This document shows positions 1 to 64,000 of a DNA stretch of 64,000 nt, piece by piece (the stretch's first letter is position 1; every line of letters begins with the position of its first letter). The stretch lies in the NCBI GenBank assembly GCA_052246995.1, contig JBQPWD010000003.1, positions 147,988 to 211,987 of the forward strand. Direction: 5' to 3'. A program made the position numbers and the translations under genes. This DNA comes from Candidatus Bathyarchaeota archaeon. Its GTDB lineage: Archaea; Thermoproteota; Bathyarchaeia; Hecatellales; Hecatellaceae. Under the pieces are notes generated by a model. The model saw only the letters and a program-made list of their open reading frames with translations. It was not told the DNA's origin and did no database searches.

Positions 1-304
1 AGAAAATGAGACAGCCTTATATGCTTACTTTAACAACCTTCCAGTTAGGAAAGCAAACTGTCCATATACTGTTGGTTCAAGACTTTTGGAGAGAAAAAAA
101 CTTCTAGAAGTTTTTTCAAAAGAAAATCCAAGTTTTAAATATCAACTCCTCTCGGTTTTTCTAAAAAAGCTAATTCCAATTTTAGAGGAGAAAGAAAAAG
201 AAAAGGTTTCCGGTACATGTGAAGTTTGTGGTTTTCCAGCCTCTACCAAAATTTGTGGAAGTTGTAGAAGAATTATAGAGATAAAATCTATCTTAAAAAA
301 GTAG
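1..304 (+). CDS. tRNA 2-thiolation protein TtuA/Ncs6 family, C-terminal part (runs off the window start)
   Basis: The frame from nt 2 is open: ENETALYAYFNNLP...CPY, with a C-terminal Zn finger CEVCG...CGSC typical of TtuA/Ctu1. Confidence 0.75.
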   Translation, partial: ENETALYAYFNNLPVRKANCPYTVGSRLLERKKLLEVFSKENPSFKYQLLSVFLKKLIPILEEKEKEKVSGTCEVCGFPASTKICGSCRRIIEIKSILKK

Positions 305-570
305 AAGCCCAGGCTACACCTTTAGTTTCCTTTAATACTTTTGGACACATTTAACTAGAATTTTTCCATCTTTCATAGTAAGCTCCTTGCCTTCATCAGT
401 TTTTAATCTGTTTCTATTGTTTATCATGTCTAAGTAAAGCAACAATGCTCTTCTCTAGATTCATGTATCATCTTGACACTTTTTAACCTACCTCATAATT
501 TTTATGTTTAAACACAAAACACTCTAAGCTTAGTTTCTTGTAGCTTTAGAACTATCCAAACATTTGGCTA

Positions 571-1779
571 TCACTCGAGTGAACGAGAAATTTCCTCAAT
601 GATTGATAAAAATTTTTCTACCTCCTCAACAGTGTTATAAAGGTATGTTGATACACGCACAGTTCCCTGAGGCTTACCAAGTATAAACTTAACTAGTGGG
701 TGTGCACAGTGTAACCCCGACCTTACAGCAATAGCTTTAGAATCAAGTATTAATGCTAAATCATGAGGGTTTAAGTTTTTAACGTTAAAGGAGGTTACTC
801 CTATCTTAAACTCAGGTTTTGGTCCGTATACTTCCACGCCTGATATTCTTACCAACCCATCATAAATCTTTCTAGATAACATTTTTTCATGTTGCTCTAT
901 ATTTTCAAGTCCTACGCTTTTTAAATATTCAGCAGCAGCCTTTAACCCTATTACTTCACCTATAGCTGGTGTTCCTGCCTCAAATTTTGACGGGCCTTTA
1001 AGAAGCCTATAGTCATCAATATTAACAGCCTCCACAGTTCCTCCACCAACATAGATTGGTGTTAAACTTTCCATCAACTCTTCACGCATATAAAGGACGC
1101 CTGATCCTGTTGGCCCACACATTTTGTGACCTGAAAAAGTAAAAAAATCGCAATCTACTTTGTTTACATTTATTTTTATGTGAGGTGTTGATTGTGCCCC
1201 ATCTACAAGTACCCTCGCACCGTGTTTGTGAGCTATTTCCACTATTTCCTTGACTGGTGATAAGACTCCTAGAACATTTGAAGCATGGGTTACAGCTACA
1301 ATCTTTGTTCGGTCATCTATAGCTTTTTCAAAATCTGAGAGTTTTAGGAAGCCCTCTGTTGTTGGTTTAATATACTCGACTTTAACCCCGTAAAGCTCAC
1401 TGCAACGTATCCATGGTAAAAGGTTTGAGTGATGCTCTAAAAGAGTTGTAACAACTTTATCGTTTTTCTTAAAATTTATACTATGGGCAACTATGTTTAC
1501 TCCTTCAGTAGCGTTTTTAACAAAAATAATTTCCTCTTTTGATTTTGCACCTATAAAGTTGGCAATTACCTTTCTAGCATCTTCGTACTCTTTACTAGCT
1601 CTTTGTGAAGAACTGTACAACCCTCTTTCAATGTTTGCACGGTATTCAATGTAATACTCTAACATTTTATCTATAACTGGTTTTGGTGTTAAGCTGCTGG
1701 CCGCGTTATCAAGGTATATAATTCCAGATTTTAGCTGTGGAAAATCTTTTCTTATCTTTTTAACGTTTAACATCTTCAA
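571..1779 (-). CDS. sufS: Cysteine desulfurase, SufS type (PLP)
   Basis: YLDNAAS, EHHSN, SGHKM (PLP Lys) and RSGLHCA (catalytic Cys) motifs. Confidence 0.9.
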   Translation of the reverse strand: MKMLNVKKIRKDFPQLKSGIIYLDNAASSLTPKPVIDKMLEYYIEYRANIERGLYSSSQRASKEYEDARKVIANFIGAKSKEEIIFVKNATEGVNIVAHSINFKKNDKVVTTLLEHHSNLLPWIRCSELYGVKVEYIKPTTEGFLKLSDFEKAIDDRTKIVAVTHASNVLGVLSPVKEIVEIAHKHGARVLVDGAQSTPHIKINVNKVDCDFFTFSGHKMCGPTGSGVLYMREELMESLTPIYVGGGTVEAVNIDDYRLLKGPSKFEAGTPAIGEVIGLKAAAEYLKSVGLENIEQHEKMLSRKIYDGLVRISGVEVYGPKPEFKIGVTSFNVKNLNPHDLALILDSKAIAVRSGLHCAHPLVKFILGKPQGTVRVSTYLYNTVEEVEKFLSIIEEISRSLE

Positions 1780-1948
1780 TCTCCAGTTGTCACTCCTTGA
1801 AGTAAGTTAAGAATAGAATTTTTAATTTTTTGCTAATTATGTTAAGATTTGAAACATGTTTAATTTTTTATCTTTATTTTTATAAATTTTAGAGCAGAGT
1901 TCTTAAATCTAGGGTTAAAGTCTATATTTTCACAGTAGCCGAACTCTT

Positions 1949-1970
1949 ACACCTCCCAAAAGGGAGGTGT
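1949..1970 (+). promoter_or_regulatory. Perfect 9-bp hairpin sequestering the Shine-Dalgarno sequence of the downstream ORF
   Basis: ACACCTCCC-AAAA-GGGAGGTGT. The 3' arm contains GGAGGTG, 5 nt before the ATG at 1975. Confidence 0.55.
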
Positions 1971-1974
1971 TTTC

Positions 1975-2241
1975 ATGTTTCCCCCAACCATTAGGCTTGT
2001 TAGAGGTTACATTATAGACTACTTAGTGGACAGTCTAGAGGGAAGCGTTAACCCTGAAAAAGTTTTTAGCAATATAAGAGGAATCATATTATCAAAACAG
2101 TTAACATTAGATGAAGTTTTAAACACAATTGACAACATTGAACATGACCCACTTTGCCTGCCTTATCTTCCAAAAATAGAAAAAATAAGAAGACTTAGAA
2201 GGCTTAGAAAACTGTTATCAGAATTATCTAGTATTGAGTAA
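1975..2241 (+). CDS. Hypothetical protein, 88 aa
   Basis: ORF with a strong SD. No recognised motif. Confidence 0.6.
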   Translation: MFPPTIRLVRGYIIDYLVDSLEGSVNPEKVFSNIRGIILSKQLTLDEVLNTIDNIEHDPLCLPYLPKIEKIRRLRRLRKLLSELSSIE

Positions 2242-2260
2242 ACAGCTTAAACTAAATATT

Positions 2261-2355
2261 TTTTTACTGGCAATTGCTGCATATCATGCAGTTAACAGAA
2301 AGTTTAAGTTTGAGCTAGAGTTTTGCAGGAGTAAGCATAATTTTGCCAGTAAAAA
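2261..2355. repeat. 13-bp inverted repeat enclosing a structured intergenic segment
   Basis: TTTTTACTGGCAA (2261-2273) / TTGCCAGTAAAAA (2343-2355), with internal hairpin CTGCAT-ATC-ATGCAG (2277-2291). Confidence 0.6.
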
Positions 2356-2427
2356 GGACTATTCCGATAAAAACTTATAGATAAGGTTTTATAATTTGTT
2401 TAAGCTTAATTTAATGGGTATGGAGTA

Positions 2428-3033
2428 ATGTATCGTGAACACCTAATTCCTGGAGCAACAACTGTCGGTGTTACATGTAAAGACGGAGTTATCCTGGCTG
2501 CTGAAAAAAGAGTTGCTTATGGCTATCTTCTTCTAAGCAAAACTGGGAAAAAAATTTTCAAATTGAGTGACAGGATTGGGGCAGCATGTGCAGGTCTTAT
2601 TGGTGATATGCAAATACTTGCTAGAGAAGCATCAGCTTACGCAACCATCTACGCTTTAGAAAGGAGGAGGCCTATTAGTGTTGGAGCTATGGCTAAACTT
2701 ATTGCAAACTTACTTTTTGAAAGAAGACTCTTCCCACTAATAACTCAAACAATAATTGGTGGGGTTGATGATGAAGGGTCGCATGTTTACGTACTTGATC
2801 CCTTAGGATCTGTTATACCCGATAAATATGCTAGTGTAGGTTCTGGTGCTGAAATTGCCACAGGTATTTTGGAGGCTGAATATAAGGACGGCCTAACCGT
2901 TGAACAAGGTAAAAATCTTGCTTTTAGAAGTATTAAGGCTGCGGTTTCACGTGATGTTCAAAGTGGGGATGGTGTAGATTTTCTAATTATAACTGCTGAC
3001 GGTTCAAGGGAAGAAAGTATAGACTTTAAATAG
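2428..3033 (+). CDS. psmB: Proteasome beta subunit
   Basis: Short propeptide then GATTVG (Thr nucleophile). GSG and RDVQSG motifs. Confidence 0.95.
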   Translation: MYREHLIPGATTVGVTCKDGVILAAEKRVAYGYLLLSKTGKKIFKLSDRIGAACAGLIGDMQILAREASAYATIYALERRRPISVGAMAKLIANLLFERRLFPLITQTIIGGVDDEGSHVYVLDPLGSVIPDKYASVGSGAEIATGILEAEYKDGLTVEQGKNLAFRSIKAAVSRDVQSGDGVDFLIITADGSREESIDFK

Positions 3034-3132
3034 ATAATTTTTAAGTTTTTTGTTCTTTATCTCCTGTTTTGCCTAACACCACATCCTTCCTGATCCTATT
3101 ATAGACTATATTAACTCTTAGGTTGAAGATAA

Positions 3133-4278
3133 TTGGATAAATTTAAGCTTGTTAATGTTAATGAAGTTAATAAAATGTTAAAGAAGCTTATTTCAATTCC
3201 AAGTGTAAGTGGAAGTGAGCACGAAATCACAGATTATGTTGAGGAAAAACTTTTAGCTTACGGTTTTAACGTTGAAAGAATACTTGTTAAAGGTTGCGGA
3301 CCTACTCTTTTTGCTTACTATAAAACTAACCCTAAAGGTTTAAACCTACTTTTTTATGGTCATCTTGACACCGTTAAACCTGTTGAAGGTTGGGCTTTCC
3401 CTCCATTTAAACCTAAAATAATTGATGGTAAAATGTACGGACTTGGCTCATGTGACATGAAAGGAGGTTTGGCTGCTATCCTTGAGGCTTTAAAGAGGCT
3501 TACAAACCTTAAAAAACTTTATGGGAATATCTTTGTTGCTTTAGTAAGTGATGAGGAACTTTACTCTAGAGGTTGTGATAGCCTTATAAAGCTTGGAAAA
3601 CTTAAAGGGATTGATGCCGCTATTTCAGCTGAGTCTACAAGTGTTTCGAGAATGGAAATTGGACGTTTTGGTCGTGCAGTCTATGATATAATTGTGAAGG
3701 GTAGAAGCTCTCACGTTACAAATTTTAAAAAAAGGGTTGATGCCGTTGTTGAAGCCTCAAAGATTGTTTTATCCCTTAAAAAGCTGGGAGGTGAGGGAAG
3801 TTTTACTGTTTTAGCTATAAATGGTGGAACAGAGTTTTTATCAACTCCCGATACATGTAGGATTGTTATTGATAAACAGCTTAGTCTAAAAGAATCTAAA
3901 GAAGCTTTTTTAAGAAAGATTAAAAATTTAACCAAGAAACTTAACTTAAAATCTAGTGTTACAGTTAAAGTTTTTAAAAGGCCAACTCCGTACATGAAAC
4001 CTTATGTATTGGGTAGTAGGGGTAACAGAATAATTGAGGCTGTTGAAAAGGCTTGCAAAGTAGTTAAAGGTAGATTTCCAAAAAAAGTTGTTGGAAAATG
4101 TGTTGGAGATGAAAACTACCTCGTTGTTAGGGCGCAAATACCAACAGTAACCATTGGACCTAAAGGTGGAAATGAGCATTCGGCAAATGAGTACGTATAC
4201 CTTAATTCTGTTGCTGATGCAGCTAACATTTATCTATATTCAACATTATTCTTTTTTGGCGAGTTAAGGGGGTTTTGA
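3133..4278 (+). CDS. M20 family metallopeptidase/deacylase (ArgE/DapE-like)
   Basis: GHLDTV, GSCDMKGG, DEE and the C-terminal H (EHSANE) supply the metal ligands. Confidence 0.85.
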   Translation: MDKFKLVNVNEVNKMLKKLISIPSVSGSEHEITDYVEEKLLAYGFNVERILVKGCGPTLFAYYKTNPKGLNLLFYGHLDTVKPVEGWAFPPFKPKIIDGKMYGLGSCDMKGGLAAILEALKRLTNLKKLYGNIFVALVSDEELYSRGCDSLIKLGKLKGIDAAISAESTSVSRMEIGRFGRAVYDIIVKGRSSHVTNFKKRVDAVVEASKIVLSLKKLGGEGSFTVLAINGGTEFLSTPDTCRIVIDKQLSLKESKEAFLRKIKNLTKKLNLKSSVTVKVFKRPTPYMKPYVLGSRGNRIIEAVEKACKVVKGRFPKKVVGKCVGDENYLVVRAQIPTVTIGPKGGNEHSANEYVYLNSVADAANIYLYSTLFFFGELRGF

Positions 4279-7043
4279 TGAGTTTAACATCAATCTACGA
4301 AGTCTCTCTCTTTAAGGAAAAAGGTTACATTAGGAAAAAATGTATCTCCTGTGGAAGAAACTTTTGGACACTTAATCCTGATGCTAGCTACTGCGGTGAC
4401 CAGCCATGTGTAACCTACACCTTTATCGATAAACCTCCCACAAGTGTAAAGCTTAGCATTGATGAGGCTAGGGAAAATTTTTTATCATTTTTTGAGAGGA
4501 ATAATCACAAAAGAATAAAGAAGTATCCTGTTGTAGCTAGGTGGAGAGACGACGTCTACCTAGTTGGGGCTTCAATCTACGACTTCCAACCTTGGGTTAC
4601 AGATGGAATAATTCCTCCTCCATCAAATCCCTTAACAATTTCCCAGCCATGTATAAGGTTTACTGACATAGACCTTGTAGGTAAGTCTGGTAGGCATTTA
4701 ACAGAGTTTGAGATGATGGCTCATCATGCTTTCAACTATCCGGATAAAAGGGTTTACTGGAACGATGAAACAGTAGAGTATTGCTTTAGGTTTTTTACCG
4801 AAGAGATTAAAGTCCAACCTGAAAAAATAAACTTTGTTGAGGATATGTGGAGTGGTGGAGGAAATGCTGGAGAAGACTTTGAGGTAGTTATTGGCGGGAT
4901 TGAGGTTGCAACATTGGTATTTATGCATTATAAGCAGGTTGATGATAAGCTTATACCGTTAAAGATCCAAACTGTTGATACTGGTTATGGGCTTGAGAGA
5001 ATTGTTTGGCTTACAAACCAAACACCAACAGTTTACGATGCCGTTTTTTCACCATTTCTAAGAAAGTTTTATAGCTTAGCTGGAATTGAACCTCCAGAAA
5101 AAAAGATTTTTGCTGAAATATCCAAGCTTGCAGGCTCTTTTAGTCTTAAAGGTAAATCCAGTCTTAAAGAGTTTAGGTTAAACATTTCAAAGAAGCTTGG
5201 TTTAAGTGTTGAGGAACTTGAAAAAATAGTTCTACCTGTAGAAACAGCTTATGCTATTGCCGATTTCTCCAGAACCCTTGTATTTATGCTTGGAGATGGT
5301 GTTGTGCCGTCAAATATGGGTGCAGGTTATCTTGCAAGACTTCTTATAAGAAAAATTTTAAGAAACATGCACTATTTAGGCTTAAATTATCCTGTTACAG
5401 AGCTTATAGACTTCCAGATTAGGGAGGTTTCCAGAAATTTTCCTGAATATCTTGATAAAAGTGAGGTTATTCTTGATATGGTTGATGTTGAAGAAAGGAG
5501 GTTTAAGGAAACAATGCAGAAGGGTAAAACCATTATTAAAAAGTTGGTTGAAGAGGAAAAAGGTAGAATTTCTACAAAAAACCTTCTTATGCTTTACGAT
5601 TCTCATGGATTAACTCCAGATTATGTTTCACAAGTTGCTGGAGAGCTTGGGGTTAATGTAGAGATTCCTGAAGATTTTTACACTCAGGTTGTGCAAATGC
5701 ATGAGAAACTTCAAAAACCTGAGGTTTTTGAAGATGAAGTTCTTCTAAGATTTGAAGGAGAGGTTGAGGAGCTTCCTCCAACAAGACTACTATACTATGA
5801 AGATACATCCTTAAAGGAGTTTAAAGCTGAAGTTTTAAAGGTTTTCAAAGAAGGCTACGTGATTTTAGACCAAACATGCTTTTACGCTGAAGGTGGCGGT
5901 CAACCATCTGATACTGGATTTTTAAAATGGAATGGTGAGGAAGCCAAAGTTACTGATGTACGGAAAGTAAAAAACGTTATTCTTCATAAGGTTGAAGGAA
6001 AACTGCCAACTACAGGTTGTCATGTTGTAGGAGTTGTAGATTGGGAGAGAAGAAAAAGCTTAATGAGAAGTCACACCGCAACCCACATTCTAATTGGAGC
6101 TGCACGTAGAGTCTTAGGTGAACATGTTTGGCAGTCGGGAGCCTTAAAGGGTGTTGAAAGGTCGAGGCTTGATATATCCCACTATCTAAGGTTAACCGAT
6201 GAACAGGTTAAAAAAATTGAGAGGCTTTCAAATGATATTGTAACTAAAAATGTTCAGGTAAAAACATTCTGGGCTCCGAGAGAGGTTGCTGAAGAAAAGT
6301 ACGGTTTTAAGCTTTATCAAGGGGGGGTAGTTCCAGGTCGAGAGATAAGAGTTGTTGAGATTGAAAACTGGGATGTTGAGGCATGTGGTGGGACTCATTG
6401 CAAATTTACTGGTGAAATTGGCTTGATAAAGATCGTTAAAACAGAGAGAATTCAGGATGGTGTTGAAAGAATACATTTTGCTGTTGGGCCTCAAGCGGTT
6501 GAGTATGTTCAACAGGTTGATTCTAGATTTAAAGGTTTAAGCAGAGTTTTAGGTTGTTCTGTTGATGATGTTGAAAAATTTGTTGAAGGACTTATTAACG
6601 AAATTAAAGATTTAAGAAAAAATGCTGAAAAACTAAGAGAAAACATTGCCAAACAGCTTGCTGAAACGTTGTCAACAAGTATTAAAGAGTTTAAAGAAGT
6701 AAAGCTTCTTAAATATGCCTCAAAACTGGTTGATGTTGAAGTAGCAATAAAAACATTGGCTGAACTTACAAACGCAAAGCCAAACCTAGTTTCGGTATTT
6801 GTGGTCTTAGGTGAAAAACACGCTAGGGTTATTGTTATGATTGGAAAAGAAGCGTTAAAACTTGGTTTACATGCAGGTAAACTTGCTTTAAAAATTTCTA
6901 AGCTGGCTGGTGGAAGTGGAGGTGGAAAACAAGATTTTGGTCAAGGTGGAATTCAACATACAGAAAAAGCTTTAGAAGCTTTAGAAAATGTTGAAAACAT
7001 TTTACTTGAAGAACTAGGAGGGTTTAAAAGTGGAGAAAGTTGA
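4275..7043 (+). CDS. alaS: Alanyl-tRNA synthetase
   Basis: Archaeal N-terminus (CISCG..FWT), QPCIR, DTGYGLER, editing HTATH and CGGTH, C-Ala GGGK. Confidence 0.97.
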   Translation: MMSLTSIYEVSLFKEKGYIRKKCISCGRNFWTLNPDASYCGDQPCVTYTFIDKPPTSVKLSIDEARENFLSFFERNNHKRIKKYPVVARWRDDVYLVGASIYDFQPWVTDGIIPPPSNPLTISQPCIRFTDIDLVGKSGRHLTEFEMMAHHAFNYPDKRVYWNDETVEYCFRFFTEEIKVQPEKINFVEDMWSGGGNAGEDFEVVIGGIEVATLVFMHYKQVDDKLIPLKIQTVDTGYGLERIVWLTNQTPTVYDAVFSPFLRKFYSLAGIEPPEKKIFAEISKLAGSFSLKGKSSLKEFRLNISKKLGLSVEELEKIVLPVETAYAIADFSRTLVFMLGDGVVPSNMGAGYLARLLIRKILRNMHYLGLNYPVTELIDFQIREVSRNFPEYLDKSEVILDMVDVEERRFKETMQKGKTIIKKLVEEEKGRISTKNLLMLYDSHGLTPDYVSQVAGELGVNVEIPEDFYTQVVQMHEKLQKPEVFEDEVLLRFEGEVEELPPTRLLYYEDTSLKEFKAEVLKVFKEGYVILDQTCFYAEGGGQPSDTGFLKWNGEEAKVTDVRKVKNVILHKVEGKLPTTGCHVVGVVDWERRKSLMRSHTATHILIGAARRVLGEHVWQSGALKGVERSRLDISHYLRLTDEQVKKIERLSNDIVTKNVQVKTFWAPREVAEEKYGFKLYQGGVVPGREIRVVEIENWDVEACGGTHCKFTGEIGLIKIVKTERIQDGVERIHFAVGPQAVEYVQQVDSRFKGLSRVLGCSVDDVEKFVEGLINEIKDLRKNAEKLRENIAKQLAETLSTSIKEFKEVKLLKYASKLVDVEVAIKTLAELTNAKPNLVSVFVVLGEKHARVIVMIGKEALKLGLHAGKLALKISKLAGGSGGGKQDFGQGGIQHTEKALEALENVENILLEELGGFKSGES

Positions 7044-9921
7044 TTTTAAAGCTATCGAAGAAAAGTGGCAGAAGAAGTGGTCTGAAGCAAAAATTTTTGA
7101 AGCTGATCCTGATTGGGTTAAGCCTAAATGCTTTGTAACCTTCCCATTCCCTTACATGAGCGGACCTCTTCATGTCGGACATGCGTATTCAGCCGCAAGG
7201 GTTGATGTTTATGCTAAATATAAACGAATGTGCGGTTTTAATGTTCTTTTTCCATGGGCATGGCATTGGACTGGGGAAACTGTTGCAGGGGCTTCTGAGA
7301 GAATAAAGCTTGGAGATGAAAAGTTTATTCAAGCTTTAAGAGAAATTGACGGCGTTCCTGAGGATGAGCTTAAAAAGTTTGTTAACCCAGTTTACATGGC
7401 TGAATACTATACTCGATACAATAGGGAGGCTGTTAAAAAACTTGGTTTATCAGTAGATTGGAGAAGAGAATTTCACACATCATCCATATGTCCAACTTTT
7501 ACCAAGTTTGTTGAATGGCAATATCTAAAGCTTAAAGAAAAAGGATATGTTATTAAGGGAACCCATCCTGTTGTTTGGTGTCCTAAATGTGAAAGCCCGA
7601 CAGGCGAAGCTGATAGGCTTGAAGGTTCAGGAATTTATCCTGAGGAGTATACTCTGGTAAAGTTTAAGCTTGATGATTTTTACCTTCCAGCTGCAACATT
7701 AAGACCTGAAACCATCTTCGGTGTTACAAATTTATGGATAAATCCTGATGCTATCTATGTTAAAGCTTTGGTTGATGGAGAAAAGTGGATAATAAGTAGA
7801 GAAGCTGCCGAAAAACTTAAAGAACAGTTAAAAAAAGTCGAGGTTTTGGATAAAGTTAAAGGTTTAAACCTCTTAGGTAAAACTTGTACGGAGCCTGTTA
7901 ATGGACGGTTTCTCCTTATCTTACCAGGCTGGTTTGTAAAACCTGATAACGCCACAGGCATTGTTTACAGTGTTCCAGCTCATGCACCTTACGATTGGCT
8001 TGCTTTAAAAGACCTACAAGAAAGCCCTGAGGTACTTAAAAAATTTAACATTAATGTTGAGGATGTTAAAAAAATTAAACCAATATCAATAGTTAAAGTT
8101 GAGGGTTTTGGAGATTTTCCAGCTGTTGAAATTGTTAACAAAATGAATATTAAGGATCAAAATGACCCTAAAGCTGAGGAAGCAACAAAAATTATCTATA
8201 AGAAAGAGTTCCATACTGGAGTTTTAAAGGAAAATTGTGGAGACTACGCGGGTTGGCCTATTTCAACAGTTAAGCAGCAATTAATTGAAGATTTTAGATG
8301 TAAGGGCCTTTTTGACGTTATGTACGAGTTACCTGGAAAAGTTGTTTGTAGATGTACAACAAGCTGTATAGTAAAAGTTCTTCAAGACCAGTGGTTTCTA
8401 AATTATTCTAATCCTGAATGGAAAAAGAAGGCTCGGGAGCTTTTATCAAAAATGAGGATTTATCCTGAGGAAGCTAGAAAATGGTTTGAAGACGTTATAG
8501 ATTGGCTTCATGATTGGGCATGTACAAGAAAAACAGGGCTTGGATCCCCTTTACCTTGGGCAAAAGACTGGATTGTTGAAACACTCAGTGACTCAACAAT
8601 CTACCCAGCCTTTTACACCATAAATAAGCATATTAAAATGCATAGATTAAAAGCTGAACAGTTAACTGAAAGCTTTTTTGACTATGTTTTTTACGGTCTA
8701 GGGGATGTTGAAAAAGTATCAACGGAAACAGGAATACCTTCTAACATCCTTAATGATGTTCGCAAGGAATTCTTATACTGGTATCCAGTAGACTTAAGAA
8801 ATTCGGGAAAAGACCTTGTACCAAACCACCTGACATTTTACATCTTTCATCATGCAGCACTCTTTCCCCCCGAGCATTGGCCTAAAATAATAGGTGTAAA
8901 TGGCTTTATGAGGGTTGAAGGGGAGGAGATGCATAAATCAAAGGGAAACTTTATCCCCTTAAGGCGAGCTCTTGATAACGTAGGTGCTGACATAACAAGA
9001 TGTACTGTTCTACTTGCAGCTGAAGGTATGGATGACCCAAACTGGAAAAATACAAGCCTTATAGAGGTTAGAGATAACTTAAACGCGTTATACAACTTTC
9101 TTCTAGAAATTAGAGAGATTAAGGATACTCGTGAAAATGAAATACACATGGATAGATGGCTTTTAACATCTATTTATCATCATGTAGAAAAGGTTTCTGA
9201 GAATATTGAAGTTTTAAAAACAAGAACAGCTTTAGAAACAGCCCTTTACGAAGTTTGGAGAAGCTTTAGATGGTATTTTAGAAGAGTTGAAAAACCAAAT
9301 CGGGAAACCATTTTAAAAGCCACAAGCATATGGATTAGACTTTTAGCACCCTTCATACCTCACCTAGCAGAGGAGCTTTGGGAAAAATTTGGCGAGAAAG
9401 GTTTTATTCTAACCGTCAAATGGCCTAAAGGCGAAGTTGAACCTAGCCTTAAAGATGAAGTTTTAGAGGAGCTTATTCAAAATCTTTTTGAGGATACAAA
9501 GGATATTGTTAAAGTAATAAAATCTAAACCTAAAAAAATATTCTACTATACTGCATCAGGCTGGAAGTGGGAGGTTTACCTTAAAGTTTTAAGCAAGCGT
9601 TTTGAAGAAAATCTTGAAAAAAGAATGATTAAAGCCCTTATGTCCTCCTCTGAGGTGAGAGAGAAGGGTGCTTCAGCTGCTAAGTATGTTAAAAAAATTG
9701 TTGAAGACATTCTAAAAATGCCTGAAGATATTGCCAGTAAAAGGTTAAAACTTGGTTTTGTAGACGAATATGAACTCTTAATGGGTGCTAAAAAATTTTT
9801 TGAAAAAGAATTCAACACATCAGTTTATGTTTTTAGGGAGGATGACGAAGCCAAAATAGACCCAAAAGGCAAATCTCAAGTTGCAGAACCATACCGTCCA
9901 GCAATATTTATTGAAGAATAA
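7030..9921 (+). CDS. leuS: Leucyl-tRNA synthetase
   Basis: PYMSGPLHVGH (HIGH), ATLRPET editing domain, EMHKSKGN (KMSKS), terminal PYRPAIFIE. Confidence 0.97.
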   Translation: MEKVDFKAIEEKWQKKWSEAKIFEADPDWVKPKCFVTFPFPYMSGPLHVGHAYSAARVDVYAKYKRMCGFNVLFPWAWHWTGETVAGASERIKLGDEKFIQALREIDGVPEDELKKFVNPVYMAEYYTRYNREAVKKLGLSVDWRREFHTSSICPTFTKFVEWQYLKLKEKGYVIKGTHPVVWCPKCESPTGEADRLEGSGIYPEEYTLVKFKLDDFYLPAATLRPETIFGVTNLWINPDAIYVKALVDGEKWIISREAAEKLKEQLKKVEVLDKVKGLNLLGKTCTEPVNGRFLLILPGWFVKPDNATGIVYSVPAHAPYDWLALKDLQESPEVLKKFNINVEDVKKIKPISIVKVEGFGDFPAVEIVNKMNIKDQNDPKAEEATKIIYKKEFHTGVLKENCGDYAGWPISTVKQQLIEDFRCKGLFDVMYELPGKVVCRCTTSCIVKVLQDQWFLNYSNPEWKKKARELLSKMRIYPEEARKWFEDVIDWLHDWACTRKTGLGSPLPWAKDWIVETLSDSTIYPAFYTINKHIKMHRLKAEQLTESFFDYVFYGLGDVEKVSTETGIPSNILNDVRKEFLYWYPVDLRNSGKDLVPNHLTFYIFHHAALFPPEHWPKIIGVNGFMRVEGEEMHKSKGNFIPLRRALDNVGADITRCTVLLAAEGMDDPNWKNTSLIEVRDNLNALYNFLLEIREIKDTRENEIHMDRWLLTSIYHHVEKVSENIEVLKTRTALETALYEVWRSFRWYFRRVEKPNRETILKATSIWIRLLAPFIPHLAEELWEKFGEKGFILTVKWPKGEVEPSLKDEVLEELIQNLFEDTKDIVKVIKSKPKKIFYYTASGWKWEVYLKVLSKRFEENLEKRMIKALMSSSEVREKGASAAKYVKKIVEDILKMPEDIASKRLKLGFVDEYELLMGAKKFFEKEFNTSVYVFREDDEAKIDPKGKSQVAEPYRPAIFIEE

Positions 9922-9957
9922 ACACAGGAAATTTTTTCTTTATTTATTGTAAGGTTT

Positions 9958-10680
9958 TTGATGATGGTTGTCTCTGGTAAGCTTAACGATTTTTTAAGGT
10001 TTAAAATGGCTATTGAAGATTTTAGATACCTTCTAGATAGAGAGTATGATAGGGAAAGCGCATTAAAATTTATAGGTGACCATTATCAGCTTAACAAGCA
10101 GCTTAGACTCGTACTTTACCGTTGTGTTTACGGTTTCAAAAAAGCCTTAGAACATAAAGAAAAAAAAGTTTGCAAACAAGATATTCATGAAAGAAGAATC
10201 GGTATTGATGGTTATAACGTACTTATTACTGTTGAATCTCTTATTCAAGGTAAGCTGGTAATCTTTTGTGATGATTACTTCGTTAGAGATGTTTCAGCAG
10301 TACATGGAAAACATAGGATAACTCCTGTAACTCTGGAAGCCTTAAAACTGATTGCTAAAACTCTTAAAAACCTTAAACCTGAAGATGCAGGATTGTTTTT
10401 TGATTCTCAGGTAAGCTATAGCGGAAGGCTTGCCTTGCTTGCGAGAAAAATATTTCTGGATGAAGGTTTAAAAGGAGAGTTTTTGGCTGTAAAACAGGCT
10501 GACAATCAAGTTCTGAATTATGGAGGTATAGCTGTTAGCAGTGATACTGTTATAATTGACAAAGCTGAAAAAATTTTTGATTTAAGTGAAGAGGTTGTAA
10601 GAATGTGGAAGCTTACTAAACTACTAAATTTAAAAAAGGCCTCGCATATTAGGGAAATTTATAAAATTTTGCATGTTTAA
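9958..10680 (+). CDS. DUF434 family protein (PIN-like)
   Basis: D.RYLL.R.Y, IDGYNVLIT, DD.FVRD and SSD motifs. Confidence 0.75.
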   Translation: MMMVVSGKLNDFLRFKMAIEDFRYLLDREYDRESALKFIGDHYQLNKQLRLVLYRCVYGFKKALEHKEKKVCKQDIHERRIGIDGYNVLITVESLIQGKLVIFCDDYFVRDVSAVHGKHRITPVTLEALKLIAKTLKNLKPEDAGLFFDSQVSYSGRLALLARKIFLDEGLKGEFLAVKQADNQVLNYGGIAVSSDTVIIDKAEKIFDLSEEVVRMWKLTKLLNLKKASHIREIYKILHV

Positions 10681-11087
10681 ATATAGCTTGTAAGAGTTTT
10701 TGTCACAATTGTCTCCAAATCTTTACCTTCAGATAAAAGCTGGTTAAATGTTAACCTGTAATATTTACCAGTATTTTCAAGTTTTTCAGGTTCTATTAAA
10801 CGCCATCCAATACCCTTTTTCTTGAATTTCGCGGCAATAAAAGGTTTTGCGCCAAACTTTTCAGAGAATCTTACAAGCTGTTTAACAGATTCGATGGTAA
10901 TGTAGATTACATTTTTTCTTGTAGATTTAACTTCAATAGCCAAGTATAGTCCTTTTCTACCCGCCACTATATCTGGCCTATCAAGTTTTGTTCCTGAACC
11001 TGAAGATGGTGCACGTAAGACAGCAAAACCTAGTTTATCAAGTTTATGTACAAGTTCCCTTTCCTCGTTTACTCCTCTCCTTAACAT
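10677..11087 (-). CDS. hjc: Holliday junction resolvase Hjc
   Basis: G...EREL, RAPSSGS, PDIVAG and IEVKS nuclease motifs. Confidence 0.92.
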   Translation of the reverse strand: MLRRGVNEERELVHKLDKLGFAVLRAPSSGSGTKLDRPDIVAGRKGLYLAIEVKSTRKNVIYITIESVKQLVRFSEKFGAKPFIAAKFKKKGIGWRLIEPEKLENTGKYYRLTFNQLLSEGKDLETIVTKTLTSYI

Positions 11088-11098
11088 CTAATAACCAC

Positions 11099-11758
11099 TC
11101 AAAGTATAGAAGAAATTATCATTAGCTCTGGACCTGTTGTTAGGGAGCCAACTAAGGCTCCATAGCTGTTTATAACTATTCCGCTAGCAATAAAAGGCAC
11201 ACCATTATTTACTGTGCCTAAAACTACGGGTAAATCAAAAAATTTTGAGACAATTTCCTCCTCCTTTTTAGATGTTTTTGGGTGAAGAATAATGCCCTTG
11301 TTGGTTACTCTCGCAACAGAGCCAACATAAGGTGAACCTGCAATCACTCCAAAACAAGCTTCAACGTCAAGTACATCCTCAACAATCTTTAGTTCCTTCT
11401 TGGTTAGGATAGGTGAAACTATAGCTTTTTTATCATTAGCTAAAACAAGATTTCCAAACGAGGTTTTTGTGCTTAAAACCTTTTCAACATTAACTTTAAG
11501 TTTTCTTTTTAAAAGAGAAACTTCATCGTCATCCACATAATGGGGCAAAATTATTCCATTAGAGTTTGCTGAGGCTAAAGCACCAATAAGCTTAGAATAA
11601 GCTAAATCCATGACAATGGATGGAGCGTTTAAAGTTTTCTCAATTTTAATAACTTTTCTTTCAGGTAAACCATTAGGTAAAATTATGAATTTATCAGTTG
11701 CAAGAGAGAAAACTCCTATGTTTGGGCTACCGAGCATATTGAAACGTAGGATTGTCAA
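11099..11758 (-). CDS. eif6: Translation initiation factor 6 (aIF6)
   Basis: GSPNIGVF, NSNG, GNLVLAND, GTVNNG, TTGPEL. Confidence 0.95.
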   Translation of the reverse strand: MTILRFNMLGSPNIGVFSLATDKFIILPNGLPERKVIKIEKTLNAPSIVMDLAYSKLIGALASANSNGIILPHYVDDDEVSLLKRKLKVNVEKVLSTKTSFGNLVLANDKKAIVSPILTKKELKIVEDVLDVEACFGVIAGSPYVGSVARVTNKGIILHPKTSKKEEEIVSKFFDLPVVLGTVNNGVPFIASGIVINSYGALVGSLTTGPELMIISSIL

Positions 11759-11907
11759 ACTAACTTTTTCACCATGCTTCCCTTAAACTTATCAACCTTA
11801 AACATTTTTCCATGTTTTCCATATTCCTGCATGTTATATAAGTGTTTACGTAAGGTTGAAAAAACTTAACATTAACTTTTAACCTCAAAAATTTAGGTGG
11901 GTTAAAG

Positions 11908-12831
11908 TTGAATGAGAACTATTATGACCTGATAATCGTAGGAACAGGTCCAGCAGGTTTATCAGCTGCAATCTACTCAGCAAGAATGGGTTTAAAAACC
12001 CTTGTTCTAGGAGAAAGTTTAGGGTCGGCTGCTGAAGCGTTAATTATAGAAAATTACCCTGGTTTTAAAAGGATATCTGGTCTTGAGCTTGTTGAAAAGA
12101 TGCATGAACAGGCGGAAGAGTTTGGCGCAATTATTCATTTACCTGAAACAGTTGTTAATCTAGATTTAAAAAATAAGATTAAGAAGGTTAAAACTGAGTC
12201 TAACGTGTACACATGTAAAGCCGTTATTATTGCAACTGGCTGCACTCATAAGAAACTTGAAGTTCCTGGAGAAGAGAAGTTTATGGGTAAAGGTGTAAGT
12301 TATTGTGTAACATGTGATGGACCTCTTTTTAAAGGTAAAAGAGTTGCTGTGGTTGGTGGAGGTAACGCTGCAACCGCAGCAGCCTTATATCTAAAGGATT
12401 TAACATCTAATGTTTTCCTTATACATAGAAGGGAAGAGCTTAGGGCTGATGAGATACTTAAGAGGAGAGTCGTAGCTGGTGGTATTACTCTGCTTTTTAA
12501 CAGTGAAGTTAAAGCTATAATTGGTGGAAACTTTGTTGAAAAAATATTGGTTTTTAACAGAAAAACGGGAGAGGAGCGCCTTCTTGATGTTGATGGAGTT
12601 TTTATTTATATTGGTGAAGTGCCTCAAAGCAGCTTGGCCAGAAAAGCTGGGGTTTTAGTTGATGAAGAAGGGTTTATAATAGTGAACAGAAAACAGGAAA
12701 CGAACATTGAAGGAGTTTATGCTGCAGGTGATGTAACAGGAAACGTTAGACAAATAGGAACTGCTGTGGGTGAGGGAATAACCGCAGCTGTAAATAGTTA
12801 CTTATATATTAGGGGTGGATGGTATAAATAA
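11908..12831 (+). CDS. trxB: Thioredoxin reductase
   Basis: GTGPAG, GVSYCVTCDG redox motif, GGGN, AAGD. Confidence 0.92.
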   Translation: MNENYYDLIIVGTGPAGLSAAIYSARMGLKTLVLGESLGSAAEALIIENYPGFKRISGLELVEKMHEQAEEFGAIIHLPETVVNLDLKNKIKKVKTESNVYTCKAVIIATGCTHKKLEVPGEEKFMGKGVSYCVTCDGPLFKGKRVAVVGGGNAATAAALYLKDLTSNVFLIHRREELRADEILKRRVVAGGITLLFNSEVKAIIGGNFVEKILVFNRKTGEERLLDVDGVFIYIGEVPQSSLARKAGVLVDEEGFIIVNRKQETNIEGVYAAGDVTGNVRQIGTAVGEGITAAVNSYLYIRGGWYK

Positions 12832-12917
12832 GGGAAAAAGTTTAAAAGTTTATATTTACTTTTCTTCAGTCTACTTTTTTAGTCGGGATGGGGACGCTTA
12901 AACTTTTGCTTCTACCA

Positions 12918-13112
12918 CTACTCTGTGACGGTTATTGCTTGAGTTGGGCATTGAACTTCACAGGCACGGCAAACAATGCAGGCGTCGTTGTTTACTACAA
13001 CTGAAACTTTTTTTCCTCCTTTTTCCTGTATTTCGAATACTGCAACAGGACAAACCTCCGCGCAAACGCCATCCCCATTACACTTTTCATAATTAACCTC
13101 CACTTTAACCAT
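12918..13112 (-). CDS. Dicluster ferredoxin
   Basis: CNGDGVC..VCP (Asp at the second ligand position) and CIVCRAC..QCP. Confidence 0.9.
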   Translation of the reverse strand: MVKVEVNYEKCNGDGVCAEVCPVAVFEIQEKGGKKVSVVVNNDACIVCRACEVQCPTQAITVTE

Positions 13113-13200
13113 TTCTTATCACACCCACAAGTTTTTTGTTCTTTTCACATGATCTCTAAAACTTAAAATGTAGATAAAGTTTTTTATTGGACATACTTAG

Positions 13201-13920
13201 CTATCTTCTGGATAAAACATCAATTTTACCATCTTTTTTTCCGACATAGACAAGGTCTGTCATGTTTAAAAACAAGCCTGTTTCAACAACCCCAGGTATA
13301 CTTTTTAATTTAAAATTGAAGGCCTCAGGGTTTTCAACAATTCCACAGTAAACATCAACAATAAAATTTCCATTATCAGTTATCGTAGGACCAACCTTAC
13401 CAGGACTCTCCCTAACCTTAACATTAAAACTTTTCTTAAGTTCTTTAAGAATGATTGGAAGAGCAAATGGTAAAACCTCGACAGGAATTGGGCTTTTAAA
13501 GCCAAGATTGTCCACAAGTTTTGTTTCATCTACAACGATAATGTATTTTTTAGATGCATACCCGATAATTTTTTCTCTTGTTAATGCTCCTCCTCCCCCT
13601 TTAACAAGGTTTAGATTTTTATCAACCTCATCGGCACCATCTATTGTTAACTCTAAACATGGGTATTCATCTAGTGTTACAATGTGAAGTCCTTCCTCTA
13701 AGGCTTTATAAAAAATCTGGTAGGATGATGGAACAACATAAACCTTTAACTCCTCTTCTTTACTCCTTTTCCCTAAAGCAGATACAACATACTCAACAGT
13801 TGTACCACTACCTAAACCAATAACCCAACCATCTTTAACATTTTTTACAGCAACCTCTGCAGCTCTTTTTTTTGCATCTTCACGCCAATTAGAAAAGTTT
13901 TTCATGAAGTTAACCTTCAA
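13201..13920 (-). CDS. rpiA: Ribose-5-phosphate isomerase A
   Basis: GLGSGTT, DGADEVD, KGGGGALTREK. Confidence 0.95.
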   Translation of the reverse strand: MKVNFMKNFSNWREDAKKRAAEVAVKNVKDGWVIGLGSGTTVEYVVSALGKRSKEEELKVYVVPSSYQIFYKALEEGLHIVTLDEYPCLELTIDGADEVDKNLNLVKGGGGALTREKIIGYASKKYIIVVDETKLVDNLGFKSPIPVEVLPFALPIILKELKKSFNVKVRESPGKVGPTITDNGNFIVDVYCGIVENPEAFNFKLKSIPGVVETGLFLNMTDLVYVGKKDGKIDVLSRR

Positions 13921-14521
13921 GCTCTATTTGTTCAAGTTTTTCAAGTTCTTTTTGTAACTCCTCTTTTAATTTTTCCAATTCTTCATCGGCTTTACTCTTT
14001 CTTGGTTGAGGTTTTTCAGTTTGAATTGGGGTTTTAGCTTCTCTGGTTGTTGTAGTAGGTGTAGTTGTGGTTGTTGGTTTAGACAGAATTTTGTGTTCAA
14101 TAAATTCTTTAGGTGTTAAGCCCAGCTTTTTTCTAACTTCCTCAATTTTGTTGTTAATCTCCATAAACTTTTCAGTAAACATTTTAACAAGCTCTACACG
14201 TGTTTCTTCAAGCTCATAAAGACTTACAATCCTCTGGTTATGTTCAATGGTATCATTAAGTTTTGAAATTTGGCCTTCATATTTTGCTAAAAGCTTTACT
14301 TTTTCCTCTTCAGTTATTCTTCCCTCGGCGGCGGCTTCGTAGATACGTGTTAAACTTTCACTTAAAATCTCTCTCTCAAGGTTTAAAATTTTAAGCTCGT
14401 TTTTAATTTTTTCGTATTCTTCGCGTGTAAGACTTTTTTCAACTTTTATACTTTCAGGTAAAACTGCTGGTTTAGGTGGTGGAGGATTTTCTTTTTTACG
14501 GAAAATAAAGCTTAGAAACAT
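13910..14521 (-). CDS. Coiled-coil hypothetical protein
   Basis: 203-aa ORF with long heptad helices, a Thr-rich linker and an acidic C-terminal helix. Confidence 0.7.
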   Translation of the reverse strand: MFLSFIFRKKENPPPPKPAVLPESIKVEKSLTREEYEKIKNELKILNLEREILSESLTRIYEAAAEGRITEEEKVKLLAKYEGQISKLNDTIEHNQRIVSLYELEETRVELVKMFTEKFMEINNKIEEVRKKLGLTPKEFIEHKILSKPTTTTTPTTTTREAKTPIQTEKPQPRKSKADEELEKLKEELQKELEKLEQIELEG

Positions 14522-14644
14522 TTATTAACACTTTAAGCTTAGGTTGGCGTTAGGTTATTAAGGGTATTAAAGTTTAAGCTGTATTTAAGTTCTCACCTAC
14601 AACTAATGGAGTAAAGTTAAGGGCAACTCTAAACTTTTAGGAAA

Positions 14645-15133
14645 TTAGTCCTCCTTAAGAAGATCTTCATAAACGCCTTTGTCAACATCTTTTTGAAATT
14701 CTTTTGGATCTTTGCCCTCAATAGTTACCCCCATACTTACACATGTTCCAGCAACTTCCTTAACAGCAGCCTTTAAACTTTTAGCATAACTTTTACTCAT
14801 CCTAATTTTAGCTATTCTCTTTACCTGTTCAATAGTTAGATTTCCAATTTTTTCACTTTTAGGTTTTCCTGAACCCTTCTCCACTCCAAGCTCTTTAACA
14901 ATCAGAGCAACTGTTGGGGGTGTTCCAACCTCAACCTCAAATTCTTTTGTGTCGATATCAACTACAACCTTTACTGGAATTTTAACACCTGCAAAATCCT
15001 TTGTTAACTCGTTAATCTTGTTAACAATAGCAACAACATTTACACCTAAAGGTCCTAGTGCAGGTCCTAGTGGTGGTCCTGCTGTTGCCTTTCCGCCACT
15101 AACTAAAGCTTCAACAACTTTTTTCTCACCCAA
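14645..15133 (-). CDS. rpl11: 50S ribosomal protein L11
   Basis: GGKATAGPPLGPALGPLG, GTCVSMG. Likely TTG start at 15133. Confidence 0.96.
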   Translation of the reverse strand: MGEKKVVEALVSGGKATAGPPLGPALGPLGVNVVAIVNKINELTKDFAGVKIPVKVVVDIDTKEFEVEVGTPPTVALIVKELGVEKGSGKPKSEKIGNLTIEQVKRIAKIRMSKSYAKSLKAAVKEVAGTCVSMGVTIEGKDPKEFQKDVDKGVYEDLLKED

Positions 15134-15683
15134 CTTTTTTCTCACCTTCACCTTTACTTACAAGTCTTACATGGTCTGCACGTATTGTTATTGGAAAGGT
15201 TATTGTTGCCTCTAAAAGTTCAAGAGTAACCTCATTTTTAGGTTTATCAATTCTCGTAACCTTGGCTCTCATACCTTTAAACGGTCCGCTTACAACTTCA
15301 ACAACATCTTCAAGGTTAAGCTCTTCGATGGTTGGTTTAACAATTAAAAACTTCTCAACATCGGATATATTAACTATCCCCGGAAGTCTTTGTTTAACAT
15401 GTTTTATTCCTGAGGCAACTTCATCCACAAAATGTGGCCCGGCGGCCTCAATAAAGATACATCCTTTTATTCTATCCATTGTTAATATAGCATAAATTGG
15501 AAGTTTTTGTGATGAAGCCCTAACAAGTACAAGGTTTGCAACATTGTTTTCCTGTCCGCTTGTTGTTTTAACTACGTAAATCTGGCTTTTCTTAACTTGA
15601 ACTTCTTTGGCACTTTCTACTGTAGATTTTTCAACTTCTCCAATTTTTTCTTCTTCTGGTTTTATTTTTTCTTCCTCATTCAT
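15126..15683 (-). CDS. spt5: Transcription elongation factor Spt5 (NusG)
   Basis: NGN domain (VKTTSGQE) and KOW (VVSGPFKG). Lies in the secE-spt5-L11 gene order. Confidence 0.95.
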   Translation of the reverse strand: MNEEEKIKPEEEKIGEVEKSTVESAKEVQVKKSQIYVVKTTSGQENNVANLVLVRASSQKLPIYAILTMDRIKGCIFIEAAGPHFVDEVASGIKHVKQRLPGIVNISDVEKFLIVKPTIEELNLEDVVEVVSGPFKGMRAKVTRIDKPKNEVTLELLEATITFPITIRADHVRLVSKGEGEKKVG

Positions 15684-15686
15684 TTT

Positions 15687-15869
15687 TTACCATCCAATTA
15701 ACCCTATTACTGACGAGATAAGCCTAATTATGAAGCCTAAAACTCCTATTACAACAATACCTAAAAAACATATACGGAGTAGTAGGAAAAACTCTGATCT
15801 TCTGGGTTTTGTTGCAGACTTAAGGACTTTAATGCTTGAAGAGAATAATGATTTAAGCCTTGACAACAT
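15687..15869 (-). CDS. secE: Protein translocase SecE/Sec61 gamma
   Basis: VLK.ATKP...EF plus one TM helix, and synteny. ATG at 15869 follows SD GGAGG. Confidence 0.9.
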   Translation of the reverse strand: MLSRLKSLFSSSIKVLKSATKPRRSEFFLLLRICFLGIVVIGVLGFIIRLISSVIGLIGW

Positions 15870-15907
15870 AACCTCCCCGTCTGAAACCAATAATTCAAGG
15901 TGCACCT

Positions 15908-16678
15908 TTAAAGGTTTATGTTAAGGTTAAAAACTTCTACGGCATTTTTAACAGTTTTTTCCCCAACTTCAAAAAAACTCGCTTTCTTTATTTCAGCGAT
16001 TTTTTCGATAACAATTTTAACATTTTGAGGAACATTTCTTCTGTTATCCGGAGCAAGAAAGGGTGAATCAGTTTCGGTTAAAATTTTTTCTAGAGGTATA
16101 TCCTTAACGGCTTTTTTAATATCTTTGCTTTTGATGATGTTTGGTGCTACTGAGATGTAGTATCCTTTTTTGGCTATTTCGTATGCAAGTTTACGTTTAC
16201 CTGTAAAGCAGTGAAAAACTGCTTTTTCAACTTTGTTATCTAAAACAATCTTAAAACCATCTTCTAACGCATTTCTAAAATGAAGAATAACTGGTAAGTC
16301 TAAATCTTCAGCTAAACCTAAAAATTTTTTAAAAACATTTTTTGTTCTTATAACCTCATTTTGGCTTTTAATCCAATGGTAATCTAATCCCACCTCACCT
16401 ATACCCACAATTTTTTCCTTATTTTTTCTGATAAAGTGGACGTAATCATCTATTTGAGTATCTGACAACTCTGAAACATGTATGGGATGAAGCCCTAAGC
16501 TTACATGTATAAAATTCGGATATTTAGACTTTAAGTTTAAAGCTTTTTCAGCATCCTTAGGCTCAACTCCACTTATAATAACAGCTTTTAAAGCTTTTTC
16601 AGCATCCTTAATAACATCATCTCTATCTCTATCATAGTCTTTAAATGTAAGGTGGCAATGAATATCGATCATCTTCAA
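15908..16678 (-). CDS. tatD: TatD family hydrolase
   Basis: DIHCHL, GLHP, GEVGLDY, FHCF, ETDSPF. Confidence 0.93.
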   Translation of the reverse strand: MKMIDIHCHLTFKDYDRDRDDVIKDAEKALKAVIISGVEPKDAEKALNLKSKYPNFIHVSLGLHPIHVSELSDTQIDDYVHFIRKNKEKIVGIGEVGLDYHWIKSQNEVIRTKNVFKKFLGLAEDLDLPVILHFRNALEDGFKIVLDNKVEKAVFHCFTGKRKLAYEIAKKGYYISVAPNIIKSKDIKKAVKDIPLEKILTETDSPFLAPDNRRNVPQNVKIVIEKIAEIKKASFFEVGEKTVKNAVEVFNLNINL

Positions 16679-16746
16679 TCTAAACCCAGTTTGAATGTGT
16701 TAAACTTTCTTTTTTGCTGGAAATGTAAGGTTAGACAAGGTTTCAA

Positions 16747-16836
16747 GGGGTGTCGCCTGGATAACTAACACTTAGTATCATTGTCGGGCTTTACGCCCAC
16801 CTCCGCTAAGCTCTCTTGTACCAGGCATTTTACCCC
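16747..16836 (-). ncRNA. Candidate single-hairpin box H/ACA guide sRNA
   Basis: On the minus strand: GCCUGG/CCAGGC lower stem followed by gACAccc, a 10x10 internal pocket, CUUAG/CUAAG upper stem, K-turn (GGA / AAUGA) and apical GGGC-GUAAA-GCCC. Confidence 0.7.
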
Positions 16837-16981
16837 TTTCTTGCTAAACTATTAATCTACAGCACTTCCTATTAAGGAATATTTAAGCCTAAGGAAAAAA
16901 TTGGTTATTTTTAAAATAAAAGGTTAATTGATACCCTTACACTTTACTTAATTAATGTTGTAGGCTATGGGGGTATTTTAG

Positions 16982-18097
16982 GTGGATGTAGATTCAAGGT
17001 TGAGGCTTGTGGAAAGAAACTTGGAGGAGATTGTAACTAGGGAGGAGCTACGTATACTTTTAGAGTGTGAATCTAAGCCTAAAGCTTATTGGGGTTTTGA
17101 ACCTTCTGGATAGCGGTTAAACCTTAATGGTTTACCGCCCAGAGTAATGCATATAGGTACTGGACTTGTTTGTGGTTATAAGATTTTAGATATGGTTGAA
17201 GCTGGGTTTGATTTTACTATTTTTCTTGCCGATTGGCATGCCTGGATAAATGATAAGTTCAACGGGGATATGGACGCCATTAGAGAATGTGGAAGATACT
17301 TTATCAAAGCATTCTCATCCATAGGTTTGACACCTGGAAAGGTTAAATATGTTTGGGCTTCAGAGCTTCTGGAAAATCCGGAATATTGGGATATGGTTTT
17401 AACTGTTGCAAAAAAGGTTAAGATTTCAAGGGTTCTTAGGGCCCTTCCTATTATGGGTAGAGATTTGAATCAAAAAGATGTTGAAACAGCATGGTTGTTT
17501 TATCCTTGCATGCAGGTTACGGATATTTTTAGACTGGATGTTGATTGTGCATGCGCAGGAATGGATCAGCGTAAGGCTCATATGCTTGCAAGGGATGTTG
17601 CAGAAAAGATTAAAAGAAAAAAACCTATTTGTCTTCACACCCACCTTTTAGCTGGGCTTTCTGGTCCAGCGGAAAAGCATGAAGAAGTGGTTTATGATGA
17701 AGATGAAACATTAAACGTTCAAATTGGAACAAAGATGTCTAAAAGTAAACCTCAAAACTGTATATTTATCCATGACAAACCTGAGGAAATTAGGAGGAAG
17801 ATTCTAGCTGCTTATTGTCCTTCAAGAGAGGTTTTTGGTAATCCTGTTATGGAGATTGCAAAATACATTATTTTTCCTAAGGAAGGAAAGCTAATTGTTG
17901 AAAGAGAGGAAAAGTATGGTGGTAAAATTGAGTTTACAAGTATTAGTGAGCTTGAAAGAGTGTACATGAATGGTAAACTTCATCCATTAGACTTAAAAAA
18001 TAGCGTTGCTGAAGCGTTGATAAGGATACTTAACCCCGTAAGAAAGTATTTTGAGGGTAAGGAAGAGTTGATTGAAAAAATTAGAATGTTTCAATAG
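16982..18097 (+). CDS. tyrS: Tyrosyl-tRNA synthetase, split by an intron: join(16982..17111,17145..18097), 360 aa
   Basis: Exon 1 MDVDSRLRLVERNLEEIVTREEL...AYWGFEPSG. Exon 2 MHIG...ADWHA...YPCMQ..D...GMDQRKAH...KMSKS...LHPLDLK. Confidence 0.93.
17112..17144 (+). other. 33-nt bulge-helix-bulge (BHB) pre-mRNA intron in tyrS
   Basis: CTGG/CCAG 4-bp central helix, 3-nt bulges ATA and AGT, intron stem GCGG-T-TAAACC/GGTTTA-CCGC. Removal deletes an in-frame TAG and restores FEPSGLMHIG. Confidence 0.88.
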
Positions 18098-18116
18098 TGA
18101 TTTTACCACTTTTTAA

Positions 18117-18925
18117 CTAAGATTCGTCTAAACTCTTCTTAATCGCTTTTTTCTCAGGTTGAGGAACTGGAGAACTATATTCAACCATATAAGGTGTTGG
18201 ATATCTTAATCCTCCATGACACGTATACTCTAAGCCTTCAATAATTTTTGGTAAAGCTTCAATGTGAAAAACTGCCGCAGTCTCATCATCACCAGCAAGT
18301 CCTTGATATCTTTCCCCGTAGCCTGGTAAGATAAGCTGGGCTTTTCTTGTTTTGTAACATTTAGACAATGCTCTACATCCTACAAGGCTTGTAAGTTTAG
18401 CTTCAATAAAAGGTGATTCTTCATCAGTATAAGCAATACCACTAATAAGCCTGTTTATTTGAGCTCCATCCCCATAAACAACAACTAAGTCAGGTTTGAT
18501 GGTGGTTCTTTCAATTGGTGAAATAACAATATTTGTAAAACTTCCAGGTGGAAGAGAATCCTCCTCAACAATGCTTACTAATTTTCTTGCAACCTCTTCA
18601 GACTTGAAGAACCTCCAGCCAACAAGAAATTCTTTTATAAGTATTTCTTTACTCTCGCTCCAAACATCCTTACCGTATTTTGCAAGTCCAAACACAACAA
18701 CACCTAAACATGGTATATTTTGTTTGTCAATAACATATGTTCTTCCAGTTCTTCTTGAAAGTAGCATTGCTCTACAAAAAACAAAGCAAGCTGAAGGTTT
18801 GTAGGCTTTTTCCGGTATAGGTTCCCGCTTTTAACAAATTTTATAGCTAGGGGGAAGGTTTTTGGTCTGAGGTAAAAACTTAAACGTGAACCTAACTCCC
18901 TAATCTTTTCAACTTCGCTTGACAT
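18117..18925 (-). pseudogene. DUF169 family protein, frameshifted
   Basis: The N-terminus (LRPKTFPLAIKF) and C-terminus (PDLVVVYGDGAQ) are in different frames. Adding one G at the GGG run near 18825 gives KSGEPIPEKAYKP...FCRAM. Confidence 0.7.
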
Positions 18926-18970
18926 TTCTTACATCCTCCTCTAAAATTTATTTTTCTTATTTACTTTAGG

Positions 18971-20888
18971 TTAAAGTATTTTTAACGCAACATTAAAAGC
19001 TTCATGAATTGCCTCTAAAGCCTTACGAGGTTCTACACAATCTCCAACCATGTAAACTTTTTCCTTAAATCTTTGTTTAAGCTTCTCTGCTAAAGCTTTA
19101 TTTGGTTTTGAACCTACAGCAAGAACTGTACTATCAGCCTTAATAAACTCCTCTTTGCCGTCCTTCTCTAAACAAAGTCCATTTTCCACTATTTTTGTAA
19201 CTTTTGCTTTTGTTAAAATTTTAACATTATGTTTTTTAAGAAACATTACATCCACCCACCTTGTTGTAACACCAACATCTTGAGCCAGTTTTTCAAGCAT
19301 TTCAATAAGAGTAACTTTCCTACCTTTTTCAGCTAAAAACTCTGAAACCCAAACTCCAACACCTCCCCCACCAACAACAGCAACCTCACCTTTAACATCA
19401 ACTTTCCCAGCTAAAACATCCCAAGCAAGAAATACGTTTTCCCTATCTACCCCGTCTATGTCTGGTACAATTGGTTTTGACCCGGTTGCAACAATAATAA
19501 CATCAGGATTGTATTCCTCAACAACATCTATATTAGCTTCAACATTAAGCTTAACATTTACATTAAGCTTCTTAAGCTGAACTTCAAAATACTCAATTAA
19601 ACATTTAAGTTCTTCATGTCCTGGAGGTTTAAATGCAAGATTTAGTTGACCGCCTAACCTTCCATTTTTCTCTAGCAAAGTAACATTATGACCTTTAAGT
19701 TTAGCTATTAAAGCCGCCTCCATTCCAGCTGGCCCCCCACCAATAATTAAAACATTTTTAGGTTGACGTGTTAACATGATTTTAACTTCACCTTCCCTAC
19801 CAGCCATAGGATTTACTAGACATGTTACATCTCTATTGGTAAACACCATGTCAAGACAACCCTGGTTACACGCTACGCACGGTCTGATATCCTCAATTCT
19901 ACCTTCATAGGCTTTTTTGGAAAATTCAGGGTCAGCTATTAATGGTCTACCTATGCGGATAAAGTCAGCTTTTCCCTCGCGAAGAATTTTTTCTGCAAGT
20001 TCAGGAGTGTTTATTCTTGTTCCAGCAATTACAGGTTATAGTTAGGATTTTCTTAACCTGCTCAGCTAAATATATAAATCCTCCTCTTGGAACATGGTAG
20101 GTTATTAAGGGTCTTGGTGATTCATGCCAACCCTCATGTGTATCTATGGCGTCGACCCCAATTTTCTCCAGTGCTTTAACAATAACTTTAGCTTCTTCAA
20201 TGGTGTTTCCCTCAGGCATAAATTCGTCAAGGGTAACCCTGCAAACAACTGGAAAATCTTTTCCAACTTTTTCCTTTATAAGCTTAACGATTTCAAGCAG
20301 AAACTTCATCCTGTTTTCTAAACTTCCACCATACTCATCTTTTCTTTTGTTTGTTACAGGAGATAAAAATTCGCTTATAAGGTATCCTCCGCCAGCCATA
20401 ACTTCAATAAGGTCAAAGTCAGCCTCTACAGCTCTTTCGGCAGCTTTAGCAAACTCTACTTCCAACATTTTAATCTCATTAACACCTAATTCTCTTGGTG
20501 TTTCACCTGTTAGACGTGATGGTATTGGTGAAGGTGCAACTGGTTGCCCGCCTACGATTGCAGAAAATGCATATCTACCAGAATGTAAAAGCTGGAGGCC
20601 AATTTTTGTACCATAATCTTTAACAGCTTTTGCTAGCCTTCTTAAACCATCAACATATTTATCATCGTAAATCATAATCATGCTTGGGGCTCCACCTAAA
20701 GGATGAACACCACACCCACCTGCAATTATTAACCCTGTACCTCCCTTAGCTCTCTCAACGTAAAAATCTATAAGCCTAGTAGTCACAAATCCATTATCTG
20801 CATAACCAAGATGAGTTGCGGACATAACAATCCTATTCATGATTTCCAGTTTTCCAATTTTACCCGTCTTAAAAAGATAATCAAACAT
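18971..20888 (-). pseudogene. Old Yellow Enzyme/FAD-dependent oxidoreductase (2,4-dienoyl-CoA reductase/NADH:flavin oxidoreductase-like), frameshifted
   Basis: TIM-barrel part (NRIVM, QLLHSGR, FLSP.TNKR.DEYGGS). Removing one extra base near 20036 restores IPVIAGTRINTPE...GRPLIADP...PCVACNQGC into the GGGPAG domain. Confidence 0.8.
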
Positions 20889-21039
20889 TTTGCTCCCTCA
20901 TATGCTTTAAAATTGAGTGTATGGTAGTATAATAGTATGCCCAGAATTTACTTTAAAAGTTTCTCTTGTTAACACTATGTTTTTCAATTTTTAATGGTTT
21001 AAATATCATAAAAATAGGTTAAGCTAGTAGGGTAAAGTC

Positions 21040-21288
21040 TTGGAAAAAGAGTCAAAGTTCGTGGAAAAAGTTGCGTATGAAGCTCTTGTAGATTCTACTC
21101 CATACCTTCAAAATACGGAGTGGATTAAAAATGTTGTTGCTGAAGGTTTGATGAAAAATGAAAGCTTAAATGGGTTTAAAGAATTTGTTGAGGAAAAAAT
21201 CAAAAAGGAGGTTGAAGAGGACAAGAAAGTTGACTTAAGAATTTATCTTACATTTTTTTTAAGGTTGTGGCGGAGAAAAGTTGGGTAA
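21040..21288 (+). CDS. Hypothetical protein, 82 aa
   Basis: ORF overlapping the lhr start, with plausible helical composition. Confidence 0.55.
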   Translation: MEKESKFVEKVAYEALVDSTPYLQNTEWIKNVVAEGLMKNESLNGFKEFVEEKIKKEVEEDKKVDLRIYLTFFLRLWRRKVG

Positions 21289-24136
21289 CGCTTTAAAATT
21301 ACTATCTTCAAGAATTGTTGAAGAAGCGAATAGGCTTGGTATTAAAACATTAACTGAAATTCAAAGTTTAGCCATACCTATAATTCTTTCAGGTGAAAAT
21401 ACGCTTATAATTGCTCCTACAGGTGAAGGTAAAACTGAGGCGGCTGTTCTTCCAGTTTTTGACATGTTTTTAAAATATAAAACGAGTGGTTTATCTCCAC
21501 AAGGTATAAGCATTCTTTACATCACTCCGCTTAGAGCATTAAATAGGGATATTTTTAGAAGGTTAGCTGGAGTTGGAAGTAGGCTTGGAATAAGTGTTGA
21601 TGTTAGACATGGAGATACTCCAACTAAACTTAGAAAATTTCAAGCTGAAACTCCTCCTCAAATGCTTATAACAACGCCTGAAACTTTGCAAGCTATTCTT
21701 GTCGGAAAAAGGATGAGAAATAATCTAAAGAGTATAAGATGGGTTATTATTGATGAAATTCACGAGCTTATCTCCGATAAGAGGGGCGTTCAACTTTCAC
21801 TTGGACTTGAAAGGCTTAGAAAAATCTGTAACTTTGATTTTCAAAGGATAGGTCTTTCAGCAACAATTGGAGATGAAAATGTTGCTGGAAGTTTTCTTGC
21901 TGGAAAAGACAGAAAATTTAGAATTGTTAAGGTTGAAAGTTTTAAGGATGTTGAATTTATCGTTGAAAAACCTCAACCAACAAAGAAAGATTATGATGAT
22001 TCTTTAAGTTTAATGATTCCCGCTGAAACGTTAGCAAGAGTTAGAAGAATACTTGAACTTTTGGAAAGTTACAGGTCAACACTAATTTTTACAAACACAA
22101 GAGAACATGCTGAATCTTTGAGTTTAAAAATTCGTATGTTAAATCCAAGTCTTAGCTTTGCAACTCACCATGGCTCGGTTTCAAGGGATGTTAGAATTGA
22201 GGTTGAACAGAAGCTTAAAAATGGAGAGTTAAAAGCGGTTGTATGCACCTCCTCCCTTGAGCTTGGTGTGGATATAGGTTTTATTGATTATGTTATTCAG
22301 TATCAATCACCAAAACAAGCTTTAAAGCTTCTTCAAAGGGTTGGACGTAGTAGTCATGTTGTTGGTGGTAAACCTAAAGGCTGTATTATAGCTTCTTGGC
22401 TTGATGATATCTTAGAATCTGCAGTTTTATGTAAAAGGGCTGTAAAAGGTGTTTTTGAAAAACCTTTAATTCATTTTGAAGCTTTAGATGTTTTAGCTCA
22501 TCAAATTATAGGGCTAATTTTGGATAATGCTGGCGAAATCTCGGTTGATGAGGCTTACAAAGTTGTTGTTAATGCCTATCCTTATGTTAACTTAGATTTT
22601 AAAGTTTTTTTGGATGTTGTTGAACAACTTAAGCTTGAAGGTTTAGTTAAAACTTACAATGGAAAGTTAAAGGCTGCATCTTCACATGCCTACAAGTATT
22701 ACTTTGAAAACTTGTCCATGATTCCAGACGTCAAACACTACCTGGTTATAGATTTTTTAACTAGGAGAAATGTTGGAAGTTTAGACCAAGAGTTCGTTGC
22801 ATGTCATGGTAAACCTGGAAATCTTTTTATTCTTCATGGTCTTGTTTGGAGAATTCTTAGAGTTGATGAGGAGAAAAATGTTGTTGAAGTTGAGGAAGCC
22901 GAACCCAGTCCTGCGGCTATCCCTTCCTGGGAAGGGAAAACAATTCCAGTGGAGTTTGATGTAGCATTAGAGGTTGGTTTTCTTAGAAGAAGACTTGCTG
23001 AAGAAGTTAAAGTAGGTGGTAACCCCTTAAAAATTTTGAACGACTACCCCTTAGCTTTTGATGTTAAAGCTAAAGTTGTTGATGAAATTGGAAAAAACGT
23101 TAAAGAAGGTTTTCCTATACCTTCTGATAAGCTTATTGTTATTGAGCTCTTTGAAAACTACATCATAATCCATACATGTTTTGGTGATAAGGTAAACAAA
23201 ACTTTAAGCATAATTCTAGCTTCAATTTTAACCTCAAAAATAGGTTTAGAAGTTGCTTTTCAGTCAAGCCAGTATCATATAGCCTTAATTACTCCTTACA
23301 AGCTTGACCCTTATATCGTTAAGAAGGAGTTAACCTCCCTGAAACCTGAAGACTTGGAAAAAATTTTGGAGGTATGTTTAACCCAAACAAATCTTTTTCT
23401 TTGGAGATTTTGGAATAATGCTAAAAGATTTGGAATTGTTTCTAAGGATGCTGAGTATAAGCTTTCTTACGCAAAAATTTTACTAAAAAGCTTTAAAGAT
23501 ACTCCAGTCTACATGGAAACTCTTCGTGAAATTTTTGTCGAAGATTTAGCCGTTGAGGAAACTAGAAAGATTATAGAAAACATTAATACTGGAAGTTTAG
23601 ATGTTGAAGTTTCTTCAAACTTTGAAAAACCATCAACTTTGGCTTTACCAATGCTTGATAAAATAGCTCCTCATGACCTTTTAAGGCCTGTTAAGGAGGA
23701 TAAAGATGTTTTGGATGTTTTAAAGAGAAGACTAAATAATAAAACTGTTAGACTTATATGTTTATTTAAAGGTGATTGGGAAACTTTAAGAAGAATTGAA
23801 AATTTACCTGAAAAGATTAAGTGTCCTTTTTGTGGTTCAACATTTATTGCGGTAACTAATGAAAGTGACGAAGATGCTGGAAAAGTGGTAAAAAAGAAGC
23901 TTAAAAAGCTAAAACTCACAAAAGAAGAGGAGAAAAAATGGTTGGACCTGTGGAAAACCTCCAGTTTAGTTCAAAACTATGGTAAAAAGGCTGCAATAGC
24001 TTTAGCTGCAAAAGGTGTAGGACCTTCTAAAGCTGTAAAAATACTATCTGGCGGATATAAAAATGAGGAGAAACTCTACATGGAAATATTGAAGGCTGAG
24101 AGAGATTATATTAGGACAAGAATGTTTTGGAGTTAA
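21281..24136 (+). CDS. lhr: Lhr-like SF2 helicase
   Basis: APTGEGKT, PLRALNRD, DEIH, SAT, HHGS, SSLELGVD, QRVGRS, C-terminal CPFC. Confidence 0.92.
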   Translation: MGNALKLLSSRIVEEANRLGIKTLTEIQSLAIPIILSGENTLIIAPTGEGKTEAAVLPVFDMFLKYKTSGLSPQGISILYITPLRALNRDIFRRLAGVGSRLGISVDVRHGDTPTKLRKFQAETPPQMLITTPETLQAILVGKRMRNNLKSIRWVIIDEIHELISDKRGVQLSLGLERLRKICNFDFQRIGLSATIGDENVAGSFLAGKDRKFRIVKVESFKDVEFIVEKPQPTKKDYDDSLSLMIPAETLARVRRILELLESYRSTLIFTNTREHAESLSLKIRMLNPSLSFATHHGSVSRDVRIEVEQKLKNGELKAVVCTSSLELGVDIGFIDYVIQYQSPKQALKLLQRVGRSSHVVGGKPKGCIIASWLDDILESAVLCKRAVKGVFEKPLIHFEALDVLAHQIIGLILDNAGEISVDEAYKVVVNAYPYVNLDFKVFLDVVEQLKLEGLVKTYNGKLKAASSHAYKYYFENLSMIPDVKHYLVIDFLTRRNVGSLDQEFVACHGKPGNLFILHGLVWRILRVDEEKNVVEVEEAEPSPAAIPSWEGKTIPVEFDVALEVGFLRRRLAEEVKVGGNPLKILNDYPLAFDVKAKVVDEIGKNVKEGFPIPSDKLIVIELFENYIIIHTCFGDKVNKTLSIILASILTSKIGLEVAFQSSQYHIALITPYKLDPYIVKKELTSLKPEDLEKILEVCLTQTNLFLWRFWNNAKRFGIVSKDAEYKLSYAKILLKSFKDTPVYMETLREIFVEDLAVEETRKIIENINTGSLDVEVSSNFEKPSTLALPMLDKIAPHDLLRPVKEDKDVLDVLKRRLNNKTVRLICLFKGDWETLRRIENLPEKIKCPFCGSTFIAVTNESDEDAGKVVKKKLKKLKLTKEEEKKWLDLWKTSSLVQNYGKKAAIALAAKGVGPSKAVKILSGGYKNEEKLYMEILKAERDYIRTRMFWS

Positions 24137-24173
24137 CTGGAAAATTTGAAAAAAATGGTTGATAAGAAGTTTG

Positions 24174-25160
24174 TTATTTTTTACCTTTTAATTCTAAGAT
24201 TAAATCTTTAAGCAAGGGTATAACCTTAAACATGTCTTCAACTATACCATAATCTGCTACATTAAATATTGGTGCTTTGGGATCTTTGTTTACAGCTACT
24301 ATTAATCCCCCCTTCATTCCAGCTACATGCTGAAATGCTCCACTAACACCTAGAGCTATATGAAGTTTAGGTTTAACTGTTTTACCTGATATTCCAATTT
24401 GTCTATCTTTTGGAAGCCAACCTTTATCAACTATTGGTCTTGAACATCCAAGAACCCCGCCAATAGCTTTAGCAAACTCTTCAACTATTGGAATATTTTT
24501 TACATCCTTAATTCCACGTCCAACATCGACAATTATATCTGCTGAAGAAATATCCACCTCTCCTACCGCAGCCTCCACGTACTCAATAAACCTCTTATAT
24601 TTAACATCCTCATCTGTTAAAGGTGAAGGTATGGAGATTACTCCTCCAGCAAGTGGCGGTTCAGGTTTTTCCGGGGAGAATACTCCTGAACGTACAGTAA
24701 CCATGTAACTTTCAGATTCCTTAAATACAACTTTACCATTAACTTTCCCACCATAGTACTGTCTTACAACACTAAGCTTCTTACCCTCCAAATCAATACC
24801 TATACAGTCTGTTGTTAAGGGTATTTTTAATGCTGCTGAAAGAGCTGGAGCTAAATCCATACCCATAGCGGTATGTCCTATAAGAGTTAGTAATGGTTTA
24901 CGCTCCCCAATAACCTTTACAAGAATCTTTTGATATGCTTCAGAGTTAAATTCTTTTAATCTTTCATCTTCAACAACTAAAACTTGGTTGGCATAATCTG
25001 AAACTTTTTTAGCGTATTCCTGTGCACCATACCCAAGAATTAATGCTGAAACATTTCCACCAATTTTCTTAGCAATCCTTGCAGCTTCAGAGAGCATTTC
25101 AAAGGTTATATCTCTAATTTCTCCTCTTCTATGCTCAACTAAAACAAGAATTTCCTTCAT
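24174..25160 (-). CDS. etfA: Electron transfer flavoprotein alpha
   Basis: GRG, SRPIVD, QIGISGKTVKP, GVSGAFQH, NKDPKAPIF. Confidence 0.95.
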   Translation of the reverse strand: MKEILVLVEHRRGEIRDITFEMLSEAARIAKKIGGNVSALILGYGAQEYAKKVSDYANQVLVVEDERLKEFNSEAYQKILVKVIGERKPLLTLIGHTAMGMDLAPALSAALKIPLTTDCIGIDLEGKKLSVVRQYYGGKVNGKVVFKESESYMVTVRSGVFSPEKPEPPLAGGVISIPSPLTDEDVKYKRFIEYVEAAVGEVDISSADIIVDVGRGIKDVKNIPIVEEFAKAIGGVLGCSRPIVDKGWLPKDRQIGISGKTVKPKLHIALGVSGAFQHVAGMKGGLIVAVNKDPKAPIFNVADYGIVEDMFKVIPLLKDLILELKGKK

Positions 25161-25161
25161 C

Positions 25162-25959
25162 TTACACCAACCCCTTTTCTTTTAATATTGATACAAGCTT
25201 TTTTGAAACCTCTCCAACATCACCAGTTAAAATTTCAGCTTGCTTAGTTACAGGCGGAATAAACAACTTTTCTAATACTGTTGGAGACGCTGGTTCTCCA
25301 ACATCTTCAGCCTTTAAACCTACATCTGCAGCTTTAAGAACTTTAATCTCCTTTTTTGCAGCTTTTCTAACTCCTGCAATAGAAACATATCTGGGTTCGT
25401 TAATACCTGTTTGAATAGTTAAAACCGCAGGCTTTTTAACTTCGACAACCTCTTCCAAACCTCCTTCAAGTTCTCTATGAACCTTTAAAACATCCTCTTT
25501 AACTTCAGCTATCTTCTTTACAAGTGACACGTGCTGAACTCCAAGAAGTTCTGCAAGTGTTACTCCAACTTGAGCGTAGCCATCATCTCCAGCCTGGGCA
25601 CCGGTCAATATGAGGTCATAATTTAAATTTAAACTTTTGATAGTGTTGAAAAGAATTTTTGCAATAGTATATCCATCCGAACCTTTAAAGAGGTCATCTG
25701 TTAACCTTATAGCTTCATCAACACCCTTTGCAATACATTTCCTTAAAGTTTCTTCAGCCTCCTTAGGTCCAATGGTTATTGCTGTTACCTTTCCACCATA
25801 CTTCTCCTTTAAAAGAAGGGCTTCCTCAACAGCGTAGTTATCCCACTCGTTTATATCAAAAACAAGACCTGTTTTCTTAATATCCTTACCTGTTTCATCA
25901 ATGGCCAGCTCAGCCTCAGCAGTATCCGGTACATGCTTAACGCATACAATTATGTTCAT
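25162..25959 (-). CDS. etfB: Electron transfer flavoprotein beta
   Basis: IIVCVKHVPD, AVEEAL, GAQAGD, NEPRY. Confidence 0.95.
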   Translation of the reverse strand: MNIIVCVKHVPDTAEAELAIDETGKDIKKTGLVFDINEWDNYAVEEALLLKEKYGGKVTAITIGPKEAEETLRKCIAKGVDEAIRLTDDLFKGSDGYTIAKILFNTIKSLNLNYDLILTGAQAGDDGYAQVGVTLAELLGVQHVSLVKKIAEVKEDVLKVHRELEGGLEEVVEVKKPAVLTIQTGINEPRYVSIAGVRKAAKKEIKVLKAADVGLKAEDVGEPASPTVLEKLFIPPVTKQAEILTGDVGEVSKKLVSILKEKGLV

Positions 25960-26040
25960 ATTTTTAACCTCCTCGACTGTTAGTAAGCTTGAACCATTTT
26001 ATTTATGAAAATATGTTTTATCTATATTTTAAGATTTCCA

Positions 26041-27180
26041 CTACAATGCTTCAGATACAAATTCGGCAACATCCATAACTCGTATAACATCCTCTTTACC
26101 CGTAGTTTTAACAGCATCTTCTAAGTTTATCAGGCAGAATGGACATGAAGTTAAAATTATTTCAGCACCCACCTCAGAAGCCTCCTCAACCCTACGCTCA
26201 GCTAAACGTCCATTTGGAAGGTCAAACCACATTCTCCCTCCGCCACCTTCACAACAAAGACTTTGAGATTTTGTTAAAATAAGCTCAACAAGCTTAACTC
26301 CTGGAATGTTTTCAATAACTTTCCTAGGTTCGTCGTAGACATTGTTTCTTTTACCAAGAAAACATGGATCATGGTAAGTTACAGTCTTTTCAATTCTTTT
26401 CGAAAACTTTAACTTACCCTTGTCTATAAGCTCTGAGAAAAGCTGAGTGTAGTGTTTAACTTCAAAGTTTATTTTAGTATTGTAGAGGTTTTTAAAAGCA
26501 TTGTAACAGTGTGGTGATGATGTAACCATAAGTTCAATGTTGTATTGGTTAAAAAGGTTTAGGTTATCTTCAACAAGAATCTCAAAAAGGCCTTTTTCAC
26601 CCATATGATAAACTTCATTTCCGCAACAGTTTTCTTCATTTCCAAGAGTTTTAAAGCTTAAACCAGTTTTCCTGTATGTGTTAACCAAAGCTTTACCGAT
26701 ACTTTGAGCTCTAGGATCATATGCTACCGAGCAACAAACAAAATATAGGAGTGGTACTGTTTCCCCTTCCTTTGCTTTTTCAATGTTTAAATCTTCAGCC
26801 CACGCCGACCTTTTATCTCTAATTCTTCCCCAAGGGTTACCATGCTTGTAAATTGATTCTAGCGCATCTCTGATTGTTGGTGGGACTTCTCCTTCTTCAA
26901 CAAGCCTGCCACGAACCTCTAAAATTGTTTCAAAAGGTTTAAGGTCTCTTGGGCATCTAATCATGCATGTTCCACAGGTTGTGCAGCCCCAAACTTCGTT
27001 TTCACCAAGTTTTGGTAGTTCTTTGCTAAATAAAGTTCTGTATATTATTCTTCTAATGTTAAATCCTTTAAACTTTAAAAATATAGGGCAGGAACCACTA
27101 CAAATTGCACACTGCATACACTGGAAAAGATTCAGTTTTTGCACCGGAGTCTCCATGGTGCTTGTCACGAGTCTCACCAC
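26041..27180 (-). CDS. HdrD/GlpC-like Fe-S oxidoreductase
   Basis: Two CxxCxxCxxxCP motifs and two CCG-type domains (ENCCG, YHDPC, CCEGGG, CPFC). Confidence 0.88.
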   Translation of the reverse strand: MVRLVTSTMETPVQKLNLFQCMQCAICSGSCPIFLKFKGFNIRRIIYRTLFSKELPKLGENEVWGCTTCGTCMIRCPRDLKPFETILEVRGRLVEEGEVPPTIRDALESIYKHGNPWGRIRDKRSAWAEDLNIEKAKEGETVPLLYFVCCSVAYDPRAQSIGKALVNTYRKTGLSFKTLGNEENCCGNEVYHMGEKGLFEILVEDNLNLFNQYNIELMVTSSPHCYNAFKNLYNTKINFEVKHYTQLFSELIDKGKLKFSKRIEKTVTYHDPCFLGKRNNVYDEPRKVIENIPGVKLVELILTKSQSLCCEGGGGRMWFDLPNGRLAERRVEEASEVGAEIILTSCPFCLINLEDAVKTTGKEDVIRVMDVAEFVSEAL

Positions 27181-27288
27181 AACTCTAACTAAAGCATTTA
27201 CAGAATTAGGTAATGTTTTTGCTGATAAAAGCTTTTTTCATTAAGGATTAAAGATAAATTGTTGTTAGAATCTAGATTTTTTTAGGGT

Positions 27289-28575
27289 TTGAGGAGTTTG
27301 AGAAAGCTTTTATATGTTGTTTTAGATGGTCTTGGAGATAGGCCTTCACCCAGCCTTGGTTGGAAAACACCACTGGAAGCTGCTGAAACTTTAAACATGG
27401 ATTTTTTAACTAAAAATGGTAAAACAGGTCTTATGTTTCCTATAAGAAAAGGTTTTGCGCCTGAATCCGATACCGCAGTTATAAGCATATTGGGTTATGA
27501 TCCTTTACAATATCCCTCATCACGTGGAGTTCTAGAGGCTTATGGTATAGGCTTAAAAATTGAGGACGGTATGTTAGCTCTTAGATGCAACTTTGCATAC
27601 GTAGATGACGAGTGGATGATTGTTGATAGAAGAAGCGGTGGAGATTTAACATTTAACGAGGCTTTAAAACTTACTGAATCCGTGAATAGAGAGGTTAAAC
27701 TACTATCAGAACCAGCCGAATTTATCTTTAAAAATACTGTTGGTTATAGGGGGGTTCTTATTATAAAAAGGTTAAATGGTAAATTATCCGGTAAAATTTC
27801 AAACGTTGACCCTGCTTATGTAAGAATTGGAGACGTGTCTGTTGCAAAAGCTGAAGGTATCTTAAAGGTTGAGAAGTCTAAACCTTTAGATGACAGTGTT
27901 GAAGCTTTTTTGGCAGCAAAGCTTGTAAATGAGTTTACTGAGAAAACTTTTAATGTTTTAAGTAGACATGAGGTTAACGTTAAAAGGATTAGTGAAGGTA
28001 AACTTCCGGCAAATATTATACTTTCGAGAGATGCTGGGAGTACTGTGCCAAAGTTTCCAAGCTTTAAAAAGCTTTACAATATAAACTTTGGGTTTATGGC
28101 TGAAATGCCTGTTGAAAGAGGAATAGCCATTCTTTGCGGAATGGTTGAAGTTCCTCTTCCACCTTCAACTGGGAATCTTAGAGAAGATTATGAGTTAAGA
28201 GCTAAGAAAGCTTTGGAATCAATAGAGAACCTTGATGGAGTATATGTTCATATTAAGGGGCCTGATGAACCTGGACATAAAGGTAAGTGTAAAGAGAAAA
28301 TGGAAACTATAAATCTCATAGATAAATACTTCTTTGGAAAAGTTCTTCCAAGTTTAGACCTTAAAGAAACTATTGTTGTCGTAACGGCAGACCATTCAAC
28401 ACCATGCACGGTTGGAGCTCATACCGATGATCCTGTCCCCCTACTAATTGCTGGTGGAGACGTTAAACCTGACGGGGTATCAAGTTTTAGTGAAAAATCA
28501 TGCGAGAAAGGAAGTTTAGGCTTGTTAAATGGACCTGAACTTATGCCTAAACTTATCAATTTGATGAGAAGATAG
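27289..28575 (+). CDS. apgM: 2,3-BPG-independent phosphoglycerate mutase (archaeal)
   Basis: DGLGD, TPLEAA, ESD, HIKGPDEPGH, TADHSTP, HTDDPVP. Confidence 0.9.
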   Translation: MRSLRKLLYVVLDGLGDRPSPSLGWKTPLEAAETLNMDFLTKNGKTGLMFPIRKGFAPESDTAVISILGYDPLQYPSSRGVLEAYGIGLKIEDGMLALRCNFAYVDDEWMIVDRRSGGDLTFNEALKLTESVNREVKLLSEPAEFIFKNTVGYRGVLIIKRLNGKLSGKISNVDPAYVRIGDVSVAKAEGILKVEKSKPLDDSVEAFLAAKLVNEFTEKTFNVLSRHEVNVKRISEGKLPANIILSRDAGSTVPKFPSFKKLYNINFGFMAEMPVERGIAILCGMVEVPLPPSTGNLREDYELRAKKALESIENLDGVYVHIKGPDEPGHKGKCKEKMETINLIDKYFFGKVLPSLDLKETIVVVTADHSTPCTVGAHTDDPVPLLIAGGDVKPDGVSSFSEKSCEKGSLGLLNGPELMPKLINLMRR

Positions 28576-28587
28576 GTTTGTAGCTGT

Positions 28588-29154
28588 TTATTCTTGGGCT
28601 GTTAAGAGTGCAACTCTTTCTAAAACAAGTTTTTCTAAAACTTCATTTAAGGTATTTTTCCCGGTTTTTAAAGTTTTAATTTCAGTATTTGAGATTTTAA
28701 ATGTCTTCATAATTTTTTTGGTTTTTTCTTTAGAGTAAATGTTTATAATGTTGTTATCAACCTCCCCCACGGTCAAAGACTTGACAAAGCTTAAAATTTC
28801 TTCAACTACTGTCTCGTTTTCTTCATTAAAAATGGCTAAGACAATGTTTTTTGTTTCACTTGTTAAACCTACAAGCTCAAAAGCTTTTTTAATCTGTCTT
28901 TGCCCTGAAACGTATAGCGTAACTTCAACGGAAAGGTTTTTTGATATATTTTTACCTAACTTAAAAGCTTTAACAGAATTTAAAAATGCAAGCTCAATAT
29001 GTTTACTACTAACAATTTTGTCAGCGTCAAAAATTTGAAAATCGGTGTTAGGAAATCTTTTCCTAAGTTTTGCTAAAAAAGCTTCAACATCACCTATGTT
29101 AACATTTTTTAAACTGGTAATCCTTAACTTTAAACTTTCATTAACCATAATCAT
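28588..29154 (-). CDS. cgi121: KEOPS complex subunit Cgi121
   Basis: QIFDAD, NISKNLSVEV.LY.SG.RQI.KA, terminal LERVAL. Confidence 0.85.
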   Translation of the reverse strand: MIMVNESLKLRITSLKNVNIGDVEAFLAKLRKRFPNTDFQIFDADKIVSSKHIELAFLNSVKAFKLGKNISKNLSVEVTLYVSGQRQIKKAFELVGLTSETKNIVLAIFNEENETVVEEILSFVKSLTVGEVDNNIINIYSKEKTKKIMKTFKISNTEIKTLKTGKNTLNEVLEKLVLERVALLTAQE

Positions 29155-29385
29155 TTAACCATACCATTACATTAAATCCCTTAATAATAGAAATTTTTCA
29201 AGGTTTAAGGTTTTCCGGCAAAAACTACTATATTTTGATAACAGTTCTTAAGCGGGTTAGAGGAGTTTTATTGCTAATTTTAATGTTTACAGGCATTTTT
29301 CTTAGAAAAAAATTTAGAAATGTAAACGTTTTATAGCGTCTTTAAGTTAAATTTCTAATTGTACGCTAGTAAAGGGTGAGTTAAA

Positions 29386-29676
29386 CTGAAAAGAAGACTT
29401 TTAGATTTTCTTGCATGTGCTATGTGTAAATCTTACCCTCTAGAGTTGTACGTTTTTGAGGAAAAAGATGAGATTGTTGAGGGTTTGCTTGTATGCCCTA
29501 ACTCTGAGTGTAAAATGTGGTATCCAATAATAGATGAAATTCCACACTGCCTTCCACCAGAATTAAGAAGTAAGAATGAGGATTTAGCCTTCCTTAAAAG
29601 GTGGAAGGATAAAATACCTTTAAAGGTTTTAAAGGAAGGAAAACCCTTTAACCTTTCAGAAGAACTAACAAGTTGA
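29386..29676 (+). CDS. trm112: Trm112 family protein, probable CTG start
   Basis: (M)KRRLLDFLACAMCKSYPLEL...EGLLVC..C..WYPIIDEIP. SD GGTGA upstream and an in-frame TGA at 29377. Confidence 0.8.
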   Translation: MKRRLLDFLACAMCKSYPLELYVFEEKDEIVEGLLVCPNSECKMWYPIIDEIPHCLPPELRSKNEDLAFLKRWKDKIPLKVLKEGKPFNLSEELTS

Positions 29677-29688
29677 AAGGTTTTTTTT

Positions 29689-30864
29689 TTGTTTTCGTTG
29701 ACAGAAGAACAAAAAGCTATTAAGAAGGCTGCACGCGAGTTTGCTGAAAAAGAGTTTGCAAAAGATTTGCTACTTAAGTGCGAAGAAGAGGATGGAGCAG
29801 ACATCCTACAAAATCTTATTAGAAAAGCCTCTCAGCTAGGCTTTTCTAACATAGAATTTCCCGTGGAGTATGGTGGACAAGGCTACACGTTTTTTGAGAA
29901 AGTTTTAGTTACTGAAGAGTTTTGCAGAGTTGGTTCAGGTGTTGGAGTTGCTGTTGCTGAGGGTTGCGGTGTTGCTGCAACTCTTGTTAACGCCATTGGA
30001 ACTGATGAGCAGAAAAGAAAATATTTACCTCCTGCCTTAAGGGGTGATGGTGGAATTGCCGGAGCTTTTACAGAACCTGCCCATGGAACAGATATAACTT
30101 TTCTTGAAACTTCTGCTAAAAAGGAGAGGGATGGATGGGTTATTAATGGTACAAAAACTTTTATCAGCGGGGCTTTTGAAGCCTCATCTATAGCTGTTTT
30201 ATGTCAAACAAATCCTGATGCTAAACCATCCTATCGTGGTCAAACCTTGTTCTTGGTTGATAGGAATGCTGATGGTGTTGAAATTACAAAACTTAAACCA
30301 AAGCTAGGTTTACATGCATGGTCAACATGTGAGGTAAAGTTTGATAATGTATATGTTGATAATTCTTCCATTCTGGGAGAGTTAAACAAGGGTTTCTACC
30401 ATACACTTCTGCTTTTTAATCAGCTTCGTATCCTTGGTGGTGTTAGATCCTTAGGTATGGCTGAAGGGGCTTTTGAAGCTGCGTTAAAACATGCTAAAGA
30501 AAGAATTATTCTTGGTAAGAGCTTAGCAAACTTTCAAGGTATCAGGTGGATGCTTGCAAAAATGTTTACAAAAATTGAGCTTGCAAAGCTTCTAGTTTAT
30601 AAAGCTGCTCACCTTGAAAGTAGGGGGGTTGCTGACCCTGTTTTACCATGTATGGTTAAAGCTTGGGTTGTTGAGGAAATGTTAAATGTTATAGATGAGG
30701 CTATCCAGATTTTTGGTGGACTTGGCTACATGACCGAGACGGATGTTGAGAGAAGATGGCGTGATGCTAGAGCGTTTAAAATCGCTGGTGGAACTAGAGA
30801 AATGGCTTTAAACACTATTGCAGATTTTATAATTGAAAAAAACTATCCAATTGTTGACTTCTAG
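29689..30864 (+). CDS. Acyl-CoA dehydrogenase
   Basis: FTEPAHGTD, NGTKTFIS, FQGIRW.LA, IQIFGG.GY, RDAR..KI.GGT. Confidence 0.9.
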   Translation: MFSLTEEQKAIKKAAREFAEKEFAKDLLLKCEEEDGADILQNLIRKASQLGFSNIEFPVEYGGQGYTFFEKVLVTEEFCRVGSGVGVAVAEGCGVAATLVNAIGTDEQKRKYLPPALRGDGGIAGAFTEPAHGTDITFLETSAKKERDGWVINGTKTFISGAFEASSIAVLCQTNPDAKPSYRGQTLFLVDRNADGVEITKLKPKLGLHAWSTCEVKFDNVYVDNSSILGELNKGFYHTLLLFNQLRILGGVRSLGMAEGAFEAALKHAKERIILGKSLANFQGIRWMLAKMFTKIELAKLLVYKAAHLESRGVADPVLPCMVKAWVVEEMLNVIDEAIQIFGGLGYMTETDVERRWRDARAFKIAGGTREMALNTIADFIIEKNYPIVDF

Positions 30865-31053
30865 ATTAGCGTATAACATTAACGGTAGGCTTTGTTATTA
30901 TTGCTTTACAGATAGTGTAACAACTTATAAGTAAAAACATAGGAGAAAAATAAAATAAGTGACAGAACATTACTCACCAGAAAAAACAACATCATTCTTC
31001 ATTGTGAATCACTTTTACCGCTGGGTGGCAAACTACTGCTTAATGAACGTTTA

Positions 31054-31725
31054 TCATGGAGACTGAACTGCTTCGTCTTTAACAGTTTTTGCTTTATTTT
31101 CTCTTTGATATTCAATGTATGAGTAGACAACCGTGTAAACAGCAACCAGTATTACTGAGGTAAGGATTAAAACAAATACGTATTCTTGAACGAATACTCC
31201 TAAAATAGCAACTATCCCGATGATTTTGAACAGTCTTCCCCCAACCTTATGTGTTTTCTCCCATACCCTGTCGTTGCTTAAAGTCCAAGGTGTTCTTATT
31301 CCAATAAACCAGTTTCTTTTTGCTTTTTCACAAAGAACACCAGCATAGAAAAGCATGAACCCAATACCTGTTGGAAAGATCAGCAAAGGGCTTATTTGGA
31401 TTCCAAGATTCCAGAGAATTGTGTGTAGATATATAACGAGAAAGAAGATGGAAAAGATGATGATAAACTTATCATAATATTCTCTGAACTCTTCAATATT
31501 TGCCTTTAACGGATCTATTCTGGGGACTGCAATAAGTAATAAAGCAACTCCTGTAAAAATTAGGGGAAGTAAGAACAAACCCCAAAACTTGGAAAGGTAT
31601 CCGTCAACCTCTCCCTTACTATTCCAATGAGTAGCCATCTTTTCCGGCATTAATGGATACAAGCAAACCCCAATAACGAAAAACAGTAAGGCAATTGCGA
31701 AGATAAATATCTCACTTTTTTTCAT
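31054..31725 (-). CDS. SdpI family membrane protein (DUF1648)
   Basis: P..MATHW...G.VDG, RNWFIGIRTPWTL.ND.VW.KTH. Confidence 0.88.
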   Translation of the reverse strand: MKKSEIFIFAIALLFFVIGVCLYPLMPEKMATHWNSKGEVDGYLSKFWGLFLLPLIFTGVALLLIAVPRIDPLKANIEEFREYYDKFIIIFSIFFLVIYLHTILWNLGIQISPLLIFPTGIGFMLFYAGVLCEKAKRNWFIGIRTPWTLSNDRVWEKTHKVGGRLFKIIGIVAILGVFVQEYVFVLILTSVILVAVYTVVYSYIEYQRENKAKTVKDEAVQSP

Positions 31726-31929
31726 AATGCTTACTTCAATAATTTAGTTTTATGGATATTTTAAATTTATTTTGAATCAAGCTAGTATTGTTTACTAGTT
31801 TAACCTCGTAATACTCAAATTAAAAAGCTATGTGAAAAATTTAACTAAGCAATAAGTTGGAAGTTTAAAATCATTCTACTCAATACTCATGCTGGTTATG
31901 TTCTTTCTTTTCATCTTAACCTTTCACGT

Positions 31930-32586
31930 TTAAACTAAGTTGAATTTTAGTATTTCAAGAAACCAGTGTGTATCCTCCAATTTTTTCCTACTCTCAAGGA
32001 TTTTTATTCTCCATTTAAATATAGGTCCATAAGTTACTAGAGTGTGAAATTCACCTCTCTCACCACAGAGGTCAATATTTTGTTTCTTAAGATAGTCTAT
32101 GAATTTCTGGTTAAATGGTTCTCCAACCCATTTTTTGTCGATTAAGCTAGCTTTGACGCTAACTATTAACGCCTCAAAGCCGTTGCTTATAAACTCGTTT
32201 ATTAACTTTTCATAGCTTTCATCCCATAAAGGCTCAAAAGCTTTAACACCAACTCTACTACAAACTTTTTCAACCCAGTCTTTATGTTCCTGAATGTTTA
32301 TATCCCCAAACACTCCGCCATTTACCCCCAAACTTTTTAAATGATTAATAATTTTCACAAACTCTTCCTCATACTTCTCCCAAGAGGCTTTACCGTAAAT
32401 TATTGGTACTCCTAAAGCCCTAGCCTGAGCATTAAGAACCTCCTTGGCTAATCCGTGAGACCTCGACCTAAGACCATCACTATCAAGCATGGTAACAAGA
32501 AACTTAACTTTAAAGTCTAGCTTTAAAGCCCTATAAAGTGCCAAGCAGCTATCCTTTCCACCACTCCAAGAAACAAAAACCTGCAT
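31930..32586 (-). CDS. PP-loop ATPase, DUF71/diphthine-ammonia ligase family (B12-associated type)
   Basis: SWSGGKDS, RSHG, FGDI, CGERGEFHT. Likely ATG at 32586. Lies downstream of btuFCD. Confidence 0.85.
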   Translation of the reverse strand: MQVFVSWSGGKDSCLALYRALKLDFKVKFLVTMLDSDGLRSRSHGLAKEVLNAQARALGVPIIYGKASWEKYEEEFVKIINHLKSLGVNGGVFGDINIQEHKDWVEKVCSRVGVKAFEPLWDESYEKLINEFISNGFEALIVSVKASLIDKKWVGEPFNQKFIDYLKKQNIDLCGERGEFHTLVTYGPIFKWRIKILESRKKLEDTHWFLEILKFNLV

Positions 32587-32599
32587 ACTATGCCATGAA

Positions 32600-33898
32600 T
32601 TATGGTGCGAATGTTGGTTTAGTTTCAACTAAAGATAACCCTTCTTCAAGAGCTTTAATTATGGTAATTGCTTTTTCCTGATTTTCAACAAAAATTGCTC
32701 CTTTTTTCTCTAACCTTCTAAAGATATCACTAGCTATGCCTCCAGTATAATCCCTCTCGTTACAGGGTGTTTCTTGGATAACTACCACTTTCTTACCCTT
32801 TTCTAATGCTTCCTTTGCAGCTTCAAGGTTTCTAATGTTGGAGAACCCGAAGGGAGTGTTTGCTACAAGTACCACGTCAGCTTTGCATATTGAATCCATG
32901 TTATTCTTGTGGTTTTCGTCGGTTATAGGCGAAAACGGGGCTTCGCATACAGTAGGTATTCCAAGCGCTTCAGCTGTTTCATAGTCACTATCTATAACAT
33001 TTAATACTCCAGCAGTAAGCTCAAAACCTTCATCTACAATTTTTCTCATAAGAACACCACCAGTCCCGCCACCGCAGATCAAATGTATTTTAAGTTTTCT
33101 TACTGGACGTTTTTCGGTAATTTTTTGTAGGGGTACGATGTAGAGGGAACCTGTTATTGGGTGTCTTTTAACTACCACGTTAATACTGAAAGCTTCTTCA
33201 ATGTTTTGTTTTGTAAGAGTTTCCTCACAAGATCCCATTGCAATAATTCGACCCTGCTTCATAACTATAATTGAGTCGCAGTATCTTGCAGCAAGGTTAA
33301 TGTCGTGAATAACCATGATTACCGTAAGCATGTTTTCTTTACATAGTTTTACTAGAAGCCCCATAATTTCTAATTGATGGTTTATGTCTAAATGTTGTGT
33401 TGGCTCATCAAGCAAAAGCACCTTTGGATTTTGGGCTAACGCTCTTGCAATTATAACTCGCTGTCTTTCACCGCCGCTTAACTCCTCAATATATCTGTTA
33501 GCAAGGTGAAGTGTGCCTGTAAGCTTCATAGCCTGCTTAGCAATAAGTAGGTCGTTGAGGCCTTCACCTTTCATCCTTTCCAGATACGGGTTTCGACCCA
33601 TTAACACTACATCTAGCACGGTAAAGTTGAATGATGTTGATGGGTTCTGGGGAACAACCCCAATTTTTTGGGCAACTTCAACTCTTTTAAGCTTATGAAT
33701 CTCTTGGTTATCGATTAATACGCTACCAACCTTTGGCTTTAAAACACCAGCTATAGTTTTTAGTAAAGTTGTCTTTCCAGAACCGTTTGGACCAATTATA
33801 CCGAGAAAGTGTCCACTGGTAACGGTAAAGCTTACATTTTCAAGCACCTTAACAGAGTTGTAGTAGCATTCCACCCCTTGAACTACAAGCCTCACCAA
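32600..33898 (-). CDS. btuD: Cobalamin/Fe-siderophore ABC transporter ATPase with C-terminal extension
   Basis: GPNGSGKT, LSGGERQR, LLDEPT, plus an extra ~170-aa domain (HLICGGGTG). Confidence 0.85.
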   Translation of the reverse strand: MVRLVVQGVECYYNSVKVLENVSFTVTSGHFLGIIGPNGSGKTTLLKTIAGVLKPKVGSVLIDNQEIHKLKRVEVAQKIGVVPQNPSTSFNFTVLDVVLMGRNPYLERMKGEGLNDLLIAKQAMKLTGTLHLANRYIEELSGGERQRVIIARALAQNPKVLLLDEPTQHLDINHQLEIMGLLVKLCKENMLTVIMVIHDINLAARYCDSIIVMKQGRIIAMGSCEETLTKQNIEEAFSINVVVKRHPITGSLYIVPLQKITEKRPVRKLKIHLICGGGTGGVLMRKIVDEGFELTAGVLNVIDSDYETAEALGIPTVCEAPFSPITDENHKNNMDSICKADVVLVANTPFGFSNIRNLEAAKEALEKGKKVVVIQETPCNERDYTGGIASDIFRRLEKKGAIFVENQEKAITIIKALEEGLSLVETKPTFAP

Positions 33899-33909
33899 GT
33901 AAAGCTCAC

Positions 33910-35004
33910 CTATGTTGTGGTGAAGAAGTATTTACCCTTAGCCTTCCTCAACAGATAAATGAAAAACGGGACACCTGTAAAGGCTGTAATTACTCCAACT
34001 GGAAGCTCGGTTGGCGGTGCAACAACCCTCGCAACCACATCACACATCATAAGAAAGGTTGACCCGACAATTAAAGCTGAAGGAAGTAGTATACGGTGGT
34101 CAGGGCCTACTACAAGCCTAATTATATGCGGTATTATTAACCCCACAAAACCTATTAATCCACTTACTGAAACAGCTGAGGCTGTTAGTAGGCTTCCAAA
34201 GATAAGAAAGTAACGTTTAACCTTCTCTACTTCAACTCCAAGGTATGCTGCTTCTTCTTCGCTAAGTTGAAGAATGTTTAGGTCACGAGCAAAGATATAA
34301 ACTGCAAAAAAGCTGAGACATGTAAATGGTAGTATTACATGCACGTCTACCCACTCACTGTATGAAAAGCTTCCCATAAGCCAGAAAACAAGAGAATGAA
34401 GTTTTTCCCCTGCAACAATGTGTAGAAGTGAAACTACTGCTGAAAGAAAAATGCTTACAGCAACCCCTGAGAGTAGTAGCGTCATTACTGGAATTCTTTG
34501 GCCAACTTTTGAAATGCTGTAAACAAGGAATAGTGAGGCTATTGCGAAGATGAAAGCCATAACAGATATTATTGAAGCTCCAAAAATGTCATACCCTATA
34601 CCCAGCACTATTGCAAAAGATGCTCCAACCGCCGCACCCGAAGAAACGCCTATAACGTAGGGGTCAGCCATTGGATTACGGAAGATTCCCTGAAAAACTG
34701 TACCAGCAATAGCAAGTGAACCTCCAACAAGCGAGGCTAGAAAGGTACGGGGCATCCTAACTTGAAATATTATTGCTTCTCTAGCTTCATCCATTACTGG
34801 TTGGGTTTTAAAACCTAAAACCATGCCAGCTTTGCATGAAAGAATTGATAAAACTTCGGTTATTGGTATGTTGGCTGAACCAATACTTATTGAGATTAGT
34901 GTAACACACAAGTTTACAGCTAGGAATGACAAAATTATTAAAGGCCAACTTTTTCTACGTTTTAAGTAAAGTTTTTCCAGTTCACTTCCATACATAGGCC
35001 TCAT
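33910..35004 (-). CDS. btuC: ABC transporter permease, FecCD/BtuC family
   Basis: RMPR, FRNPMADPY.IGVSSGA, IGFVGLIIPH, ELPVG. Confidence 0.88.
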   Translation of the reverse strand: MRPMYGSELEKLYLKRRKSWPLIILSFLAVNLCVTLISISIGSANIPITEVLSILSCKAGMVLGFKTQPVMDEAREAIIFQVRMPRTFLASLVGGSLAIAGTVFQGIFRNPMADPYVIGVSSGAAVGASFAIVLGIGYDIFGASIISVMAFIFAIASLFLVYSISKVGQRIPVMTLLLSGVAVSIFLSAVVSLLHIVAGEKLHSLVFWLMGSFSYSEWVDVHVILPFTCLSFFAVYIFARDLNILQLSEEEAAYLGVEVEKVKRYFLIFGSLLTASAVSVSGLIGFVGLIIPHIIRLVVGPDHRILLPSALIVGSTFLMMCDVVARVVAPPTELPVGVITAFTGVPFFIYLLRKAKGKYFFTTT

Positions 35005-35005
35005 C

Positions 35006-35950
35006 TTAACTAAACAGTTCAGGATGCAGTATTTTTGCCAATGTTTCTAAACCTTCAACAATTCGCGGGCCAGGTCTTATTAAAATGTTTTCTTCAACCT
35101 CGTATATTTTACCAATCTTAACAGCATCTATTGTATCCCATCCAGGCCTTTTGGCAATCTCCTCTTTAGCTACTCCACCCATATAGCCAATTTTTATTAT
35201 AATTATTTCAGGTTTTCTCTCAATTACTGATTCAGGGCTAATTGTAGGATAGGATGTTTTTGCATCATAAAAGATGTTTACCCCCCCAGCCAACTCTATA
35301 AGCTCATTCACAAAGGTATCTGGTCCTATACTCATCAACGGGTCATGCCAAACCTCATAGTATACTTTTGGCTTATAGGATACATCACGAGTTTTACTTG
35401 TTATATAGTCAATACGTTGCTTCATTTCCTTCACAAGTTTTCCAGCCTCATCCTCCTTACCTGTTGCTTTCCCAACAAGCATTACGCTATCTAAAATTTC
35501 TTGGACGTTTTTAGGGTCTAAAAAAACAACTGGTATACCTTTATTCTCTAAAGCTTCAACACCCTTCAGCTGGACGGTGTGCATTGCAAAAACTACATCA
35601 GGCTTTAACTCAACTATTTTTTCAACATTTGGGTTTGCAAATCCGCCTATAATTGTTATTTTACCCTCTTCAACCATTTTTTTAACTTTTGGAGGATAAT
35701 CACAGTATTGTGTAACTCCAACAATTTTATCATCCAACCCCAATGCAAACAAGATTTCAGTATTAGCTGGAGCTATAGAAACAATCCGCTGGGGAGGGTA
35801 GTTTGCTATAACCACATTTTTTCCACGACTATCCGTAACAGTCATGGTTGTGGTAGGTTTTTGAGTAGTTGTAGTTGTTGAAAAGTATGCTATTGAAATA
35901 ACACTAAGAATAATTACGATGAATAACAGAACAATCAAGCCCTTTTTCAT
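35006..35950 (-). CDS. btuF: Cobalamin-binding protein
   Basis: N-terminal anchor, RIVSIAP.NTE, CDYP, RPGPRIVEG. ATG at 35950. Confidence 0.85.
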   Translation of the reverse strand: MKKGLIVLLFIVIILSVISIAYFSTTTTTQKPTTTMTVTDSRGKNVVIANYPPQRIVSIAPANTEILFALGLDDKIVGVTQYCDYPPKVKKMVEEGKITIIGGFANPNVEKIVELKPDVVFAMHTVQLKGVEALENKGIPVVFLDPKNVQEILDSVMLVGKATGKEDEAGKLVKEMKQRIDYITSKTRDVSYKPKVYYEVWHDPLMSIGPDTFVNELIELAGGVNIFYDAKTSYPTISPESVIERKPEIIIIKIGYMGGVAKEEIAKRPGWDTIDAVKIGKIYEVEENILIRPGPRIVEGLETLAKILHPELFS

Positions 35951-35967
35951 GGCAAGTACCATCTCAA

Positions 35968-36030
35968 GGAAAGTTTTATATGGCTGGATTGTCCATCCAA
36001 TATACAACTATCTGCTATAAAAATTTTTCC
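35968..36030. promoter_or_regulatory. Face-to-face BRE/TATA promoters with a central palindrome
   Basis: Plus strand GGAAAGTTTTATA (35968-35980). Minus strand GGAAAAATTTTTATA (36030-36016). TGGAT-N5-ATCCA at 35985-35999. Confidence 0.5.
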
Positions 36031-36050
36031 ACTAAACACCATGGTGAGGT

Positions 36051-36905
36051 TTGCTGATTCAACGGAAGGTGCCATTTATAACTTTCTGCGTTAAACCCGT
36101 AAAGAAGGCTTGGATTAATCTGGCTGGATGCAACTTTAACTGTAAGGGTTGTTTTGCGGTAGCCAAGGATGACGTTGGTAAACCGTTTTCGGTTGACGAA
36201 TTAGTTAGATTCTTTATTAGTGCATGCCGCTACGTTTGTGGTGAACTTGTTGACGATGTAACAATAACTGGTGGTGAGCCAACCCTTAACCCGGCATACC
36301 TAACAAGTTTAATTCAACGTCTGCGTGACCACTCGGTAACAAAAATTGCGTTATCAACAAACGGCTATCTTCTCGATGAAGATTTTGTTCGAAGGTTAAG
36401 GACTTTAGAATTGGATTTGGTTAAGATAGATATAAAGGCTTTTAGCGAAGATATCCACTACTGGTATACAGGTGAAAGTAATAAAAACGTGTTTAAAACC
36501 GTAAAGCTACTTCATGATTACAATGTAAACTTCTATGTACGAACAATACTTATGCCTGGAATTGTAGACGTTTACGAGGTGGAGAAGATAGCCAAGTTCT
36601 TATTCTCAATAAACCCAAGTATACATTATAGAATATACGAGTTTGACCCTAAACATGCAAGAGAACCTGTAAGCAGTAAACCGTCAAGAAATACCATGGT
36701 TCAGGCCTTAAATGCCGCTAAAAGGTATTTGGTGAACGTTACATCAATAACCGCCTCAGAAACTTATGATTCCAGTTATGAATATGTTGAGGTACGTGAC
36801 GATTCACTTTTAGAGGTATTTAACAAGGTTGACGAGGTTTCTAAAATGTCGATTAAGGGTTGGAAGATGGTTGGCATACCTTTTAGCAAAATTGTCTCAG
36901 GATGA
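36051..36905 (+). CDS. Radical SAM protein (activase-like)
   Basis: GCNFNCKGC, TGGEPT, STNGY. Confidence 0.88.
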   Translation: MLIQRKVPFITFCVKPVKKAWINLAGCNFNCKGCFAVAKDDVGKPFSVDELVRFFISACRYVCGELVDDVTITGGEPTLNPAYLTSLIQRLRDHSVTKIALSTNGYLLDEDFVRRLRTLELDLVKIDIKAFSEDIHYWYTGESNKNVFKTVKLLHDYNVNFYVRTILMPGIVDVYEVEKIAKFLFSINPSIHYRIYEFDPKHAREPVSSKPSRNTMVQALNAAKRYLVNVTSITASETYDSSYEYVEVRDDSLLEVFNKVDEVSKMSIKGWKMVGIPFSKIVSG

Positions 36906-36908
36906 AAA

Positions 36909-37664
36909 ATGACAAACATATACCATATTGTTTATTTTGATGTGGACAAGTCAATCTACATCTTCTTTAAAGGCTGCAATTTTGCTTGTAAGGGCTGTAT
37001 CTTAAAACTTTCACCATGGGATTGCCACCTTCCAGTTGAAACACAAGCTAAGCTTCAGAAACTTTCTAACATTAAAACCCTATCCATGACTGAGTTAAAT
37101 GCTGTTGTTGGAAAAATGGAGGTTAAAGAGGCTGTGCTTGGTGGTGGTGAACCAACCGTAGATGAAGAGTTAACATACGTAGTTAAGCTTCTTAAAGACT
37201 ACAATATTTCTACAGTGCTGCTTACTAATGGTTACAAGCTTGATGATAAAATGATTCAAAAACTTGAAAAGGTAGAGCTTAATGAGGTTTGTGTAAGCAT
37301 TAAAGCCTTTACCGACAACGTTCACATCTACTATACCGGAGTTTCAAATCAGAAGGTTCTGGAAAATTTTAGATACTTAAACTACAGTAGTATTAAGCTT
37401 AGGGCTGAAAGTGTATTAATACCTGGTTTAATTGATGTAGGCGAGATTGAGCTTATTGCTAAGTTTATTGCTTCTGTGAATGCCACCATACCTTACAGAG
37501 TGGATGCTTACACTCAAGTGCCAGGCACACCTTGGCCTTCAGCTTTACCAGAAAAAGTTTACAAGGCGGTTGAAACATCCAAAAAATACTTGAAAAACGT
37601 TTCATGTATTCATGCAGATATGCCTGTTGTAGGTAGGGTTAGGATAGTTTATCCAGAAGTTTAA
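36909..37664 (+). CDS. Radical SAM protein, paralog of the upstream gene
   Basis: GCNFACKGC, GGGEPT, LTNGY, IKAF...H.YYTG.SN. Confidence 0.88.
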   Translation: MTNIYHIVYFDVDKSIYIFFKGCNFACKGCILKLSPWDCHLPVETQAKLQKLSNIKTLSMTELNAVVGKMEVKEAVLGGGEPTVDEELTYVVKLLKDYNISTVLLTNGYKLDDKMIQKLEKVELNEVCVSIKAFTDNVHIYYTGVSNQKVLENFRYLNYSSIKLRAESVLIPGLIDVGEIELIAKFIASVNATIPYRVDAYTQVPGTPWPSALPEKVYKAVETSKKYLKNVSCIHADMPVVGRVRIVYPEV

Positions 37665-37679
37665 CGGTGAGAATGTATT

Positions 37680-38813
37680 TTGAGTTGTAAATTGTTGGAT
37701 GTTGAAAGTTGGGTGCGGGATGAAGTAAAAACCATAGAAAAGGTTGAGCATGGAGGAGAAGTTTGGAGGTATATGGGAAGTAAAACCGTTCTAGACTTCA
37801 GCTCAAATGTAAATCCTCTTGGAGCCTCTCCAAAAGTTTTTAAGGTTTTAAGAAAAAGTCTACATCTAATCAGTTTTCTGCCAGATAGTGATTCAACCAT
37901 TGTTAGGGAGGCTGTTGCAGAGTATATAGGTAAACCTATCAACCATTCTAACATCATAGTTGGTAACGGTTCAACCGAGTTAATACATCTGTTTGCCTTA
38001 ACATTTGTTAAGAAGGGTGAAGGGTGTCTTATTCCAATTCCAACTTTTGGGGAATATGAAGCTGCTGTAAGAAAAGCTGGAGGTAAATTATGCTTCCTAA
38101 AAATGAAGATTTCAGATAATTTTACGTTAAATTTTGATGAATTTTTGGAGAATATTAAACCCAAGAAAACTAAAGTGGTTTTTATCTGTAACCCCAACAA
38201 CCCTACAGGTCAAGTAGTTTCTATACAAGATTTAACAAGGTTTTTAAATGAAACTTTAAACATGGAGGTAATGGTTTTTCTAGATGAAAGCTATGTTGAG
38301 TTTTCAGATGTAGATACATTAGCAAACCAAGTTGAAAACTACCCTAACCTGTTTGTTTTAAGGTCTCTTACTAAGGCTTTTGGGTTAATGGGTTTAAGGA
38401 TAGGTTATGGTGTTGCCTCCAAAAAATTGATTGACTTCATGTTAAAGTCAAAAATAGCTTGGAATGTTAACCTGTTAGCTCAAGTAGCAGCGGTAGCAGC
38501 TTTAAAAGATAAAGCTCACCTTGAAAAAGCAAAAAAGATTGTTAGGAAAGAAAGGCAGTTTCTGTTTGAAGGTCTTAGGAGGGTTAAAGGTTTCAACGTA
38601 CTCCCTACAAAGGCAAACTTCTTTTTAGTGGATGTTAAGGATTCAGGGTTTAGTGCTTCACATCTTAAAAAGCAGATGTTAAAGTATGGGATACTTGTGA
38701 GAGATTGTAGCTCCATTAAAGGATTAAACAACAACTATATTCGCATATCCGTGAAACGTCGCCAAGAAAATAGAATGTTATTGAAGAGCTTAACAATGGT
38801 TGTAGGGGGTTAG
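37680..38813 (+). CDS. cobD: L-threonine-O-3-phosphate decarboxylase
   Basis: HGG, DFSSNVNPLG, GNGSTELI, CNPNNPTG, SLTK..G..GLRIGY, and cob gene context. Confidence 0.85.
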   Translation: MSCKLLDVESWVRDEVKTIEKVEHGGEVWRYMGSKTVLDFSSNVNPLGASPKVFKVLRKSLHLISFLPDSDSTIVREAVAEYIGKPINHSNIIVGNGSTELIHLFALTFVKKGEGCLIPIPTFGEYEAAVRKAGGKLCFLKMKISDNFTLNFDEFLENIKPKKTKVVFICNPNNPTGQVVSIQDLTRFLNETLNMEVMVFLDESYVEFSDVDTLANQVENYPNLFVLRSLTKAFGLMGLRIGYGVASKKLIDFMLKSKIAWNVNLLAQVAAVAALKDKAHLEKAKKIVRKERQFLFEGLRRVKGFNVLPTKANFFLVDVKDSGFSASHLKKQMLKYGILVRDCSSIKGLNNNYIRISVKRRQENRMLLKSLTMVVGG

Positions 38814-38839
38814 GTGGTATTAGCTTAGTTGATAAGTAT

Positions 38840-39172
38840 ATGGCGTCAGTAAAAGCTGGCAAAATTACCGGACCTAACACTAAATGCGAGTATTATCCTT
38901 GTCATTTTGAAGGTCAAGATTGTACATGGTGTTTTTGTCCATTCTATCCTTGTGGTGACTGTAGCGTAGGTGGAGAATGGATTGTAAGCAGCAATTTTAA
39001 AGGAAAAGTTTGGAGTTGCACCAACTGTAAATGGATTCATAAGCCTGAAGTAGCCGGCGAGGTATTAAAAGAAATTTCTCAACTTGTAGGTAGGTTTAGC
39101 AGTGCTAACGAAGTCTTAAAGGAAAGGTTATTTGAAGTCTTTTTACATGTAAGGGCGAGGCTTCCCCCTTAA
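38840..39172 (+). CDS. Cysteine-rich small domain protein
   Basis: CEYYPCH..GQDC..CFCPFYPC...WSC..C.WIH. Confidence 0.85.
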   Translation: MASVKAGKITGPNTKCEYYPCHFEGQDCTWCFCPFYPCGDCSVGGEWIVSSNFKGKVWSCTNCKWIHKPEVAGEVLKEISQLVGRFSSANEVLKERLFEVFLHVRARLPP

Positions 39173-39193
39173 CTACTAGTTTAGTGAAGCTTC

Positions 39194-40156
39194 TTGCAGT
39201 CTCTAACTCCCCCTACCCTTATATGTGGCTTATCTTTGCTTGTTTTTGCATTAGCTCTTGACTTAATTTTAGGAGAGTATCCCTCTATAATTCATCCAAC
39301 AGTATGGATAGGTAAACTTACAAAATTTTTAGAATATAGGTTTAGATTTGACGGTACCCCTAAAGCTGAGAAGGTTGGCGGCGTATTTCTAGCTTTAACC
39401 TTAACAATCCTCCTCGGGTTAATATGCTATTTAACCTTATACGTTTGCTACCAAATTCATCTTCTCCTGTTTTTTGCCGTGGGAGTTTTTCTGTTAAAGT
39501 CTACATTCGCAATTAAATCTATGAGGGAGCATGTAATACCTATAGTGGACGCCCTAAGTAAGGGAGATATTACTCAAGCACGTAGGCTTGTAGCTCGCAT
39601 AGTTAGCAGGGATACAAGCAACCTTGACGAAGAACATCTAATTTCAGCCACGGTTGAATCGATAGCTGAAAATACTGTTGATGGGGTTACATCACCACTT
39701 TTTTATTTCAGTCTTTTTGGACCAGTTGGGGCTTTCGTTTATCGTGTGATTAATACACTAGATTCTATGGTTGGGTATAAAAATGCACAATATCTTCATT
39801 TTGGCTGGTTCTCCGCAACATTAGATACGCTTGTAAACGCTATTCCAGCACGTATTACAGCATATTTAATGGTTTTTCTATCATTTTTTATGGGAAGAAG
39901 TTTTAAATTTACATATGAGGTTTTTAGGCGGTATAGGTCAAAAACTGGAGATTTAAACTCAGGATGGTCAATTGCCGCCATGGCTGGGGTGTTAAAAGTT
40001 CAGCTTGAGAAACCAAACACCTACAGGATTGGTGAAAGCTTAAAGAAGCTTTCAGTTGAAGAGATTCGCCAAGCCTTAAAGGTAATGTGCGGTACTATTT
40101 TACTATTCATAACTCTGGTAGTTATCCCCATATTAATCCTTGTAAGCTTAATATAA
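39194..40156 (+). CDS. cbiB: Adenosylcobinamide-phosphate synthase
   Basis: HPTVWIG, VSRDT, ESIAEN..DG, YR.INTLDSMVGY, PAR. Confidence 0.92.
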   Translation: MQSLTPPTLICGLSLLVFALALDLILGEYPSIIHPTVWIGKLTKFLEYRFRFDGTPKAEKVGGVFLALTLTILLGLICYLTLYVCYQIHLLLFFAVGVFLLKSTFAIKSMREHVIPIVDALSKGDITQARRLVARIVSRDTSNLDEEHLISATVESIAENTVDGVTSPLFYFSLFGPVGAFVYRVINTLDSMVGYKNAQYLHFGWFSATLDTLVNAIPARITAYLMVFLSFFMGRSFKFTYEVFRRYRSKTGDLNSGWSIAAMAGVLKVQLEKPNTYRIGESLKKLSVEEIRQALKVMCGTILLFITLVVIPILILVSLI

Positions 40157-40171
40157 AGGAGTGAAAAATTT

Positions 40172-41347
40172 ATGAGGGAAACAACAGGTAGAGGTAAGGT
40201 TTCAAAAATAAGCCTTAAAACTCCAATCAATAGAATTCAGTGTTGTATTGAAGAAGGTAATTTGGTTATAAAGTCAAGGGTTGGTTTTCTTAAAACCTTA
40301 AGCTCTGCTGTTTTGAATGGAGGTTTATGTTTCGCGAAAACTATTCTTAACCATCAAGTCCCAAAAAACTTCAACCATCCAGATCCAGCATCCTACTTAA
40401 ATATGGTTGTAAACAAGTTAGGGCTTCCAACTCCAGTGGTTGGGTTGATGACTGCAGCCAGCATTTCAAATTTTTCAATGTATCAATCTACAAAAAATGA
40501 AAACTGCTTCTGCATTTTTACTACTGCAGGTTTATCTAATGCTTCTACTGCGGGAGACATTACAACTCAAACTGGCTTTTCTTTTACAGGCACAATTAAC
40601 ATTATTGTTTTAATTGATGGAAACCTTACTGACTCATGCATGGTGGATGCTGTAAAAACAGTTACGGAGGCTAAAACTGTTGCATTAAGGGAGCTTGATG
40701 TTAGAAGTCAGTTTTCAGGGAAGCCAGCCAGCGGTACAACAACCGACGCTGTGGTTGTTGCTTGCACAGGAAGGGGAAGGTTGGTGCATTACGCTGGTAC
40801 AGCTACAGCAATAGGTGAAGATATTGGTGTAGGTGTTGTTAAGTCTGTTAAGGAGGCTGTTGAAAAAGGTGAGAAGCTTGTTGCAAACAGGCCGCTAATT
40901 AAGAGGCTTGAAGAAAATGGTATAACATTTGAAGACCTTGTTAAAACAGCCTTAGAACTTCTAGTTTACCATCCAAACATGGGAAGTAGAGAGTATGTAG
41001 TTCAAGTATTAAAAGAATGTCTTCAGGAGGCTTTATCCGATGTAAATGTAGCCGCCTTAGTAATGGCAGGTATTAGACTTAATGATGATGGAAATGTTGG
41101 ACTTATACCTGGACTTACCAGTGAAGCCTACGTAAGCGACCCGGTTTATATTTTAGCTGACGAGATTTTAGGGATGAGTATAGCAAACTACATTGCTGGA
41201 AGTAGAGGAATTTTTGAATTTGCAAGGTTTGATAAGGCTAAGCCTGGATTGCTAAAAAATCTAAAACCATTCCTTGATGATGTCATTGGAGGGTTAATTG
41301 CTGGAGCATCATCTAAAATGTACACTAAACTGCTTGGAGGCGTGTAG
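40172..41347 (+). CDS. cbiS: Bifunctional adenosylcobinamide amidohydrolase / alpha-ribazole-phosphate phosphatase (CbiZ-CobZ fusion)
   Basis: CbiZ motifs (LSSA..GG, GLMTAA, TAG.SN, GTINI, TEAK, SGTTTDA), then a CobZ/PgpA-like domain (D.NV..L, DP....ADE..G..IA.YIAG....F.RFD..KPG). Confidence 0.82.
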   Translation: MRETTGRGKVSKISLKTPINRIQCCIEEGNLVIKSRVGFLKTLSSAVLNGGLCFAKTILNHQVPKNFNHPDPASYLNMVVNKLGLPTPVVGLMTAASISNFSMYQSTKNENCFCIFTTAGLSNASTAGDITTQTGFSFTGTINIIVLIDGNLTDSCMVDAVKTVTEAKTVALRELDVRSQFSGKPASGTTTDAVVVACTGRGRLVHYAGTATAIGEDIGVGVVKSVKEAVEKGEKLVANRPLIKRLEENGITFEDLVKTALELLVYHPNMGSREYVVQVLKECLQEALSDVNVAALVMAGIRLNDDGNVGLIPGLTSEAYVSDPVYILADEILGMSIANYIAGSRGIFEFARFDKAKPGLLKNLKPFLDDVIGGLIAGASSKMYTKLLGGV

Positions 41348-41355
41348 GTAGTTTT

Positions 41356-42105
41356 ATGGGGCTTGTAAAGGGTTTAAGGGATGTTGTAGGCTTCCTTACT
41401 ATTATACCTGTAAAGCTTGATGAAAACAGCCTAAAAAATGCAGCTAACTATATGTTTCTTTTCCCAGTTGTTGGGGCTTTTCTTGGTATACTGTCTGACT
41501 GTTTTGCATATTTACTTTCAAGTTTTTTTCCAACATTAATTGTTGGGACTGTTACACTCTTCTTCCTTTTAATACTTACAGGTTTTCATCATTTGGATGG
41601 TTTACTGGATTTTGGTGATGGTTTAATGTTTCAAGGTGTATATAAGGAGAAGATTAACGTTATGCGTGATAGCAGAGTTGGTGTTGGAGGTATAGGGCTG
41701 GGTTTAATGGTTACTATTACAACATTGTTATGTATCTCGGAGCTTGTTAAAGGTCGAGTTGTTTACTGTTTAACGGTTTCTGAGAGTTTAGCGAAACTTT
41801 CAATGGTTGTTCTTGCCTTTACAGGTAAGTCTGCATGTGAAGGCTTAAACACGTACTTTGTTAATGTTATGCATGGGAAACATAGAGTTTTACGTTTAAC
41901 AGTATCCATAACTATAACTTTTATTGTGGGAGTTTTTCTTATAGGCATAAATTTTGTTTATCTACTGTTAGGCTGTGTCATCACAAGCTTAGCTATACTT
42001 TTCATCTCCAACAAACATTTTAATGGTATAACAGGTGATGTATTGGGGGCGTTAAATGAGATTTCACGTATGACCTCGTTGCTTATCATGGTGATGATAG
42101 GATGA
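41356..42105 (+). CDS. cobS: Cobalamin synthase
   Basis: FLTIIP, TGFHHLDGLLDFGDG, MRDSRVG, GITGDVLGA. Confidence 0.93.
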   Translation: MGLVKGLRDVVGFLTIIPVKLDENSLKNAANYMFLFPVVGAFLGILSDCFAYLLSSFFPTLIVGTVTLFFLLILTGFHHLDGLLDFGDGLMFQGVYKEKINVMRDSRVGVGGIGLGLMVTITTLLCISELVKGRVVYCLTVSESLAKLSMVVLAFTGKSACEGLNTYFVNVMHGKHRVLRLTVSITITFIVGVFLIGINFVYLLLGCVITSLAILFISNKHFNGITGDVLGALNEISRMTSLLIMVMIG

Positions 42106-42731
42106 AGGTTAATGTTTTGGTTATGGCTGGAGGTAAGGGTAAACGTTTAAAGGCAGAAGGGGAGAAACCTCTTTTAAAGCTTAATGGTAAACCTTTAATC
42201 CAGTATGTTATTGAGGCGTTAAAGAAAGTTGCAATGGTAGATAGAATAGTTGTTGTAACCAGTAAGTATACCCCTAAAACAGCAAGCATGGCGCGAAGTT
42301 TGCAGGTTGAGGTTTTGGAGACACCTGGAGACGGATATGTTGCAGACCTACGTTATGCTGTTGAAAAGTTAAACTTAAAAGGTCCTGTAATGCTGGTTTC
42401 AGCCGATCTTCCTCTAATTTCCCATGAAATATTAAGTATGGTGATTGAGTACTTTAAACAGTGTGGTAAGCCTGCTTTGTCGGTAATGGTTCCATATCAA
42501 GTTTTTGAGAAGTTGGGGTTAATTCCAAGCTTAACCTTAAACGTGAACGGAAACCTTCTAGTTCCAGCTGGAATAAACATTGTTACTGGTGAGATGATGG
42601 GTAATGGGGAAATTGAAGAGGAAAGAATGGTTTTGAACGTGGAGGAAGTTGCTGTAAACGTTAACACGGTAGAAGACTTAAAGGTAGCTAAAAAGCTTCT
42701 ATCTTTAAAAGCTTCTAGATTAAAATCATGA
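42102..42731 (+). CDS. cobY: Adenosylcobinamide-phosphate guanylyltransferase
   Basis: MAGGKGKR..EKP, ETPG.GYV.D, ADLP, P.GINI, NVNT.EDL. Confidence 0.88.
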   Translation: MKVNVLVMAGGKGKRLKAEGEKPLLKLNGKPLIQYVIEALKKVAMVDRIVVVTSKYTPKTASMARSLQVEVLETPGDGYVADLRYAVEKLNLKGPVMLVSADLPLISHEILSMVIEYFKQCGKPALSVMVPYQVFEKLGLIPSLTLNVNGNLLVPAGINIVTGEMMGNGEIEEERMVLNVEEVAVNVNTVEDLKVAKKLLSLKASRLKS

Positions 42732-42801
42732 TTTTAAAATAGGTTGGTTTTGTAATGTTTAAAGTTGAATCCTTAAAAAGGTTGAAACTTTACCAGTATT
42801 G

Positions 42802-43914
42802 TTATTTTTGTGAAACTAGTCTTTCATAGTTTTTCTCAATTTCCCTAAGTAGTATATCTTTTGATATTAAACCTCTTGATTTTAATATTGCGGCAATTGT
42901 CGAGCCGCCTGCACCAACCCCTTCTTTAACAGCACCCTCCTCATAAACCCTTAAACCCTCAAATCTTGAGTGGGTAAAATCAAGGTCAGAAACCAGTATC
43001 GGAACTTCAGCAATTTGGGATGTTATCCCTTTTAAGTCAGCTGTTTTGTCGTTTACAATCCACCTTGTAGTTCCAACAGCCAAATTGTGTAAAATGTCTG
43101 GATTTAACGCTTTAACTACTGCCAACATGGCGGTCATCTGTGTTCCACCAGCCATTAAAACCGGAACCTTGTTAGCAGCCCCGATGAGTAATCCTGAGAA
43201 GGCTGCTATAACAGGGTCTCCAACACATGAAATCGCCTTTATCGGGTTTTTTGCTAACGTGCCAAACTTTATGTTTGAGGCTTTTAAACCCTCCTCAACG
43301 GTTTTAACTTTAAGGTTATGCGGATTACTTGGCATGCTACTGCTAACTTTTCCTTTAGCATCTACCCCCATGGCTAACAAAACACCAAGCGTGGTTGTTG
43401 TACCACCTGGAATACTTTCCCCAATTACTAGGTAGTCGGCAACCTTAGCCAGGTTTCTTCCAGCAATTTCAGCTTTATGTAAAATTTCTTCCACGTTTTC
43501 CACTGCTTTACCTGTTCTTATGTCGTTTCCAGATTTCCCTCCCAACTCAATAAATGGAGTATGTGGTTTTACTTTAACCCCGCCGCTTACAACAATTGTA
43601 GCTATATCTGCCAGTTTTAACGCTGACATGGTAATCAAGGCAGGGGTTGGTATCCCCTCAGGTGTTACAGGTACACCTTCAATACACCTACACAAGCCTA
43701 ACAGAAGTAGTTCTACGTCCGCGGGAGGCGTGTAATCTGTAAGCTCGGGATATTTTCCAGCTGCAGATATACCTGGAATTTTAGCTGTTTCAGTAGTTCC
43801 GATTACACAAATAAATAGCGGGTTTTTTCCCTCTACTTTTTCTATAAAGGCTTTGCCTTTATTTTCCTCATGAAACAGTATTATATCGTAAATTTTTTTG
43901 CAATCTTTCAACAT
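42802..43914 (-). CDS. cobT: Archaeal nicotinate-nucleotide:lower-ligand phosphoribosyltransferase
   Basis: IPGISAAG, TPPAD.E, PTPALIT, GESIPGGTTT, AGGTQM, KEGVGAGG. Confidence 0.88.
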   Translation of the reverse strand: MLKDCKKIYDIILFHEENKGKAFIEKVEGKNPLFICVIGTTETAKIPGISAAGKYPELTDYTPPADVELLLLGLCRCIEGVPVTPEGIPTPALITMSALKLADIATIVVSGGVKVKPHTPFIELGGKSGNDIRTGKAVENVEEILHKAEIAGRNLAKVADYLVIGESIPGGTTTTLGVLLAMGVDAKGKVSSSMPSNPHNLKVKTVEEGLKASNIKFGTLAKNPIKAISCVGDPVIAAFSGLLIGAANKVPVLMAGGTQMTAMLAVVKALNPDILHNLAVGTTRWIVNDKTADLKGITSQIAEVPILVSDLDFTHSRFEGLRVYEEGAVKEGVGAGGSTIAAILKSRGLISKDILLREIEKNYERLVSQK

Positions 43915-44132
43915 TATTATTATAGCCCTCCATTTTTGTTGTCCTTAACTGCAATATTTTAGAAATCACCTTTACAATTTTTATCTTTGTAATTTTATAA
44001 TTTTCTACTTAATGAATTAATGAACAACTTACTTAAGCAAAACATGTTCAAATTCCTCGAGTTTACATCCTATAAGTTTAAAAATTTCCTTACATTTTTC
44101 CCTTTAGATTTGCCTTAAAGTTTGGTGTTAAC

Positions 44133-44540
44133 ATGACAGGTAGCATGGTTGAACTTTTAAGGTTAGCTGGATATTCTGATAAGGCAATCAAGCTTTTTAT
44201 TGAAAAGGTTAACGTTGGAGAGATAAGTAATCCTGATGTGTCAACAACTTACACTGGGATTTGTGGAGACACCATGAAGATTTTTTTAAAAATTGAAGAT
44301 GGAAAAATTAAGGATGCAAAGTTTCAAGCAATAGGTTGTGCAGGTTCTTTTGCCGCAGGTTCAGCTTTAACGGAGATGATTAAAGATAAAAGTTTAGAGG
44401 AGGCTGAAAAAATAACCGAAAAAAACGTTGTAGAGTTTTTAGGAAAAATTCCGGAGCAAAAACTTCATTGTGCACATCTCGCCAAAAAAACATTAGAAAA
44501 AGCAATCAAGGAGTATAGGGAAAAAATTAAGCGTTCCTAG
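44133..44540 (+). CDS. iscU: IscU/NifU-like Fe-S scaffold
   Basis: CGD, GCAG, KLHCA. Confidence 0.88.
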   Translation: MTGSMVELLRLAGYSDKAIKLFIEKVNVGEISNPDVSTTYTGICGDTMKIFLKIEDGKIKDAKFQAIGCAGSFAAGSALTEMIKDKSLEEAEKITEKNVVEFLGKIPEQKLHCAHLAKKTLEKAIKEYREKIKRS

Positions 44541-44641
44541 TTTAGTTTTCCTACAGGTAAATACTATCTAATTGGCGTATATTAAATTTGCATGTAGATG
44601 AAGAGTATTTTGACATGGTAATGTCGCTAAAGCAACTTTGA

Positions 44642-45124
44642 CTATCCAAAACTTAACGCGATAAGCTCACCAAAATAATGCGTAAGAAAAACAACTGCTA
44701 GTGCAATGCCTACATGTTCCCCAATTACCTTCCAAGCTTTTACTTTTTGTAAACTGGCTAAATAAAAACTTAAGCCGACTAGTAAAAACAGACCGTATAT
44801 TATGCTTACAATAATTGCGGTAAACAGTTCAAACAGTAAAATTGGAATAATAAAGCTTAGCGTGAAGAAAAATTTAGAAAGAAACGTAGAAAAAGTTGAC
44901 TCCCAGATTTCTCTTACAGAGTGCTTGTCTTCAGCTTCCTCTGAAGTATGTATTCCAAGTGCATCTGAAAAAGCATCAGCTATTGCTATTGTTAGTATAC
45001 CTCCAATTACCGCAAGCCTTGAGTGTGTACCAGCATGTAAACCAATAATTATCCCAAGCGTCGTAATTATTCCTGATGTTAACCCAAACGAAATTCCTGT
45101 TTTTAAGGAATGCTTCATCCACAA
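44642..45124 (-). CDS. VIT1/CCC1-like membrane protein
   Basis: FGLTSG, IAIADAFSDALG.H.SEE. Confidence 0.75.
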   Translation of the reverse strand: MWMKHSLKTGISFGLTSGIITTLGIIIGLHAGTHSRLAVIGGILTIAIADAFSDALGIHTSEEAEDKHSVREIWESTFSTFLSKFFFTLSFIIPILLFELFTAIIVSIIYGLFLLVGLSFYLASLQKVKAWKVIGEHVGIALAVVFLTHYFGELIALSFG

Positions 45125-45360
45125 AAAGCCTCCTACATGTTTTTTATCTGGTTATTCTGAGAGATAAATGTTTCATAACCTAAAAAAGTGTTAAAATTTT
45201 AGCTCAAAAAGAAACCAGAAGAATAGCCACGCTAAAGGGTAGTTTTTGAGGAGGGTAAAACAAAGATTTATGTTTACTATTGAAGTTGGTAAGATCCTCT
45301 ACGAGGAAAGAAGCTGGAAACGTCCATGTTCACCTACTACCTTAGAATACGTGAAGGTTT

Positions 45361-45552
45361 TTAGGACCGTTTTGATTTGTAGGTTTTTCTACATCCTTTA
45401 ACTTCAACTTCAACCTCATTTTTTGTTTCAAGTTCTTTAAGGATTTTTGTTGTTTTTGTTCTACTTAACCCAGTCAGCTCAGCAATTTTTGTTACTGGAA
45501 GTCCTCCAGGATTCTGTTTTAAAGCCTCCCTTACCTTATCAATCTCAGACAT
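45361..45552 (-). CDS. Small winged-HTH protein
   Basis: IAELTGLSRTKTTKILKELE. ATG at 45552 after GGGGG. Confidence 0.7.
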   Translation of the reverse strand: MSEIDKVREALKQNPGGLPVTKIAELTGLSRTKTTKILKELETKNEVEVEVKGCRKTYKSKRS

Positions 45553-45644
45553 TGTTTTTAAACCCCCAAACAAAAATTTTAAAACATAGCATAAAAGCAT
45601 TATGAAAAATTCTTTTTCAAGGGCTTTCTAGTTATGCAGGCATG

Positions 45645-46034
45645 TTATTTAATGAAGATTACGTTTTTAAGGTTTTTGAAGTGTTCATCTCCTGTCACTA
45701 TTTTAGCGTTTTTTACGATTCCTGTAGTGTACACTATAGAGTCAGCTAGTCCCCAACCCTTGATTTTCTCCTTCATTTTGACGTCTATTTTAGCTGATGC
45801 TATGGCGACTGTTTCATCTAATGGAGCGAGGACGCTTCTTTCTTTGATGAAGATTCTTTGTTTTTCAGCCAGTTCTTCACTTTCCGCTTTGAGGGTTTTT
45901 GCATAGACCTCGGCGAGGCATATGGTAGGGGTTATTTTCTCCTCTAGGCTTTCAATTATAGGTTTGGCTTTTTCTCCAGCTTTTGTTCCCATGAAATATT
46001 CTATCCATGCATAGGAGTCGATGATGTATCTCAT
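45645..46034 (-). CDS. vapC: VapC PIN-domain toxin
   Basis: IDSYAWIEY, LAEV, GLADS, VTGD.HF. Confidence 0.9.
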   Translation of the reverse strand: MRYIIDSYAWIEYFMGTKAGEKAKPIIESLEEKITPTICLAEVYAKTLKAESEELAEKQRIFIKERSVLAPLDETVAIASAKIDVKMKEKIKGWGLADSIVYTTGIVKNAKIVTGDEHFKNLKNVIFIK

Positions 46035-46222
46035 AATCTTTCCCTATGGTCTCTTAAATCGCTGACATCTGTTGGTTTCATAGTCCCAAACATGCTTTCC
46101 TTTTTTGCAAAATACTCAATTAAAATTTTGTTTATTAAGTTTGAAATGTTTCTGGCTCCAGCTTCTTCTCTGAGAAACTGGTAAACATCTTCTCTAAGGA
46201 TTATTGTTGTTTTTTTAACCAT
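46031..46222 (-). CDS. vapB: VapB-type antitoxin
   Basis: KTTIILREDVY..L, SMFG. Its stop overlaps the vapC start. Confidence 0.75.
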   Translation of the reverse strand: MVKKTTIILREDVYQFLREEAGARNISNLINKILIEYFAKKESMFGTMKPTDVSDLRDHRERL

Positions 46223-46582
46223 AAACATCACCGTAAACATCTACGTCATCACACTTTATAAGCGTTACGCACACAGCAGGCCAATGAAGCTTTTTCTGGT
46301 AAAGGTTTCGTTCAAGCAAGCCAAAACTGTTCAAGTTATTGAGGGGAAAACTGGTTACCAAAAAAGCTTAAACCAACCATTTATTTCACCACTTTCCCAC
46401 AAAATTTTGAATTTTTAAAATATAGTCCATGGTTGACGTCTTGGATGGAATGCTACATAAGATGCCACCGGATTGTAACTACTTATACAAAGTTTCCAGT
46501 TTTCCAGTTTTCCATATTGGAAACCAGTTTTGATTTTTTTTAAGCTTTACTTCTTGCAACATGCTCGTTAAACACCTTGCTA

Positions 46583-46866
46583 CTATATCTTTGAAAGTAA
46601 GTTTGAATATTTCTCCATTCTCGTCATTTTTCCTTCGGACTGTATAAGCCAAGTCATCCAGCATAGCTTTATTGGTTTATATCCACATTCTAAAGCAATC
46701 TCTTCAACTTTCTTTATGAATTCTGAATCATCGTTTACTGGCTTTAATCCTGCTTTAACTAAAATTTCATTTATTACCCTTTTAACGATTTTATCAGGCA
46801 TTACGGTATCAATTCCACCCATCATTCTAAGGTACTGAAAAGTGATTAAACCAACGCCTTTAATTC
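46583..46866 (-). pseudogene. 5'-truncated HhH-motif protein remnant
   Basis: The frame reads IKGVGLITFQYLRMMGGIDTVMPD upstream of the called ATG. There is no N-terminal part. Confidence 0.55.
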
Positions 46867-47125
46867 TTCCTTTCTGCTTTTATTTTCTCTTCCTTTTTTA
46901 ACCCTTAAGTAGGCATTGATTATAGCCTTTTTATCTCTCTCGGACAATTTTAGAATATCCTTGAATAGTTCAACTAACTCGGTTTCTTTAATCCCTAAGG
47001 GGTTCAATTTTAGATTCCAAAAGCATATCATCCAAAACTTTAAAAGGATCTCCTAAAGCCTTAGCGATCTTCTTTAATTTCTCTTTTGAAGGAATGAAAT
47101 GCCCTGAAAGGACTATTCCATAGTT
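46846..47125 (-). pseudogene. HTH (XRE-like) regulator remnant
   Basis: GHFIPSKEKLKKIAKALG resembles the end of an XRE HTH. No proper start. Confidence 0.45.
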
Positions 47126-47222
47126 TCGAAAGATCGAAACTTTTGATTATAATTTTTGTTGGGAAGATTTTCGCAAGTCTTTCAGCCTCTTTATAAGAAA
47201 GAGAGCCGAAAACGATGAAAAG

Positions 47223-47299
47223 TGGTGCTCCGGCCGGGATTTGAACCCGGGTCGTGAGCTCGAGAGGCTCACATCCTTGCCGGACTAGACTACCGGAGC
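47223..47299 (-). tRNA. tRNA-Glu (anticodon CUC), CCA encoded, intronless
   Basis: GCTCCGG acceptor stem, anticodon arm TGAGC-CTCTCGA-GCTCA, T arm CCGGG-TTCAAAT-CCCGG, 3' ACCA. Confidence 0.96.
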
Positions 47300-47316
47300 G
47301 GTTTTCTAAAATTTTT

Positions 47317-47332
47317 CTTATATAAAAGTTTT
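47317..47332 (-). promoter_or_regulatory. BRE/TATA promoter of tRNA-Glu
   Basis: Minus strand AAACTTTTATATAAG, about 20-27 nt upstream of the tRNA 5' end. Confidence 0.6.
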
Positions 47333-47417
47333 ATACGTTAAATTTTAAGTTTTCCTCTTTGTTGTAGATGATGCTTTAAGCTATTTTGATGTTGTATGGA
47401 TGAATTAAAGACTACTG

Positions 47418-48620
47418 TCAATTTAATTCTTTTAAAACGAAAAATGCTAGAAGTACGCTTGCTAAGGCTAAAATTGCTATAAAGGTAAATGTAGAGTTAA
47501 AACCGTATAGGCTTATCATGTTTCCAGCTAAAAACTGGGTAAAACCTCTCCAACCAAAATTAAATGTAAAATAAAACGAATACACGGTAGCTTTAAACCT
47601 TCCCGGTGCAACATCTGATAGGTAGGTTAATGCTGGAGCGAAGAATGAGTACATTAGCAACCCAAAAACCGGAATTAGAAAAATCACCATGAAAATTGGT
47701 AGATGAAGATTAACTGTAAAGATTAAGAGAATTACTTGAGTTATCACACATATAAAAATTGCCCTTTTTTTACCAAGCTTACATGCCAAACTACCTCCAA
47801 GAGGGCCTCCAACAGCACCTGAAACTTGAAGCAATCCTAGGGCAAACATTGCCAGTGAGACCTCCAAATGGTAGGCGTCAACCAAATATAAAACTAGAAA
47901 CGAATCTAAAATTGGAAGAATGGTTAAACCACCCATGGGTAGAAGAATTATTGCAGGTAAAGTCCGTCTAAAATCCAGTTTTTCTAAGTTATCGCCTTTT
48001 TTAGGATTTAAGCCTAAATCCCCCCTGCCTTTTACCATCCTAGTTTCTTTGACGATTTTTAGGTAAGCTAAACCAACAAAAAATCCTGGAATTGCAAGTA
48101 TGATTAAGGATGTTTGCCAAGTGAGGTAAACTATCATTATACCTAGAAGAATGGATGATAATGCTTTCCCTAAACTTTCACCTATATTATGTACACCCAT
48201 GGCTTTTTCAACACCTTTCCCAGAAAAATACTCTGCAATAATTGTTAAAGTTGAGGGATGGTAGGTGCTTGCAGCAACACCTAAAAAAAGTATGTTTAAA
48301 AGTAGTAGAGGATAATTAAAAGCTAAACTTAGGGTTAATGTTAGCGTGGAAGTTAATATAAGCCCTAAACCTGCGAAAACTTTTCTTTTACCCATCCTAT
48401 CTGAAAGTATACCCATTAAAAGCTGCATCAACATTCCAACGTTGAATACAGCCAAAAGAAGGCTAAGCTGAGAGTATGACAAGGTAAATGTATCTCTAAA
48501 AATTGGAAGTAATGGTGGAACAACTCCACCATGAACATGATTCATTGTGTGAGCTAAGGTTAAAACTGTAAGCACCAACCAATATTCTCTACTAAAATTT
48601 TTCAAATTTTCTTTAGTCAA
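47418..48620 (-). CDS. MFS transporter
   Basis: About 12 hydrophobic helices, G.LSDRMGKR motif A, YHP. Confidence 0.88.
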   Translation of the reverse strand: MTKENLKNFSREYWLVLTVLTLAHTMNHVHGGVVPPLLPIFRDTFTLSYSQLSLLLAVFNVGMLMQLLMGILSDRMGKRKVFAGLGLILTSTLTLTLSLAFNYPLLLLNILFLGVAASTYHPSTLTIIAEYFSGKGVEKAMGVHNIGESLGKALSSILLGIMIVYLTWQTSLIILAIPGFFVGLAYLKIVKETRMVKGRGDLGLNPKKGDNLEKLDFRRTLPAIILLPMGGLTILPILDSFLVLYLVDAYHLEVSLAMFALGLLQVSGAVGGPLGGSLACKLGKKRAIFICVITQVILLIFTVNLHLPIFMVIFLIPVFGLLMYSFFAPALTYLSDVAPGRFKATVYSFYFTFNFGWRGFTQFLAGNMISLYGFNSTFTFIAILALASVLLAFFVLKELN

Positions 48621-48773
48621 TAACTACACCAAAGCCTCCCCTACTACGTATAAACCAAACATTAACGTTTTGAAACTTATAAACAGTTAAAAATACTTTA
48701 TATTTTTTTGTGGATAGTAGAAACTACAATATACCATATCTCTCTAAAGGTTTCAGCTTACAAGGTTAATTTT

Positions 48774-49982
48774 ATGGTTAAAAATATACTTACGCTTGAA
48801 TTTAATGTTGGTGGAGGTCTTAGTAATGCCAGCATTGAAAATCCTATTCTACCTGAAGGATACTTAATGCTTTCTTCACTTTTAAGAGACCTAAAATCTT
48901 CAGGTTTTAAGGTTTATACTCCGCTAGATTTTAGGCTTAAGTTTGCATGTAAGGTTGTTGTGGATAAGTTTATTCCAGTTTTACCTGGAGAAAGTGTTCT
49001 AGAAAAACTTTCACGTTTTTTAAAGGATGTTGATGGAGTTATAGTTATAGCTCCAGCATACAGAAAACTTTTGTATAGATATACAAAATTTTTTGAAAAA
49101 CTTGGTGTTGAAGTTTTAGGTTCTTCTTCTAACGGTATTTATGTAGCATCAAACAAACTTTTAACTTTTAAAAGGTTTAAAAAACATGGAATCTTAACCC
49201 CTAAAACCATTGTTTGTAGGCTTAATAACCCTGTTGAAAAGGTTAAGGCTGATGTTAACAAGCTAGGCTATCCTGTTGTTTTTAAGCCTGTTGATGGGGA
49301 TGGATGTTCAGGTATAAGTCTTGTAAACAATTCTATGCAGGTTAAAGATGCTTTAAAAGCTTTAAGAATGAATACTGCCTCAAAACATTTTTTAATTCAA
49401 AAGTTTATCGAAGGCTTACATGCAAGCGTCAGCCTTCTTTCTAATGGTGTTGAAGCTTATCCTTTAACCTTAAACCTTCAAAAAATCAAGCTTAAACCTC
49501 CAAAGGGTTTTTCAAGTTATGATGGAGGTTTAACACCCTTCCACCATCCCTTAGCTAAGAAAGCTCTCTCTGAAGCTAAGTTTGCTGTTGAATGTTTAGA
49601 AGGTTTAAAAGGCTATGTTGGTGTTGACCTTATAATTTCTGGGGAAAACGTTTTCATTGTTGAAGTTAATCCTAGGTTAACAACAATTTATGCTGGTTTA
49701 AGTAGGATTTCAAAAGAATCTTTAGCCAACCTTATAGTTAAAGCCAGCTTAGGTTTAGATTTAAACAGAAAATTTGGTGTTAAAGGTTTCGCCGAAATTT
49801 TGAAAACTCCGTTAAACATAAAATCTAAAACATTCACCTTAAACATCAGTAGTGGTAAGTGGTTTGAGGCTGTAACCTACCTTTCACCTCAAAAAAGTAA
49901 AAACTTTACTCTTACTGTCACATGGGGTAAAAACTTAGAAATTCTTAAAAATAGGGTAAATAACTTAAGAGCTGTCCTTTAA
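48774..49982 (+). CDS. mfnD: ATP-grasp ligase, tyramine-glutamate ligase (MfnD-like)
   Basis: EG..ML..L..D, KPVDGDGC, QKFIEG, GYVGVD, EVNPRLTT, and mfn context. ATG at 48774. Confidence 0.72.
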   Translation: MVKNILTLEFNVGGGLSNASIENPILPEGYLMLSSLLRDLKSSGFKVYTPLDFRLKFACKVVVDKFIPVLPGESVLEKLSRFLKDVDGVIVIAPAYRKLLYRYTKFFEKLGVEVLGSSSNGIYVASNKLLTFKRFKKHGILTPKTIVCRLNNPVEKVKADVNKLGYPVVFKPVDGDGCSGISLVNNSMQVKDALKALRMNTASKHFLIQKFIEGLHASVSLLSNGVEAYPLTLNLQKIKLKPPKGFSSYDGGLTPFHHPLAKKALSEAKFAVECLEGLKGYVGVDLIISGENVFIVEVNPRLTTIYAGLSRISKESLANLIVKASLGLDLNRKFGVKGFAEILKTPLNIKSKTFTLNISSGKWFEAVTYLSPQKSKNFTLTVTWGKNLEILKNRVNNLRAVL

Positions 49983-50057
49983 GCTTAACCTTAAATTAAA
50001 GTAAACTGTAAGAATTTTGGTTTAGACCTGCATATTAACTGGTTTTAAAAAGATTTT

Positions 50058-50813
50058 TTGGTGGGCTGGTTGGAGATTATTCCTGTTATGGATGTTTTAA
50101 ATGGGGTTGTTATTCACGCTATTAAAGGTGAGAGAGAAAAATATAAGCCAGTTAAAAGTATGCTATGTACCTCTCCAAAACCTGGTGATGTTGCTTTAAC
50201 CTTCAAAAATCTAGGTTTTAAAAGTTTGTACATTGCAGACCTGGATGCAATAATTAATGAAAAACTTAGCTTAAACATGGTGTATGAGATTAAAAATGTT
50301 TGGAGTGGCGTTAACCTTATGGTTGATGCTGGAAAATTTAGCTTAACTCATGCTGAAAAACTTCTTAAGTCTGGTGTTTCAAAAGTTGTTATTGGAACGG
50401 AAACTTTAGAAAACCTTAATAGGCTTACCAGCTTGTCAAGTAAGGTTGTGGCTGAAAATTTTATCATAAGCCTGGACTTTAAAGGTGAAAAAATTTTAAC
50501 TAACTTGGAAAGTTTAAAAGGTTTTTCGCCAGTTAAAGCTTTAAAGTTTTTCTTAGATTTAGGTTTTAAAAACTTTATCTACTTAGACCTTTTAAAGGTT
50601 GGAAGTCTTGAAGGTGTAGAGTTAGATATTGTAAGTAACATTGTTAAATGTAAAGGTGAAGCTAGCTTAATTGTTGGTGGTGGTGTTAAGAGTTTTAATG
50701 AAATTTTAAAGTTAAGGGACGTTGGTGTTGACGGGGTTCTAGTTTCAACAGCAATCCATAAAGGATTAATCGGTAGAAAAGAGCTGGATTTTTTAGCCTC
50801 ATTAAAAAATTAG
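50058..50813 (+). CDS. HisA/HisF-related TIM-barrel protein of C1 clusters (Orf17-like)
   Basis: IIPVMD...G.V.HA..G.R..YKP, YIADLDAI, GTET, VGGGV. Confidence 0.8.
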   Translation: MVGWLEIIPVMDVLNGVVIHAIKGEREKYKPVKSMLCTSPKPGDVALTFKNLGFKSLYIADLDAIINEKLSLNMVYEIKNVWSGVNLMVDAGKFSLTHAEKLLKSGVSKVVIGTETLENLNRLTSLSSKVVAENFIISLDFKGEKILTNLESLKGFSPVKALKFFLDLGFKNFIYLDLLKVGSLEGVELDIVSNIVKCKGEASLIVGGGVKSFNEILKLRDVGVDGVLVSTAIHKGLIGRKELDFLASLKN

Positions 50814-50865
50814 CTTTAACCTTATTAAAGATTTAAATATGTTTGCTTAGCAAGTCTTACTTGTT

Positions 50866-51579
50866 ATGAAGCTTCTTGTTAGTGTTGTTAATGCTGATGA
50901 AGCTTTAAAGGCTTTTAGAGGAAAGGCGGATATTGTTGATGTTAAAAACCCTTTTGAAGGCTCTCTTGGTGCTCCAAAACCCGGAGTGGTTGTAGCTGTA
51001 AGAAAGGTTTTACCTAAAAACGTTGAAGTAAGTGTCGCTGTTGGCGATGTTCCAAACCTTCCAGGAACAATCTCTCTAGCGGTTTTTGGTGTTGCCTGTT
51101 TAAATGTTGATTACGTTAAAGTTGGAGTTTACGGTTCAAGAAACTTGGAAGAAGCCTATATTCTAGGTAAAAGCGTTGTTGATGCTGGTAAAATGTTAAA
51201 CGGAAAAGTTAAGGTTGTTTTAACATCCTACGCGGATTACTCTAGAGCTGGATGCTTAAGCCCAGAAGATATTCTTCAAGCGGCTCATAAAGTTGAGGCT
51301 GATATTTTAATGATTGACACCAAAATTAAAGATGGTAAAAACTCTTTTACCTTTTTAAGCGAAGATAGAGTTAAAAAGCTATGTTCAGAAGCTCATGATA
51401 GGGGTTTGCGCTTTGCTTTAGCTGGCTCTCTAAGCCTTACCGATGTTGAAAAAGCTTTCAGATGTAACGTTGACATCTTAGGATTTAGAGGTGCAGTTTG
51501 CAGCGGGGATAGAGTTAATGGTAGAGTTGATGAGAAAAAGGTTTTAATACTTGCAGAAAAAATTAAAAGTTTAGTTTAA
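50866..51579 (+). CDS. mfnB: (5-formylfuran-3-yl)methyl phosphate synthase
   Basis: LLVSV...EA, DVKNP.EGSLGA, YVKVG, MIDT..KDG, LAGSL, GFRGAVC. Confidence 0.92.
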   Translation: MKLLVSVVNADEALKAFRGKADIVDVKNPFEGSLGAPKPGVVVAVRKVLPKNVEVSVAVGDVPNLPGTISLAVFGVACLNVDYVKVGVYGSRNLEEAYILGKSVVDAGKMLNGKVKVVLTSYADYSRAGCLSPEDILQAAHKVEADILMIDTKIKDGKNSFTFLSEDRVKKLCSEAHDRGLRFALAGSLSLTDVEKAFRCNVDILGFRGAVCSGDRVNGRVDEKKVLILAEKIKSLV

Positions 51580-51582
51580 ATT

Positions 51583-52257
51583 TTAAGTCACAATCTTTGT
51601 ACAAACTGTTTCTTTACCACTTAAAATATTAATCACTCTTTCAGGATAAAACCCGTTTACAACATAACATGTAAGCTTATACCTTGAAATAATCTTAGGT
51701 AAAAAGCTGTCTATACATGTTTCCCTAAACTTTTGAAGTTTTTTAACATGAATCTCCCTTAAAAGCTTCACCTTAGAATGTTTTCTTGGGTCTTTATCAA
51801 AAATTCCATCAACATCTTTAACAAGTATAATTTTCTCAGCTTTTATCATAAACCCTATATATGCTGCAATAGAGTCAGAAGTTACTTCCCACGAAGATTT
51901 TAAATTTTTACTTCCTAAGATAAACCTTGATGGTAAAATTAGTGGTAAAGCTTTACTTGAAACTCTTTTAAGCTCAGCTAAGCTGCAAACTTTAACAGAG
52001 TTTGAAATAAGACTTGAAAGCATAACACCATACTGATCCATGGCTAAAATAGCCATATAATGGGAGATTTTAGCCGGAAGCTTAAACAATCCATCTACAA
52101 GTCTAACAGCATCCGCAAAAATACCTCCTCCAGGAATGATTACTATCTCATATTTTTCAACAAGTTTGCTTAAAACTTTACATAGCTTTCTAAGTTTTCC
52201 AGGTCTACTTATAAGGCTTCCCCCGATCTTAATAACATCCACCCTTTTCAACACCAC
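51583..52257 (-). CDS. mfnE: [5-(aminomethyl)furan-3-yl]methyl phosphate kinase (amino-acid-kinase fold)
   Basis: KIGGSL, PGGG.FAD.VR, H.MAI.AMDQYG, SWEVTSDSIA, KDVDG. Confidence 0.82.
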   Translation of the reverse strand: MVLKRVDVIKIGGSLISRPGKLRKLCKVLSKLVEKYEIVIIPGGGIFADAVRLVDGLFKLPAKISHYMAILAMDQYGVMLSSLISNSVKVCSLAELKRVSSKALPLILPSRFILGSKNLKSSWEVTSDSIAAYIGFMIKAEKIILVKDVDGIFDKDPRKHSKVKLLREIHVKKLQKFRETCIDSFLPKIISRYKLTCYVVNGFYPERVINILSGKETVCTKIVT

Positions 52258-52270
52258 ATAAAAAGCAACT

Positions 52271-53353
52271 TTATGGGGATTTTAGGAATGAAACCTTAAA
52301 ATCTTTAATAAATTTTTCAGCAACCATAAAAGCCAAACCTGCTGAAGGTAAAACTCTTGAGATGTTTAAATTTAATTTTTCATTTAAGCATGAAACATTT
52401 TGAAATCCAGCTTTAATTGCAGCTTTTTTGGCTAAAAACCCTGATTTAACTCCAGCAGTAAAAATTGGAATAGTCAATTTATATTCCTCGTTTTTCCAGT
52501 GTTTTTTAAGCACGTTGTTTAATGCTTCCACTATTAAGCTTAACTGCTTATCTGCTATCTGAACTGCTAAGCTTATAACTTCATCTTTTCCCAACATGTT
52601 TATATCTGCACATACAACTCTTGCAATACGCGCTAAAGCCTCTTTTATGGTTTTACCTCTACCGTCAGCAGTATCTACAGTATAATCTTGTCTAAAAATT
52701 TCCTTTAAAACAAGGTAAACATCCGCTGTTGAAGCAAAATATTCCGAGGAAACTTTAACACTTAAACCCCTAACATTTAAAGTTTGGGTTATGGTTGCAA
52801 TGTTTGTTCTTAAAGCACCAGTATAAACAAGTTCCCCGCATGCAAGTTTTTCCAAATCATTTTTACCTTCAGCGTTAACTTTTCCGTTTTTAACCGGAGT
52901 TATGGTTGTTGTTGTACTTCCAGTATCAATAACAATGCAATCTTTAGCTATTTTGGATGCAAGCCACCCTGAAGCATACCAGTTTGCCGATGCAACCTTG
53001 TAAGGTTGCTTTTCAGCTTCATCAATAGTTACCAATTCTCCATCAACATTTAAAACAAGAATTGGATGTGGCGATAAAACCTTTTTAACACATCTTAAAA
53101 CATGTTTTACACCTTCATTTTTGGTGAAGTAAACATCTGAAAGTTCAGCTGTCATCGTCACTCCGGCAAAGTTAAACTCTCCTAGCTTTAAAACAAGCTT
53201 TTTCAAGGTTGCTGGAAGCTTATTTTTTCCCACTTTCCATATTGGAAAATATTGGGTAACAGTTTTCAGTTCTCTTACACTTGTACCTTTAACTTTCAAC
53301 ACTGCCGCCTTAATATTTGCCCCCCCAACATCTAATCCTAAAATGCTAATCAT
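52271..53353 (-). CDS. mfnF: MfnF-like H4MPT-linked C1 pathway protein (hydantoinase A fold)
   Basis: GLDVGGANIK, TMTAELSD, SANW, DTGSTTT, LVYTG.LRT, SE.FA..AD, T.DGR.K, R.AR..CAD. Confidence 0.82.
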   Translation of the reverse strand: MISILGLDVGGANIKAAVLKVKGTSVRELKTVTQYFPIWKVGKNKLPATLKKLVLKLGEFNFAGVTMTAELSDVYFTKNEGVKHVLRCVKKVLSPHPILVLNVDGELVTIDEAEKQPYKVASANWYASGWLASKIAKDCIVIDTGSTTTTITPVKNGKVNAEGKNDLEKLACGELVYTGALRTNIATITQTLNVRGLSVKVSSEYFASTADVYLVLKEIFRQDYTVDTADGRGKTIKEALARIARVVCADINMLGKDEVISLAVQIADKQLSLIVEALNNVLKKHWKNEEYKLTIPIFTAGVKSGFLAKKAAIKAGFQNVSCLNEKLNLNISRVLPSAGLAFMVAEKFIKDFKVSFLKSP

Positions 53354-53463
53354 GAAGTTGCATCTCCTTTTTAATCTTCATAATACTTTCTAAACTATTG
53401 TAAATTATAGTTAAATTAAACTTGTAATGTTGAGTTAGTTTATGTAAAGAGGCTTAGATTTAA

Positions 53464-54318
53464 TTGGTTAAGCTTAAAATCTTGAAGATTCAATGTAAAT
53501 ACTGGACGCCTGGATTAAACCTAGTTGACACTTTAACTAAGCTTTTACAAAATCATGTTAAGGATGAGGACTTTATTGTTCTTTCTGAAAAAGCTTATGC
53601 CCTAGCTTTAGGATACATTTTTGATGAGGCTAAAATCAAGCCAAATTTACTTTCAAAAATTTTTGTTTATTTTTGGATGCGTTTAATCTGGGGGTATGTT
53701 TTATCCTTCATTTGTAAACTTACACCTCAAACAATTAAACTTCTAAGAAGCTATCCTGTAGTTGATGGGGCTTCACATAAACAGTTGGCTTTAAAGGCTT
53801 CAGGTTTCTTAAGCGCCTTAAAACCAGTATCTGAAGATGGTATTAACGGAAGCAACCTCCCATACAAGCTTGTAACCTTGCCAATAAAAGATATTCAGGA
53901 AAAAGTTGACAAATTAAGAAGAGACTTAGAAAAAAAGCTGGGTGTAAATTTAAATTTAATTGTTGTTGATAGTGATAGAATGTATGTTTATAGAAGGAAT
54001 TGTAGAATAATTTTTTCTACAAGAAAAACCTGTTTTAGGGAGATTAAGTTTTTAGGTTTTTTAGCCTACATTGTGGGTAGAGGCTTCAGAGGCTTCTTTA
54101 AGCCTTTAGCAACCCCTTTAGCATTTTCAGGCAGGAAAATAAAGTTTGAGGATATTTTGATGATTGCAGAAGCTGCTGACAGAGTTAGAGGTTACGGTGC
54201 TGGGAGAACTGTTTTTGAGGTTGCTGAAAAATTTAATGTTCCAGTTTCATGTGTCTCATGGGAGATGCTGGAAAAAGTTAAACATTACCCTGTAATTTTG
54301 GTGAGAAGACTAGATTAA
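53464..54318 (+). CDS. CofE-like gamma-glutamyl ligase family protein
   Basis: D.IVLSEKA, HKQ.AL, LKP.SE.GI..SNLP, D..RG.GAGRTV. Confidence 0.7.
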   Translation: MVKLKILKIQCKYWTPGLNLVDTLTKLLQNHVKDEDFIVLSEKAYALALGYIFDEAKIKPNLLSKIFVYFWMRLIWGYVLSFICKLTPQTIKLLRSYPVVDGASHKQLALKASGFLSALKPVSEDGINGSNLPYKLVTLPIKDIQEKVDKLRRDLEKKLGVNLNLIVVDSDRMYVYRRNCRIIFSTRKTCFREIKFLGFLAYIVGRGFRGFFKPLATPLAFSGRKIKFEDILMIAEAADRVRGYGAGRTVFEVAEKFNVPVSCVSWEMLEKVKHYPVILVRRLD

Positions 54319-55265
54319 ACTTCTCCTACAACATTTCTTGCAGCTTCAACAGCTTCCTTATTGAATATCTTGTAGGGTCCAAGTTTTCCTCCAAAGTTTA
54401 CAGCTGTAATTCTTTTTACCCCCCTAATCTTTGCGGCAGCAAGTATTCCTACTCCTTGTGCAATTTTTACAGCTTCAGCCGTAATTCCATTAATAACTAT
54501 CTCTAGTATGCTGTTTACTCCTTCAGGAACCATTGAATCTTTAACTTTATCCTTTATTGTTGGGCAGAGTGGGTGGTTTGTTGATGCTGGAAGCTTAGGA
54601 TACTTTAATGATCCAACTTTAGAGCCGCTACGAACAATTCCTCCTGGAAATGGTAAGATGACCTTTTTACACTTGTTTCTAATAGCCTCTACAGCCTTCA
54701 TGGCGGCCTGAAGAGTTGACCTTTCATCTTCTCCCATAATTATGATGTTTCCGCCAGCGACACCTTTGACCATCCCAACTGTCTCCTCAACCAAGAACCA
54801 TCCTTGCATAACAGGAATTCTAACCATCTTTTTACCATAAATTGTTTCAAAAGTTTCAAAACCATCTCCAAACTTTCCAATAGCGCTTCCAATATGAAGC
54901 TTTCTTTTAACTTCAGGTAAACCGTCAAAAGCATAAGCTGTTGGACATGTAAGAATACACTGGCCAAGCCTAGCTAAAACCTGCATTTTAAGTTCAGGTA
55001 AGGTTCTATGATAAATTTGGATTAAGGCTCCAACTCTACCATCAGGTGTTTTATCCTTATCTACAACCCCCTCCACTCCAGCCTCAGCTGGAGACATGAT
55101 GATTGAGCTTGCAAACCCTGTTGCAACTTGAGCTGCTGTTCTAGCCCAATATTCATCTTCGGCAGTGATAAGTATTCTCACAGCAGCCATAGGAAAAGCT
55201 TCAGCAAACGTATCTTCAACTTCAACTTCTCCAATTTTAAAATAAGACAACCTAAAACCCTCCAA
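54315..55265 (-). CDS. ftr: Formylmethanofuran:H4MPT formyltransferase
   Basis: EDTFAEAF, TPDGR.G, R.GQCILTCPT, GVAGGN, PFPGGIVRSGSKVGS, NFGGKLG. Confidence 0.96.
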   Translation of the reverse strand: MEGFRLSYFKIGEVEVEDTFAEAFPMAAVRILITAEDEYWARTAAQVATGFASSIIMSPAEAGVEGVVDKDKTPDGRVGALIQIYHRTLPELKMQVLARLGQCILTCPTAYAFDGLPEVKRKLHIGSAIGKFGDGFETFETIYGKKMVRIPVMQGWFLVEETVGMVKGVAGGNIIIMGEDERSTLQAAMKAVEAIRNKCKKVILPFPGGIVRSGSKVGSLKYPKLPASTNHPLCPTIKDKVKDSMVPEGVNSILEIVINGITAEAVKIAQGVGILAAAKIRGVKRITAVNFGGKLGPYKIFNKEAVEAARNVVGEV

Positions 55266-55352
55266 GTCATCTATTAGGCATATATATTACTTCTTATCTT
55301 AATATAAAAAAATAAAAACATTTTTAAGGTGATTTATAGGTGGCAGTTAAAC

Positions 55353-56204
55353 ATGAGCGGCCAGAAAATCGTTAAGGTTGGAGTATTAAAGTATGGCTGT
55401 GTAGGAACAGCACCCCTCCTAGAATATTTACTTGATGAGCGTGCAGATAGGGAAGATATCAAAGTTAGAGTTGTAAGCTCCGGAGCGAAGCTTAGCCCTG
55501 AAGAAGTCGAAGAAGTTACCACGAAAATTCTAGATTTTAATCCTGACTTTGCCTTAACAGTCAGCCCGAATGCGGCCTTACCAGGCCCGAAAAAAGCTCG
55601 TGAGTTTCTAGCAAAAAAAGGTTTACCGCTAATAGTCGTCTCAGATGCTCCTGCAAAAAGGATTGTTAAAGAGTTGGATGAGGGAGGCTTTGGGTACATT
55701 ATTGTTGACGCCGATCCCATGATAGGTGCACGTAGAGAATTTTTAGATCCTGTTGAGATGGCCTTGTTTAATGCTGATATTATAAGGGTTTTAGCCATTA
55801 CAGGGGTTTACCGCTTAATTGTTGATGCTGTTGACAACGTTATTGAAGCATTTAAACGTGAGGAAAAGCCTACTCTTCCACGTATAGTTGTAACAAGAGA
55901 GCTTGCAGTAGAAAAAGCAGGATTTCAGAATCCTTATGCTAAAGTTAAAGCTATGGCGGCATATGAGATTGCTAAAAAAGTTTCAGACCTTACAATTGAG
56001 GGCTGCTTTAAGATTCAGGAAAGAAGCTTATATATTCCCATCGTTGCAGCAGCACATGAAATGTTAACTGAGGCTGCAAAATTAGCTACTGAAGCACGTG
56101 AAATAGAAAAGTATGGAGATTATCTTTTAAGAATTCCTCATGCTAAAGATGGTTGTTTACTTTCAAAACTTAAGTTAGCTGAAAAGCCTGAAAGAAGAGG
56201 ATAA
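55353..56204 (+). CDS. mtd: F420-dependent methylene-H4MPT dehydrogenase
   Basis: LLDERADREDI, SGAKL, SPNAALPGP, MIGARREFLDP.EMA.FN, NPYA.KA, AAHE. Confidence 0.95.
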   Translation: MSGQKIVKVGVLKYGCVGTAPLLEYLLDERADREDIKVRVVSSGAKLSPEEVEEVTTKILDFNPDFALTVSPNAALPGPKKAREFLAKKGLPLIVVSDAPAKRIVKELDEGGFGYIIVDADPMIGARREFLDPVEMALFNADIIRVLAITGVYRLIVDAVDNVIEAFKREEKPTLPRIVVTRELAVEKAGFQNPYAKVKAMAAYEIAKKVSDLTIEGCFKIQERSLYIPIVAAAHEMLTEAAKLATEAREIEKYGDYLLRIPHAKDGCLLSKLKLAEKPERRG

Positions 56205-56210
56205 CTGGCG

Positions 56211-57959
56211 ATGTTTACCTTTGTACTTATAACCGGAAGAACTCTTGAACAGGGTAAAAACTTAGAGATTGGAAAATTTAGTAAGGAATACTTTGATAAT
56301 GCTGCTGTTTGTGAAATTGCTAAGGAGGATATGGAAAAACTTGACATCAAAGATGGTTCAAATGTTAAAGTTAAAACAGCTTATGGTGAAGTTGTTGTTA
56401 AAGCAGTAACTTCAGCGTTTGTAACTTCAGGAACAGTTTTTATTCCTATGGGTGCATGGGCAAACATCGTTGTTAACCCAAACACCCAAGGCTCTGGTAT
56501 GCCTACACTTAAAGGAATACCTGCAACAGTTGAACCAACTTCGGAGCGTATACTAACGCTGGAAGAGTTAATGAGTAATGTTCACAAAAAACCAGTTAAA
56601 TTCGATTTTTCGCAGAAACCCACATTAAGCTCCACCTTTACTAAGGACACAGAGTGCAACTTTAAAGATGTTGTTTGCTGCTTTTGTGGGTGTGTGTGCG
56701 ATGATTTGGAGGTTGTTGTTGATAACTCAACTATAAAATCTGTTAAAAACGCTTGTGCCATAGGTATGGCTAAACTTCTTAATTACAACAACGAAAGAGT
56801 TTACCAACCCATGGTTAGAAAAAACGGTAAACTTGTTGAGGCTAGTCTTGAGGAGGCTGTTGAAACAGCAGCCAACATTCTTGTAAACGCCAAGTATCCA
56901 CTGCTTTACGGTTGGAGTTCAACCTCAAATGAAGCCATGCGGCTTGGTGTACGTTTAGCTGAGCTTGTTGGTGGTGTTGTAGATAACACTTCCGTCATCT
57001 GTCATGGGCCAACAGTACTTGGAACCCAGCAGGTTGGGGTTGTTACAGCAACACTTGGTCAAATTAGGAACAGGGCAGACCTCATAGTTTTTTGGGGATG
57101 CAATCCTCTACATGCTCACCCAAGGCATACTGTAAGATACTCTGCAATGGCTAAAGGTTGGTTTGTTAAGGGACGTAAGGAAAGAAAGGTTGTTGTTGTT
57201 GACGCTAGGCCTTCTCCAACCTCTAGAATAGCTGACTTGTTTATCAAAGTTAAGCCTGGAATGGATTACGAGCTTATCACAGCTTTAAGGATGGCTGTAA
57301 AGGACCAGGAGATTGAGGCTGAAAAGGTTGCTGATGTTCCAAGGGAGGTGATTTTACAAACAGCTGACATGCTTAGGTCTGCAAAATTTGGCGCCTTATT
57401 TTTTGGTATGGGTTTAACAATGACATCTGGTAAGGGTAGGAATATTGAAGAGGCTATAAGGCTTATTCAAGACCTAAACGAGTGGACAAAGTTTGTCATG
57501 CTTGCCATGAGAGGTCATTTTAACGTTACAGGTACAAATACGGTTATAACTTGGCTTACCGGCTTCCCTTATGCCGTAGATTTAAGTTTGGGTTATCCTA
57601 GGCATAACCCTGGATTAACCAGTTCAGTGGATATCCTTACTAGAGGAGATGTTGATGCCGCCTTGGTCGTAGCCTCGGACCCAGCTTCACACCTTCCTCA
57701 AAAAGCTGTTGAACATCTAACAAAGATTCCTGTTATAGTTTTAGATCCAAGGTGGAGCCTAACCTCAACCATAGCAGATGTGATTATTCCAACAAGCTTT
57801 GTAGGTATAGAGGTTGATGGTACGGTTTACAGGATGGATGGTGTGCCGTTAAAGGCTAAAGCCATTGTTAAACCACCGCCTGGAATTTTAAGCGATGAGG
57901 ATGTTTTAAGTATGCTCATCAAAAAAATTGAGGAGAAAAAGTTTGGGGTTGGGGGTTGA
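56211..57959 (+). CDS. fwdB: Formylmethanofuran dehydrogenase FwdD-FwdB fusion
   Basis: N-terminal FwdD (LITGRT..QG, FIPMG.WAN, GMP..KG), linker, then FwdB (C.FCG..CDD, CHGP, GCNP.HAHPRH, MRGHFNV, YRMD.VP). Confidence 0.93.
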   Translation: MFTFVLITGRTLEQGKNLEIGKFSKEYFDNAAVCEIAKEDMEKLDIKDGSNVKVKTAYGEVVVKAVTSAFVTSGTVFIPMGAWANIVVNPNTQGSGMPTLKGIPATVEPTSERILTLEELMSNVHKKPVKFDFSQKPTLSSTFTKDTECNFKDVVCCFCGCVCDDLEVVVDNSTIKSVKNACAIGMAKLLNYNNERVYQPMVRKNGKLVEASLEEAVETAANILVNAKYPLLYGWSSTSNEAMRLGVRLAELVGGVVDNTSVICHGPTVLGTQQVGVVTATLGQIRNRADLIVFWGCNPLHAHPRHTVRYSAMAKGWFVKGRKERKVVVVDARPSPTSRIADLFIKVKPGMDYELITALRMAVKDQEIEAEKVADVPREVILQTADMLRSAKFGALFFGMGLTMTSGKGRNIEEAIRLIQDLNEWTKFVMLAMRGHFNVTGTNTVITWLTGFPYAVDLSLGYPRHNPGLTSSVDILTRGDVDAALVVASDPASHLPQKAVEHLTKIPVIVLDPRWSLTSTIADVIIPTSFVGIEVDGTVYRMDGVPLKAKAIVKPPPGILSDEDVLSMLIKKIEEKKFGVGG

Positions 57960-59677
57960 TTGTTGTGGAATGGATAATCAAAAATGGCTTTGTCTACGAC
58001 CCTTTAAACAACGTTAAAGGGGAAAAATTTGACATTGCTGTTAAAGATGGCAAGATTGTACCGTTGAGTCAAATAAGTGAGAGAGAGGCTAAGGTTGTGG
58101 ATGCCTCTGGAATGGTTGTCATGAGTGGTGGAATAGATATTCACTCCCACATTGCAGGTTCAAAGGTTAACGCTGGAAGAATTATGAGACCTGAAGATCA
58201 TTACAAGGTTTACATGAAAATTATGGGTAATGTTAGAAGGTCTGGAAGTGGACGTACAACTCCAAGCACAAACATCACAGGCTATAAATATGCCCGCATG
58301 GGTTGGACGATGGCTGTTGAACCTTCAACACCACCTTTAAAAACCAGACATACCCACGAAGAGCTTGATGATATACCAATAATAGATAAGGCGTGTTTTC
58401 CGCTTTTAGATTCAAACTGGTTTGTCTTAAACTATTTAGAAAAAGGTGAAATTGAAAAGTGTGCAGTATTTGTTGCATGGATTTTAAAAACAGTTAATGG
58501 TTACGCTATAAAAATTGTTGATCCTGGCTCAGCCGAGGCGTGGGGTTGGGGTAAAGGTATAGGCTTACATTGTGATGATCTTATTCCAGGGTATAGCTTG
58601 ACACCTTTAGACTTGGTTAAGGGTTTATGCAAGGTTAACAACATTTTAAACCTTCCACATCCAATACATGTTCACTGTAACAGGCTAGGTTTTCCTGGTA
58701 ACTATGTATGCACGCTTAAAACTATGGACTCTGTTTCAGATTTAGCTAAAGATGAACCTGTAATCCACATAACCCACGTTCAGTTTACTGGTTATACTGG
58801 GGAAAGTTGGGCTAGTGTTGGTAGTGGTGGTGAAGAAATAGCAAAATACGTTAACAATAACAAGCATGTAACCTTAGATTTAGGTCAGGTTGTTTTTGGT
58901 GATGTCACAACAATGACTGCAGATGCACCCTTTGAGTTTGTTTTATACCATCTAGCCCCAGGTAAATGGTCTAATTCTGATGTTGAAGCTGAAACGTCGG
59001 CAGGTATAGTTCCATACAGGTATAGAAGGAAAAATTATGTTAATACTGTTCAATGGACAATAGGGCTTGAAATAGCGTTGCTTGTAAAGGATCCTTGGAA
59101 AGTTTTCATGACAACAGACCATCCAAATGCCGGACCATTTACAAAGTATCCAACAGTAATTAGTTGGTTGGTGAGTAAGAAGGCTAGAGAGAAAACTATG
59201 GAAACTGTTAATAAGAGAGGTTTAAGAAAGTCTACACTTCCAACAATAGATAGAGAATATGACCTATATGAAATAGCAATATTAACCAGGGCTTCACCAG
59301 CAAAAATTTTAGGCTTGGAAAAGGAGAAGGGTCATCTTGGTGTTGGTGCTGATGCTGATATTGCAATCTACAATATTAATCCTGAAAAAGTTGACATATC
59401 TAAGGATTATAAGGAGCTTGTTAAAGCCTTTAAAAGAGCTGCCTACACGTTTAAAGATGGTGAACTTGTTGTTAAGAATGGTGAAATAGTTAAGCATATT
59501 TACGGTAAAACTTACTATGTAAACTGTAAAATTCCAAGAGACTTGGAAAAATCTGTTGTTAACGATGTTGAAGCTAGATTCAAGGAATGGTATAGTGTAA
59601 GCCTTAACAGTTATGTTATAGGTGATAAGGATGTCAGGTTTCTAAAACCATTGGAGGTTAACTCATCATTAAAGTAG
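57956..59677 (+). CDS. fwdA: Formylmethanofuran dehydrogenase subunit A
   Basis: GIDIHSHIAG, RPEDH, RHTHEE, HVHCN.LG.PGN, TTDHPNAGPF. Confidence 0.96.
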   Translation: MIVVEWIIKNGFVYDPLNNVKGEKFDIAVKDGKIVPLSQISEREAKVVDASGMVVMSGGIDIHSHIAGSKVNAGRIMRPEDHYKVYMKIMGNVRRSGSGRTTPSTNITGYKYARMGWTMAVEPSTPPLKTRHTHEELDDIPIIDKACFPLLDSNWFVLNYLEKGEIEKCAVFVAWILKTVNGYAIKIVDPGSAEAWGWGKGIGLHCDDLIPGYSLTPLDLVKGLCKVNNILNLPHPIHVHCNRLGFPGNYVCTLKTMDSVSDLAKDEPVIHITHVQFTGYTGESWASVGSGGEEIAKYVNNNKHVTLDLGQVVFGDVTTMTADAPFEFVLYHLAPGKWSNSDVEAETSAGIVPYRYRRKNYVNTVQWTIGLEIALLVKDPWKVFMTTDHPNAGPFTKYPTVISWLVSKKAREKTMETVNKRGLRKSTLPTIDREYDLYEIAILTRASPAKILGLEKEKGHLGVGADADIAIYNINPEKVDISKDYKELVKAFKRAAYTFKDGELVVKNGEIVKHIYGKTYYVNCKIPRDLEKSVVNDVEARFKEWYSVSLNSYVIGDKDVRFLKPLEVNSSLK

Positions 59678-60526
59678 GTGATAAAGTTGGGGGAGGTTGT
59701 TTTAAAACCCAAATTTGCCTTCAATGTTCCAGTTGAGATGTTTAACGTTTCCCCTGATGCATTTTCAGGTAGAACTATTAAGGAAGTAGGAGAACTTAAG
59801 GTTTATGAGGGTAACAGGGAGAAAAAACTTTCAGACCTTTTTGAGGTTGAGGGTGAATCTGGCGAAAAAACTGAAGATTTAGTAATCATCATCAAAGGTG
59901 ATGTATCTAAAGCTCGTAGGCTTGGCAAAAGTATGACTGCTGGAAAAATCGTTGTTGAAGGCAATGCAGGGCATATGCTTGGTTATGGGATGAAGGGCGG
60001 CGTAATTACTGTTCATGGTAATGCTGGTTTATGGATTGGTTGCAAAATGAAAGATGGGATTGTAGAAGTTTTTGGTAATGTTGAAGACAACGTTGGAGGC
60101 TCACTTAGAGGTGAAAAACCTGGTAAAGGTATGAGTGGAGGCACCATCATTATTCATGGTAATGCTGGAGCTGAGGTTGGTAGGGGTATGAAGGGTGGTT
60201 TGATAGTTGTCGACGGGGATGTGGGACCATTAGTTGGAGTAGATATGGTTGGCGGTAATATTGTGGTTAAGGGTAATTGTGAGGGTAAGGCTGGTGCAAG
60301 AATGAAGGGTGGAAGAGTAGTTATATGTGGAAGTATTCCAGAAATTTTATCCAGTTTTTACATAGAAGAAATAAGGGAATCTATCAAGATTAAAGCCGAA
60401 AAATTTACAGGACCATTTTACGTTTTCATAGGTGATTGTTTGGCAGATATCAGGTGTAGTGGAAGACTGCTAGTATCAGCTAACAACAACCCTCATCTTA
60501 AACTATATGAAAAATTTTTAGAATAA
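59678..60526 (+). CDS. fwdC: Formylmethanofuran dehydrogenase subunit C
   Basis: Repeated G..M.GG.I.V.GNAG beta-helix. Confidence 0.95.
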   Translation: MIKLGEVVLKPKFAFNVPVEMFNVSPDAFSGRTIKEVGELKVYEGNREKKLSDLFEVEGESGEKTEDLVIIIKGDVSKARRLGKSMTAGKIVVEGNAGHMLGYGMKGGVITVHGNAGLWIGCKMKDGIVEVFGNVEDNVGGSLRGEKPGKGMSGGTIIIHGNAGAEVGRGMKGGLIVVDGDVGPLVGVDMVGGNIVVKGNCEGKAGARMKGGRVVICGSIPEILSSFYIEEIRESIKIKAEKFTGPFYVFIGDCLADIRCSGRLLVSANNNPHLKLYEKFLE

Positions 60527-60658
60527 GAAAACCTTTTTTAGGCAAAGTTTTCTTTACTCTTTAACATAAGGCGTTCTTTAATCCAAAAACTTGGACAGCT
60601 TTTAAACTTTGCGTTTTTAGTGGTATTTAAATTTTATAAAAAATCCCAAATTTTTAGC

Positions 60659-61630
60659 CTAGCTTATGCTGGTTAATTGCAGAGAATTTCTTAAAACTTC
60701 AACATTTATTTTTCCGGCCGTGTAAGTTTTCCCTGTTTTTTTGTTTGTAACCGTTATTAATGCTGGAGCAAACAAGGCTGAATCTATCTTGTAGAAATCA
60801 TAGCCTGCATTTTTATAAATTTCATAAAATGGTTTACCATAGTCTTTAGCAGTTGACGAGGGTGCTTTTTTTACGATACTTTCAAGTTCACTGTCGTCTT
60901 TAACATCAACAATGTAGTATGTTACCCCCCCATAAAATAGAGAGTCATTACTCATGCCCATAGCAACATTAGGGTCAGGATGAGGTGGCATAATTGGAGC
61001 GTAACCGTAACCATAAAGTACATTTAGTGGGTTTAAGCCTAACTGTTCAAGCCTGAAAAATCCTGTTTCAACAATCCTTCCGGCAATCTGTGTTAAACCT
61101 GCAACCGAGGCTGTTGGTGAAAGTATCATGTAAAGGTTTTCAGGTTTAACTCCACAATCACCACTAATTTTTAATGCAACATCATCTGTTGGCTTTTTTT
61201 CAGTTTCAAGGACAATTACAGCAACGTCAGACTTATCCCTATAACCGATTTTTTCGTAAAGTTTTTTAGGTTTAATTGAAAGAGCTCTAGCTGGACCTGA
61301 ACCTATGGCTGAATAATCTCCAACCTTAATATTCCAACCTGCAAATTGTGACGCTAAAAGTGCTATTGAAGGATGATCTGTAATTACAACAATTGTCGGT
61401 AGCTTTAACCCATCATAATCCATGAAGGTTAAGTATGCGCATCCAAGACCACCCAAGCATATTTCAGTTACTTTTAAACCTGCTAAAAATCCTCCTTCAA
61501 CCTCTAATCCCGTATCTATTATGGTAGCTCCTGATGGAAGTTTCTCAACATTAACTTTATACAGGTTTTGTTTACTTATAACTTCATCAACAATTTTTTT
61601 TGCTTCAAAGTTTACACTTAAATAAACCAT
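60659..61630 (-). CDS. mch: Methenyl-H4MPT cyclohydrolase
   Basis: LSVN, ICLGGLG, SQFAGW, GSGPARAL, GRIVETG, FYKID..LFAPA. ATG at 61630. Confidence 0.95.
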   Translation of the reverse strand: MVYLSVNFEAKKIVDEVISKQNLYKVNVEKLPSGATIIDTGLEVEGGFLAGLKVTEICLGGLGCAYLTFMDYDGLKLPTIVVITDHPSIALLASQFAGWNIKVGDYSAIGSGPARALSIKPKKLYEKIGYRDKSDVAVIVLETEKKPTDDVALKISGDCGVKPENLYMILSPTASVAGLTQIAGRIVETGFFRLEQLGLNPLNVLYGYGYAPIMPPHPDPNVAMGMSNDSLFYGGVTYYIVDVKDDSELESIVKKAPSSTAKDYGKPFYEIYKNAGYDFYKIDSALFAPALITVTNKKTGKTYTAGKINVEVLRNSLQLTSIS

Positions 61631-61695
61631 ATTTTTACCCTCTCTCAATGTAATTTTATTTAACTTGTAAGCACACATATATTTGTTGACCTTAC

Positions 61696-62583
61696 ATGCT
61701 GATTGGTTTATTAACAAGAAATCAGAATTCATGGTGTTCTGCTAAGATTGTTGAGGCTTTTGAAGCTAAAGGTGTTAAAACGTTAGCTTTTAGCTTTAGA
61801 AATATTACATGTAATTCTGGGTTCAAACCTGAAGTTAAAGTTCTTGGTCTGGATGTTAAAGAGTTTGACGGTATACTTGTAAGGCCTATAGGACCTGGTT
61901 CTCTCGAGGAGATAATTTTTAGAATAGATACTCTTCATAGGATAGCAAGATTAGGTGTTTCAATAACAAACACTCCTCAAGCAATTGAAAATGCTGCTAA
62001 CAAACACTATACTTTAACTCTACTCGAAGATTCAGGTATAAAGGTTCCTAAAACAATTGTAACCGAAAATGTTGCTGAGGCTGTTAAAGGTTTTAAAGAG
62101 CTTTTGAAAGAAAGTGGTGAAGTTGTTATTAAGCCCATTTTCGGGTCTAAAGGTATAGGAATAACAAAAACTTCTGATGTTGAAATTGCTGGAAGAATTT
62201 TTAGAGCTCTCCATAAAAACCACTTTATCCTATACCTCCAAGAATACGTTCCCCATGGTGGAAGAGATATTAGATGCTTTGTTATAGGCGAAAGAGTTGT
62301 AGCCTCAATGTATAGACTTGCTAAGGGTGGATGGAAAACAAACATTAGCCAAGGAGGAGTAGCTCAACCATTCAAACCCTCAAATGAAGTTGAAGAACTA
62401 GCAGTAAAAGCTGCAAAAACTGTTGGTTGTGAAATTGCAGGAGTAGATTTAATGGAGAAGAAAGAAGAAATAATGGTTCATGAAGTTAACAGCCAACCTG
62501 GTTTTATGGGTCTTCAAACTTCAACAGGAATAAACATCGCCGAAGAGATAGCGGAGTATATGATTAAAAAAATTAAGAAATAA
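61696..62583 (+). CDS. mptN: RimK-family ligase, H4MPT:alpha-L-glutamate ligase-like
   Basis: GSLEEIIFR.D.L, KPIFGS.G.G, QEYV, DIR.FV, WKTNISQG, GVD, EVNSQPG. Adjacent to mch. Confidence 0.78.
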   Translation: MLIGLLTRNQNSWCSAKIVEAFEAKGVKTLAFSFRNITCNSGFKPEVKVLGLDVKEFDGILVRPIGPGSLEEIIFRIDTLHRIARLGVSITNTPQAIENAANKHYTLTLLEDSGIKVPKTIVTENVAEAVKGFKELLKESGEVVIKPIFGSKGIGITKTSDVEIAGRIFRALHKNHFILYLQEYVPHGGRDIRCFVIGERVVASMYRLAKGGWKTNISQGGVAQPFKPSNEVEELAVKAAKTVGCEIAGVDLMEKKEEIMVHEVNSQPGFMGLQTSTGINIAEEIAEYMIKKIKK

Positions 62584-62607
62584 AGGCTTGGGTTTAAATT
62601 AAACCTT

Positions 62608-64000
<1,393 letters not shown>

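Follow-up and report, generated by a model that had tools for sequence, protein, structure and literature searches.

In the available text of a 2023 review, two archaeal messenger RNAs are named as being spliced through the tRNA-splicing endonuclease EndA, those of cbf5 and HVO_1309, and more are expected (PMC10485636). The cbf5 intron (Watanabe 2002 and Yoshinari 2006, as cited in Yokobori 2009) interrupts the place of a catalytic Asp in Crenarchaeota (PMC2738675), and a history of one gain with several precise losses has been proposed for it. Bulge-helix-bulge (BHB) motifs come in a strict form, hBHBh', and in a relaxed form, HBh'. The latter is described, in the accessible portions of two studies, as an accepted substrate class of the (alpha-beta)2 and epsilon2 EndAs (PMC5829648; PMC3241643).

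An earlier note on the DNA considered here had proposed a tRNA-type BHB intron in tyrS, the gene for tyrosyl-tRNA synthetase (TyrRS), of an uncultured hot-spring member of the Bathyarchaeia. Comparison of relatives, along with the enzyme set encoded in the genome, strongly supports that proposal. We consider it highly probable that the coding sequence of the single tyrS contains a relaxed BHB intron that is excised by EndA and the ligase RtcB; the predicted cleavage and ligation may release a circular product of 33 nt. Judged from sequence, the intron is one of very few known in archaeal protein genes. Full-text searches of openly available articles revealed no earlier description of a BHB intron in tyrS or any other gene for an aminoacyl-tRNA synthetase, nor of one in a protein gene of the Bathyarchaeia; the earlier note likewise knew of no archaeal mRNA intron in a synthetase.

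The window (the whole stretch of DNA analysed, 64,000 nt) lies in a genome of 1.53 Mb in 17 contigs, rated 100% complete, with a GC content of 36.5%. All tyrS features described below are on its forward strand. Exon 1 (16982 to 17111) begins with a GTG immediately 3' of an in-frame TAG, and comprises 43 codons ending in AYWGFEPSG plus a single T, the first base of a junction Leu codon. The BHB-type intron follows (17112 to 17144; 33 nt), its 5' end straddled by a second in-frame TAG at 17111-17113. Exon 2 (17145 to 18097) supplies the TA of the Leu codon and then 316 codons, from the ATG at 17147 (MHIG...) to the stop. The start, stop, and MHIG coordinates are those of the earlier note, and all of them hold.

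The exon 2 reading frame matches the tyrosine--tRNA ligase model NF006330 with 396 bits (cut-off 220) over profile positions 45-339 of 342, and it also matches PF00579. Profile positions 1-44 are absent from this frame, a stretch that exon 1 and one further codon would provide. Cutting out 17112-17144 joins T17111 to T17145-A17146, and so creates a TTA (Leu) codon within the sequence EPSG-L-MHIG. The genome contains no second tyrS: the only other match to a class-Ib synthetase is trpS (NF008927, 530 bits), so the interrupted gene is the genome's sole tyrS, as an examination suggested by the earlier note now bears out.

How widely is this arrangement distributed? A search with the exon 2 protein found TyrRS in all 41 of the nearest genomes. 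Thirty loci were fetched, and in every one the exon 1 peptide could be aligned over residues 1-43 (51-88% identity), together with an exon 2 match. The two exons are exactly one codon apart in 18 of these loci, which thus lack an intron and carry L, M, P, or F at the junction; in the other 12 (the locus itself and 11 from relatives) an extra 21-53 nt accompanies that codon. More broadly, GFEPSG-x-xHxG is uninterrupted in 75 of the 76 assessable TyrRS loci from Bathyarchaeia, Thermoplasmata, Thorarchaeota, Sulfolobales, and others, the exception being a relative from the same genus. Excision of the 33 nt would give the interrupted gene this same spacing.

A wider sample comprised 401 Bathyarchaeia genomes, 373 of which gave a TyrRS match. 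Among loci picked for suspiciously short open frames, 15 of 16 contained the insert. A DNA pattern derived from the conserved intron ends matched 28 of the 401 genomes, versus one for the reversed control; 26 of these matches lie inside tyrS, including those in two new carriers (G214 and G139), and the remaining two are chance matches in other genes. Three carriers fall outside the pattern: G009, whose intron is 53 nt long, and G003 and G019, whose helices differ. Inserts of 21-53 nt thus occupy precisely this position of tyrS in at least 29 genomes from seven families. This number is a lower bound, because the pattern finds CTGG-type variants only, with introns up to about 51 nt, and because the open-frame screen covered the best 150 TyrRS matches (229 further matches lay outside it). 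A short open frame is, moreover, an imperfect marker: G037 has the intron and nevertheless a 365-aa open frame. Carriers make up 7 of the 14 genomes sampled in the own family (f1, own genome included) and every genome sampled in six others: f3 (3/3), f7 (2/2), f13 (4/4), f18 (6/6), f21 (5/5), and f35 (2/2).

If retained, the insert would be disruptive in each of the 29 carriers. Its length is not a multiple of three in 17, and translation through it meets a stop within the insert in 28. Cuts placed by the EndA rule (two bases into the 5' bulge, and 2 nt past the central helix) restore the frame in all 29, always with a Leu codon at the junction (TTA, TTG, CTA, CTC, or CTG). The excision of 17112-17144 put forward in the earlier note is therefore matched by the same outcome in every carrier. 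An insert that disrupts the gene wherever it is retained, and that shifts the frame in 17 of 29 carriers, must be removed. These counts overstate the number of independent observations, since the carriers are mutually related.

The RNA from 17098 to 17153 has a minimum-free-energy (MFE) fold of -20.1 kcal/mol, compared with -9.3 +/- 2.5 for shuffled sequences (z -4.4; 0 of 200 as stable). A central helix, H, pairs CUGG (17106 to 17109), which lies within the Ser-Gly codons of exon 1, with CCAG near the 3' end of the intron (17139 to 17142). Both strands of H have the support of the MFE fold, of covariation, and of RNAalifold. The 5' bulge, AUA (17110 to 17112), is unpaired in both the MFE fold and the RNAalifold consensus, and places the predicted 5' cut between 17111 and 17112. 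Within the intron, the stem-loop h' (17113 to 17138) consists of two 5-bp segments, GCGGU/ACCGC (17113-17/17134-38) and AAACC/GGUUU (17119-23/17129-33), separated by a 1-nt bulge and closed by the loop UUAAU.

The 3' side is less regular. The nominal 3' bulge AGU (17143 to 17145), with its predicted cut between 17144 and 17145, has a closing exon helix that is unsupported: U17104 and U17105 pair with G17144 and A17143 in the MFE fold, which does not form a clean 3-nt 3' bulge. Of the fold drawn in the earlier note, then, the 4-bp central helix, the 5' bulge, and the 10-bp intron stem stand; the clean 3' bulge, with UU/AA as its closing helix, does not, given that the MFE fold pairs 17104-05 with 17143-44. 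With no supported closing helix at this site, the exact 3' cut rests on symmetry with the EndA rule together with the uniform Leu result; shifting both cuts one base 5' likewise keeps the frame. The topology of the earlier note, in which each bulge lies 3' of its strand of the central helix, is the correct one as derived from the geometry of tRNA introns at position 37/38, and the genome's own pre-tRNA-Tyr, read by eye, fits it: CUGU(AG/G)...ACAG(AA/A), with slashes at the cuts.

Evolutionary evidence for this structure comes from an alignment of the 29 carrier introns, in which pairing was tested cell by cell. Every cell of H is paired (116/116), and two of its four pairs have changed on both sides: CUGG/CCAG is replaced by CCGG/CCGG in G003 and by GCGG/CCGC in G019. 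(In G019, the Ser codon TCT is recoded to AGC, with the compensating change in the intron.) In the inner helix of h', 96.6% of cells are paired and all five pairs have changed on both sides, whereas the proposed 2-bp exon helix is 67% paired and displays no covariation. The structure as a whole is 92.5% paired, versus 81.7% in shuffles (0 of 500 reach the observed value) and 32-45% when the partners are slid. The 5' bulge is A-Y-A in all 29 sequences. RNAalifold, to which no structure was supplied, recovers the same H and h', plus a U-A pair that absorbs the first base of the nominal 3' bulge. The residues that the inserts would encode are not conserved among the carriers.

The recurrence of one architecture at this codon in 29 genomes, compensatory changes included, far exceeds what chance would produce. 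Both a pattern of presence and absence and compensatory changes are thus seen in the alignment of relatives that the earlier note had called for. Because the exon helix is only 67% paired and lacks covariation, the motif belongs to the relaxed HBh' form, rather than to strict hBHBh'.

Does the organism have enzymes to match? Its genome encodes RtcB (601 bits) and two EndA paralogs (G000 C6:127074-127625 and C7:54733-55497). The shorter of these, alpha (183 aa), matches the catalytic chain of the heterotetrameric Aeropyrum pernix enzyme (3p1z_B) with an E value of 2.7e-45; its other matches include the enzymes of S. tokodaii and P. aerophilum. Its alignment with 3p1z_B runs ungapped through the Crenarchaea-specific loop, with K39 opposite K44; in the available text of one study, K44 was shown to be the residue that recognises RNA and accounts for the breadth of substrates (PMC3241643). 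The His of the alpha sequence GPGVEHAPY aligns with the catalytic His of 3p1z_B, a residue for which chain 3ajv_B, identical in other respects, has Ala. The longer paralog (254 aa) contains both EndA domains but, read by eye, no His at the catalytic place, and its best match is an M. kandleri heterotetramer construct. A catalytic, crenarchaeal-type alpha chain with the loop lysine, accompanied by a non-catalytic paralog, makes a two-subunit EndA of the relaxed-motif class very likely; assembly of the two subunits is predicted from their sequences.

Other mRNAs in the same genome make EndA action on tyrS more plausible. The earlier note suggested scanning for further BHB-interrupted coding sequences, and two were found. 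In cbf5, an in-frame TAG accompanies a 21-nt insert in the codon for the catalytic Asp, the same place that the crenarchaeal intron occupies (PMC2738675, in its accessible part). This intron forms a textbook hBHBh' motif with a 12-bp exon helix. Among relatives, an insert of 11-30 nt is present in 23 of 29 cbf5 loci and a 24th is broken by a run of N, while cbf5 is uninterrupted in the other five and in one further listed locus (6 of 30 loci overall). The second case is a 20-nt intron in a radical-SAM gene (G000 C1:232660-232679; fold -34.8 kcal/mol, z -6.6). Versions of 17-20 nt, with BHB-preserving changes, occur in six genomes of the own family (6 of 22 loci), and the gene reads GGIATAD-CCGC straight through in the 16 other loci.

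The genome-wide scan, which joined BHB detection to an ORF-fusion criterion, is too noisy for a census, as the counts for real and decoy cut sites illustrate (189 versus 189 and 189; 13 versus 7 and 7). When candidates are ranked by fold energy, the radical-SAM gene, cbf5, and tyrS come near the top; other high-ranking candidates, once read, prove to be plain junctions between genes (DUF357/RibL, VapB/VapC, fibrillarin and its neighbour, and two membrane-protein genes). Given this noise, further mRNA introns with weak motifs may exist unseen. Within the window, the interruption between an OYE and a pyridine-nucleotide oxidoreductase frame (about 19850-20000, minus strand) is a 1-nt frameshift and not an intron.

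These features suggest a mechanism for tyrS expression. The gene would be transcribed with its 33-nt insert. In the pre-mRNA, the 4-bp helix H would form between CUGG, in the Ser-Gly codons, and CCAG, near the end of the intron; the GC-rich intron hairpin would serve as the inner helix, and AUA would be bulged out. The two-subunit EndA would then cut between the second and third bases of the 5' bulge, and at the symmetric site 2 nt 3' of H. Ligation of the exons by RtcB would generate the UUA Leu codon, and with it EPSG-L-MHIG, just ahead of the class-I HIGH signature.

Other explanations for an interrupted tyrS must be weighed against this one. An in-frame stop in an essential gene could mark a decaying pseudogene or an error of assembly, for which we see a very slim chance. 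The gene is the sole tyrS of a genome rated 100% complete, and both exons are conserved at the protein level across families. As for error, the whole stretch, unspliced, is also present in contigs from two runs labelled hot-springs metagenome (probably DNA), which may be the source of the assembly: contigs of 42 and 35 kb match the intron stretch with 0 differences. (A third run contains fragments of a relative only, away from the intron, and one raw-read RNA run has 0 reads on the stretch.) The same insert recurs in the 29 separate carrier assemblies, so the possibility of an assembly artefact, which the earlier note had raised, finds no support. Scarcely credible is readthrough of the stop, for example by insertion of pyrrolysine at TAG, to make a TyrRS with 12 additional residues before HIGH. 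The insert in this genome is indeed in frame (33 nt), and ARAGORN labels one tRNA 'Pyl (cta)'. But 17 of the 29 homologous inserts shift the frame, the genome contains no PylS above the cut-off (best 39 bits versus 178), and the inserted residues are not conserved. The tRNA labelled Pyl is, on reading, tRNA-Gln(CUG) with an intron that ARAGORN misplaced.

Two further proposals would leave the insert in the mRNA. Ribosomes might hop over it, as in gene 60 of phage T4, taking off at GGA and landing downstream; the context resembles a take-off site, with GGA followed by UAG and a stable hairpin, and in G003 a GGA directly precedes the resuming codons. Hopping of the gene 60 type requires matching take-off and landing codons, but a matching GGN landing codon is present in just one of the 29 carriers, and in 11 carriers no stop immediately follows GGA (GGA-CA...). 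Hopping has no need for CUGG to pair with the far end of the insert, a conserved feature that suits a BHB motif. We regard this explanation, hopping, as very improbable. Somewhat less remote, though still quite improbable, is a split gene, in which pieces of 43 aa and 316 aa (the latter from the M of MHIG) are translated separately and then assemble, the hairpin being incidental or a translational coupler. Gene callers do output both frames separately, and exon 2 opens with ATG or GTG in all 29 carriers (GTG in G001). The same Met, however, is present in intronless relatives (LMHLG, PMHIG), and so is not a dedicated start. Nor would a split gene explain the compensated helix H with its 3-nt bulge and inner helix, the restoration of one in-frame Leu codon in every carrier (29/29), or the precision with which the insert is missing, repeatedly, from sister lineages.

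On an unrooted TyrRS tree of the 30 loci, the distribution of the intron needs at least six changes, four of them forced by well-supported branches. All copies share a common site and common end sequences, so that one old gain and several precise losses make the simplest history. The intron would accordingly be old within the Bathyarchaeia and would have been precisely lost several times; regain appears less likely. No homing-endonuclease gene is found among the nine ORFs neighbouring tyrS at this locus, all of which are housekeeping genes (RpiA, L11, Spt5, TatD, DUF169, oxidoreductases, and Lhr), and no second copy of the intron, or similar sequence, was found elsewhere in the genome.

The intron may have no function beyond being tolerated. 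A bolder reading would make it a control point: output of TyrRS might be tied to the free capacity of EndA and RtcB, or TyrRS might bind its own pre-mRNA as a mimic of pre-tRNA-Tyr, and mRNAs of the Bathyarchaeia might routinely be spliced in the manner of tRNA. This we consider unlikely. The central helix, CUGG/CCAG with a bulge starting in A, may be set beside the anticodon-intron helix CUGU/ACAG of the intron-containing pre-tRNA-Tyr of the same genome; the likeness is weak, and is forced in part by the Ser-Gly codons. Were the control-point reading true, it would describe an archaeal parallel to synthetases that regulate their own production through tRNA mimicry. With such introns in at least three genes of one genome, the Bathyarchaeia would use tRNA-type mRNA splicing routinely, and splicing of protein genes by the tRNA machinery may be regular in the lineage. 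Synthesis of TyrRS, in any event, would depend on enzymes that also mature pre-tRNA-Tyr, and might be coupled to tRNA maturation as the earlier note proposed.

Genes of this kind are easily overlooked. In public collections, the 316-aa exon 2 frame appears as a protein, which in a close relative bears the name tyrosine--tRNA ligase, and the 43-aa exon 1 frame as a separate unnamed protein. The earlier note expected automated annotation to call the gene truncated or pseudo: what one finds is a synthetase that lacks its N terminus, alongside an orphan ORF of 43 aa, and no pseudogene flag. Such calls imply that pipelines miss these genes, and thereby bias estimates of proteomes and of completeness. 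The finding adds an essential translation gene to the candidates for EndA splicing, in seven families of a globally abundant uncultured class. Moreover, the 29 natural variants, with their compensatory changes, offer a test set for EndA specificity on relaxed motifs and for precise intron loss.

Among described systems, the closest is the cbf5 intron of Crenarchaeota, as presented in the accessible text of PMC2738675. Like the tyrS intron, it is tens of nucleotides long, lies in a protein gene, and has a BHB motif of the relaxed form. Each of the two introns interrupts a site that matters for catalysis and has a patchy record of gain and loss. Its hosts have the hetero-oligomeric (alpha-beta)2 EndA that is predicted here. 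The cases differ in that cbf5 splicing was shown by experiment and tyrS splicing is predicted, and in that the tyrS host gene encodes an aminoacyl-tRNA synthetase and the lineage is the Bathyarchaeia. Unlike the cbf5 intron of its own genome, with its 12-bp exon-exon helix, the tyrS intron has no long helix of this kind. The HVO_1309 mRNA of Haloferax volcanii is also processed at a BHB motif by the tRNA-splicing endonuclease; there, in contrast to tyrS, the organism is a euryarchaeon, the EndA is homodimeric, and the gene is a different one (PMC10485636, available text).

A second comparison is with mRNA splicing in eukaryotes. As outlined in the available part of PMC13149111, IRE1 and RtcB splice HAC1/XBP1 mRNA in a reaction that, like the one proposed for tyrS, is independent of the spliceosome, removes a short mRNA intron, and employs RtcB-type ligation to alter the frame or product. 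The endonuclease (IRE1) and the motif differ from those of tyrS, and the eukaryotic reaction is stress-regulated.

In its structure, the tyrS intron most resembles the non-canonical tRNA introns of the HBh' type, cut by (alpha-beta)2 EndAs with the Crenarchaea-specific loop: both have a 4-bp helix, one good 3-nt bulge, and an inner helix (PMC3241643; PMC5829648, each in its accessible portion). Unlike those introns, the tyrS substrate is the coding region of an mRNA. Since its central helix is built from codons, the constraints on protein and on RNA overlap.

Carriers of the tyrS intron are systematically mis-annotated. The exons of this tyrosyl-tRNA synthetase gene (16982-17113 and 17147-18097) are entered in public protein collections as two separate proteins: an unnamed product of 43 aa, and one of 316 aa that is called "tyrosine--tRNA ligase" in a relative.

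A second interruption in the window has a different form. An Old-Yellow-Enzyme domain ORF (20001-20888, minus strand) and a pyridine-nucleotide oxidoreductase ORF (18971-19849, minus strand) look like one fused gene, now broken. The break appears to be a single extra base near ...KKILTI/PVIAG... (19850-20000, minus strand) and is not an intron; a frameshift, an error in sequencing or decay to a pseudogene may account for it.

Two tRNA calls lie elsewhere in the genome. At C2:139181-139274 (complement), ARAGORN labels a tRNA as Pyl (cta) and gives it an 18-nt intron. Read by eye, the sequence suggests that this intron is misplaced and that the locus encodes tRNA-Gln(CUG), its bulge-helix-bulge (BHB) intron lying at the canonical 37/38 position. 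No pyrrolysyl-tRNA synthetase (PylS) scored above cut-off in the genome. The tRNA-Val(GAC) called by ARAGORN with a 741-nt intron (C9:6293-7133, complement) is either spurious or contains a large intron, which might hold a gene.

Outside the window, a radical-SAM gene is split between GGIATAD and the CxxxCxxC cluster by a 20-nt near-canonical BHB intron (C1:232660-232679; positions 361-380 of locus L137), whose fold has an energy of -34.8 kcal/mol (z -6.6). Versions of 17-20 nt occur in six genomes of the family, and the gene is continuous at 16 other loci. The protein matched no named family above cut-off.

Also outside the window, on the minus strand at C2:209579-209606 (locus L116), a 21-nt BHB intron interrupts the catalytic Asp codon of this genome's cbf5; its exon-exon helix is 12 bp long. 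Because the same codon carries inserts of 11-30 nt in 23 of 29 relatives' loci (one further locus is broken by N), this intron, classically "crenarchaeal", is widespread in the Bathyarchaeia.
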